From Octopus vulgaris (Eukaryota): DNA of 64,000 bases. Under the pieces are notes generated by a model. The model had not been told where the DNA came from and did no database searches. It saw nothing but the letters and a program-made list of their open reading frames with translations. The stretch is from NCBI GenBank assembly GCA_951406725.2, contig OX597815.1, positions 136,648,001-136,712,000 on the forward strand, written 5' to 3'. A program made the position numbers and the translations under genes. Below are positions 1 to 64,000 of this stretch, in pieces (positions within the stretch are counted from its first letter, which is position 1; each line of letters begins with the position of its first letter).

Positions 1-1022
1 ATTGCTCTGAACTTTCAATTTCTCTTTCTACCACTTCTTATTACAGGATACACAGATAGATGTAAGCCTTTATTTGGCTTCTTTATGCAATTACTTGTTA
101 ACTGCAGGTAGGCTGTCTGCTTAAGAAAGAATTGTAAGCAAGTTCAGTTAATTGATAGAAAGCCAGTACTAAGCAGTAATGTCTAGCTTGCATATGGAGC
201 TAAAATAAGAAATTTCATTTGTAGATCTTGAGCAGAATAAGTATCTTAGATATTTATTATATTGTTATAGTGATAACCTATTCCTTTGCACGAATTCCAT
301 TTTATTCTTTCGCAGAAAGTTTAATTGCAAAAATTCCTAATGAAAATAAAAATTGAGCAGAAGGTTATCTCTTGTTTATCATATTACACCCACCACAAGA
401 AATTTTCTTTCAGTGTAAACGATTATATGACACAGTAGAAATCAGCAAAGAGTTTCGTGCAATACTAATCAATATATTTGGAGGACAACTCTTTGTTCAT
501 GATATAAAGGCTCGAACTGTGAGCCGAAAAGCCTATGCTTAGTAATCCGTCATTGAGTATCTTCATTATTGAAAATCGAAGTAAAGAGTCAACGCGCAGT
601 TAAATCACGCAGCAGCAAACAACGTAAACGACATGTGAGTTGCTTTTTCTAACCGACCTGCGCTCTTTTCAAGTAATTCGAGGTATTTACAAAATAAGGG
701 GAAGACATTGAATGATATGATATTAAAAATATTTTGATATAGTTCGCTCATTTGTTTTCATATTTGCTCCGAACTCATGTGTTTTTCTGGGTTTTCTTTC
801 AAACCAATGTTACGGTAATTGCTAATCTACGAGATTAGATTTACTGTTATTAACCAAACAAACACATATGCACACATATTTCTTTCATGTCATCCGTAGG
901 CAATAAATTACACTCGATATTTCAGTCAATACACACACAGATGCAGAGACACACGCTCACATATACAGATACAGAGACCACGCTCACACACATATATATA
1001 CATACATACATACATACATACA

Positions 1023-1053
<31 letters not shown>

Positions 1054-1077
1054 TTGTATATAAAAATATTGAAATGA

Positions 1078-1350
1078 GGGAGCATGGGCTAACGATTAGG
1101 GTGCTGTAGCCACGATCACAAGATCATGGTTTCATTTCCTCGCCCGTGTGGTACAGAGTGTTCTTGAGCAAAGCACTCTATCTCTCATTGCTCGGAGGTC
1201 ACTTCAACGCCAGACACATGGTAAACCATGCACCTTTTTAGGTAACATTGATTTGACAGACGAAGTGAACTAATTAACAGCATAGACATTTGATTATTAT
1301 AAACGAAGTATATGTGACGGCTGTTCAGCAAGAGATTCTCGAACTGCAAC
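1078..1350 (+). mobile_element. Degenerate tRNA-derived SINE
   Basis: tRNA-like head (GGGAGCATGGGCTAACGATTAGGGTG...GGTTTCATTTCC) followed by GTGTTCTTGAGCAAAGCACT, similar to the head of the SINE at 6890-7220. Confidence 0.55.
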
Positions 1351-1578
1351 AAAATACAAACATATGTCCACGTACATTCGGCAGCCTGAATTAGACGAGA
1401 TAGGTTCCTGTAGCGTTCCTATGAAACTTAAAGTTTTATGGGGCTAAATCAAAATGTTCTAGATAACACGAACACACAAAGACACACACAGGCACATAGA
1501 CACACATACACACACATATACATAATGTATCTCTGTTTGTTTGTATGTATGTATGTATGTATGTATGTATGTATGTAT

Positions 1579-1794
1579 ATCGCTTCTGATTTTTTAATAT
1601 TTCACTGAGGAGGGAACTGTTTTCCAACAAAGATACAAGGCTCCATCTTTGGGATGTAGTTAACACACACACATTCACATTTGGAACTTGAGAAAAGTCT
1701 TGCATATTTTTACTGTTCCTCTCGCAGATTGGACTTATAATGTCCGAATCAGCCGGTCAATTTCTCTTTCTTAAAATCCCAATTTATCCAGATT
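1579..1794 (-). mobile_element. 3' tip of an RLE-type non-LTR retrotransposon, bounded by (CATA)n
   Basis: Minus strand translates NLDKLGF*EREIDRLIRTL*VQSARGTVKICKTFLKFQM*, homologous to the C-terminus of the neighbouring element (ORF 1939-2175); (TATG)n on both sides. Confidence 0.75.
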
Positions 1795-1921
1795 ATGTAT
1801 GTATGTATGTATGTATGTATGTATGTATGTATGTATGTATGTATGTATGTATGTATGTATGTATTTATGTATGTATGTATGTATGTATGTATGTATATAT
1901 GTAAGTATGTATGTATGTATT

Positions 1922-3330
1922 CTCATGCATATAGTTGCCTATCTAGACATCTTCATGATAAACTTCCGGAAAATTTTACAGATTTTTACAGTTCCAGTGA
2001 TAGATTGGATCTGTAGTCTTCGAATCAGCTTTCTCCTTTCTGGTTTTAAGAAGCCTAATTCCTCAAGATTGGCATTTAGGCGGTGTGTTTCATATCTCAG
2101 GGCCCCTGAACATGTAAACTGGATAGAGTAACGGCAGATTCCTCGATAGTTCAGAATAGGTATTCTCTTTTTCACTGATTTTCAGCTTTATGTTAACATC
2201 CACTGGGAAGCTAATTTCTACAACTGTGGACAGTTTGTCTTCTCTATCCCAAATCATTATTTCAGGTGTGTTGTACTTACATTTTGTTGTGGTCTCCACT
2301 GATACATTCCCCCAGGATTCGAATTTGTTATGAGGGTCTATGGTTTCTACCATATTGTGGGTTCTTATTTCTTTGTCCTCGGGATTATCCTCGTTACGGA
2401 TTTCATTATCTAGTGTCCTAGCTATAACTTCATGTCTCATCGGTATATAATACTGTAATGACAATTTCGGACACCTGCTTATGATGTAGTTGATATCTTC
2501 AGTGTGAACTCCACAAAGTATGCATCGGCTGTTACACTTTACGGCTTTACCTGCATCTCTATCCCTTTTGTGCATCAGGTACTTGGCTGATATTTCCTGT
2601 TCCTGGATTGCAAACGCATACTCTTCAAAATGGGAGATAGTAATCAAACAAAGTGTGTTGCTCAAGCAGTTACCTCCCAAGTCTAGTGATGTTTTCAGCC
2701 TCATGTATGCAAACTTGGTCAAGGGATACACTTCGACACTTGGTGGTTAAAAGATGTTGCCAAAGGGATATGATGCGATATTTAAAGGCATTTTAGATAG
2801 ATGTTAAGCCTCTTCCACCTTGTTTTTGTCTTAGGTAGAGGCGGTCTACATCACTGTTTATGTGGAAATTATGTATACTTATTATTTTTTGGGTTTTCAC
2901 ATCAATGGCTCGGATCTCATCAAACTGCTCAAATGTTGGTATGACTACTGGCACAGCAAACACATTGTGGGGCATTATTTTATGGAATGCAGAGAGTCCT
3001 GAGATCCAAATTTTCTTTATTCGGCTGTAATATTCTTTAGTGACACGTGTTTTGTTACGGGTGCCAATGTAAGATATATTTTCCTCCACTCCTAGATAAC
3101 TGTAACATTCCTCGTCAGATACATGGGAAACAGTCATGGGAGATATTAATAGGCTGGTTTATAGCCTTCCCACTTTTCACAACCATATAACATTTATCCA
3201 GACGAAACTCCAATTCTACATCCTTTGAGAATGTCGTAACTAGGTCAACGCTCTTTTTCATCTCATGCATATTCTTTGCATAGTTTCAAGTCATCCACTG
3301 AGAAACAGTGTGTAATTTATGTTTCCTTGT
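1922..3330 (-). mobile_element. 5'-truncated, frameshifted RLE-type (R4/Dong/NeSL-like) non-LTR retrotransposon
   Basis: RT motif ITHCFSVDDLKL near 3290-3320, YSYLGV, DVDRLYL..KQGGRGL, zinc knuckle CILC..YIISRC, RHE, endonuclease region TPEIMIWD..VEISFP; 3' end runs into (CATA)n. Confidence 0.9.
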
Positions 3331-4234
3331 TTCCTGATATTAATTAATAGTAGGCGATGGATTTCGTATTAGACTTTTATTAGATGCTACATATGTTTCG
3401 ACCCAACATTCTGCGTCTCATTTGTGACTATTTACCTTGATGAGAAAACTTTGCATTCTTTCATGAAAAATAGTAACTCCAGTGTGATTAATGACTTGGT
3501 ATTAAACAATATATCAATTCCGTATTCTCAAACTCTAGGAAAATTAAATGATGAAATACTAATAAGTCGCAAAACCTATTAACCCCTATTGCCCCATAAA
3601 AACAGATATTTTTCTCATTTTAAGAAATATATCATTAAATTTTAGGTCTACTTATATTTCAATGGGTTTACGATTTTCCATTTATATTCAAAGGCGTATT
3701 ATTAGATGAATAGTCAAACAGGTCCAGTGAAGCATTTCGATAACGATATTGTACTAAAGAGTTTATAAATACTAATCGGTTTCCGGTCATTAACTGTACT
3801 TATATCACGTTTTGTCTCTCGCATTCCCTTTCTCTCTCATTCTCTTTCTCTCTCATTCTCTTTCTCTCTCACTCATTCTATAATTCTCTCTCACACTCAC
3901 ACTCTCACTCACTCACTTTCTCTCTGTCTCTCTCACTATCTTTCTTTCTTGTATGAAGGTGAATTTATTTAGCTGTTTATATGAACTAACTTTTAATCTG
4001 CTCTTTAATAAAATCATTCAACACATTATGTACGTTTAAAGTATGAGAATTGTACTGTTTTATTGTTGCCATCTTTGTACACGTTTCCTAAAATGATTAT
4101 TGTGATAACACACAAATTTAATTATGTAAATAGCGCCAACACTGCAGCATATTCTATCAAGAGCAGAAAAAACATAGTAAGATTGATATTTTCTTTCTAC
4201 AATAGTCACAATGCCAATATTAATAATAATAGCC

Positions 4235-4430
4235 CTTTATGCTATAGGCACAAGGCCTGAAATTTGGGGACAGGGTGTTAATCGATCACCTCCACCCAAT
4301 GGCCAACTGGTACTTATTTTATCGAAGCAGAAAGGATGAATGTTAAGATCGACTACAGAGGCTTCTGAACTAAAAGCTTAATGACGGACCAAATGCTACT
4401 AGGAATTTTGCCCGGTTTGCAAGCGATTCT
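4235..4430 (-). mobile_element. SINE family B (tRNA head, central GTCGAT..AAGTACC domain), degenerate
   Basis: Matches the copies at 31128 and 50803 (AGGCACAAGGCCTGAAATT...GGTACTTATTTTATCGA..GAAAGGATGAA). Confidence 0.75.
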
Positions 4431-4549
4431 CGGTATATATATTTACCATATAAATTTATAGCTGATTCAGCAAAATGATGATGAGAAAATATAAAGTAAC
4501 GCAGGCAGCTATACGCAACATAAAGCCAGGAAAAAATATGTGTATAAAC

Positions 4550-4592
<43 letters not shown>

Positions 4593-4722
4593 TATATAAA
4601 TATATGTATATATACCTACCGTATACAAACACAATCACACACACTCTCACACACATATATATATATATGTATATATTTATAAATATATGTACCCATACCC
4701 ATACATACACACAAACACACAC

Positions 4723-4764
<42 letters not shown>

Positions 4765-4789
4765 GTGTCCTTGCTGAGCAAACTCAAAT

Positions 4790-5452
4790 CCTAAATAGTA
4801 TCTCCCAGGGAACTGCGTTGGAGTCATTACTGTTCATAATAGCCCCCATAGACACCCCCACGGTCACTCTGACAGCCACTGTTACTAGCTATGCCGATTA
4901 TGCAAAATTATCACAGGCAATGAAAAATCAAGATGATGTCGCAAGCTTACAACAGGACCTGAATTCTATATACAAGTGGGCCGAAGTAAACAACATGCAG
5001 TATAAAGTTGGAGAATTTCAAACACTGCACTGTCAACTCACCAATGTACTACAACCTACATATAGAGGACACGAAGGCACTACAATCCCAGAATCACAGG
5101 CAGTGAAAGACCTGAAGAACTGCATGTGCAATGACGCATCATTTTCTATGATTCTTACCAAGATAGCAGCAAATTGCGAACACCTGGCAGGATGAATAAT
5201 GAGATCCTTCAAGACAAGAAACCAAGAAACTATGTTGACCCTGTGAAGAACACTTCTCCTCAGCTGCCTTAACTACGGTTCCCAGTTATGATCACCACAT
5301 AATGCCAAACTAATAGCGGAGCTTGGAGCAGTCCAACCCTAAAAATATTGAAACAGTGTAGTAGATGTGCTACAGGAATAGGTTGAGAAAAATGCAACTA
5401 TACTCCCTGGAGCGAAGGCGCGACAGATATACAATAATCTACATATGGAAAG
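4790..5452 (+). mobile_element. Degenerate CR1-group LINE RT 3' fragment
   Basis: LLFIIA..SYADYAK..LQQDLNSIYKWAEVNNMQ..VKDL and LQLYSLERRRDRYTIIYIWK, homologous to RT at 56771-57540. Confidence 0.9.
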
Positions 5453-5469
5453 GTACAGAATTTTTTTTT

Positions 5470-5675
5470 GCACTGGTAGATGGTGAAAACTCTGAAATTT
5501 AGTTGGTTATTACGTACACATCTATATGTTCACTCAAAGGAATTTGCCTCTACTATGGAAGACAGATCTGGTCCTAAAGTAGTGTTGTTCTCCGTCTATG
5601 TGACATACTTGTCTGCCCTATATAGTTATGTACACAATCTGAACAAGTTACAACAAAAATTAGATTCTCCGAAGT
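5470..5675 (-). mobile_element. Penelope-like element GIY-YIG endonuclease fragment
   Basis: TSENLIFVVTCSDCVHNYIGQTSMSHRRRTTL matches the PLE endonuclease pattern (NLIY..xC..C..YIGQT..L..R); truncated against (TA)n. Confidence 0.8.
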
Positions 5676-6619
5676 ATATATATATATATATATAACGTAC
5701 TTGCAAGAGGATGCGTGGCGTTCAATCATATAATGATATAAATAATATATATACATACGTATATGTACATACTTACATCTATTTATAAGTATATATATAT
5801 TTGTGTGTGTTTGTGTGTGTGCATATGTGGGCACAGGACGCCACGACACGTTTACAACAACAACAACAACAACAAAAATACAATGCACGACTACATGGAA
5901 CATGAACTATTCTTACCGAACAACGAAAGACACAAATGGAAAACGAGACAAACAACATAAAGAACGACCCTTCATCAGTTCTTGGCTGTTTTTCTAGTCT
6001 CGTATTTCGAGCATTTAACAACAATATGCGCTTTTGATAAAATAGTTGCTCCTGCAAAGCAAGTTAAGTAAAATTTGGGATTTTGCCGAGGGTCAAAATT
6101 GGTAACACAAACAGGACAGTGAAAACAAACTGGAAGGGCTGCTAAGCCTAAACGAAGTTGTGGTAACGAACGCGTAAATAAAGCTAGAACAGGTGACAAA
6201 GAAGAACACCTCTTCCTTCTTCCAGCTACAACATAGAGAAAGAAATAAAAATACCTATGTTCACGTGGGAGTCTCGTGAGCAAGGGCGGATGAATGAGGG
6301 AGTGGGATTGACAGAGTAATAGGATAGAATAGTGGGAGAAGTGAAGGTAAAGAATAAGAGAGAAAAACGTAAGAGTAAAAAGATCGTATAGAGTGCGCAT
6401 CAGAATTATTAAGATAAAACTTACTTCGAAGAGGATGAATGGAGTAAATTTAGTAGAGTTAGAGGTTGGAATAACCGTCTAACGGATAAAAATATCAGTT
6501 TTACTACCGGTATAATTACCTATGTTAACTCTGGATATATATATGCAAGCATATTATCCTCATAGTGTACAGACAATGACAAAGATAAACACGAATTTAT
6601 CATTAATCAAATTTAAAGT

Positions 6620-6827
6620 AAACAGAAATTGGAGAAATATTGATCATCAACTATTGACTAACATTGATTATTATCCCATCTAACAGCCGTTTCTGTTTCC
6701 AATGTTCCAAAACCGCGGGAAATTGTAACAGAAACGGCTGTTAGATGGGATAAAATTTTTGTATTTAAAAAAATAATAATTGATGTTAGTCAATTGTTAT
6801 TGATCAATATTTCTCCATTTTCTGTTT
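6620..6827. repeat. Imperfect inverted repeat abutting (TA)n, containing a hammerhead-like 3' half
   Basis: Arms about 6620-6703 and 6722-6827 are reverse complements; GAAAC-GGCT-GTT at 6731-6742. Confidence 0.85.
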
Positions 6828-6828
6828 C

Positions 6829-6889
<61 letters not shown>

Positions 6890-6893
<4 letters not shown>

Positions 6894-7217
6894 GTAAAGA
6901 CCCCCTTCGGTCATGAATGACCATGGGATTGCACCTAGAAAGTTACCCTCCTAGACACAAGTCCGGGCAAGGTTGTTTATGGAAGACCAGCAGTCGCCCA
7001 TGCATACCGGCCTCCCCTCTCCACGCCACCAGTGTTATCCAAGGGAAAGACAAAGGTCGATACAGCTTGGCACCTGTGACGTCGCAACTCATTTCTACAG
7101 TTGAGTGAACTGGAGCAACGTGAAATAAAGTGCCTTGCTCAAGAACACAACACGCAGCCCGGTCCGGGATTCGAGCTCACAACCTCACGATCGTAAGCTC
7201 GACGCTCTAACCACTGA

Positions 7218-7220
<3 letters not shown>
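6890..7220 (-). mobile_element. tRNA-derived SINE family C
   Basis: Minus strand begins GGCTCAGTGGTTAGAGCG (A box) ... GAGCTCGAATCCC (B box); embedded in (TA)n. Confidence 0.85.
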
Positions 7221-7281
<61 letters not shown>

Positions 7282-7422
7282 CATACATATATGTGTATAT
7301 ATATATATGTACATATATATATATATATATATATATGCATATATGTATGTATATATATATATATACACACACATGTATATATATTTATACATGTGTGTGT
7401 ATGTATATATGTATGTATATAT

Positions 7423-8144
7423 ATTTAACAATTAAGGATAACTTCTTAATAAGGGATCTTAACAAGAAATTATCAGGTAGTTAGCGTGAAAACCTCATAA
7501 AAGAAAAGAATTCGAAAATAATTTTTTTCTTTTGAACAAATTAATTTTTTAAATGTCTTGCTTTGAAGAGCTGCATTTAGGTATGATTAGTGTACTTTTG
7601 GTAGTAATGACTTTGTCCCTCTTAGTGTGAGGCATTTATGTGTATTAATGCCCTCTATACAATATAGATATAATTAATTTGTTCAAAAGAAAAAAATTAT
7701 TTTCGAATTCTTTTCTTTTATGAGGTTTTCACGCTAACTACCTGATAATTTCTTGTTAAGATCCCTTATTAAGAAGTTATCCTTAATTGTTAAATTTATT
7801 CCGAAATACTTTTCCTATCCGACATGCAGTTCGAAAAAGCCCGCCATTTACCGAATATATGATTTATAAACATTCCATGTGCTTGGCCGGAGTGAATAGA
7901 TGTCTGTTCGTCCTCGCTAGGTAAGGTTGGTGGTTTATTTATGATGTGTTCAGAATCAGTTCTGCTGAGGATCATAAGACGTAAGTTAAATGTGAAATCA
8001 CGGTGATACAGAACTAAATTCATTTTTTAAATGTCTTGCTTTGAAGAGCTGCATTTAGGTATGATTAGTGTAATTTTGGTAGTAATGACTTTGTCCCTCT
8101 TAGTGTGAGGCATTTATGTGTATTAATGCCCTCTATACAATATA
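7423..8144 (+). mobile_element. Non-autonomous PLE/retrozyme-like element: inverted arm plus about 1.25 copies of a 478-nt unit
   Basis: 124-bp inverted arms 7423-7546/7672-7795; 122-bp direct repeat 7545-7666/8023-8144 with one mismatch; hammerhead inside; TA-rich microsatellites both sides. Confidence 0.8.
7958..8015 (+). ncRNA. Type I hammerhead ribozyme
   Basis: Stem I AGTTCTG/CAGAACT (7 bp), CTGAGGA 7965-7971, stem II CAT/ATG plus GAC-GTAA-GTT (U-U at first position), GAAA 7994-7997, palindromic stem III ATCAC-G-GTGAT, AUA triplet, predicted cleavage after 8008. Confidence 0.8.
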
Positions 8145-8148
8145 AATG

Positions 8149-8212
<64 letters not shown>

Positions 8213-10216
8213 CATACGTACATTTATACAACTTTAGCAAGCATGTTTCTCCTTGCATTCTCTACGCTCACGCACAGTCACACAGTCACACACTCATGCA
8301 CCCAGGTACAAAAACGCACAAGTCCCAATTTCTGTATGGGATAATCATACTTTGCTACTTAAATACACGCTCATTCTTTTCGAATATTATTTAATCAGCA
8401 ATTATTCAGATAAGTACGTCACATAACAGAAAAATGCTTATATATTTTATCAAGGTTCTTCCAACAAGAAAAATGTTAATCACTGGAGTGGACCTCAGTT
8501 GTTGGATAAATTGCCTTATTTCATTATGTTATGTTATGATAACTTTCAGATAATGAGTTCATAGAGAATTTTAATGATAATGTCATTTAACTCAATAAAA
8601 AGTTGATACTCCAATATCTATGCAGTAATGCACACTTAACCTTAAATTTGAGAATTATTTTCATTCAGCTGATATATAAACGATTCCGTGGTATTTCTGC
8701 GATTGTATATTTCTCAGATTGTATATCTAGCTTTTTTCCCTTTCCCTTTATTATTGTATTACTTATGTAGTATTTCTGAAAGCATTATGTGAATTCAATT
8801 GTTAACAAGAAAATATGCTTGTAAGCATGTTTAGTTTATGCAGTATATGTCGACATATAGCTGTGTGTTACAGATATTCAATCATAAAGAAAGAACGCAG
8901 AAACATTCTCACCCAGACCTATTATTATATTATATTGCCACATATTCTACAGGATTGTCCTATATAGCTGACTTTAAAAAATTGTTTGATTACTAGGGAA
9001 GAGGTAGCTCGCTCGAATTGTATATTCGATACCGTGATACCGTGATGTATCCACGTGAAGTAAACTGAAATCTTGCTAAAACAATATGAAAACTACAAAA
9101 GGCGCCATAGTTGCATATATCGGGTTTTGTAAGCAATTGTCTCATTGAACATTTAAGTGGAAATTAGATAAAAGAGTGTATTGGATTCCTGCTATGAACA
9201 TGATGGCGGCTAGTAAACTGAAATTTGTAATTTATCTTCGCCGTGCAATTATGGAATTAAATGATTCGCCAAGCGATAGATATCAATATAGTGCAATTGT
9301 GATGAATACAGTCACATTTCCCTTTCGTCAAATGCATTTACGAACAAATGTACAGAGTATTATCATTGTCAAATGTTAATAAACTTAAGGTATACAAGAT
9401 AGGTGGATGTATGTATGCTTCTGTGTGTGTTTGTGTGTATGTGTGTGTGTGTATGTGTGTGAGTGTGTGTATGTGCGTGTATTTTTATGTGTGCGTGCGT
9501 GCACACACGCACACATTATTATATCTATAAGTGCATAATTATATCTATACTCACTGATCTGCATTCCTACGCGAACTTGGTAATTATAGTGATGATAGCG
9601 AAACACCCTCGTGAGTGATAAGAATAAACGGCCATGTGGGGGTCTATATATGTGTGTTTGTATATGAATTGATAGATATACATATAAATCTCTCTCTCCT
9701 CCATATATGTGTGTAGGTGTGTGGGAGAGAATTTTCTAGTTAGCTGTATTTAGTTATTTAATTCACCTAGTGGTCATGTTCAGTTGTTGATTGAATTTTC
9801 TCTAATTGGTAACCTCGTTTTTTATTGTTGGTATTACGTTTTCTTTTTATTACTAAAATTTGTGAAATACATTAATTAATTACTTGTATTTAATGATTAT
9901 TCTATCGATGGTATTTTTCTTCTGTTTTATTTTAAATTTCAGGTACAAATGAAAATCTGATTAATTTCATAAAATAAACCGAAAAATAAATAACAAAAAA
10001 AAATCAAATTGAAAGAAGACTGAAGGAAGTAGAATGAATCATAAAAATATATTGAATGACAGTGTGACGTTATATGTTTGCTTTTGAAGACTACTGAACC
10101 GTTATAGGCTTTAAAAGAGGATGAAAAGGAATAAGAATTGTATGAGGGAAACAGTAGCAGTTTGTGAAGATAAGGGAGAAAGAAGATATTTCGCTGGTTA
10201 AATGTGCAAGAAAGAA

Positions 10217-10275
<59 letters not shown>

Positions 10276-10302
10276 TTCATATATATGAATCTTAATTGAT
10301 TT

Positions 10303-10346
<44 letters not shown>

Positions 10347-10422
10347 TGGTGAGTGCGTGTGTGTTTGTGCGTGTGGATGTATTTTTGCATGTATATATAT
10401 ATATATAATGTTTATGTGTATG

Positions 10423-10456
<34 letters not shown>

Positions 10457-11844
10457 TGTATGTATGTATGTATGTATGTATGTATATGGAGAGATAATTG
10501 TGAGAGATGGAGTGGGAGAGAGTAAGAGATTGGGACTGTCAGAATATCAGTTTCCAAAGTCAGAGCACATTTCAAAATTGATATAAATCTAAATGTTATA
10601 GCTTTAGCAATATAAAAATTACATTGAATAGAAGTCAATATATTAAAGTGAAGTATTATATAACGATAAACATATGCCTTCAAACACGCACACTAGTTCA
10701 AGCCAATGGAAAAAAAAAACACATATATACACATGCAAGCACATACACACACACGAAAAGGTACACACATGCGCATAAGCTGACACAGAGATAAGGAGAC
10801 AGAGGCACATGCACACTCCACATGGATATATACATACAGATATACGCACATGTACAGTAACCGTAATATAACTAGGAAGGTACACCTTTCTAATTCTAAT
10901 AATTCTATGAAAATATGTTAGACGCAAAACCTTTCAGGGTGATGAAATGTTAAAAAATAAACAGAATACAGAGCCTCGAAGATAAAAAGGCATGATGTCT
11001 ATTTTACTCTATCTGGTTTCACTTACTAGATTTCGAACAACGTATTTTAGGCTTCTTCTCGATTATATCGATCCAGAAGTCTACGTGGTACGTATTCTAA
11101 CGAACTCGTAATGTGGACATTGAATATAAAGGAACAATCAAATGACATATTTGATACACCAATTCTGCGATTTGGGTTATGGTTCTCGCACACGCAAGCA
11201 CGCAAGCTCACACACACACTCACACAAACACTAGATGAAACGCACACACACACACACACACACATACTGGAATACGCTCAAATAAGGAAAACCTTGCACG
11301 CTCACACACGTACGAGCATACATATTCACTCATAGAACCCACTCAACCGCAACAACGCGCAGTTTACACGATACACTTTAACGCGCCCACACACTTAAGC
11401 ACACACGTACATGTGACAGAGATACACACACCTAACGTGTTCTCTCTTCTCCCTCCACATATAAAACAACTTCGGCCTCGCACCTTAAATCTTCTGTAGA
11501 CATAAGACTTACCGAATGCTAAAAAGACAAAGAAATAAACCCTTAATGAGGTCACAGATGGCTGGCAGACACCCCCTCCCACTAACACGCAAACGCAGAA
11601 AGCTGTCACACGAGAAAACACACAGAACAATACACACACACACACACACACATACGCGCACACACACGCACGCAATTCTTTCGTTTATTTTCACCTCTGC
11701 GCCTCATCTAAGCAAACACATACCTCCACACACACATACAAACCTTACGTTTATTTTAACATTTACCCCTCGTGTAAACAAATACATACCTACACACGCA
11801 AACATACAAACATGCATACACACATATATATATATATATATATT

Positions 11845-11941
<97 letters not shown>

Positions 11942-12174
11942 AATAAGAAGGGTAGTAATATTATTTACTACCAGGTACCCAGCACAAAAGACGAATTAGT
12001 TCATAAGACAAAATATTATTCATATAGAAAAATATTATTCATATAGTAATACAATTATATATGTATATATATAAACATATATAATATTATTAGAGACAAA
12101 ACCACTATTTTGCAAAACAAACAAGGAAAGACTTAATCAATACATAAAATTTTAATAAAAAGTCAAAAAAACCG

Positions 12175-12217
12175 CCACTACAATTGTTTCTTGTCCTGAT
12201 CGACAATCTTCAGGTGG
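12175..12217 (-). ncRNA. Minimal type I hammerhead ribozyme (mirror copy)
   Basis: Exact reverse complement of 12272-12314. Confidence 0.85.
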
Positions 12218-12271
12218 ACTTCCAATTTTCAAGTCAGTTTCAAATTTGAAACTGACTTGAAAATTGGAAGT

Positions 12272-12314
12272 CCACCTGAAGATTGTCGATCAGGACAAGA
12301 AACAATTGTAGTGG
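12272..12314 (+). ncRNA. Minimal type I hammerhead ribozyme
   Basis: CCAC-CTGAAGA-TTGTC-gatcag-GACAA-GAAAC-AATT-GTA-GTGG: 4-bp stem I, 5-bp stem II, palindromic stem III ACAATTGT, GUA triplet. Confidence 0.9.
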
Positions 12315-12504
12315 CGGTTTTTTTGACTTTTTATTAAAATTTTATGTATTGATTAAGTCTTTCCTTGTTTGTTTTGCAAAATAGTGGTTTTGTCTCTAAT
12401 AATATTATATAATATTTTACTATAAAATTGGATTTAATCCTAAATCTGATTTTTTTCCCTGTAAATTTGGATTTATTCCCTAATATTTATTATTTTATGT
12501 AAAC

Positions 12505-12536
<32 letters not shown>

Positions 12537-12574
12537 TTATATATATATATGTATGTATATCTATATATATATAA

Positions 12575-12706
<132 letters not shown>

Positions 12707-12845
12707 GACCAATACTCTGACTCAACGCACGATTTGAAGTGAGAAGTAAAAAATGTCAGAAAGTCGCTGAAAAGGTCGCTCAGAAATACGAAATATCTTT
12801 GACCAACAAACAAACAACCAATTGATTGCTTAACCAACACATTAA

Positions 12846-13044
12846 CCCTTTAGCATTTACACTGACCATATCAGGCCGAAATATCCTATTGGTTATGTGT
12901 TTAAACTTCCCACACCCATTTTACAATGTCATCTTAAAAATAAACAATCACATCCTTAAAATATCAAAGCTATGAAATACTGAATGATTAATTCACAACG
13001 ACATGAAACATTAGATTTGACAGAGTAATCTGAATACTAATGAA
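12846..13044. mobile_element. piggyBac-like MITE, degenerate
   Basis: TTAA-CCCTTTAGCATT...AATACTAATGAA-TTAA termini. Confidence 0.5.
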
Positions 13045-13250
13045 TTAAACAAATAATTGATTAGTTAGTTGGTTAGACATTTAACCAAGTGTCTGACAAT
13101 AAAGAAGTGCAATTGAACCTGTGCATTTCTTATTATCATTAGCGTAATGACTCTCATAACACACAACAAAATTTGCTTCGACACACGAAATTACATCAAG
13201 AGTCTTGCAACCGAAAATGAAGGATATATATATATATATACACTCACACT

Positions 13251-13354
<104 letters not shown>

Positions 13355-13453
13355 CACACACACGCTCACACACATACACGCGCGTAAAAGCAATCTGAAA
13401 GAAAAATCAGTATACATTAAAAAAATTCAGTTACTTTAATTGCATTAGTTGAT

Positions 13454-13838
13454 TTCTATATATATAAAACTTAACTTATGTGTATGTGTGTTTAAATTCC
13501 CGGCACATTTCATCCTAGCCAACAAATCGTAGAACCACCAAAATTGGGTCACTTAAAGTTTAGGCGAATGAAAATTGAACTGCGCTATATCTGCTCCGAA
13601 ATTCATCTCGCAAGTGCAAAAATCGATAATGAGTTTGTTTAGGCCTTATCCCATGCATTGAATAGTGAACTTTACTCAGTCAGCTGTTTGACGTGAACTG
13701 TGTTCACCACGCATGCAAGCATGCGTAAATTGCATGAAAAATAAAAAATCAAAGATATAAAAATGAATCGCCGTAAACATTGTAGAAATTCGGCAAAGAA
13801 ATGAATTTTCGGGATGAAGCCTGGAGGGTTTTTTCGTA

Positions 13839-13873
<35 letters not shown>

Positions 13874-13875
13874 TC

Positions 13876-13908
<33 letters not shown>

Positions 13909-13922
13909 TGTATGTATGTATG

Positions 13923-13990
<68 letters not shown>

Positions 13991-14484
13991 TGCATATATA
14001 TATATGAGAGTATGATAGAAGAAGGCTAACTCTTCCTTCCGTAGAAGAAAAAGTTCAAATCGGACCATGTTAACACCAAAAATTATTTACATCAAAAAGG
14101 TGCCTTTTTTCTATGAAAATCCCTATTTTTTACGATGTTTTGACTGCTGTGTCGTCATTTTTCGGTGTATTTCACTTAAAGAGAATAACAAGCTACATAC
14201 GGCCAAAGTTTTACTTTTCAAAAATTCCTATTCTAAAGGGTCTAAACAAATCGCAACGCCAGGCGATATTGCTAGTAGGCAATAAAACAAACGAACAATT
14301 GATTGTCTGTATGATGCTCAGAACTTTTATTTGGATATTGACAATAAAATAATGGTACATCACCGAAGCCGTTTGTAGTGTGCAGAAAATGACTTGTGCT
14401 TAAAATATGGTAACTAAAATGTGGCAATAAATGAGTAAAATAAATCACCACGATTATTGTTGTTCTGTTACCCAGCAGAACTAG
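13454..14484 (+). mobile_element. Possible non-autonomous Helitron interrupted by microsatellite
   Basis: Starts TCTATATATATAAAA followed by GT-rich tract; ends at a hairpin (GTTCTGTT..AGCAGAAC) adjoining CTAG-T. Confidence 0.35.
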
Positions 14485-14848
14485 TATCCAAGATATTCTA
14501 ATGCGACCTCACCTCCGTCTTTTCATAGATCAGTAGGACAGCAAAACAACAAACACTATGAGATAACAGCAAAGGCAAGGATATGTGAGCAACTCATCTG
14601 ATTCTGTGTTTTACTCGCACATGTTGCTTTGTTCGATCCCACAGAGCTGTAGTTTGAGTTACGTTCTTCTGGAATAACTTTGTGTTAGGATATAAGTTCC
14701 ATATAAATAAATGAGTCAAATATGATATGTTGAATTTGTTGAACTCCAGAACAATAAAGTCAAGACCTATATATGTACACTAGTAGAAAAATACAAATAA
14801 CAACTGATGGAATATTGTTCACTTACTGCAGCTGATTCAGAAATGTCT

Positions 14849-14921
<73 letters not shown>

Positions 14922-14955
14922 GCTACAATAATAATAATAATTATTATTATTATTA

Positions 14956-16310
14956 TAGCTACAATGTGTTGAACTGGAATATGAATGAAGTAAAGAATAT
15001 AGATAGAAAAATACGCAAGCTGCTGAGTTGTAATAGGATGCACCACCCAAAGGCAGACGTAGATCGCCTTTACCTTCCCAGAGCCCAAGGAGGTCGAGGC
15101 CTGATCCAATTTGAACTAGCTTACAAAACAACCATAATTGGACTGGCCAAATATCTCGAAATATCGAATGACTGGATGCTAAAGCTCGTGGAAAATCACG
15201 AGAGGCGAAAGAAGCTTCATTCTATCATAAAGGAAAGCAAAAAATTTGCTATTGATCTCGTGCAGGATACCCAAACTGAACAACCCGAGGGAAGTACGGC
15301 AACTATTGTTGCAAAGAAGGTGAAAATGATGGCAATGAAAAAAGCGCACGAGCAATTGGCTGATAGGTGGGAGGAGAAACCTCTGCACGGCAAATATGTG
15401 ACCCGCAGCAAACAAGCTGATGTTGACCAGAAGCAAACCCATCAGTGGCTACGGAGCTCAGGGCTAAAAGCAGAGAGCGAAGGTTTCATCCTGGCTGCTC
15501 AAGATCAAAGCCTATTAACCCGGAACTACCAGGCCAATGTGATGAAAAATGGAGCAGACCCAAAATGCCGATTCTGCAACGACATGATTGAAACAGTGGA
15601 CCACCTAATCTGTGGATGTAAAGTCTTAGCACCAGTGGAGTATAAATTAAGACATGATAGAGTTGGCCAATGTCTCCACTGGCTAATAAGTCGGCATTAC
15701 AATATCAAAACTGCCGACAAGTGGTATAATCACCACCCTGAGGCTGTAACTGAAGGAGAAAATGTAACCATTCTGTGGGACTTTCCAGTACATACAGACC
15801 GAACCATCAAGGCCAATAAACCAGATATTGTTGTGAAAGACCAAAACAATAAAGTTTGCTTATTGATCGACATGAGCATCCCCTGTGATCATAATATCTC
15901 AGCGAAAGAGTTTGACAAGCTCAGAAAATATAAAGACCTACTCATTGAAATTGAGAAAATGTGGCATCTCAAGGCGGTTATAATACCAGTGATCGTAGGA
16001 GCACTAGGAATGATCAAGAAGGGAACCGAAAATTATATGAGAATGATCCCTGGCTTATCATCCCTGCAAGAAGTGCAAAAGATTGTCTTAACTGGTACAT
16101 CACACGTATTGGGAAGAGCATTGTCGATGTGAGAACTGTTGCTGCTCATGTATTTTAATTTAACTTTAAAAAAATTTTTTTTTAAATGAACGAACTATTG
16201 AGTTTGGTTTAATGGCCTACCAATGTATACTATGAGTTTCTTTGCCCTAGGAGTCGGGAAGACACTCGGCAAGAAATGGAAGCAAATTTGAAAGAAGAAA
16301 AAAAAAATAA
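14956..16310 (+). mobile_element. 5'-truncated R4/Dong-like RLE non-LTR retrotransposon in (TAA)n, ORF open to 16132
   Basis: HPKADVDRLYLPRAQGGRGL, LHGKY, AAQDQSL, CRFC..HLICGC zinc knuckle, RHD, KPDIVV..LIDMSIP..KLRKY (PD-D/ExK); (TAA)n on both flanks. Confidence 0.95.
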
Positions 16311-16753
16311 TAATAATAATAATAACAATAATAATAATATTGAATAGAATTATTACATCATGTAAGAAACTGTCTTCATCAGGTAAATATATTCACTTTT
16401 CACATCATGTCTGAGATTTAAGTACCAGAAACGCCGGAAATTATGGATCCGCACCAGAAGACGCACAAAAATCAGATCCTTAAATAGTCTAACCTACCAG
16501 TTCAGTAAAAGTGTTCATTTGCGCAAATCCCTTTTCCCACGTCAAAATTATAACTGTTTGTCAATATGAAAATCAGAATTATATTAAAAATTCCTATTAA
16601 ACTTACGACACGTGGATACGATAAACATGAGAGTGTGTGTGAGAGAGAGTTTGTGTGTGTGCGTGCGTGTGTTTTTGTGCACGTTTGTGCGTCTGTGTGT
16701 GTTCCTGTTTGTGTGTATGCATATGTACATGTATATATATAGAGAGGTAGAGG

Positions 16754-16829
<76 letters not shown>

Positions 16830-17774
16830 CGTAATGTGCCTTTATTTTTATGTGTATTATGTATATGTATTTATTTATTTGTACGTGTGAGCAACAGTAT
16901 ATGTGTGATGTGCAAGTGTATAACCTTGAGAATATAAAAACGAAATCATTTTTATCTACCTAATTTTTAAAATGGAATATCGAGAGCGTTGAACCCGTCT
17001 CTTTCTTGTTACTACTTTCATCATTTGCCCATATTTGAAATGCATGAAGTTTCACAAATTCGTTTATTCAAATGTGAGAAGATCCCCAAGATACGTTATT
17101 GATATTCCAAAATTGCAAGCCTTTGCTAATATCGATTACTAATTCTAATTAGATACGTCGTGATTGTAGTTCTGTAACCAAGAGTTTAAAAAAAAAATTC
17201 TCTTAACCAAATCATTAGAGCGTGATATTCTTTAACATTGCAATACTGAATAAAACATATTGACTGCGTTTAAAAAAGATATATGTGATTTTCTCTGAGC
17301 TTCAAAAGCCACGACCGGAGAATGGCGTGGAGATGAGTGGATATAACTGGTAAACGGGAATAAGAAATAGAAGTTGTTAGAATAAATACATTTGAATTTG
17401 TTTTTAATTATTTGGGAACTTTTATTTTATTTTGCTTTGAAAATTCCCTTCTTATCAAGAGATCGAACGCAATTTCGTAGAAGAAATAGGATATTACCAA
17501 GTGAATACATAGTTTTAGACCTGCGCAATCAAATGCAGCAGCTAATACAAAAACGGCAACAACACACATATAAAAATGCATCGCTTAATCCACTCAGCCT
17601 TCTCAGTATTATCAGCATTCCTCCTCAACATCATCGTCCCTATCGTCATCGTAGTCGTTTGTTGTGTCATGATGATCACCATTATCTCTATCATCATTAT
17701 CATCATCATCATCATCATCATTATCATCATTGTTGTTGTCGTGATCATCATCATCATCTTCATAATAATAATAA

Positions 17775-17935
17775 TTCTTTCTACTATAGGTACAAGGCCT
17801 GAAATTTGGTTGGGGTGGCTAGTCGATTACATAGACTCCAGTGTTTAACTGGTACTTATTTCATGACCCCGAAAGGATGAAAGGCGAATTAGAACTCGGC
17901 GGAATTTGAACTCAGATCGTAAGAAAGGACGAAGC
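17775..17935 (-). mobile_element. SINE family B
   Basis: AGGTACAAGGCCTGAAATT..GGTACTTATTTCATGACCCCGAAAGGATGAAAGGC..GGAATTTGAACTCAGA; adjacent to TAA repeats. Confidence 0.85.
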
Positions 17936-18039
17936 GCAACGTGATTGCAATAGGTATTTTATTAGTTTGAACGATATTTCGACAGCTTGCCTGGCTCTGT
18001 CGAGTTCAAAAGAAAAGTATTACACAGAAATTCAAACTT

Positions 18040-19920
18040 ATATGGACGCAAAAAAATTCTGCCTTCCCACGTTGATAGAATGACATCATCAGTCTTCAAT
18101 TATCAATTTTACAACTGGCAAAGGGAAAAAGACAAAAAAAACAAGAAAAAAGAGAAAGAGTAGAAAAAGAAACAGAAGAAGAATGTTTAGTCAAACAGTT
18201 TTTTGTAAATATGACGAAATTCCCTGTCATTTTATTCATTCCTTCGGGGCATGATGTCAATAACTCACAAACATATTTATCTTCATGCAATTTGAGAACT
18301 GAAAGTGTAGTAGATTTAGAATATTGTTTTGAGAATATGCACTTTCAAGTCTTTTCTCAAAATTGCAGTCGTTTGATGTAAAATATTCGGCAAGTTCTGT
18401 GGAACTACTGCTATTAACCTGACATCATACATATGCTCATTGACTCTTTTGTTTAATTGTTCTGTTATACAACCAACATAAATCCGGTTTTGTACATTCT
18501 ACAATTCTCCAAATTGGAATCTCCACACGTCCCACCTTCCGTACAAATCAGGACGTTTCTGTTAGGATTCCTGATGGTGTCGACTTTACTCATGATGCTG
18601 TACAACGAACAGGACTTACCCCCTCTTGCGGCTGTTTTTCATGGTACAGCGGTCAGAAACTCCTATGTTAGTTTTCTTGGAGTCAGACGTAGAGGTTAAA
18701 AGTTCTATTATATTTTTATTCCGTGTAAAAGCTACAATAGGCGACTGAGGAAATATTTGTTTCAAACTAGAATATTTTTCCACGACATGTTGGTAAATTT
18801 CATGTCAAACTTTTGAAATGCCAGCGAAATTTCGGTGCCAGTTAATCACTAAAAGACTTCTGTCGTATATTTTACTTTGTTTGCTAAAATTAAGCGTTGA
18901 AGTTTGACTTTCCTTCCTAATCTTAACTACTTTGTTTGCAATTTCTTTTAATCGTAACCACGTTTGATATTATGGTATACAAAAGCATTTTGCATGTTTC
19001 CAGTAGTACTCTGTATCAGTACAAATCCGTTTCATCCTCAAAAATCGGGATTTTGGATTTGACCAAATTATATGATGTGGATGATCGGAGCGCCGGTGGA
19101 GATAAATATGAGAGGTCGTGAGCTTGCAAAATAACTATGTCATTATTCTTCCACCTGAAAGCTTAACTTTTGTGTCCGAAAACTCAAAACTAGCTTTTGA
19201 AAAACTAGACGTAAATTTTATGTTGGACGTAAAGCCATAGTTTTTAGCATAACAGCCAAAGAAATTCCAGAAGTTAATTAAACTATCCTGTGATCCTTCC
19301 CAGACAGCAAGACGTCATCAATAAACCGTAACCTGAGTATTGGATCATGACCATGTAGGGAGTTGAATGACTTCAGTAACTGTATTTCGAATTTCTTCAT
19401 GAAGACATTTGCGAAATTAAATGCCAATGGGGGTACCCATGGCGCAATTCCTTCTCTGGCGGTAAAAGTTTTGTGTGAACTTCATTGTGTTACTTTATAA
19501 TACAAAACTCAATCATCTACAGAGAAAATTAGATGGAATACTTTTGTTTGACCGTTTTTCGAAGCGTTCATGCATGCTGCCATCCTTCATCATGGTTAAT
19601 ATTAGGATATATGAAAGAAACCAAAAATCAATTTTTGACATTGCTCCAGTGCTTAGAAAATTTGTTGCCTTTAGACATAAAATCAAAAGTATCCCGAATA
19701 TAGGAACTCGATCTTTTTGCTACAGGAGCTAGGAGGCTGTCCAGCCACTCCGAAATTTTGGCTGTGCAACATTCATATCCGATGCAAATTTGGCGTTCAT
19801 ATAATTTTGAATTTCTGTTTATCACTTTTCATGTTGAACTTGACAAAGATAGGCAAGCTGTCTAAATATCGTTCAAACCAATAAAATACCTATGACAATC
19901 GCATCGCGTTCCTCGTATCG
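18040..19920 (-). mobile_element. Decayed Penelope-like element (RT, thumb, GIY-YIG)
   Basis: TAKISEWLDSLLAPVAKRSSSYIRDTFDF; FYRQ..CAMGTP/LAFNFANVFM; LRFIDDV; IKFT..FEFSDT..YLHRRSDHP; ELAEYF; C-terminal EDKYVCELLTSCPEGMN. Confidence 0.9.
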
Positions 19921-19959
19921 TCTGTTAACCTTATGAATAGTTACGTCAAATCATTTAAA

Positions 19960-20103
<144 letters not shown>

Positions 20104-20202
20104 GCATGACCAATAAACGAGTGTCACCTTGGTATGCTGGCTGTAGACAGCTGGCACTTTCCCTCATACCCAGCGAAATGAGCTGTGAGTTTTTATCACA
20201 TG
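20104..20202 (+). mobile_element. About 100-bp insert between long (TAA)n tracts, probable 3' tip of a TAA-targeting LINE
   Basis: Unique sequence flanked by pure (TAA)n on both sides. Confidence 0.45.
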
Positions 20203-20226
20203 ATAATAATAATAATGATGATGATG

Positions 20227-20296
<70 letters not shown>

Positions 20297-20324
20297 TAAT
20301 GATGGTAATGATGATGATAATGAT

Positions 20325-20530
20325 TCCAAATTTTATCACAAAGCCAGCAATTTTAGGGAAGATACTAAGTCGATTACACCGATCCCAGTGATTAACGAGT
20401 GCTTAATTTAACGACCCTGAAAGGATGAAAGAGAAATTCAATCTCTGAGGAATTTAACTCAGAAACGTGAAGACGGACGAAATGCCGCTAAGCATATGTC
20501 TCGATGTTCTAACGATTCTGCTTGCCAATA
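20325..20530 (-). mobile_element. SINE family B
   Basis: Homologous to the 31128-31340 copy; 3' end in TAA/TGA repeats. Confidence 0.8.
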
Positions 20531-21306
20531 TTAATCACCTACATTATCATCATCTGCATAGCCATTGTCGGCGGCTTTATCATCATCGTCATCGCCATCA
20601 TCATTGTCGTTGTTCTAGTAGTCGTCGTCGTTGTCGTTGTTGCAGTAGTCGTCGTTGTCATCATAATCGTCATCATCATTACGGGCTTGGATGTTGTCAC
20701 TTCCGAAAGTGTTATCGTCTATAACAATGTCACTACCTTAAATTCTGCTGAATATATTTTATTTTCCAATAATGCTAACCCTTTATTATTCCATCACTAT
20801 ATGTATACTCATAGTCTAGCTTTTGTACATACATTCACATGTATTCAAATGTATACATAAGTAGCTCGAGGTCATTTAATAACAAACAAGGCTTTGCTTA
20901 AGTAATGAGATATGATAAAACTAAAAGCTACAAGCAGTGTGATAAATGCAATCTGCTGTATCATTTTTTAAAACATGTAGTGTTATACCAACTAAATTAT
21001 AAATAATTTGTATGACGAGACAGAACAGCGGATCGCAGTCTCGTCTGCTTTTTTTAACGAAATGTATGTTGTTCAATTATGTTTTCAATTTCTGTTTCAT
21101 TCATAAAGTATGATACACACAAGTACCGGAGGTAATTTAATATATTATCCTATTTTTCAGAATGTAATTAAGAAATGAATATTGTCATTATGAAAACATG
21201 TGGAGAGGGTTGGCTGACAGAATCTGTAGAAAACCAGACACAGGTATAATGATGTGTTTCTGCTTTCAGTGGCCGAAGTGAAATTCAGCAAATATGTAGT
21301 CTGCTG

Positions 21307-21365
<59 letters not shown>

Positions 21366-21682
21366 ATATACATACATACATATATGTGTGTGTCAGAGAG
21401 AGAGAGAGAGAGAGGGTGCGTGTGTATTTGTGTATGTGTGCGTGTGTGTTTGTGTATGTGTGCGTGTGTGTCAGTGTGTATACATACATGAATACACATT
21501 AATACATATATACATGCAGGACAGCATAAATAATGGACAGCACATATTTCTTTATTGCAGTAAATTTGACTTACAGCTGTTTCCGGTATTCATTATAGAT
21601 TCGTTTACACTATCAGCACCCATTGATTGAATGAGAAGACTGAACGACCTAGAGAATTAACACTGCTCTCGTCAGAATTATT

Positions 21683-21773
<91 letters not shown>

Positions 21774-21959
21774 GGAAAGAACTAAGGATCCCAGTGTAAG
21801 AAATTAGTAAGCTTTAAGCAGTCTGTAGAATGTATAAGAAATAACTTTTAGGAATAGTAGTGGTTTATTAGCTTAGAATGTTGTAAATGTTTCCCATATC
21901 GAAGTTCGATACGCTGAAAAAAGTAAATTTAAAGTTCACCGTTAGCAACTGGGGTTGCT

Positions 21960-22985
21960 ATGTAAACGAATAAAAATCTAAATATATGAAAGGGGACAGG
22001 TAAAATCCAGGCTACATATGTTTCTTAGCTAGCAGACCCTCGGAAGTAGCAATTACTCATCGAGGGGTACTCCGATAGCTACTCATCAGGCCGAAGAAGT
22101 TACCTTAGTTAAATGAGAGTTACAATGTCTTCAAACGATCGCAAGTTTACTCGCAGGAGTTTTGATTGACATTGAGAGGAAAGCACGGAGTGAGAAAACA
22201 AAAAGCATAGGTGTGAAGAAATGATGTGTGGGAGTGGCTAAATATCTAAAGTTGTTAAGAACAAGAATAAGAATAAAGAAAAGGTGGGGTGGAAATGTAG
22301 GGGGTAAATTTAATGAGATTGAAGCTGGATAGGGGGGTCTTTGAGAATATAGGTTGAGGTCATTTACAATGTCAACTGTAAATAAGTTAATGAATATATT
22401 GTGACACCCTGTATATATATTTCAACAGAGTCAAACAAAAAAAAAGGGAAGAATTCAATGAGGAAGTGAGAAGCAAAAAATTTAGGAGTGGTAGTAAGTT
22501 GGAATTTGTTAGAAGAGAGGGAGAAAGAGGTGGGAGATAATGTTTCTGGTCAATAGAGAAACAGTAGTTCTCGGTAAGTTGGTAGCTTATCATTTAACAG
22601 TAAAATTATACAAGCCCATATTAGCGTGCACGCGCGCATTCTTTCTGTGCACTTGTAATATCTTGTAGGTGTGCATGCGTGCGTAGGTGTCTGTATATGC
22701 TCATGTGCAGAAAGAATATCTAGGGAGATCACCAGGTTAAGAACAAAAATATGATAAAATAATATAAAGGTAGTTGAAATGTCTGCTCACTCCCATATAT
22801 TATTTCTTCACAGCTATGCTTTCCATTTTCGATCAAACCTCCTGCAAATTAACTTGAGATCCTTTGACAACAATGTAACCTTCATTTAACTAAGAGATCT
22901 TTGGCCTGTTGAGTAGATAGTGAAGTACTCCTGGTTAAGTAATTAGTTTCTCTAACATATGTAGCCTAGATTTTGCCTGTTTCAT
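21960..22985 (-). mobile_element. PLE relic with 3' hammerhead and short inverted terminal copy
   Basis: GVSRHFN (PLE endonuclease-like) near 22770-22795; hammerhead at 22010-22092; AACATATGTAGCCTAGATTTTGCCTGT at 22954-22980 is an inverted copy of the ribozyme 3' flank. Confidence 0.6.
22010..22092 (-). ncRNA. Minimal type I hammerhead ribozyme with extended stem II
   Basis: GGC-CTGATGA-gTAGCTA..CCCTCG..CGAGGG..TAGCTAa-GAAAC-ATAT-GTA-GCC; palindromic stem III ACATATGT. Confidence 0.85.
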
Positions 22986-23094
22986 TCTCTAAATTTCGTG
23001 AATTTTATGTGTGTGTGTGTGCATGTATGTGTGTTTCTGTATGTGTGTGTGTTTCTGTATGTGTGTGTGTATGTAAACAACTCTACATATTGTA

Positions 23095-23479
23095 CTAGCA
23101 GTATCGCCCGGCGTTTCTCGGGTTTGTAAGGGAAATAACTATAAAGCATTTTTAGAGAGTTATAGCCCAAAAATAGCAAAAAAACGGAAAAAAGATGATG
23201 GTAAATTTTTTTTTGAGAATTAAAAAGGTCGAGTTGCGTCCCCTAGACAGTCTGTGGTTTGTGTTTCTGACTCTCGACCCCATGTCGAATTTATCAATTC
23301 TTTTCAGAACTGGGGGAACTTTTCAAAATTTTCGCTGCGTTAGGTTTGAATTATGACATTGGGCTATGTGTGTGTCAAGTTTCATCAGAATCGGTTGAAA
23401 GCCGTGGTCAGGGTGAGGGTACAACCTGACAGACACACAGACACACAGACAGACAAACTGCCGTTTATATAGAGAGAGA
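23095..23479 (-). mobile_element. Non-autonomous Helitron
   Basis: Minus strand A|TC start, 3' hairpin CCCGAGAAACGCCGGG then CTAG|T; no TSD. Confidence 0.85.
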
Positions 23480-23999
23480 TATGTGTGAGAAAATATCTGT
23501 GCATGCATATGTACGTGTACATTTGAATACATGGAGAATATGTGTATAATAGCTAGGCTGTGGTTTTCTGAGGTGATGATAAAGTCTTTGTAACACTTTA
23601 GAGACAAATACCACAAAGAACTTTCTTCGGAAACCACAGACCGTTTGTTTAGTTGTCATCGATTATATTCCCAAAACTTATATAAACCTGCATATATAGA
23701 TATACACCGGGCTTCCGTTTGATTTTTGATACCGAATCGTCCCCACCTTATAAGGAGTGATCAACCCAAAGTTATAGTAGAAAACTCTTGCCTAAAGTGC
23801 TGAAGTGTGTTAGCTGCAGAGTCATGTCTTCTAAGTACAATTTCTTAAAATTTTATCTACATATTATGGCAATAATATTGAAGTCCGTTTAAGTGCTGTA
23901 AATCAAGCTAAACATAATGAAGGGATGTATATTTATGTCAATATACGAAAATGAAATAGCATTAGATTAAAATAAAGATATGCATAGCATTTATAATGT

Positions 24000-24172
24000 A
24001 GGCGTGGGATTGGCTGTGTGGTATGTAGCTTGCTTACCAACCCTATGGTCCCGGGTTCAGTCCCACTGCGTGGCACGTGGCACCTTGGGCAAGTGTCTTC
24101 TACCATACCCTCGGGCCAACTAAAGCCTTGTGAGTGGATTTGGTAGACGGAAACTGAAAGAAGCCCGTCGTA

Positions 24173-24234
<62 letters not shown>

Positions 24235-24430
24235 TATATGTATGTATGTATGTGTGTATATGTTTGTGTGGCTGTGTTTACGTCCCTGTAACTTAGCGGT
24301 CCGACAAAAGAGATTGATAGAATAAGTACTAGGCTAACAAAGAATAAGTCCTGGGGTGGATTTGCTCGACTAAAAAGGCGGTGCTCCAGCATGGCCACAG
24401 TCAAATGACTGAAACAAGTAAAAGAGAATA
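24000..24430 (+). mobile_element. tRNA-derived SINE family A with internal (TA)n
   Basis: Head TGGCTGTGTGGT..GGTTCAGTCCC; tail GGCGGTGCTCCAGCATGGCCACAGTCAAATGACTGAAAC. Confidence 0.9.
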
Positions 24431-26122
24431 AAAGTGTATACAAGCGTATAAACATTCTGTATATTCGTAAGAAAAGTGTGGACAGAGATATCGGGAACAT
24501 ACGAGTGTCAAAATGCGAGTCCCGATTCTTTTTTTGTTAAAATTGTTTCACATTTACTTTCTTTCACTTGATACCGTAACGTTTTGTGTTCCAGTCCCCA
24601 TGAGGTTGAATATACTGTACATCCTCCTGGCCACGCTGAAATAAACATCAATCAAGCACCTGAGTAGGTTCTAACTGAATATAACCCTATTCTAAAACCA
24701 TCTTGGTTTCATGCAGATGTTAGAAAAGATTTTATGCAATATATTTTTATTGTGTTTATTTCATCCGCGCCAAAGAATATCTGTAATCGTAAAGATGGTC
24801 AACTTACACAGTTACAGTCGAAGACATTTGAGATATGTTATATGTCATGCAACTCTCCAAACTTGATTCATGAGTTGAAAATCCACCCTAACCTCTGCGG
24901 AAATGAAAAGAAAAGAAAAAGAAGGATAAGTAAAGAAACTTAAGTAGAAGAAAAATAACACAGTAATAATAAAGAAAAATAAAAAATAATAATATAACGT
25001 TACACTACAAATTGCAGAAATTATCTTTCTTTTGGCTTATTTTTTAACCTTGAAAATTGCTAAAATAAAACGTGAAAGTAACTTGTTGAGTGTAAAATCG
25101 AATATTATGACGCTGTTGTTAGATGTTATTCGCTAGCTTGCTGTTGATTTATAATCAAAGTTATGTTGCATATTCAGCTATGCATCCCTTTCTTTTGTTT
25201 TGATTCTTCTTTTCTTTTTTGACATTTTATTACATTCATAGCCAATGACAAAAAAACATGAAATCTCTTTCTATGACATAATCTGCTAAACTCAAATCAA
25301 TTTTGTTACAGACAAAATGTTTAACAAAATATATCATATTAACAATGAGTGTATCACATAACGTCAAGTCATATCCAGGTTGTTTATATATGTGTGTGAG
25401 TGAGAGAGACGGAATATGAGACAGTACACACAAAAGATATCGCGCTATTATCTTCAATATCCGTAGCATCAAGCTTTCTAACAGCTCCAACATAAATTTT
25501 CTTGTCATCTCAATTTAAACTTATATTGTTATATTCTTCAAGCTTCCTTATTTTTAAGTGCTGTAAAACGCGGCTATATATCAAGAAAATAACATTCGTT
25601 TCGTTTATGTACAAAAAAAAAACACCTTGCAGTATTTTCTCTTCTTCTTCACTAAATTGTTTCCTCCATTTCGCTCGCTCCTTTTTCCCAATTTAGTTTT
25701 GGCGTATGAGCATCAATTTTTTTTATATTAATATATTACTCACATATACAAATAGATAATTGGACCAGTATATATCTTGCTAACACAAAAGAAAACTTTT
25801 TTTTCGTTTATGTGCAAATGGGCGTAGCAGTATTTTCTCTTTCTTTTCTTTTAGCAGTTTCATTCATGCAATCCCCTTCACATATTTCTTTCTTTCTCTT
25901 TGCATATGAGCATCAATTTTGTATAGCTTTATATGTATACGTCTATAATATTCTCTCATATAGAAATATGAGAGAGAGAGAGAGTGGGGGGATATATAGG
26001 TTAAGTTCCGTGGTCAATAAATATACGTCTTTACAGTGTAGAACTACACACATTGCTATAAATGTAGTGAGAATGACATAGAGGAAGCGCTCAACATTCA
26101 AATACCCATTAACAAAAGTTTT

Positions 26123-26172
<50 letters not shown>

Positions 26173-26342
26173 CTCTCCCTTTCTCCTACTACTATTCTCA
26201 ATGCATTTGTTTAGGTGTATGACTGAGTAGAACGAAAAATGTGATTGCGTCATATATACATGCATATATATATATGTATATGTATATATATGTGTGTGTG
26301 TGTGGGTGTATGTGTATGTATGCATGTAGGTGTGTATATATA

Positions 26343-27878
26343 CTTGTAGAAATACCTGGCGTTGCTTGAGTTAAGGAGAATAATGAAATCTAAAAACGCC
26401 ATCTAGATTGCGCAGGTCTCAACTGCTAGTAGCTGAAATACCAAACTTCTACATTAATAACTCTCCAGCCTATGGCAGCATAGAACATAGACATTAAGTG
26501 AAATGTTAAAAGAAAGATTTCAACTGATATGTGTATATAGAGTAAATACATGTTATACAAAAACACGTTTTGTATAGCTTATTTCGAAACCAAAAATAAG
26601 TACAGATTATGAAAAATGAAAGGCCGATTTTGGTGATTAATTTGACAGAGGTAGCAGAGATCCCATCCGATGATAACTCTGACCTTGAATCTTGAAAGTT
26701 TGCATTACTCCTGGCTCAGTTAAATCTCTTGTGGCTCCAAATGATGTCACCTGTAGTGCAGCGTTGTATTGCCTAATTTGTATTGGAAGTGCTTGGAATC
26801 TTGGTCAGTTGATGACAACAGTTTCTTCAATGGCTCGAGAGGCTTGGGATTGCAGGGAGTTTAACCTTTCCACCACTGCAGCACAGTGCAGGCGTCTCTC
26901 CAGGCCACTTCCTTGCTTTACAATGTATGCACTCAGTTGTCATTGTATCAACGGAAACTCTAGTGTCATCTGCATAATGAACTGAACTGCTGGATCATAA
27001 TTGAAAGCTGCTTCATAGACACTGTTTCTCTGAGCTTTTGCAACTGCTCTTCGTTTTGCAGTGGAGATCCTATTCCTTATCAGCCGTGCATACCTCTGTT
27101 CATCACTTTGAGATGCTCTAGCTTTTGTAGTGCACAGTCTGTTTGTTTCTTGGTATTCTTCCCTTTCTGCAGCTGTCTCCTTTTCCCTGGGCAGAAACAT
27201 TCTTTTGACTGACCTTGACATTGTAGACAAATTTGACACTATCTTTCTAGGTATGGTTATATACGTATACAGAAATACACGGGTGCAAAAAATATTAAAC
27301 AATGAAAAGAACTGGGTAACGGAAATTATATTTCTTAATACAACGGGCAAAAAGTAAATAAGAAATTTTTACGGAAAATGAAGAATTATACGGGTTGAAG
27401 CGAAATATGTCAGTGAACTAAATAGCTAGTATAGAAGGAACCAGAAAAAACCTTTAACAAGAGAAAAACACAGAACCATTGCAAAAGTAAATAAAGAATC
27501 TTTAAGGAAATTAACTAAGAGTATGGATTTAAGTCAAACTTTTGAAGTTACTTCTGTCAGTAAATCATCAATTTAGTTTTATCAGTAATTCCGTCAACAA
27601 GAAAAAAATCACAAAGTGTTGCAAAAGTAAATAAGAAATTTGTACGCAAATTTAACGAAGTGTAAGGATTGAAGTGAAATTTATGAACTTACTTCTATCA
27701 GTAAATTATGTATGAAATTACTTTCATCAGTATTTGTGAACTTCTTTCTGTCAGTAATTTGTCGTTGTTGTTTGTAAATAGCGACTGAAAACGTATAGTG
27801 AAAACAATAGCGAATGAAAGCAATATCGTCTGGAAAATTAAAGTGAAAACAATAGAAAGTGAGTGAGATATATAGAGA

Positions 27879-27919
<41 letters not shown>

Positions 27920-28390
27920 TTAGACAAATGAGATAGTTATAGATTGATAGGTACAGAGAAATAGACAAATATAGAGATAGCGATGGATAGACAGAAAGAT
28001 ATAGATAGAGAGAGATGGATAGATGGATATAGACAGACAGATGTAGGCGTCACTCACGCTAGAAAATCAGAAGTAAATATCTTTTTAACTTTCAAAGACG
28101 TGAATCTAATATAAAAAGCAATATTTTTAATGACCAATGGAAGTAAGGGAGACAATTTCTGAAAGTTACTTCGCAAAGAGTTACCTCCTTTCTCCATGGA
28201 CCCCAGGAAAGGGTATTTTCTGCCATTAGGGAGGGGGGTCTTATTCATGATGTGAACAATTTTAAGTGTCTAAAACCATCCCTGGAACATAAGTAATGTA
28301 TGTTCCCAGTTTGGAGAAAGTCAGTTGAAAAATACGGCCGTTATAATATTTTACACACAGAGACAAAACGGGATTTATATTCTATATATT
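26343..28390 (-). mobile_element. Internally deleted Helitron retaining the RepHel N-terminal region
   Basis: Charged helical repeat ..EAAFNYDP then ECIHCKARKWPGETPALCCSGGKVKLP (Helitron N-terminal Cys motif); decayed 3' hairpin CTCAAGCAACGCCAGG plus CAAG|T. Confidence 0.8.
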
Positions 28391-28560
28391 TTCTCTCTTT
28401 ATTTTCTCTCCTTGTTTCTTTCTGTGTTTATTTCTGTGGAAGAGTATAGGCCCGAAACGTTAAAGACTTTTTTTACTTCCCAAGCGTTAAACTAATACAT
28501 CTGTTTGTTGTCTACACCACCTGTCTTCGTCTTTTGTTGTTTTTTTTGTGAATTCTCCCT
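28390..28560 (+). mobile_element. (TA)n-anchored short element with degenerate hammerhead-like motif
   Basis: TTT-CTGTGGAAGA-G..C-GAAACGTT-AAA at 28431-28464; ends in (TA)n. Confidence 0.4.
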
Positions 28561-28809
28561 ATATATATATATATATATATTGTGATTGTTCGATGTGTAG
28601 ACAGGAAAAGAAATGACATGTGGAAAATGATCCAAAATTTATTGGCTAGTATATTTTGTTTGCTTTCTTAAGTTGTTCTTTTAGCTTCATATTTTTGTTA
28701 TGATTTCATTGCAACTTGGCACTAATATTCGCAAGTTCTCGCTTCACTTCAGTTCATTCTGAAATTCCCGTAATTCAACGGAAGTAGTAATGATAATAAT
28801 GATGAGTTC

Positions 28810-29410
28810 AAATTTTGGCATAGGGCTAGCAATTTCGAAGGAGGGAAATAGGATCTTATTTTATTGATCCCGAAAGGATGAAAGACAAACTTGACCTTAG
28901 TGAAAGTTGAACACAGAACATAATGACGAACGAAATATCGCTAATATTTTCAGCAGCTTGCTAACGATGCTAACTCATTCTAGCACAAGGCCTGAAATTT
29001 GAGGTGGTGGGGACAAGCCGATTACATCAAACCCAGTATTACACTTGTACTTAATACATCGACTCCAAAATGATGAAAGGCAAAGACGACCTCGGCGGAA
29101 TTTAAACTCAGAACACAGCGACAGATGACATACCACAAAGTGTTTCACCCGGCGTACTAATGACTCTGACAGGTCACCGCCTAGTAGTAACAATAATCCT
29201 TTCTACTGGAAACACAAGTCTCAAATGTGGGGAAAGAGATTAAGTCGATTACATCAACCCCAGTGCGTAACTGGTACTAATTTTATCGATCCCAAAAAGA
29301 CGAAAGGCAAATCGACCTCGGCGGAATTTACACTCAGAACGTAATGACACACGAAACACTGCTAAGCATTTCGCTCGATGTGATAACGATTCTGTCAGCT
29401 TGCCACCTTG
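28810..29410 (-). mobile_element. Three tandem SINE family B copies
   Basis: Units about 28810-28975, 28975-29180 and 29195-29410, same orientation, diverged from each other. Confidence 0.85.
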
Positions 29411-29439
29411 CCTTGTTGTAGTAACGATAAGTATTCTTC

Positions 29440-29820
29440 TTGGATCTACGAAATAGCTAAAATACAACACACAAAGGAAAGGGAAAATTAGTAGAGGATT
29501 CAAAAGAAGAGTTAAACCAATATTCAATACTGAGCTCAATGCTAAAATTAAGATGATAGGGATAAACACGCTAGCTATACCAGTCATAAATTACAGCTTA
29601 AACAAAATAAAGTAGAATATTAATGAATTGAGAAACTTAGAAACGTTAGCAAAATATTAATAGAAATCAGAAGACCACCCCAAAGCAGTTACAGGCAGAA
29701 TATATCTACCACTGCTCAGAAAGATGGGAGGGCCTGACACAAAAGGGAGCTGTATAAAATAAGAACAGTTGGACGAGAAAATACTTAGAAAAATGGAAGA
29801 CGGCAACACTGAAAAAAGAA

Positions 29821-29876
<56 letters not shown>

Positions 29877-30710
29877 CTCAAAGAGGTGACGAAATACAAA
29901 AAAGAAACAAACTACACTGAATCACTGATCTCAGATAACAAAATAGAAGAAATAGCCGAAGAGACAAAAAACATGAAAACAGAACTATAAAACATACTAA
30001 AGAAAATAGCTTCTTGGATAATACCCATCAAGGCTCGATAGAGAAGACGTGAGTTTAAGTAAAAACCAATATTGGCTCGGGATTAGAAGGAGAAACGGAA
30101 AGACTGATCTTCGCTGCTCAAGAACAATTCCTGAACACGAACAACTACAAAAGCAAAGTAATGAAAACTGGCCCATAAAAAATGCAGAATGAGCAACCAG
30201 TAAACCACATTATCTCTGGCTGTCCAGTTCTAAGCAAATCTGAATATATATATATATATATACAGCTTCACCGAGTGAGTTGTTATATCCACTGGCCAAT
30301 ATGCCAACAAAACATCATAAAAAACTAACAAGACATGATATAAATATATTGCAAGCAAGGTACATGACAAAAACCATCTGAAGTATACCTGTTGAAACTG
30401 ACAAAGAAATCTAATTTCCCAGACATGATAATCAACGACTGGAAACAAAAACACCTGCTTATTGATAGACATTGCAGTCTTTTCTGGGCAGAATATTACC
30501 CTAAAAAGAGTGGAGAAACAAAGGCCTCGAATTTGAAGTATGTAAAGCATAAACATGAAAATAAGATCATTAATACCTGGAGCACTTAGTATGATAAAAA
30601 CGTATGAAGAAAAACAATGAATCTATACCTGTACCCTCAACTCTACAAACTATCAGAAAACATAGCCCCATAGTGAAAGGCCACATCCTCTATAAGACCC
30701 TATAACTTCA
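29440..30710 (+). mobile_element. Decayed RLE-type non-LTR retrotransposon
   Basis: DHPKAVTGRIYLP, LEGETERLIFAAQEQFLNTNNYK, VNHIISGCPVL, FPDMII; homologous to 14956-16132. Confidence 0.85.
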
Positions 30711-30848
30711 ATAGTACAACGCGAATAGAACAATACACAAATATAAGACGCATTCTATACGGCAAATATCCAATAAAATAAACAAACACCACATGCACTC
30801 TATAGACCAGGTACACAACAGATCAACACAACTCGCATTACACACACG

Positions 30849-30891
<43 letters not shown>

Positions 30892-31065
30892 CAAACAAAC
30901 AATGCAGATACCAATACAAGGCAGGACTGCAACCAAACTGCATAATAAGGCAAAGTAATGAAATGCAATACCGGGAATATTTTGCACATATTCCAGCAAC
31001 AAAAAAGAATACATAATGCTGCGCGGAGCTCAGTAACACGGGGATGAAACGGGTGGCGCTGTGAA

Positions 31066-31127
<62 letters not shown>

Positions 31128-31129
<2 letters not shown>

Positions 31130-31340
31130 GTTTCAAATTTTGCCACAAGGGAAGCCATTTTCGGGGAGGGGCTAGTCAATTACATCGACCGCAGTGTTTC
31201 ACTGGTACTTAATTTATCGACACCAAAAGGATGAAAGGCTAAAGCGACCTCGGCGGAATTTGAACCCAGAACGTAAAGACGGACGAAATGCCGCTAAGTA
31301 CTTTGCCCGGCCTGCTAACGATTTTGACAGCACACCACCT
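31128..31340 (-). mobile_element. SINE family B between (TAA)n/(TGA)n tracts
   Basis: B box GGTTCAAATTCC on minus strand, central CCTTTCATCCTTTTGGTGTCGATAAATTAAGTACC. Confidence 0.9.
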
Positions 31341-31345
31341 TAATA

Positions 31346-31415
<70 letters not shown>

Positions 31416-31464
31416 TAATAATAATAATAATAATAATAACATCGAAAAATACCTTAGGAAGGAG

Positions 31465-31507
31465 AACCCTGAAGAAGGCTGGAGAGTATATCAGCCGAAA
31501 CGTTGTT
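31465..31507 (+). ncRNA. Hammerhead-like motif, weak stem I
   Basis: CTGAAGA-a-GGCTG-gagagtatat-CAGCC-GAAACGTT; stem I only AAC/GTT with a bulge. Confidence 0.5.
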
Positions 31508-31569
31508 AACAGCAAACAAGATGAGGACAAATATCCGTCGAATGTAAATAATGTAAATAATGTAAACTA

Positions 31570-31905
31570 TACTGGATCAAAGATATAGCATGCCCAGCTG
31601 ACAACAACGTATGCGATAAGGAAGAAAGAAATGTCGAGAGATATGACAAGTTAGCTTGGGAAGTTAAGCAGTTGTGGTCGATGAAAATGGTTGCAGTAGT
31701 ACCAATAATTGTCGGAGCCTTGGGAACAGTGAGCAAAAATCTCGAGAAGTTCGTAGAACAAATAAGGGCTGCAATAAGGGTGGAACACTTGCAGAAAGCA
31801 GCACTGCTTGGAACCGCTCGAAAAATAAGATGTGTTACTTTAGTTCACTGGTAGTGAACAGCTGACACTGTAATACATCTCCAGCGTTAGTAGCTGTGCA
31901 AAGGC
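31570..31905 (+). mobile_element. 3' fragment of an RLE non-LTR element ending in (TAA)n
   Basis: IACPADNNVCDKEE..RYDKLAWEVKQLW..VVPIIVGALGTV..LQKAALLGTA. Confidence 0.9.
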
Positions 31906-31951
<46 letters not shown>

Positions 31952-32775
31952 GTAACAATGAGCAACGTAAACTAAGAATCATCAGGTTCTTAAGTGTCGT
32001 TCAATTGTCCCAAATTCAAAGAAATCTTTCGGCGACTTATCAATATCGTTGCAAATAAATCCATTATCTCAGAAACTAATACTCCCGTATTCTTAGTGAC
32101 TGATAACTTCATGAATCCGTAACAAATTGTTAATCTCAATAAAATCCCTACCTTCTAATGTAAGGAGTTTATTTGTCTTGGTTCAATTGAGATAATGATG
32201 ATATTAAAGATCAAAATGTCCATCTTATGAATTAATCTCTTTCAAATAGCAGCATTCAACATCCTCATGTGAGATTTCTAAAGCAGATATTATCCAGCTA
32301 AATACATTTTGTCCCTTAAACACACAAAATGAATCCCATCACGACATTGTTGTCTCGTGCGATAACCATCACTAGTGAATAATAGCAAAGGTTGTATCCT
32401 TCCTTTGCTCGATCCATCGAGAAATTAAATATACTGCTAAGCTGTACTATTTAGTAAAATTATAAATCTCTATGCAAATCAAAGTGTGATAACACAACGA
32501 TGCATTCTAAAAATTTATCTAAATTTCGATAACAAATCCCGACATTATTAAATTGAATAAACAACTTGACACTCAGGATCAAGCGTGTACTGAAACACTC
32601 ACTTCCTCACATCACATACTACTATATCATGTTGCAGTTTGTAATATCGTCAAATAACACAAAAGACACCAACACTTTATATATCCATCTGCAAATCTAT
32701 CTGTGTGCCTATGTGTCCTTCTCTCTGTACACATATAGAAATGTACATAAATTATTTAAATATATTCATGTATAT

Positions 32776-32854
<79 letters not shown>

Positions 32855-33051
32855 GCACTTTTAATTTTCTTCATATATCGTTTTTTATTTACTGATATTT
32901 TTAATAGCCCCCCCCCACTCACCAATATAATTTATTCAATTACATGAAACTCAAATGAAACATGCGATTGTTTTAAATTCACCGTCTTTCATATTTCTTT
33001 AGCTACTAAACTCTAAGATCAATTACTTGTGTGCCTTATCAGGCACATTAA

Positions 33052-33269
33052 AAAATAAAAAGTACACGTAGTATTACCCATTATAATAGGTTTATCATAT
33101 CTCTTTGAAAAGGTATATTTGTATAAAGGTTCATTGGATTTCAGTGCTGAGTGGTGGTGCAGTATGGGCAGAATTTTGAAATCCAATCAACCTTTATACA
33201 AATATACCTTTTCAAAAAGATATGATAAACCTATTATAATGGGTAATACTACGTGTACTTTTTATTTTG
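33052..33269. repeat. Foldback inverted repeat (about 92-bp arms, 33-bp spacer)
   Basis: 33052-33143 is the reverse complement of 33177-33269 with few mismatches. Confidence 0.9.
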
Positions 33270-33511
33270 TGATGTAATCTTTCGACTAACAATATTTGCG
33301 GCTACAGAGAGCTTTAAACCATCTTTTATATCAATAATATACCTATGCTGATGTAACAACAGATTGTTTATGAAGCTTGAAACACATGTGCCGCAATATC
33401 CTTTGTGTTCTGTTTTTAATTTTTGTGTAAACATTACGTTACGGGGACGTAAACGCACCATCATCGGCACAGACACACAAATACAAACAGACACACACAC
33501 ACATATATATA

Positions 33512-35297
33512 TCAGATCATCCCATAAGTTCTGTCCGATTTTAAAAACTGATTCAAATTTAATAGTACAGGGGCAGGCAAAAAGATCTGACACATTTGTA
33601 GGTTAAATAAAAGGCATTGTTTTTCGTTTCTTTTTCAGTTGCTGCCATGAATTGGACTGGTGAGCATCGCGCTTTCATTGTGGAAACGTTTATCAAAACA
33701 AACGATTCTGTAACTGTAACACAAAGAGCGTTCCGTTTGCACTTCAATCTTGGTAGACATGATCCCGTACCAGCTCGAAACATGATCTTGTTATGGGTTA
33801 CCAACTTCAGAGCTACTGGATCTGCATTGAAACGAAAATCAACCGGCCGACCTCGCACCACCAGAACTTAAGGATGCAATTCGTCAAGAAATTACTGCCA
33901 TTCCACATGAAATGACCCGCCGAGTTATTGACAACTTTCGTGAACGCCTTCGACAGTGTGTGGACAATAATGGATCCCATTTGACTGATTTAATTTTTAA
34001 AACATAATGATAAAAAATGGCATTATATGTACTTTTCAAAAATAAAAACACTTTTTTGTTTCTTTACTTCATTTGCCTTTTATTTAACCTACAAATGTGT
34101 CAGATCATTTTGCCTGACCCTGTATTTTAGAATAACGGAATAAAAAAATGTTTATGCATTTGTGTAAATTTAAACTAATTAAATATTATTTTACAGAATT
34201 ATAGAATTAAAATTTCTCTTATTAAGACCATTTCTAACATGGAAGTATCCAAAGAGCATTTGAGGTACATAATGCTTTATGAGTACAAAAAAGGAAACAC
34301 TTCAGCCGAAGCGTCTCGAAGCATACACTCAGTTTATTGGAAAGAATGCTTGAATGACAGAACTTGCAGAAGATGGTTTGCAAAATTCAGAAGTGGAGAT
34401 TTCAGCCTTAAAAATGAAAATCGAACACGACGTCCAGTTGAGTTTGATAAGTTCCCTGAGACATTAGTTGAAGAAAATCCTGCATTATCAGTTGAAGAAT
34501 TGGCAACAAAGCTTAGTTCAAACCATACAACTTTGCATCGTCATCTTCAATAACTTGGAAAGGTTCATAAACTTGGAAAATCGGTGCCTCATGAATTGTC
34601 CAAAAGCAACCGCAAATTCCGAGTTGACATCTGCTCTTCTCTCCATTCTCGCGAAATTATTTCGCCATTTTTGGATAGACTTGTGGCTGGTGAGGAAAAT
34701 GGATATTCTATCGAAATGTTAAACGTTGTAAGCATTGACTTGATAAAAGGGCAAAAGCTCAAACGCAACAGAGAAGAGAACTTCATGCGAAAAAGGTTCT
34801 TCTGTCTATCAGGTGGGATTGCAAAGGAGTAATTTGCACCTAATTCAACAATCAATGCTCAAGTCTACTGTCAACAATTAGAGCGTTTGAACCAAACTTT
34901 GAAGAAAAAAGACCTGCTTTAGTGAAGCGAAAAGCAGTGATGTTTCATCAGGACAATGCGCGACCCCACACAACAAAGATCACATCACAAAAGATCGAAG
35001 AGCTTGGCTGGGAAAAAAATTCCTCATCCACTTTATTCTCTCGACCTTGCTCCTTAAGACTACCATATGTTTCGTAGTTTACAGAATCATTTGTGGGATA
35101 TAATTTTCACAAGACAGGAGAAGGTCACACTGCCATTTCAGAGTTCTTCGCTTTGAAACGAAAAGAGTTTTACATTGATAGATGGAAGTGAGTCATAGAT
35201 AATCAGGGAAAGTACATTGATGATTACATTTCAATTAAATATAACATTTATTGTAATTATTGTAATTTATTGTAATTAGGACAGAACTTATGGGATG

Positions 35298-35303
<6 letters not shown>
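33512..35303 (+). mobile_element. Mariner transposon, frameshifted transposase from 34239 to about 35190
   Basis: TIRs TCAGATCATCCCATAAGTTCTGTCC / GGACAGAACTTATGGGATGACCTTA, TA flanks; WFAKFRSGDFSL, HQDNARPH, YSLDLAP*DYHMF. Confidence 0.95.
33568..34122 (+). mobile_element. Internally deleted Tc1/mariner-superfamily element nested in the mariner
   Basis: About 48-bp TIRs CAGGGGCAGGCAAAAAGATCTGACACATTTGTAGG, TA TSD; HTH MNWTGEHRAF..STGRPRT joined to C-terminal LKDAIRQEI..RLRQCVDNNGSHL. Confidence 0.9.
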
Positions 35304-35368
<65 letters not shown>

Positions 35369-35421
35369 GTTTATATATTTATTATGCAAGATTTTTTATG
35401 TGAAGTCGTGTGTTGAAACAG

Positions 35422-35532
35422 ATATTGTTATATTTCGGAATGGTCATTTCGCTAGTTTAGCCAAAGTAACACCAAATATATAGTGCGTGTGTTTTTATTG
35501 GCTAAACTGGCAAAATGACCATTCCGAAATAT

Positions 35533-35540
<8 letters not shown>
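35422..35540. repeat. Inverted repeat (43-bp arms) between (TA)n tracts
   Basis: 35422-35464 versus 35498-35540. Confidence 0.85.
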
Positions 35541-35604
<64 letters not shown>

Positions 35605-35649
35605 TCCAGCATGGCCACACCGCTCCTGAGCTGAAAATAGATGAAATGA

Positions 35650-35815
35650 AATATACGACGGGCTTCTTTGAGATTCCAGCTACCAAATCCACTCACAAGT
35701 CTTTGGTCGGCCCTAGGCCAAACAAGAAAACACTCTCCCAAGATGTCACGCAACAGGACTGAACTCGGAATCATGTGGTTGGTAAGCAAGCACGTACCAC
35801 ACAGCCAGTCCTGCG
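35650..35815 (-). mobile_element. SINE family A 5' half
   Basis: Reverse complement of the 24000-24170 head. Confidence 0.85.
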
Positions 35816-35861
35816 CCTCTAAAATACATTGCTCCTGGAATCGCTGGGATATATATATATA

Positions 35862-35963
<102 letters not shown>

Positions 35964-36056
35964 ATGTGTGTAACACTAGGTCTAGATTTTGTGTAAGATG
36001 CAAATCACTTAGCAAAATGTCCTACCGCGTCCAGATTTTGGTTTTAATCGTTTTTA

Positions 36057-36261
36057 CCCTTTCATTACCAAACCGGCTGAAACCGGCTCTGACTCAAGTA
36101 CAAATGTCTTGTTTTCATAAGTTTCTTCCACCAAACCTTAGTCACAATTTATGTTTCTAACACTAGCTGAACGAGAACTAAGTTATTTTACTAAATTCTT
36201 TGTGATATTTAAAATAATTGAAAGAAACACAGAGCATCTCAGAAATATAGTAACGAAAGGG
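36057..36261. mobile_element. piggyBac-like MITE
   Basis: TIR CCCTTTCATTAC / GTAACGAAAGGG flanked by TTTA/TTAA. Confidence 0.7.
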
Positions 36262-36573
36262 TTAATGCCAGTAATATGAAACTTGCTTTTCAAGGTTAAA
36301 GCAAATTTTCTTTACCAACTGTATACAAATTCTAACGACTTTGATTAATAAAATTACCTCGAGTTGACAACACCGAATCAAGAGCATAGTAACGGCCCAA
36401 CGCTACGTGACAGTCAAGTAGAACGGATGTTGAAGCTCTCTGCTGGTAAGCAAGTAAGAAGCTGTGTGTTTTTATAGCATTTGCTTTGTACTACAGAGTG
36501 TATTTCTTTTTATTTTGTACATTGTAATCATTACTTTCTACGTTTTTTTTAAAGATATGTTATAGTAATTAAA

Positions 36574-38170
36574 ATGCAATCAAATAGACGTGCGTGTGGA
36601 AATCACATAGGCAATTTCTACTATAGCTGTAGACAATATACACCTAAGCCACAACGCAGAAACATAACAAAAATTAAACGTGCCTTCAAGTATTATTTTG
36701 ACGTTAAGTTAGGAGTTAATGTGAGGTGCTGGGAACCACGTACCTGCTGCACAGAGTGCTATGCAATGCTAATAGCTTCGATGAATCGTAAAAGAATATC
36801 TATGCCTTTCTCAGAACCCATGGTTTGCGAGAGCCGAAAAATCACATCACTGATTATTTTTGACAACGAAAATCAAGTGAAAAAATAATGTGCCCAAACT
36901 GCGAATCAGCAATAAACTAGTAACACATGACGGAACAACTCCACCACCAGTTCCAACGGCAACGATTAGAGACACCAATTCACCTGAAGATTTTGAAATT
37001 GATATAGAAATAAGGAAAGCTGGCGTATATATTTCAGATGCGACTAGCTCCCTACAGTTGTTAGGTGAAATGGTGTTCAATGAGTTAGTTTACGATTTGG
37101 AATTATCATCAGTAAAGGCGGAATTGCTGATTCCAGACTTCAAGAATGGAATTTTCTGCAGCCAAACATCAAAGTTCACTATTTACAGTTTTCACCGCCA
37201 TCGCCATTTGCAGTTTTTATTATTTTACTAACAGAAGGAAAATGTTTGTTTCTGCCACGATATCAGTGACTTGGTGGATTGGCTTTCGCTATGATCCAAA
37301 AGAATGGAAACTGTTCATTGACTATAGTAAAGCTAGCCTTATGGCTGTATTACTCTCATAACGGCAATGAAAAACCTTCGATATCTCTAGCATATGTCAT
37401 TGGCCTTAATGACACTTATGAACCAATGGAACTACTGCTAAGACTCATCAAATGTAAAGACTACATATGGAATATTTGTGGTGACCTTAAAGTTGTATCA
37501 TTATTTCTTAGGTTACAGTTGGGATACACAAAGCATATGTGCTTTTTGTGTCTATGGAACAGCAGAGATGACAAGAACAACCACAAAAAAAATTATTGGT
37601 CATCTCGGACTGAACATGTTGGTAAACACAATGTGAAATAACCCTGCAGTTATTGACTTCACATTAAACTTGGCCTTACGAAAAATTGCGTGAAGTGTAT
37701 GGATCATCAGGGTAGTGATTTTCAACATTTAAAGGATAAATTCCAAGGAATATTAACAGATGCTAAGTTGGAGTTTTCACTCGACTACAAATGGGCAGTC
37801 ATACCCGAGTCATCGTTTCAATCTAATCTAAATGAGAATGAACTAGGAGCATGAGCATGCCGTTCTTGTTGAAGTTGTCAAAAACTGTTTTGGAACCCAC
37901 AAAGCTGAAAACCACCGTGAGCTTATGGAAATCAAGTTTAAATCTTACGAAAAACTGGGATGCAGAATGTCTTTGAAAATGCATTTTTTATATTCTTATC
38001 TCGACTTCTTCCTGGCCAACCTTGGGGCTGGGAGTGAAGAACATGGTGAGCGCTTCCTGTAACAGATCTCAGTTATGGAAAAACCATACCAAATATGGTG
38101 GGAGATTACTGTTGGTTCCTGAAGGAGAGTTCGTCATCCTACAAGCGACAAAGGAAGAGGAAGCACCAAA
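36574..38170 (+). pseudogene. Decayed DNA transposase, Chapaev3-like (CMC group)
   Basis: YFDVKLG..WEPRTCCTEC, EWKLFIDYSKASLMAVLL/HNGNEKPSI, WNICGDLKVV..GYTKHMCFLCLWNSR, LHIKLGL, MSLKMHFL..LDFF..GAGSEEHGERF, DYCW; family name from recall. Confidence 0.75.
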
Positions 38171-39029
38171 GTTTTACTTAAGAACAGGAAGTTGCCTTTA
38201 GATAGAGACAACAAAATACTAACGCGCTTTAGGTTGATAGTTGGGCGCAAGGTTGGTATATCCGACAGCAGAATTCTTCCTCCTTTATTCTGTCTTAAGC
38301 TAGAATAAAGAAAAAGAGAAAACCCTATTCACTAATTATATTTAAGTATGCTTAACATAAAACGTGGCACGGAAAAGTAGCTTAGGCGGCTTTCGTAATA
38401 GAAGCGGATGAGAAAAAATGTAAAATAGGAGGTTTCGGTTTCACACAAAATCTGAATGGAGAAATTTAGACATCAGATCTGAAATAAGTATCAGAAATTT
38501 TGTAGGAATCAGTGGTTTTCGTGTCTGTTATTAAACAAGTTGAAATTTAAATCGTATACAAGATACTTAATATAAATATTTAATATATTTAAGTAAATAA
38601 CGTGTAAGTAAAAGACAATTTAGGCTTTGGCATCGGGAATTGAGTTGATAAGCTTTAACTTCATATATATCACTACACTTCGACGAGTGATTGGCTCTCT
38701 CGTAATCCCAAGAGGTACAAGCACCTCTTGTTCTTATCCAGTGCCTTTTTACAACTAGTGTAATATATGGTGAAACATAAATATAACATCTAGATACATA
38801 TTTGTTCATCACTATGACGTATTGGGACTATACTTATCGATGCAAGGCTATAAATCTTACACCATTATGTAATATATATATATATATACCTGCACATGTG
38901 TGTTTGAGTCTGTGAATATATGTACATATATAGATAGACAGATAGACAGACAGGCAGGCAGATTGGCAATCAGACAAAGAGACAGGTAGACAGGCAGACA
39001 GACAGATAGATAGATAGATAGATAGATAC

Positions 39030-39116
<87 letters not shown>

Positions 39117-40483
39117 CATGCTTCGGTGTGTGAATCAGTGCATCAGGCGAAAATACCTTCTGGTATCTCAACCCTACAGGTATCATTTCATTTTTTTTAA
39201 TGTCTATAAGACTTTCGCCGCCCACCGTAACAAAACTTTCAATACAAATTACTTTGTTTTGTATCATCGAAATGTTATTATATGATATTGTATGGTCGAA
39301 TAATGCAATATTGTAATATATTCGTCCAACAAATAGACGGATGTCATAGATTCTAAAGAATGATATCTGATGATACCTTACTCCATAATATCAGCGCCTC
39401 CCTACTAACTTATGCCAAATATCCAATGGTATTTTGATGTGATTGATCATTGATTTTTCTTAACTCAATCATATATGTCCGTCGCTGTGAAATTCATTAG
39501 AATTAAAATAGAAGAAAACATTTCAGTATAGATGTTTTATGCTTCTTGAACGAAGGATTAGAACTTGAATAGATATTTAGAAAGTGAAATTTAGAAAAGT
39601 TGTTCACAGTCGTGCTAGCATTTTTTCTAAATCTTATGAAATTCATTTTATTTGTTTCTGATAAAAATCAAATATTTTTTTTAACAGCATCGCTGATTTG
39701 GAAAAATCAGATGAGCATGGGACAATTTGCAATGATAATTTTTTATCTCTGAGTGGACTATATATCAATGATTGCTAAGAGATATATCCCTAGGCACTAG
39801 GATGGAGGAATACGAAATACAGATAGTCCGACTGTTATCGACTCACACACAAGTATATATTCTATCGAAGGGAAAAGAAAGGCTGTATTTGCATAAAATC
39901 GAGTTCTATCATTTGTTCCTCAACCTATTCTTATATTCTTCAAGCCCTTCTTTCTAACCAACCATGGAGATAGTAATGCATTAGCATTTAATGATTAGTC
40001 TGATGAAATTAGAAAAAAAAAGAAAAAATGCTTCGAAGTTTTCCATAATCTGTCAATACAATTCACATTTGCACCAAAAATGTAGAAACCCTGCAGAATA
40101 TTCTCCTAGAAAACAAAGTGAAATGAAATACAATAAATTAATCAAAACTCCTGTTTTTGATTAAAGCTTCTTAAACATTAATTTATATGATAATGCTCTC
40201 CACACATGCAAATATTTAAGGAGATGTAAATTTCTCTATAGATGCGCATATATGTGACAGGTTTACATATCTAATCAATAGTATTTTGTGCGTGCACATA
40301 TAATTTCTATTTAGTATAAAGATGTATTCAATGAATAAAATGTTGGATTCCAATAGAAAAAAAATTATGCAACATAAGTGAACCCTAATATCCATTAGTT
40401 AGGAAAGGCTAATCTGAAGATTTCACTTTTATTCATTTATGCTATATATATATATACACATATGCATATGGCTATGTGCGTGT

Positions 40484-40542
<59 letters not shown>

Positions 40543-40622
40543 CATACATACATACATACATACATACATACATACATACATACATACATACATACGTACA
40601 TACAGAGATAGATAGATAGATC

Positions 40623-40699
<77 letters not shown>

Positions 40700-40700
40700 G

Positions 40701-41497
40701 TGGGAGTACCCAAAAGAAACCGAACTTTTACAATATTTTATTCGCTTAGTTTTAAATATTTACTTATTATCGCTTTCAAAGTATTCTCCATTTGAAGCAA
40801 TACATACGTCCAGGCGCATTTTCTACTATTCGTAGCAGGGCTGGAGCTCTGCCGAAGTGAATTTTTTAACGCATCTGTGGGTTTTTTCTTTACCTCTTTC
40901 ACATCAGCTTCCGTCACCAGTGATGACCTTCGAAAAAATGGTCCGGATCAACTCCCAACTGTTCTTTCAGTCCAGAAAACGCATTCAGTCATGACTGCTT
41001 TTGATTTTCCGTGAGCAAGCGAGACACAAATTCTTTACGGTAATTCTTTTCATTCATAAACCCTCCCTCAAAAATCGTTGGTAGGAGCTCCAGGAGACAC
41101 TAGTCATATCAACAATGTTGTCAATTGTTCGGCAACGGCCCTCTAAGATCAGTTCATAAATTTTCGTGATGTTTTGATTCTTTCGGGAAGTCGACAGTTA
41201 CTCTGAATGACGTTGGTTTTCAAACTATAAGTGACCATTACTAAAGCGTAATAACCCCTCGTAACCTTGTGTCTCGCTGGTGGCAGCGTCCTTTTAAGCC
41301 CTTTGAGGCATGACAACTATTTCGGTCGCTGTTTTACCCAACAAAAAAGAATCACAGTGCAAAACAAAAACCACACTACTCGATGCTAATCGGCAGACTG
41401 ATGCCTGTGGGTCGCATCAAATGGCTTTTCTAGCTGTGGAAGCCTGAACTGCTACGGGTTTGTCCCACAGAGAACGTTTCCGGTTACTTTTGTGGGT
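40701..41497 (-). mobile_element. Decayed mariner-type element
   Basis: Decayed TIRs (CCCAAAAGAAACCGAA / TTCCGGTTACTTTTG); minus strand LLGKTATE, FFEGHHW*R-type segment, C-terminal CIASNGEYFE. Confidence 0.7.
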
Positions 41498-43629
41498 GAG
41501 AGAGAGAGAGAGAGAGATTGTGTGTGTGTGTGTGTGTGTGTGCGTGCTTGTGTGTATGTGTGAGTTTCCAGAAAATTTTAATCAGACGGTAATGATCACC
41601 CCTAAATCTTTACAAAATAGGTCATTTGTCTAAGTTGCTGAGTCGTGGTATAGAAATAAGAAGCACGTTGTTCTTAAGCTTTTTTGCTTTCATACGTCCA
41701 GGCGCATTTTCGACTATTCGTAGCAGGGCTGGAGCTCTGGCGAATCACTTTTATAATCACTTTTATTCGTAGAAATTTTCCTGAAATCTTCGTATTTGTA
41801 TACAATTTCCTACTGGCGCAACTTATATCGAACAAGTTGTGAACATTAGGCTAAACAGTGAAATTAGAACGGAATAACCTTGATTCAACACTTACCTTAA
41901 CTATTTATAATTCTACACTGCATCTGCAAAGTGGCATTTATTTACAGCTCAGCTAGACGCATGGGCATTACCGACTCTACAATTTTATTTTAGCACCTGA
42001 CCCTAACGTACATGTCTTGTCTCCCTCATTTTTCACTGCTACCATAATGGTCTCCGGAAGTAGCTTGTTCAATACCTCATTCACTTAGGTACGCCCAACA
42101 CACTCGTCTTCCCAACTCTCCCTTTTTGTGTCCAACGGCCTGAACTTGCACCAAATATTATGAGTTCTTCCTTTTTTAGATCTTCGGCCACCTGTAATCT
42201 TCTCTTTGCTAATGTCTTTATTGTAGGTGTTTCGTTGCAACAGTATAAACAGAATATTAACGGCATTACTCTAACTAGTTTTGGAAGGCCTAGAAATGGT
42301 CATATCGTTAAGTGATTCTTCTTCCAAAGACTGTGCTTAAAAAAGAAAATGTCTATAACACGTTAATTCGGCTGCCTATTATTCATTTTTGTTTTCATCA
42401 CTTTCTTTCCCGTGATATTAATGTTTAAGATAATAATAGACATACACTGTTGCAATATTGTGTCGAACAGTTAATTAGTGTGGGGTTGTGAATTGTAGTC
42501 CAGTAGGACTACAATTTGATTCATTGATATTTTTATTGTTTATATGTAACCTCATACAAATCAGTCTTACGATTAAGGGATTTCCAGCCATAGAATTTCC
42601 CTGTTTAAAAGTATCATTTGGTGTATCATATCTTTTATTATTTGACGTATCATTTGCCTTATCAAAAGGAGAGATATGGTATAAGGGAAATTTGACTGCT
42701 ATTGCAAACAAGACGTGTGACCACACTGAATCTCCGTCGTTATGTAGTGATTTCTATATATGTTAGCTACGAAAAGAGTTCATTTAATTGTTTTCCAAAA
42801 TTAACTGAAGAATTAGAATATTGCAAAAGAATGGTTTACTCTATTACTATATTTTCGCAATATATCAGGCCTCTAATTGCTTAATAAACAATGGAAGGCC
42901 CTCCTCTCAATGAAGTAAATTTGGCCTCGTTTGTGATCAGTTGTATCTTTGAGGTCTCAGCTGTAGAAAGTTTGAAGTATCTGAAAATATGATTAATATA
43001 ATCATACTAGGAGGGTAACATACTCAGAGGTTCGTAAAAACAGTATGTTGCAAATAAGTGCAACTACTATTACATAGAAGTATATTCCATTAAATTTTCT
43101 CGTGGGCGATGGTACAGTGTAATTATGATGCAGTAAAATTATAATTTCATTGTATCATAATCATGATGTGATTACTATGTTATTTGTCTGCATAATGAAG
43201 TGTGATTTCTTTTAAATCTTCCCACCGGTGCCGTTGTATGGCTTCAGCATCTGATTAAACTACACAGTGATCTGAACAACAGTATCCATACGCTGGATGA
43301 TAAGTTTCTGCGTCAAAGAAGACTGCTACGCTAAAAGACAATATTCCAGAGTAAATGTATTTACTGTTAATATAAATAGTTTATACTTCCGTTCCAGTTG
43401 TTGCAAATACAGATTACGATAGCCTACTGACTCCACTTGCTGTTCACTGTTAAATTCTATATGTAATTCTACATTCAAAAGTATTCTTCTGCACTTTGCT
43501 CTCTTTAAAACACGTTAACACTTGAATTTTCTTGATAAACATTATTCTGTCTCTTATCTTTTATTATATGTGTGTCTATGAAGTTACGTATCAAAAAGGA
43601 TTAGAGATCCTTCCTGATTCATAAAGCTC

Positions 43630-43825
43630 ATTAGGTCGGTTTACAGGATTCTATGCCCTTTATATTCCCACATTGCGGGGCTCCGTGATAATATTATATA
43701 TCCTTGGCAGCTGAGTGGATTAGAGCAACGTGAAATGCACAGAATGCATCGCACGGCCCAGGGATCGAAAATACAATCTTACGATCATTTGTAAAATACC
43801 TTAGCCACTAAGCCACTCGCCTCTA
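43630..43825 (-). mobile_element. SINE family C, degenerate
   Basis: CAGCTGAGTGGATTAGAGCAACGTGAAAT..CTTAGCCACTAAGCCAC matches 7100-7220. Confidence 0.7.
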
Positions 43826-44520
43826 CGTAAGTATGTCTGCAAGTATATGAGTGTGTTTGTGTATGTGAGACAGAGAGAGGTGGAGAGAGAGAAATTGTAA
43901 AGTTACACTACTACTATTCATTTCATTTTTCATGACACCATCTCTAAAACAGCCCTTCTCTCAATGAGGCAGACTTTGCCTTGTCTGTGAACAGTTGCAT
44001 CTTTGAGGGCTCATCTCTCAACAAATTTTAACATGTCTGAAAGGGAACTATCTACTTTTATCTAACATAGTTTATGACCCGCTTTGCTCTTTTCCACACA
44101 AGTACACTAACCCGCATAGTAATTATACTTTTTCTCGACCATTGTCCACAAGTACAGGTAGTACACTCCCTTCCGTGTGCATGATAGTGACCTTAAAATA
44201 CTATCGTGTATAAGCAAAAGCAAATAACACATTGATGACTGATGGGGCAGTTTTATTTTACGCACTATTGGGTAACCAATTATAGACAAACCTACAATGT
44301 TTCCCTTCACACCAAGTAGAATTGTAGAATTGGTGAAATTACCATTTTGACACCAGCAGCTTTTTTTATTTAATCTGCAGCAGTTCTAAATGAATGGACG
44401 TCGAACAATCATCGTTTCAGATGTTTTAGAAAAAATAACGCTTGTACCAATTATTTAAACATTAAGACCAATAGCAGCAGTAGAAGCAGAAGCAGCAGCA
44501 GCAGCACCAGCAGCACCAGC

Positions 44521-44554
<34 letters not shown>

Positions 44555-45212
44555 ATTGTGGTTGTGGTGCTGATGGTGGTGCTGGTGCTGATGGTGGTAC
44601 TGGTGCTGGTGGTATAAAGGCATCGAGCTTCCAGAATTTTTAGCGCATCGGAAAAAGTTAGTTACTGGCGTTGATGGTATCGACTAACCCACTCCGCTCA
44701 AAACTACTGGTCTTATGTATAAATTAGAAACGCTTATAACTCAGATTAATACTATTCCTTTTCCTATTAATTCCAAAGGGTATTTACATGCATTTAGTGT
44801 TCGATGACTACTTCAGACAGAAATATGATGTAAAACTCCCCAGAGGTAATGTTTTACTAATTTACACTATGTCGCAAACACTATTGATCATTAAAACATC
44901 TCCACCAATTCTCTGTACCTACTTAATATTTCCCTTAATTTTCTTACAAACCTTCCTTCTGAGGGCAACATTACCTCTTCCAATATATTTTATATGTTTT
45001 TTTTCTTTTTCCTTGTCACACTTAAATATTACGCAAACTACACAATATTTATTCAGCTAATCTCACATTCACTTACTGTCACTTCATAATATTCACCCCC
45101 TATATTATTTGATACAAATCCGTCTGCGGATATGAGTATTTCTATTTTTCCCCCTTCTCCGCTCTTCTTTTAAGTAGTCCTCTGCCTATATCTCGCTGTA
45201 CCCACCTCCTAA

Positions 45213-45248
<36 letters not shown>

Positions 45249-45282
45249 CATCATCATCATCATTATCCCCATCAATTCCTGC

Positions 45283-45347
<65 letters not shown>

Positions 45348-45464
45348 CATATATATATATACACACACAAAAAAACAACACATACATATATATATATATA
45401 AATACATATATATATATATAATATATATATATATAAACAACACACATACATATATATATATATA

Positions 45465-45609
<145 letters not shown>

Positions 45610-46610
45610 CATATATGTATGAGTTATGCGATTGTGTAGGTATACGTGTGTGTGTGTGTGAGTGCGCATATGTAGAAATATATTTCATATTTGGTATATG
45701 AGAGGAGCAGAAACAGACGATAAATGAGTTTCATAGACCAGCAGACATTACACATTCGTAAATAAGTATACGAAGAGGCAGACAGATAAACAGATACGTT
45801 ACATTACTTATAGTCCGAGACTGATAAAAATGACTTCATTGGTTGACCACACTTTCTTTTTTGTTTCCTTTTATTTCTATTTTCTTTAATGCTTCTGTCT
45901 TAATTTTTCCCTTTCACTTAGTTGAAATTATTTAATACTAGCATTAACATCTCTCAAATTCTTATTTACGATATTTCTCTCCCTCCCATCTCTCTCTCCC
46001 TCACTTATATAAACGCACCCCCCCCCCCACACACACACATACATTCAGTTTTTCTTTATTTATTGCCTTAGATGCTGATATTTGTTTTTTTATGCGTTCG
46101 TCTCACTTTTTCTCATATGTCTTATTTTTGTTTAAATCAATATTCTCGCTTCTTCCATCAGTCTCCCTAAACATTTCTTCCACTCTCCCTATTTCTATGA
46201 CGTTTCAATTTATTTGTCTTCACCTAAACATTTCTCTCTAATTTTTCCCTATCTTTCGCTATTTAATTCTCACTATAATTCATTTAACGTGGATATGTCT
46301 TGAGCAATATGATTTCGTAGCGACGAGCTACAGGGAAATTAATATAATGTTTCTGCCTCAGATCTTCCATTTTGAAATACTGTTATTGCGAGTCATCAAC
46401 ATTGATTTTCTTTACGCATTGAGCCCCAAATTACTGTTTATATGATTTCACACTTAGGTAATTATAGAACATTATGACACCCTCTTGAATATATATATTA
46501 TTTGACAAAGAGATAAACAGATATACATAAATCAAAGACATTCAGGGCAGTAGCTACCACTATCTCTCACAAACACATGTATACATACACATATATGTGT
46601 CTGCATCTAA

Positions 46611-46652
<42 letters not shown>

Positions 46653-46728
46653 CACGTACGCACACACACACATATACACACATAGTAGGTATACATGAAT
46701 AACAAATAACCGATAACAGAGATTTATA

Positions 46729-46790
<62 letters not shown>

Positions 46791-47989
46791 TATATGCACA
46801 TGACCCTTAATTATAATTTATATATATATATAATATTCATACATATATATGTGTATATGCCTGTTTGTGTATGTACATACACATATATATCAAACCTAAA
46901 GAGGTTTCAATCAGTGGACCATTCTAACTTATATTTCGGTATATATCCTGTCTCGGTATCGTTTAATTGTTATGGAAGCTGTCATTTGTGTTTTTGGCGG
47001 GATAATTGTGAATAAATGAGAAGATGTTGAGCTAGGAAATTTTGCGCTAAAGCTGTCAAGTGATGTAAACTTAGCTTTCTTGGCACGAGTTTATAAATGT
47101 TCAGAGATTTTCAACATTATGCTATCTTAGTCTTAATAAAGTTGTTCTAAGATTTTCTTCATCATGCGCATAACGTTATGGCCATATCGACGATGAGATT
47201 TATTGAGCTCAACATCACTTTCTGATACTTCCATGTTAAACGTAAACAGTTAAACAGGAAGCTTAATTGTCACTGTCTTCCGGCGTTGTGACTCTTATGC
47301 TTTTGCCTCAGTGTACTCAACTGTAATGAATACCAGCTGCTGCTGAGTTTACCCCACCACTCATATTACGTCGATCGTGAGGATACAGAGGGTGTGTCTA
47401 AATCTGCTCAGTACAACATAAGCATCTGAAAGATTAGGGGGAAATGGGTGCACATCATATCATGCGCTCGCGAGTGGTGGCTGATAGAACCGTTAAAGTT
47501 ACATTTATGATTTTCGTTGGGCAAGCTGAATAGAATTCTATGTTGTTTGTTTACCTATTTTGGATTTTCTTTGTCACTGTTGCATTTAAAGAACGTTAAA
47601 TTATTTTTAATTCCTTTTAATTCTTGAAAAGATGTTTATTTTAATGTATGTAACTTAATCTGTGTATATTCAGATGGACTACATGATTCATGGCATAATA
47701 TTACACATAGAAGGCATAGCTGTGTGTGGTTGAAAAGATCAATTTACAACCACATGGTTTCCCTTTCAGTCCCACTGCACGGCAGCATGGGATTCTGCTA
47801 CAGCATCAGACCAACCAATACTCTGTACGGGAATTTGATTGACGTAAATTATATGTGTGTGTGTGCGTGTGTGTATGTGTGTTTAAACACACATACACAC
47901 ACACACACATATATATATGTATATATATATAGAGAGAGATATAGATAGATATAGATATGGATATAGATATATATACATATATATATATA

Positions 47990-48037
<48 letters not shown>

Positions 48038-48059
48038 CAGACAGACAGACAGATACATA

Positions 48060-49425
<1,366 letters not shown>

Positions 49426-49599
49426 TCAATAACGCACTCATTGTTAAATGAATTTTGTTAATCAGATAGCACAAATGCAATTAGAATAATCACTGATATC
49501 GTTTAGGACAATTTCAAGAAATTCGGAGTATACGGCAGCAAATATGAGAATGGAGAAAATTATGTTTTTTAATTGCTGTTTACCTCGTACAATACCTGT

Positions 49600-49830
49600 T
49601 TCTTTACTACCCACAAGGGCTAAACACAGAGGTGACAAACAAGGACAGACAAACGGATTACGTCGATTATATAGACCCCAGTGCGTAACTGGTACTTAAT
49701 TTATCGACCCCGAAAGAATGAAGGGCAAAGTCGACCTCGGCGGAATTTGAACTCAGTACGTAGCGGCAGACGGAATACCGGTAAGCATCTCGCCCGGCGT
49801 GCTAACGTTTCTGCCAGCTCGCCGCCATTA
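49600..49830 (-). mobile_element. SINE family B variant with a different 3' tail
   Basis: Same head and central domain as 50803 but tail TCCGTTTGTCTGTCCTTGTTTGTC..CCCTTGTGGGTAGTAAAGAA. Confidence 0.85.
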
Positions 49831-50642
49831 CCTCATACAATACCGACGATCGTTTCTGTTGTGTTAGCATATTTCGCTACAGAAAATAACAGTCAAATTA
49901 ATATAACCGAAAATATATATGTTAACACAATGTTATGAAAGCAATCCGAAATTTGTTAAGTTCAATATGAATTAATACAATATCTCAAGTAGACGAACGC
50001 ATTAAAAAGAGCGTTAAGAAGAAATATATTATTCTAAGAAAAGCCAGTTCAGCATTTAACTTTTGATAATAAGGGATAAATAAAAAAGAACAAACTGTAA
50101 ACATAAATTTTACGCCATGGCAATTGGAACTATAGACAATTGGTTTTATTTGTTTCAGTCATTCGACTTTGCAATGCTGGAGCACTGCTTTTAGTCGAAC
50201 AAATGGACTTTTATTGATTTTTCATACTTTATAGTCACATGGCTTTTTGATGGATTTCGATTTCAGTGTTGACTATATTATTTTAATGTTTGTGGATGAT
50301 ATTAATAGTAGCAGTGCATAAGAACCACGTGGTTATTAAAAGAAATAGCCAGTTGCATTTTAAAATATTCTCATTATTTTTATAGCTTTAAAATGTGTTT
50401 AGGTTATATTATACATAATGTTATGTGCTGAATTCTGTTTTTCTTTTATTCTTTGTATACTTGTTTATTTTCAGAACATAGTTTCTGTATGTGTAACCTT
50501 AGTGTTGTGCACTAATACAGTATGGATATATAGTATCACAGAACGGGGTACACACCAACTGTTTCCACATGATGTATTCCCAAATGGCTCGTTCAAGAAT
50601 ATTGCCTTCAGCAGCCTCGGTTTAATTATATTGCACTGGTAG

Positions 50643-51021
50643 AAGGCGGCGAACTGGCAGAATCGTTAGCACGCCGGATCAAATGCTTCGGGGTCGATAA
50701 ATTAAGTACCAGTTGCGTACTGGAGTCGATCTAATCGACTGGCCCCCTCCACCAAAATGTCTTGCTTTATGCCCAGAGTAGAAAAGAATATTGCCCGGGT
50801 AGAAAGGGGACGAGATGGCAGAAACGTTAGCACGCCGGATAAAATGCTTAGTGGTTTCTCGTTTGTCTTTATGTTCTGGCTTCAAATTCCGCCGAGATTG
50901 ACTTAGCTATTCGTCGTTTCGGGGCCGATAATTTAAGTACAAGTTGCGTACTGGGGTCGATCTAATCGACTGGACCCCTCTCCAAAAATGTCGGGCCTTG
51001 TGCCTAGAGTACAAAAGAATA
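50643..51021 (+). mobile_element. Two tandem SINE family B copies (first internally deleted)
   Basis: AGGCGGCGAACTGGCAGAATCGTTAGCACGCCGG..GCCCAGAGTAGAAAAGAAT, repeated in diverged form from about 50803. Confidence 0.9.
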
Positions 51022-51617
51022 TCCTACGACTCCACAAATTCACGAACGCAACCTTTCGAATTGCTGTGATTTCTCATCTCTTGCTCTAAGTCAAACACAC
51101 TTCTACTCATACGAGCTCGACTAGACCATTCTCAAAGGGAGTATCATGATTTTCGGCACAGCATTTGTTATAATAGTTATTATTGTACATTATTTTAAAT
51201 AATTGCAATAAACATTTTTCTCTAAACAAAAATAGAATAACTATAACAATAAAGACAAATAATAAAGAATATAAGAACAGAATTAAATTAATAAGATTTT
51301 ATATAATACTAGCCGTCAATAATGGTGGCTAATTGTAGTATTTTATATATAAATAAGGTACAAAATAAGTACATAATAATCACACATAAAAACATTCACA
51401 TACTTCCCTTCTACACACACACACATACACACATACACTCACACAGAGTTGAAACGCTAATAATTTTTCACCTCTTCCTTCCTTATTCATCTATCACCCT
51501 TCCTTTCTTTCATTGCTCTTATTTTCTCTCACTTCTCAGTCCGGGCTATTACTCTCACTGCTTCTCTTTCCCTGAGTTACTAATTTTTCTCTTCCTCCGC
51601 ATCTGGCGTGATTCTCG

Positions 51618-51669
<52 letters not shown>

Positions 51670-52302
51670 TCCCTCATTATTATATTAGAAAAATGCTTTA
51701 AAGCAATAATGATAATAAGTGAGAGGTATTTAAAATACAACTGACTATTTCTTTTAATAACCAGGTGGTTCTTACTGCCAAATAATTATCCACTACTACT
51801 ATTAATAAACTTCACGAAAGTCCAAATAATATAATCAAACCTGAAATCTACAAAAAGGCCTTGTGGTTATAAAGTGTGAAGAAACAATAAAAAAATATAT
51901 TCTGTAAATAACCACTCTACATCGACCAAAGAACATCTGCGAACTTCAACAGACACTGCTGCTATTGCTGATGAATTTTACTCAACCAATCAGTTGAAAA
52001 AAGCAGCTCATCGAAAAATGTCATGATCTAATTCAAACTAGTAGCGACGAAAAATTCCTTGTCGAAAAAATGTCATACTTATAAACTCTGAAGAGATCGT
52101 ACTTATAATGCATAAATTGTTGCTTATAAATATGCCACAATATCTACTTAAAGCGATTGAACCACGTGCCGGAAAACTATTATGAATAACCTAGCCGGGA
52201 ATCAATATAAACTTTGAATGCTCAAATCATTCATTCTCCTTATTATATATATATGTGTGTCTGTGTGTGTGAGTGTGTACGTATATGTATATGTATGTAT
52301 GC

Positions 52303-52348
<46 letters not shown>

Positions 52349-52487
52349 CATTTATTAGACTATTTGTCTTAGTCATTCCACAGTGATCGTTAGAATTTTT
52401 AGGCTTATACAAATACCGTTATTATTATTTACAGGATTGTAAAACCCGTCACAGTATAACAAAACCATTTGCTCCGAAAGCATACAT

Positions 52488-52567
<80 letters not shown>

Positions 52568-52605
52568 GTATATATATGTATATATATGTATATATATATA
52601 TATAT

Positions 52606-52674
<69 letters not shown>

Positions 52675-52719
52675 GATATAGATATATATATGTACATATA
52701 TATACATATATATGTATAC

Positions 52720-52811
<92 letters not shown>

Positions 52812-53339
52812 TTCCGGTTTTCGTAGAGGAAAGACGTGTTTGCTTTTGCTCTGTGAAAAACAAAAAGGTTTGCATAAATCGACGAAATAATCTACTAAAG
52901 GTAACAAAACGTAGAACTTGTTAACTCATAAAGTCTACTAAAATACATTAATTAAAAATATATTAATTAAAAACGTAATATATTTCGCTTAAAGCCAAAT
53001 ATAATACAGTAAAGTTAGATACGCATGCTAGAATCTTCGCCGAAAAAGCACGTGGTGGCAAGTCTTTAATTTATCGCCAGCCAAATGTAAGAAGGAAAAA
53101 GAATTGTTTTCTTTTCTGTTGTGAAAGAAAACTTCTTCATACAAACACGAGGGTTTGGACTGTACATTTCAAGATAAGTATCGCTTGCAATTGCTTGTTT
53201 ATTAATCTTTTTATTTTCCTTTGATATAAGCTAACATCTCAGTTACGATTTACGACGCCATCTTTGGGAATAACTTTCTTTCAATTTCTGTTTCGCTTTC
53301 ATATGTTTATTTTCCTGTAATTAGTTTAGAATTAAATAA

Positions 53340-53980
53340 TTCCTTCATTTCTTCACTTTCTTCTACTCCCTCTCTCATCCCTTACATATATTCTCCCACT
53401 TCCAGGTACTTTCTCCCTTCCTTTATCTCTCTTTACACTTACCCTTTCCCTCTCTCTTGCATATCTTACTCTTTTTCTCATCTCCCCTCCTCCCTTTCAT
53501 ATCCTCCTCTTCTCTCATTTCTCTTTCCTTTCCATCTCACATCTACCTCTCCTCTCGCGTCCTTACCCTCTCTCTCATATACTTCTCATTCGCCCATTCT
53601 TCTCACTCCGTCTCTCCCTCTCTCTCACATCCTTCATCCTGTCTCTCCTTCATTCTGTCTCTCTTTCTCTTGCTATCCTCTCCTCCCTCTGTTTCTCTTT
53701 CTCTTCCCCTCCTCTGCTTCACTCTGCCTCTCTTTCTCTTCCTCTCTTCTCCTTCACTCTGTCTCTCCTTCTATTCCCCTCCTCTCCCTCTCCCATACCT
53801 TCCTCTATCTTTTTAACACACCACACCCCCTTGCTTTCCTCCTATCACCCTCTCGATTTCTTTCATAGCACCTCTCTCTTTCCTTCTTATCTCCCTCTCT
53901 CTTTCCCTATTTTCCCCTCTTTGTTTCTCCGTCTCTACCTCTCTCTATCCCTCATTACCTCTCTAGCTTCTACTCCCCCT
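53340..53980. repeat. Low-complexity polypyrimidine (CT-rich) tract
   Basis: About 640 bp almost devoid of G on the plus strand, directly upstream of LINE ORF1. Confidence 0.85.
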
Positions 53981-53998
53981 CTGAACCTCAAAACGAAG

Positions 53999-56900
53999 AT
54001 GGCACCAAAGTGGGAAAAGAAAGAGTTAAATCTTCTGCTGAGAGCATGGACGATTGCTAGTAGCGATCCGCCGAACAACGTCATCACTGCCGCACTAAAA
54101 AAACAATGGATTTCATAGAACCATTGACCAGATAGAGCAGAAGAAAAGTGAGTTTATCCGGTCTTACATGCTTATAAGACCACACATCAAAACACTGGAC
54201 AACATAATGTTGAGGATGAAGAGAACGAAAAAGAGAAGGAAGCCGGAAGTCTCTGTGATCCAGGGGTTCTTCAGGAAAATGGATCACCTACCCAGGTGAA
54301 CGACCAGATAGTGAAGGATAGGGGAACCAGAGGAGCTGAAACCGGAAGCCCCCCTGTACCAGCGGTCCTACGAAGAAATGAAAAATTAGAAAAACAGAAG
54401 AAAAAAGGAAGGACCGAAAACAAAAATAAGGAGGGAAAAGAAGGAAAAAGCAAAACAACCAAAGCTGAAACCCCAACCAACCATACAAACAGTAGGGAAC
54501 CCCATGGAGGATCCAATGCCACCCAGTACACTTCAGGAAAGAAGAAATCTGGAAGGCACCGAAGAACCTGTAAGTTCTACCTGCGGGGCAAATGTTGGCA
54601 TGGTGAGGACGGCAAAAACTGCCGGTTCGCCTACCCGACACCCGCCAGAACTTCAGGGGACTCAAAGAGAAAAACCTTACCGAGGGAACACAAGAAATGT
54701 CTCCCAGGAAAACTTTCAAAAACGAAGTGCGCTCCTCAGATGTTCTGCGCAACCCAGCAGCTGAGCAAGAGTCTTTTTTTTTGCATAGCGCAAAGAATTG
54801 TCCGGCAGCTAACCTGGCTACACCAAGCACAGAGAAGGAATCCTGCCCACCACTATGCAAGACCACCACAGTCAACAGACACAGGATGGCCTACACAGCG
54901 GTCACCCCAATAATTTTACTAAATATTGGGGGTCTGTTGCATCAAAATAGAAACAAAATTTCTTTCCTGAGAGATCTTACTGCATGCAATCAAGCCCTAT
55001 GCATAGCCCTTGTGGAAACTCACCTCAACCCTGATATTGAGGACGCAGAAGTACACATACCAAACTATGCCATACTGCGAACAGACAGAAGGGAAAGGAG
55101 CCATGGTGGAGTTGCTGTATACATCCGAGATGACCTCACACACCAGGTCTTAATGACATACTCAAATTCGGTATATGACACTTTAATTGTATACATAAGA
55201 CAACATAATATAGTCATATGCACTACATATTGCCCACCGGATGCCCCAAATCACACAGGAACGTTTGAAGACTGCCTCACAAGAATTAAAGAAATCCTCA
55301 TGAATCTGGAACACAAAGTGACCATATTTCTTATGGATGATTTCAACTTCCCCAACGTCAAATGGCCCGAAGGTCACATACTCTCAGGAATGAATCATTG
55401 CAAGCAAGTACAGGTGGAGTCCCTGCTCAACCTCACCAATGCCTTATTCATGGAGCAAGTTGTACTTAAGCCAACTAGGGCGAATAACATTCTGGATCTC
55501 TGCTTCACGAACAATATGGACATCATTCATGATGTGAAAGTGACACCGACATCAGTTTCGGATCACAACATAATAGTGCTGTCTATGTTTGGGCCAAAAG
55601 TAATCAGAGACATACATACTAAAGGAAGCACATGGAAATCTCTCCAATCTGAACTTCCACAAAGCAGATTGGAAATCGATCCAAAAAGAGATCCTCAGAG
55701 AGGACTGGCCGGAATGTCTCTCCACACCAGACATTGACATGAAACTAGAATGTTTCATGTCTTCTGTGCAAGCCGTATGCCAGAAATATGTCCTAGAGCA
55801 CAAGGCCAAAACAAATAGGAGCAAGATTCCAAGAGACAGGTAGATCCTCATGAGACAACGGTTGCAAATCGTCTCAACCAACATCCCAAAAGTAGCGAAA
55901 CGTCCCGCCTAAAAACAACACTGATGGAAATCGAAAAAAGGCTGCAACAATCCTATGTGAAGGAGAAAGCAGACAAAGAAGCCTGGGTTATGAAAAAAAC
56001 ATTAAATCAAACCCAAAAGCCTTCTTTCATTACGCGAAAGAAACAGTCTCAGTGCACTACAAGATAGGACACCTCCTTCAAAAGGATGGCTCCCTCACAG
56101 ACAGTCCAACTAAGATCAGTGAGATGCTGAATGACCAGTTCAAAAGTGTCTTTACCACCCCGTTGGAACACAGACAAGTGAACGAACCAGTGGATTTCTT
56201 TGCCGCCTCACCTATAACCAGCGAGGCGGTTACAATAGAATGTATTGACATTAGCGAAAAAGATGTCCTACTAGCCATAGATGAAGTGGACACAAACTCA
56301 GCTGCTGGTCCAGATGGTTTCCCAGCCATCCTCCTCAAAGCGTGTAAGCATGCCTTGGCAAAACCCCTCAAGATTCTCTTCCAGAGCTTTCTTGTGAATG
56401 GCAAACTGCCAAGCAAGCTGAAGGAGGGAATAATATGCCCAATACATAAAGGGGGAAGTAGAGCCGATGCCAAAAAACTATAGGCCTATCTCTCTGACTT
56501 CACACATCAGCATAGTCATGGAAAGGATAGTCAGAAAGAAACTAATCGCATTCCTTGAGAAAAATAACTTGGTGAGTGATACCCAGCATGGTTTTCGACC
56601 AGGTAGGAGCTGCCTGACCCAGCTCTTACAGCATTATGACTGGGTGTTGAGGCAGTTACTCAACAAATCAAATGTGGACGTAATCTACCTTGATTTTTCA
56701 AAAGCTTTTGACAAGGTGGATCATGGTATGATATGCCACAAACTGCTTGACCTCGGCATAGCTGGAAAACTTGGAGTGTGGTTGCATGAAAGATAGGAGT
56801 CAGGCAGTAGTGGTTAATGGAGCCACCTCTATGAACACACAAATAGTGAGCGGTGTTCCACAGGGCACTGTCCTGGGACCGCTGCTTTTTATAGTGGCCC

Positions 56901-57925
56901 TCTCAGATATGCCCTCAAATGCCCGGATAGCCACTCTGGCCAGCTATGCAGACGATACGAAAGTCTCCCAGAAAATACAGAACCCCAGCGATGTTGCACA
57001 CCTGCAGCAGGAGTTGGACTCAATCTACAGATGGACTGAGGATAATAATATGCAGTTTAATGCTGAAAAATTCCAGGCCCTGCGCTACCAGCATCCAAAA
57101 CTGAATATTAAACTTACAGGATACACCGGTCCACAGGGAATTTTAATCCCAGAGCCTAAGTCTGTGAGGGACCTGGGTATCGACATGAGTGATGATACCT
57201 CTTTCCAAGTGCACATTACCAGGATGGCGACAAAGTGCAGACGACTGGCTGGGTGGATCCTAAGAACATTCAGAACCAGAGATAAGGAAACCATGATGGT
57301 CCTCTGGCGGACATTCGTCCTCAGCCGCCTGGATTACTGCTCACAGCTATGGTCACCCACCAGTGTAAAATTAACAGCGGACCTTGAAGCAATCCAGAGA
57401 AGATTCACAAAGAAGATCGTCTCTTTGCAACAGCTCAGCTACTGGGAAAGGTTGAAACAGCTAAGACTCTACTCCCTGGAGAGAAGACGGAGAGGTATGC
57501 AGTAATATATGTCTGGAAGATCCTGGAAGGAATTGTGCCAAGTTTTGGCATTGAAAGCTACGCTAGTGCTAGAACGGGACGACACTGCATAGTGCCAAAG
57601 ATCCTAGTAATGCCATCACGCTTCAGGACCAGCTTCTGCAACAGCCTGGGTTTCAAGGGTCCACAGCTTTTTAATATTCTCCCAAAGAGTCTGAGGAACT
57701 TGCACAAAGTAGATGTAGCAGTTTTTAAATCAAAGCTGGACATCTTCCTGTCAAGAGTCCCAGATGAACCTACCTCACGGCAAGAGGTGCAAATGGGTGT
57801 ATCTATATCAAAATCCATTCTTCACCAAGTGCCACATATTAGACGAGGTTCGTCGTAATAATAGTGTTGCACAAAACGGCGGTGCATCAGCATGGCCGCA
57901 GCTCTGAGCTGAAACTAGAAAAAAA
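53999..57925 (+). mobile_element. Near full-length APE+RT LINE (CR1/Crack/L2 group) with frameshifts
   Basis: ORF1 with CKFYLRGKCWHGEDGKNCRF; APE motifs LNIGGL, ETHL, RTDR..GGVAVY, DDFNFP, LDLCFT, SDHN; RT motifs GPDG, YRPISLTS, QHGFR, YLDFSKAFD, GVPQGTVLGPLLF, YADDTK. Confidence 0.95.
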
Positions 57926-57949
57926 TATATATATGTATATGGAATTTTC

Positions 57950-58205
57950 TATTCTTTTACTTTTTTCAGTCATTTGACTGCGGCCACTCACCGCCTTTAG
58001 TCGAAGAAATCGTCTCCAGGACTTAGTCTTTGTAAGCCTAGTGCCTATTCTATCGGTCTCTTTTGCAAAATTTATCAAATCTACCAAACCCACTCTCAAA
58101 GTTTTGGTCGGCCCGAGACTATATTAGAAGACATTTTCCCAAGATGCCACGCAGTATGACTGAACCCGGAACCATGCGGATGAGGAGCAAGCTTCTTACC
58201 ACAAA
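57950..58205 (-). mobile_element. SINE family A (internally deleted)
   Basis: Reverse complement of head and tail of the 58253-58660 copy. Confidence 0.85.
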
Positions 58206-58252
58206 TATGATAAATATATATACATTTGTACATACGCAGGAGTGGCTATATA

Positions 58253-58660
58253 GGCGCAGGAGTGGCTGTGTGGTAAGTAGCTTGCTTACCAACCACATGG
58301 ATCCGGGTTCAGTCCCACTGCATGACATCTTGGGCAAGTGTCTTCTGCTATAGCCTCGGGCCGACCAATGCCTTGTGAGTGGATTTGGTAGACGGAAACT
58401 GAAAGAAGCCTGTCGTATATATGTATATATGTATATATGCATGTGTATGTATATGTTTGTGTGTCTGTGTTTGTCCCCCTAGCATTGCTTGAAAACCGAT
58501 GCTGATGTGTTTACGTCCCCGTCACTACACTGTTCGGCAAAAAAAGACCGATAGAATAAGTACTGGGTTTACAAAGAATAAGTCCCGGGGTCGATTTGCT
58601 CGACTAAAGGCGGTGTTCCAGCATGGCCGCAGTCAAATGACTGAAACAAGTAAATGAGTA
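58253..58660 (+). mobile_element. SINE family A, full length
   Basis: GGCGCAGGAGTGGCTGTGTGGTAAG..GGTTCAGTCCC..GGCGGTGTTCCAGCATGGCCGCAGTCAAATGACTGAAAC. Confidence 0.92.
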
Positions 58661-58662
58661 AA

Positions 58663-58717
<55 letters not shown>

Positions 58718-59389
58718 GTACATACATTCATACATATATTATACATACATGTATATATAATATGAGTGACAGTAATTTAATAATTGAAAGGCAAATTTAT
58801 AGGCGGCAAGCCTTGTAAATGAATTTGCTAGATGGAGATACAGTAGCTCGTCGTTAATATATATATATATATATATATACGCACGCGTGTGTTTGTGTGT
58901 GCATGCCTGTGTGCGTGTGAGTGTGTGTTGGTGAGTGAGTCAGTGTGTGCCTCTGTCTGTCTTTCTGCCTGTCTGTGTGTTGCATCTCATTCACTAACGG
59001 TTTTGGTATGCTTATGTCCTGATAACGTAGTTGTTATGCCAATGAGACAGTAAAAGTATCAGTCTGAAAATTCAGCCAAGCAAATCGATTCGTTCTCCAG
59101 TCAAATGAGTGAAACAAGTAAAGCAGAAATGGTAAAATGAGAGAAGTGAAATGAGAGAACAGATGTTTATTTCGTTAGTTAATGGCTGTTTCATAATCTC
59201 GGAACCATGTGATTGGGAAGTAAGCCTCTAATATATCTTCTCATTCTATCGTAATCTAAAATTCATCCACGCCTGTATCGCGATATTTTGTATATTTTGA
59301 AAGAGTCGTGTTTATCAGTGCTAGTGAATCTTCAATTTTACGCATATGAATAGATAACATGTTTCATTTTAAATTACATTACGATAAGA

Positions 59390-59778
59390 GTTTCAAATTT
59401 TTTGCACAAGACCAGCAATTACGAGGAAAAGTAAGTCAGTCACATCCACCCGTGTTTACCTAGTACTTATTTTATGGACCCCGAAAGAAAGAAAAGTATG
59501 TCGACGTTTTTAATCATTTTACCCGGCGTGTTAACCATTTTGCCACCTCGCCTCCCTAAATTCTATTGGTTTCAAATTTTGGCACAAGACCAGCCAGTTT
59601 GGAGGAAGGGGTAAGTTTACATCGAACCCAGTTCTTAATCGGTGCTTATATATCGTTCCCGGAAGGAGGAAATGGGAAAGTCGACCTTGGTGGAATTTGC
59701 ACTCAGAACGTGAAAACACACGAATTGCTGCTAAACATTTTTCCCGACACAGTAACGATTCTGCCCGATCGCCGCCTT
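59390..59778 (-). mobile_element. Two tandem SINE family B copies
   Basis: Units about 59390-59555 and 59567-59778, both starting GTTTCAAATTTT..GCACAAGACCAGC on the plus strand. Confidence 0.8.
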
Positions 59779-62061
59779 AAATCACATTAAAAGATTAAGA
59801 ATAAGAATATATCGTGATCAAGTTCGAGTCATTATCACTATAATTTTTAAAATGTCATGATTTAGTTTTGTCAATATAATGTAATCACGAATTTTCAGAA
59901 CGGTGAAGTACTGGGAAAGCTGTGTCAAAGTTAGTGTTATTCAATATTTCCAGGTCTTTTGTTTCTCTTTTCATATCTTAGTATAGTACAGTTTGCTTTT
60001 TATCCCTTTGGATCGAAAAATGCGACTTCTACCGGCTAAGATGTTGCTATAATCTTTTGCTTATATTCGAAATGTAAAAATAAGTTAGAGCTATGATACA
60101 AAGTGGAATATTGTTATTTATAGACATTGATATTTATGGACTATAATGAACATGATTGAAATAACCGATGTAATATACATGATTTAACGATAATTACTGA
60201 CATTGAAAATTTAGTATAAAACCTTTGAAAGCACACAAAATGAAACGAAAGAATTGACATTCCCAAACGTTTCAATTTGCCAAACTAGGCAAATATTTCC
60301 GGATAATCGAGACAAAGCTACATATGCTCTTGTGAAATTTTATGCACTTGATATGGCTTTTTCAAAGTTTTCCTGATAGAGCGTCTCAATGATACAAGCA
60401 TAAATAAAATTCAATAATAAAGTAAATGCCAACGGAAATTTACCTAACGTAAGCTGTTTTCTTATGAAGCAGTATTATAAGTCCCAGACACTCTCGTAAC
60501 GTTTCAAACAATGAATAATTGCTGTATCAAATTTTTTATTAGTTGTTAACTGGTTTTCGTATTGGTCTAATAACCAAACAAATAAATTTCCCAGTTAATT
60601 ACAAAACAAAGCATGTTAACATACATATCTAGATTATTACGCCTCTGAATGCATTATTATTAACATGTCATGTAATAAAGTATGGAATGTAATAAAATAT
60701 GGTCCATTCGAGAGTGAATTAATTAATTGATTTTTTAAATTAGAGTGCATTCAGCATAACAGTACTAATTATACTGGTCTATTTTTGAAGACGGAAAACT
60801 GTGATTTAAGAGAGATATGACAATTAATTTTTAGAGATCTAGGCAACTCTTTCCATGGAATTCAAAGATTACCTTCATAGTAAAAGCTGTAAGGAACATC
60901 ACTTGATGAGCAGGATTATGATTTATTAATCATAAAGTAATATGCTTTTCTATCAACTGTGATCCTTATAAGCCTTAGATATCTGTTCACAATTATTAGA
61001 TCTCCATGTAACTGATCTCCTATGATCATATCTAAAACTGCCGTCTCACGAGAAGGATATAGAATAAAAGGCGAATGATGGCAGGAAGTATATAATCGTG
61101 TTCAAAATAACGTCGCAAGTTGCCTGATTGAATTCGTACACGTGCCTGTGCTATGTCTTAATATATTACTCGACTGAAATTATTTGCAAATTACTAAATT
61201 ATTTTCGCAAAACATTGACATGAAAACATTATTGGTACAAATTCATGAAAGCATTTGACTTATAACAAACTGGTATTGATTTTTAAATCTGCTCTTTTAC
61301 ATGCTCAAATGAAACAAAGTTATCTTTGCGTTTCATCATTATTTTGATAAATACAATAGGTACCAGAATTATAGTATGGATGACTTATATTTTCCCAGAA
61401 AATTTGCGGTAAATTTCAGGAATGACGAAAAATTATTTTGCATACAAAGGAACATACTATTTCATTAGATCTAATATAACAAAACTTAATGCATTCTCGT
61501 GTGCGGATGTGTCTCTCCTGTCTTCGAAACTAGTAAGCATCGTAAAAATGTAAGCAGACGCATTTCCTATCGGTAAGAAAAGGAAACAGAATAGATTCTA
61601 TAAATAACAGACATATCTCACGACAGAAATCTGATCGTTGTATACAGTTAGAGAGAAACTGAAAGCGTTGCGAGAGGAAATTGTATTCCTATATCCTAAT
61701 CTGTACGATGTTTGTTGATATAGGAACTGTTGCGCGTAGCAACTACAGTAACATTTCAGGATATTGAAGTAAATATTCAACCAAGCAAAAAGCAAGGAGT
61801 ATAACATCACCATTTATTTACTTTGCCTTAAAAGGTATCAATTATCTCAGCATAAACTATATTACTTTCCCTATTTTTCTATAGTGACTTATATTTTTAG
61901 AAATGCTTGAAATGACAAAATATCTCCGGAGATGCCGCTGTATGAATAAAACACATTATACTTGTCTTCGCAAATTAAGAATTTCCAATTTCAATTAATT
62001 GATAGGATGAAATATGGAATCACGTACACAATCATATATATATATATATATATAAATATAA

Positions 62062-62424
62062 ATATGGCAAATGAAAGGCGGAAGATGGAATATACAAGAA
62101 TATATTATAAATCACAATTGGTTCGGCACATCTAGCATCGATTCGTCATGGGTGGGACTCTCAACAACTTGTTCAGGAGCATCTAGCCGTGTAGATGTAT
62201 ATCGTCGGTCGATAAATAAATATAACTCATTAAAATAACTATTACTATTTTCTAGAAAGAAAAGCAGCTAGATGAGTGAAGGCATCTCGAGAGTCGGTCA
62301 GAAATTCTGAACCAGTTGTTGAGTGTCCCACATATGATCTATAGATGCTAGATGTGTCGAAACAATTGTTGTGATTAATAACAAATTCTCGTATATTCCA
62401 TGTTCCGTCTTTTATTTGCCATAT
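62062..62424. repeat. Diverged inverted repeat between (TA)n tracts with degenerate hammerhead
   Basis: About 62062-62180 versus 62305-62424; GAAAC-AATT-GTT-GTG near 62359-62373. Confidence 0.8.
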
Positions 62425-62497
62425 ACAAACGTTCACTGTAAAATTGACTGTGCTGTACGAGTAAGCTACCGGGTGTAAATTATTCGTTTTATTGTCC

Positions 62498-62569
<72 letters not shown>

Positions 62570-62708
62570 AATTAGAGAAAAACCACTGGAATGTAATCTA
62601 AACATTCATATAGAAATATCATATAGAAAAATAAAATATATTATAAAACATATATCTAGATCACAAAATGTACATAATAATGAATAAACATTATATAATA
62701 TGTAAAAA

Positions 62709-62810
62709 GACTACGTACGTTTCGTGGCTATAACTTCAATTCGAATTACGATTAAATTTAAATTTTATCCAAAAACAATTCAATTTAAAATTATAGTCAC
62801 TCCTCAGGTC
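62709..62810 (-). ncRNA. Minimal type I hammerhead ribozyme with long stem II
   Basis: GAC-CTGAGGA-GTGACTATAA..TTATAGCCAC-GAAAC-GTAC-GTA-GTC; palindromic stem III ACGTACGT; element ends in (TA)n at about 62570. Confidence 0.85.
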
Positions 62811-63370
62811 AACAATAATAACAATAATAGTTAAATAAATACATATTTTTAATAAATAATAAAATAGAATTAAACAATTTTTTTTAAAGAAGTAAAAACA
62901 TGATTCTCCTTATAGAAGAAACTCCGTTAACTAAATTTGAAACTTAAAAAAGTAGGGCCAGGTGTCTATAATACATTTATCATGCTAAAAACCTAAGGTA
63001 AAAGATAGAGTAAATACATAGAAATATGTATGTTATCTGTGAAGATATACTTTAGCTTTGAGAATAATTTTAACAAACTATAGTATATCTTTACTGGAAA
63101 ATAGAGTAAATAGATAGAAATATGTATTTTATCGGTGAAGAAATAATAGGGTAATATATATGATTATTGATTGAAAAATATGGCTTTCTATTTTTGTTTA
63201 TTTAATTATAATATAGATAAGTACATTTATTTAATTATTCTTATTATAATAATTATTATATATGAACTAAAATCTAAAAGTATTAAGTTTGGTTTCTTTG
63301 TGAATTAGATTGTGACATAAAATAGTTTAGTATAGGTAGTGTAAAGTTTTTATATTTTGTACTATTGAAT

Positions 63371-63403
<33 letters not shown>

Positions 63404-63406
<3 letters not shown>

Positions 63407-64000
63407 TTGACCAGAAGCAAACCCATCAGTGGCTACGGAGTTCAGGGCTAAAAGCAGAGAGCGAAGGTTTCATCCTGGCTGCTCAAGATCAAAGCCTATT
63501 AACCCGGAACTACCAGGCCAATGTGATGAAAAATGGAGCAGACCCAAAATGCCGATTCTGCAACGACATGATTGAAACAGTGGACCACCTAATCTCTGGA
63601 TGTAATGTCTTAGCACCAGTGGAGTATAAATTAAGACATGACAGAGTTGGCTAATATCTACACTGGCTAATAAGTCGGCATTACAATATCAAAACTGCCG
63701 ACAAGTGGTATAATCATCACCCTGAAGCTGTAACTAAAGGAGAAAATGTAACCATTCTGTGGGACTTTCCAGTACATACAGACCGAACCATCAAAGCCAA
63801 TAAGCCAGATATTGTTGTGAAAGACCAAAACAATAAAATTTGCTTATTGATCGACATGAGCATCCCCTGTGATCATAATATCTCAGCGAAAGAGTTTGAC
63901 AAGCTCAGAAAATATAAAGACCTGCTCATTGAAATTGAGAAAATGTGGCATCTCAAGGCGGTTACAATACCAGTGATCGTAGGAGCACTAGGAATGATCA
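63404..64000 (+). mobile_element. Second copy of the R4/Dong-like element, 5'-truncated in (TAA)n, runs off window
   Basis: Collinear with 15420-16016, about 15 substitutions by eye, in-frame TAA at 63652-63654. Confidence 0.95.

Follow-up and report, generated by a model that had tools for sequence, protein, structure and literature searches.

The insert at positions 7423–8144 of the window, the 64,000-nucleotide stretch of Octopus vulgaris DNA that we analysed, is likely a recent, dispersed copy of a high-copy, non-coding 478-nt non-LTR retrozyme, namely a non-autonomous PLE derivative that arrived by a PLE-style insertion. This kind of system is already known, and the insert adds one member to it and no new system. 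An initial annotation had put the element forward as a retrozyme candidate of recent origin. Both the candidacy and the recent date are supported by a high-copy family, the presence of all three joins in other copies, a strong predicted fold and a TSD.

The architecture described in that annotation, A(inverted)-B-A-C(hammerhead)-B beside (TA)n, holds in every part. The insert comprises 1.25 units of 478 nt plus an inverted arm, 721 bp within the TSD, with TA arrays on both sides; the unit has a GC content of 33%. Segment B, a pLTR-like direct repeat on the plus strand, is present at 7544–7666 and 8022–8144, an offset of 478 nt; the two copies are identical at 122 of 123 positions, with the sole mismatch at 7594/8072. 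Between them on the same strand lie a TA-like linker with segment A (7667–7795) and segment C (7796–8021), the proposed 3′ part of the self-cleaved RNA, which holds the hammerhead. The inverted arm A′ (7423–7546, minus strand) is the reverse complement of 7672–7795 at all 124 positions; it is 5′-truncated and head-to-head with the direct copy, and its outer end corresponds to 7795. The second B begins roughly 14 nt past the predicted cut (8008/8009), where about 15 nt had been estimated. The insert overlaps with no ORF of at least 150 aa, in keeping with the earlier observation that it has no recognisable ORF, and the longest stop-free stretch, about 76 codons, is on the minus strand. At each of the 13 variant positions listed in B the two copies agree, which, together with the identical A arms, fits a single source.

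A 16-bp duplication encloses the whole insert. The probable left TSD copy (7409–7424) is the end of a TA-rich array at 7221–7424 and is identical to the probable right copy (8146–8161) at the start of a TA array at 8140–8216; a comparable duplication was present in 4 of 2808 random pairs of array ends and starts, with the real pair possibly among them. The two ends of the element lie 129 nt apart along the unit. The right terminus, the 3′ end of the second B, is 136 nt past the cut and is the probable first RT start, and the left end, corresponding to the 3′ end of A, is 265 nt past the cut and is the probable second RT start. At the inversion junction (7534–7546), the arm shows imperfect microhomology to the first letters past the hammerhead cut (8011–8024, in the other register), with 12 of 14 columns matching. 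Of the 478 positions of the unit, 79, grouped in 10 clusters, would allow a fold-back that scores at least as well.

The type I hammerhead motif (7958–8015, plus strand) was identified as a descriptor match. Its core consists of CTGAGGA (7965–7971), GAAA (7994–7997) and the cleavage triplet ATA ending at 8008, and it has a 7-bp stem I, a 4-bp stem III with a palindromic centre and a U-U pair at the base of stem II. It is the single match of the canonical descriptor on either strand of the 64-kb window, and 200 block shuffles gave 0.005 matches per window with the loose form of the descriptor and none with the strict form; the descriptor uses a presumed core consensus. Rfam returned no hammerhead at the gathering score or at E ≤ 10, where its 63 matches were mainly to miRNA models driven by microsatellites. 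Exact-motif scans of metagenome contigs, viral contigs and prokaryote genomes gave 0 matches. The insert carries just one hammerhead because the duplicated B begins past the cut and stops short of the motif, and the locus therefore cannot itself release a doubly cut monomer or a circle.

The catalytic fold of the monomer is predicted at −8.5 kcal/mol, 4 kcal/mol above a misfold at −12.5 kcal/mol, and intermolecular pairing of two copies through stem III is predicted at −11.9 kcal/mol. On this modelling, a dimeric ribozyme acting through the palindromic stem III is likely. Metazoan hammerheads with a palindromic loop 3 are described as dimeric in the available part of an earlier study (PMC4209133). 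In the accessible portion of a recent preprint, eight of nine predicted Xenopus retrozymes showed no cleavage in vitro (Li et al. 2026; 10.64898/2026.07.22.740005), so activity of the 7958–8015 motif is not to be assumed.

The 478-nt unit as a whole is predicted to fold strongly. Read from the cut, its circular minimum free energy is −120.8 kcal/mol against a shuffle mean of −90.0 kcal/mol (z −5.4), and none of 60 shuffles folds as low. In the predicted structure 68% of the unit is paired, stem I is formed, and B pairs with both A and C. Taken by itself, the 81-nt hammerhead region has no advantage over its shuffles in folding (z −1.22). Among the 40 of 48 variant rows listed, 12 variants break predicted pairs where random placement would give 16.8 (P=0.047), and a single row falls in the hammerhead where 4.6 would be expected; the 23 common variants break 6 pairs against 9.7 expected (P=0.057). 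This pair-keeping test is one-sided, unphased and based on the minimum free energy structure of the window's own sequence, and it gives weak support to the modelled fold.

Evidence that the unit belongs to a family comes from sequencing-run contigs. Of the 24 runs listed, 20 contain part of the stretch, with a best share of 0.64; these come from 9 studies and carry 5 organism labels, and none of them is recorded as RNA. One unit (7667–8144) was compared with the contigs of four runs, X2, X3, X10 and X12, of which the latter two are presumed RNA runs whose contig coverage was not taken as expression. From totals of 48 variant rows, 162 loose ends and 2256 pieces, the comparison draws on 40, 24 and 32, respectively; such contigs cannot show ends, strand, circles or arrays. 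Contigs matching the unit numbered 901, 1225, 64 and 29 in the four runs, and 30 of 30 bins were covered in each. One X3 contig (DNA) has a depth of 20,078, which, if ordinary coverage is assumed, implies hundreds of copies or more.

All three joins of the unit are found in other copies. The A–C join is bridged by diverged copies in X10 (record 4, 7713–7863) and X12 (record 11, 7733–7869) and so is not private to this insert. The cut site and the C–B join are bridged by X10 record 7 and X12 record 14; contigs that span the cut are compatible with DNA, uncut RNA or circles alike. In X2, X3 and X10, B is joined to A through linkers that vary and are partly TA-like. At the family level the unit thus closes on itself, with which arrays, circles or many partial tandems fit alike. 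A B-to-A joint that ‘goes back’ was considered as evidence of a circle and rejected, since the same join is present in the window at 7666/7667. Among the pieces listed, no DNA-run contig bridges the A–C join by the 31-letter rule, and among the joints listed in the four runs none matches the strand switch of the inversion (A′–B). Depth falls near 7815 to 1,152 in X2 and 6,606 in X3, against roughly 1e5 or more nearby, and many copies may differ at the A–C join; the listed indels and diverged loose ends explain the dip, but an ORF at A–C in some copies is possible. Loose ends past 7762 run through A-end-like sequence into (TA)n in at least 17 contigs of X2 and at least 2 of X10, which suggests that the end of A (7795) is a recurrent terminus and a second priming site. 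A related, more abundant sequence has the terminal ~50 nt of B (8093–8144) in common with the unit, and this part is about tenfold deeper in X10. This relative is a possible handle on a sister family or an autonomous partner.

The window consists of animal DNA rich in microsatellites, with remnants of LINE and Tc1-like elements. About 4 kb from the insert, between TA arrays at 11824–11945 and 12505–12703, lies a perfect palindrome (12078–12411) with 167-nt arms and a short-stem-I hammerhead in each (12276–12310 on the plus strand, 12213–12179 on the minus strand). It looks like a head-to-head pair of 5′-truncated PLE ends, its junction lies 66 nt upstream of its own cut, and it has no significant sequence match to the 478-nt insert (best E=1.9). 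Fold-back MITE-like elements are present at 6620–6827, 33045–33275 and 35316–35603, the first and third adjoining TA arrays. At 6891–7220, between two TA arrays, lies a SINE-like insert that we take to resemble octopus SINEs; its head is tRNA-like and is on the minus strand. The C-terminal remnant of a non-LTR retrotransposon at 14801–16132, for which a protein search over 14966–16129 gave named matches from marine animals at 50–63%, has a second, 97.5% identical copy at 63404–64000 that is cut by the window end. Judging by motifs, 54607–57858 is presumably a broken LINE ORF2 (endonuclease and RT pieces) and 47806–49120 presumably a broken Tc1/mariner-like transposase.

Most features of the insert are shared with metazoan non-LTR retrozymes as these are described in the available portions of two papers (Cervera and de la Pena 2020, PMC7229834; Li et al. 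2026). It has a type I hammerhead motif, no coding ORF, a GC content below 45%, a self-paired monomer with a predicted stem I, a high copy number in a repeated family of a few hundred bp, and a TSD that at 16 bp exceeds 4 bp. In having a U-U mismatch at the base of helix II, it resembles the axolotl HHR_Amex2. At 478 nt, the unit exceeds the 150–450 bp given for retrozymes by Cervera and de la Pena (2020) and falls within the 51–972 bp of Li et al. (2026). Unlike metazoan retrozymes, the insert has an inverted arm and, in its 1.25 units, a single ribozyme; the word ‘inverted’ does not occur in the main text of PMC7229834. No array bearing two or more hammerheads was seen among the short contigs. 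With one hammerhead at the locus, where tandem units would have at least two, the insert fails the two-ribozyme definition of an active retrozyme in the accessible part of the preprint. In the preprint's terms it is a one-ribozyme (monomer) derivative and not an active array. By title, the literature held no report of a cephalopod retrozyme that we could find; the family may be recorded in supplements, Repbase or Dfam.

The mode of insertion resembles that of EN+ PLEs, Penelope/Poseidon and Neptune, as far as the available text of the two sources describes them (Craig et al. 2021, PMC8557442; Arkhipova et al. 2013, PMC3846280). Such insertions carry a partial tandem, an inverted 5′-truncated copy and a (TA)n target, and in a rotifer PLE there is a 15-bp overlap between the inverted pLTR and the direct one. 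The insert likewise has a partial tandem, a head-to-head inverted 5′-truncated copy with a short overlap, a (TA)n microsatellite target and a TSD, and its 3′ end lies within the ~100–140 nt past the hammerhead cut seen in EN+ PLEs. TSDs of 8–10 bp are known from PLEs, whose pLTRs can also move non-PLE sequence in trans (Arkhipova et al. 2013). Unlike EN+ PLEs, the insert holds no RT and GIY-YIG ORF, its inverted arm derives from sequence beyond the direct repeat, and its ends are 129 nt apart where PLEs have a 30–40-bp tail between alternative ends. Its stem I of 7 bp also compares with 4–5 bp in minimal PLE hammerheads, as given in the available part of PMC4209133. Non-autonomous Chlamys PLEs such as MRC1 are, like the insert, pLTR-forming and head-to-tail and, as is proposed for the insert, mobilised in trans; unlike the insert, they are green-algal and, in the portion of the source at hand, mostly without canonical hammerheads (Craig et al. 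2021).

The same anatomy could be read as the terminal fragments of an autonomous PLE, with B–A, C–B and A′ being three 5′-truncated pLTR pieces that a single insertion joined, in which case the 478-nt unit would have no independent existence. We consider this unlikely. The anatomy is indeed that of autonomous PLE insertions in the available text of PMC8557442 and PMC3846280, 7795 resembles a recurrent end with a depth dip at 7795–7826, and 8093–8144 is common to a more abundant relative. However, the A–C join is bridged by the diverged contigs from two studies (X10 record 4 and X12 record 11), B pairs across that join in the predicted fold, and no ORF begins in B–A.

An origin at the DNA level, whether as a MITE-like fold-back A′–B–A beside a satellite fragment or as a repair-made inverted duplication of a hammerhead satellite, seems still less probable. 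A′–B–A does look TIR-like and other fold-back elements lie beside TA arrays in the window, but other copies show A running on into C, the duplication of B keeps the register, the whole 721 bp and not A′–B–A lies within the TSD, and no A′–B joint is among those listed in the four runs. That last result would also suit an assembly artefact, in which the perfect arm arose from a chimeric fold-back read or from wrongly joined copies of the high-copy repeat; four runs that may represent other individuals or species, the best run sharing just 0.64 of words, blunt this argument. We regard an artefact as very improbable, as the arm goes no further than the element itself, inverted copying is absent from the flanks, the 16-bp TSD surrounds the insert and there is one difference between the B copies.

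For the retrozyme insertion that we favor, a route can be proposed. A master locus would be transcribed through tandem units, and hammerheads, probably acting as dimers through the palindromic stem III, would cut the RNA into B-A-C monomers that may be ligated into circles. The RT/GIY-YIG protein of a putative PLE would nick both strands of a (TA)n array and prime inside the RNA. The first strand would start 136 nt past the cut, where B ends, copy one full unit across one hammerhead site and stop at about the next cut site to yield B-A-C-B, while the other strand would start at the end of A and extend for 124 nt. Annealing of the two cDNA ends by the 12-of-14 microhomology would leave the head-to-head inverted arm and the 16-bp duplication. 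Alternatively, fold-back self-priming of one cDNA would replace the second strand and the annealing, which is how the authors of PMC3846280 read inverted junctions in the part of their paper available. In the accessible text of PMC11167929, both strands of AT-rich DNA serve the anole PLE protein as substrates for cutting and extension, and its reverse transcription begins within the RNA, downstream of the hammerhead.

The initial annotation had proposed more than one pass of reverse transcription around a circular or tandem RNA, with a snap-back or template switch for the inverted end. Synthesis over more than one unit length stands; a circle specifically does not follow, as other templates give the same DNA. 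The DNA fits three templates alike: a circle, a tandem RNA left uncut, and linear monomers linked by a template jump. The inverted end is better described as the standard head-to-head inverted 5′ copy of PLEs, whose outer end (7795) meets (TA)n in relatives. Run-off of the first cDNA at a 5′ end made by the ribozyme would lead one to expect microhomology to the letters just past the cut. This 5′ junction is a weak indication, being a single case with a chance of about 10%, and we downgraded the argument because one of the 10 equal microhomology clusters falls there and the junction of the second element, the palindrome, lies upstream of its cut. It is possible, if rather doubtful, that the insert is the footprint of ribozyme-cut or circular retrozyme RNA templating a PLE RT in vivo, with both target strands primed at two internal sites 129 nt apart and with run-off of the first cDNA at the hammerhead-made 5′ end.

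As a single locus, the insert is one further copy of a known class. What it displays is a PLE insertion signature on a retrozyme-like unit. Metazoan retrozymes have been proposed to be PLE-mobilised or PLE-derived (Cervera and de la Pena 2020; Li et al. 2026), the support in the published text available consisting of co-occurrence and pLTR similarity, and the retrozyme life cycle is called poorly evidenced in the accessible part of the preprint (Li et al. 2026). Furthermore, the 5′ junction adjoins the ribozyme cut, whereas in vitro work on the anole PLE, in the text available, found hammerhead cleavage dispensable (PMC11167929). Because the family is young and of high copy number, its 5′ junctions and 3′ ends can be counted genome-wide, which offers a test of whether the template is a cut monomer, a circle or an uncut tandem. 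If a PLE RT does act on ribozyme-cut RNA, thousands of copies would provide a direct, countable test of the proposed mobilisation of animal retrozymes by PLEs, and the same copies would also test the role of hammerhead cleavage.
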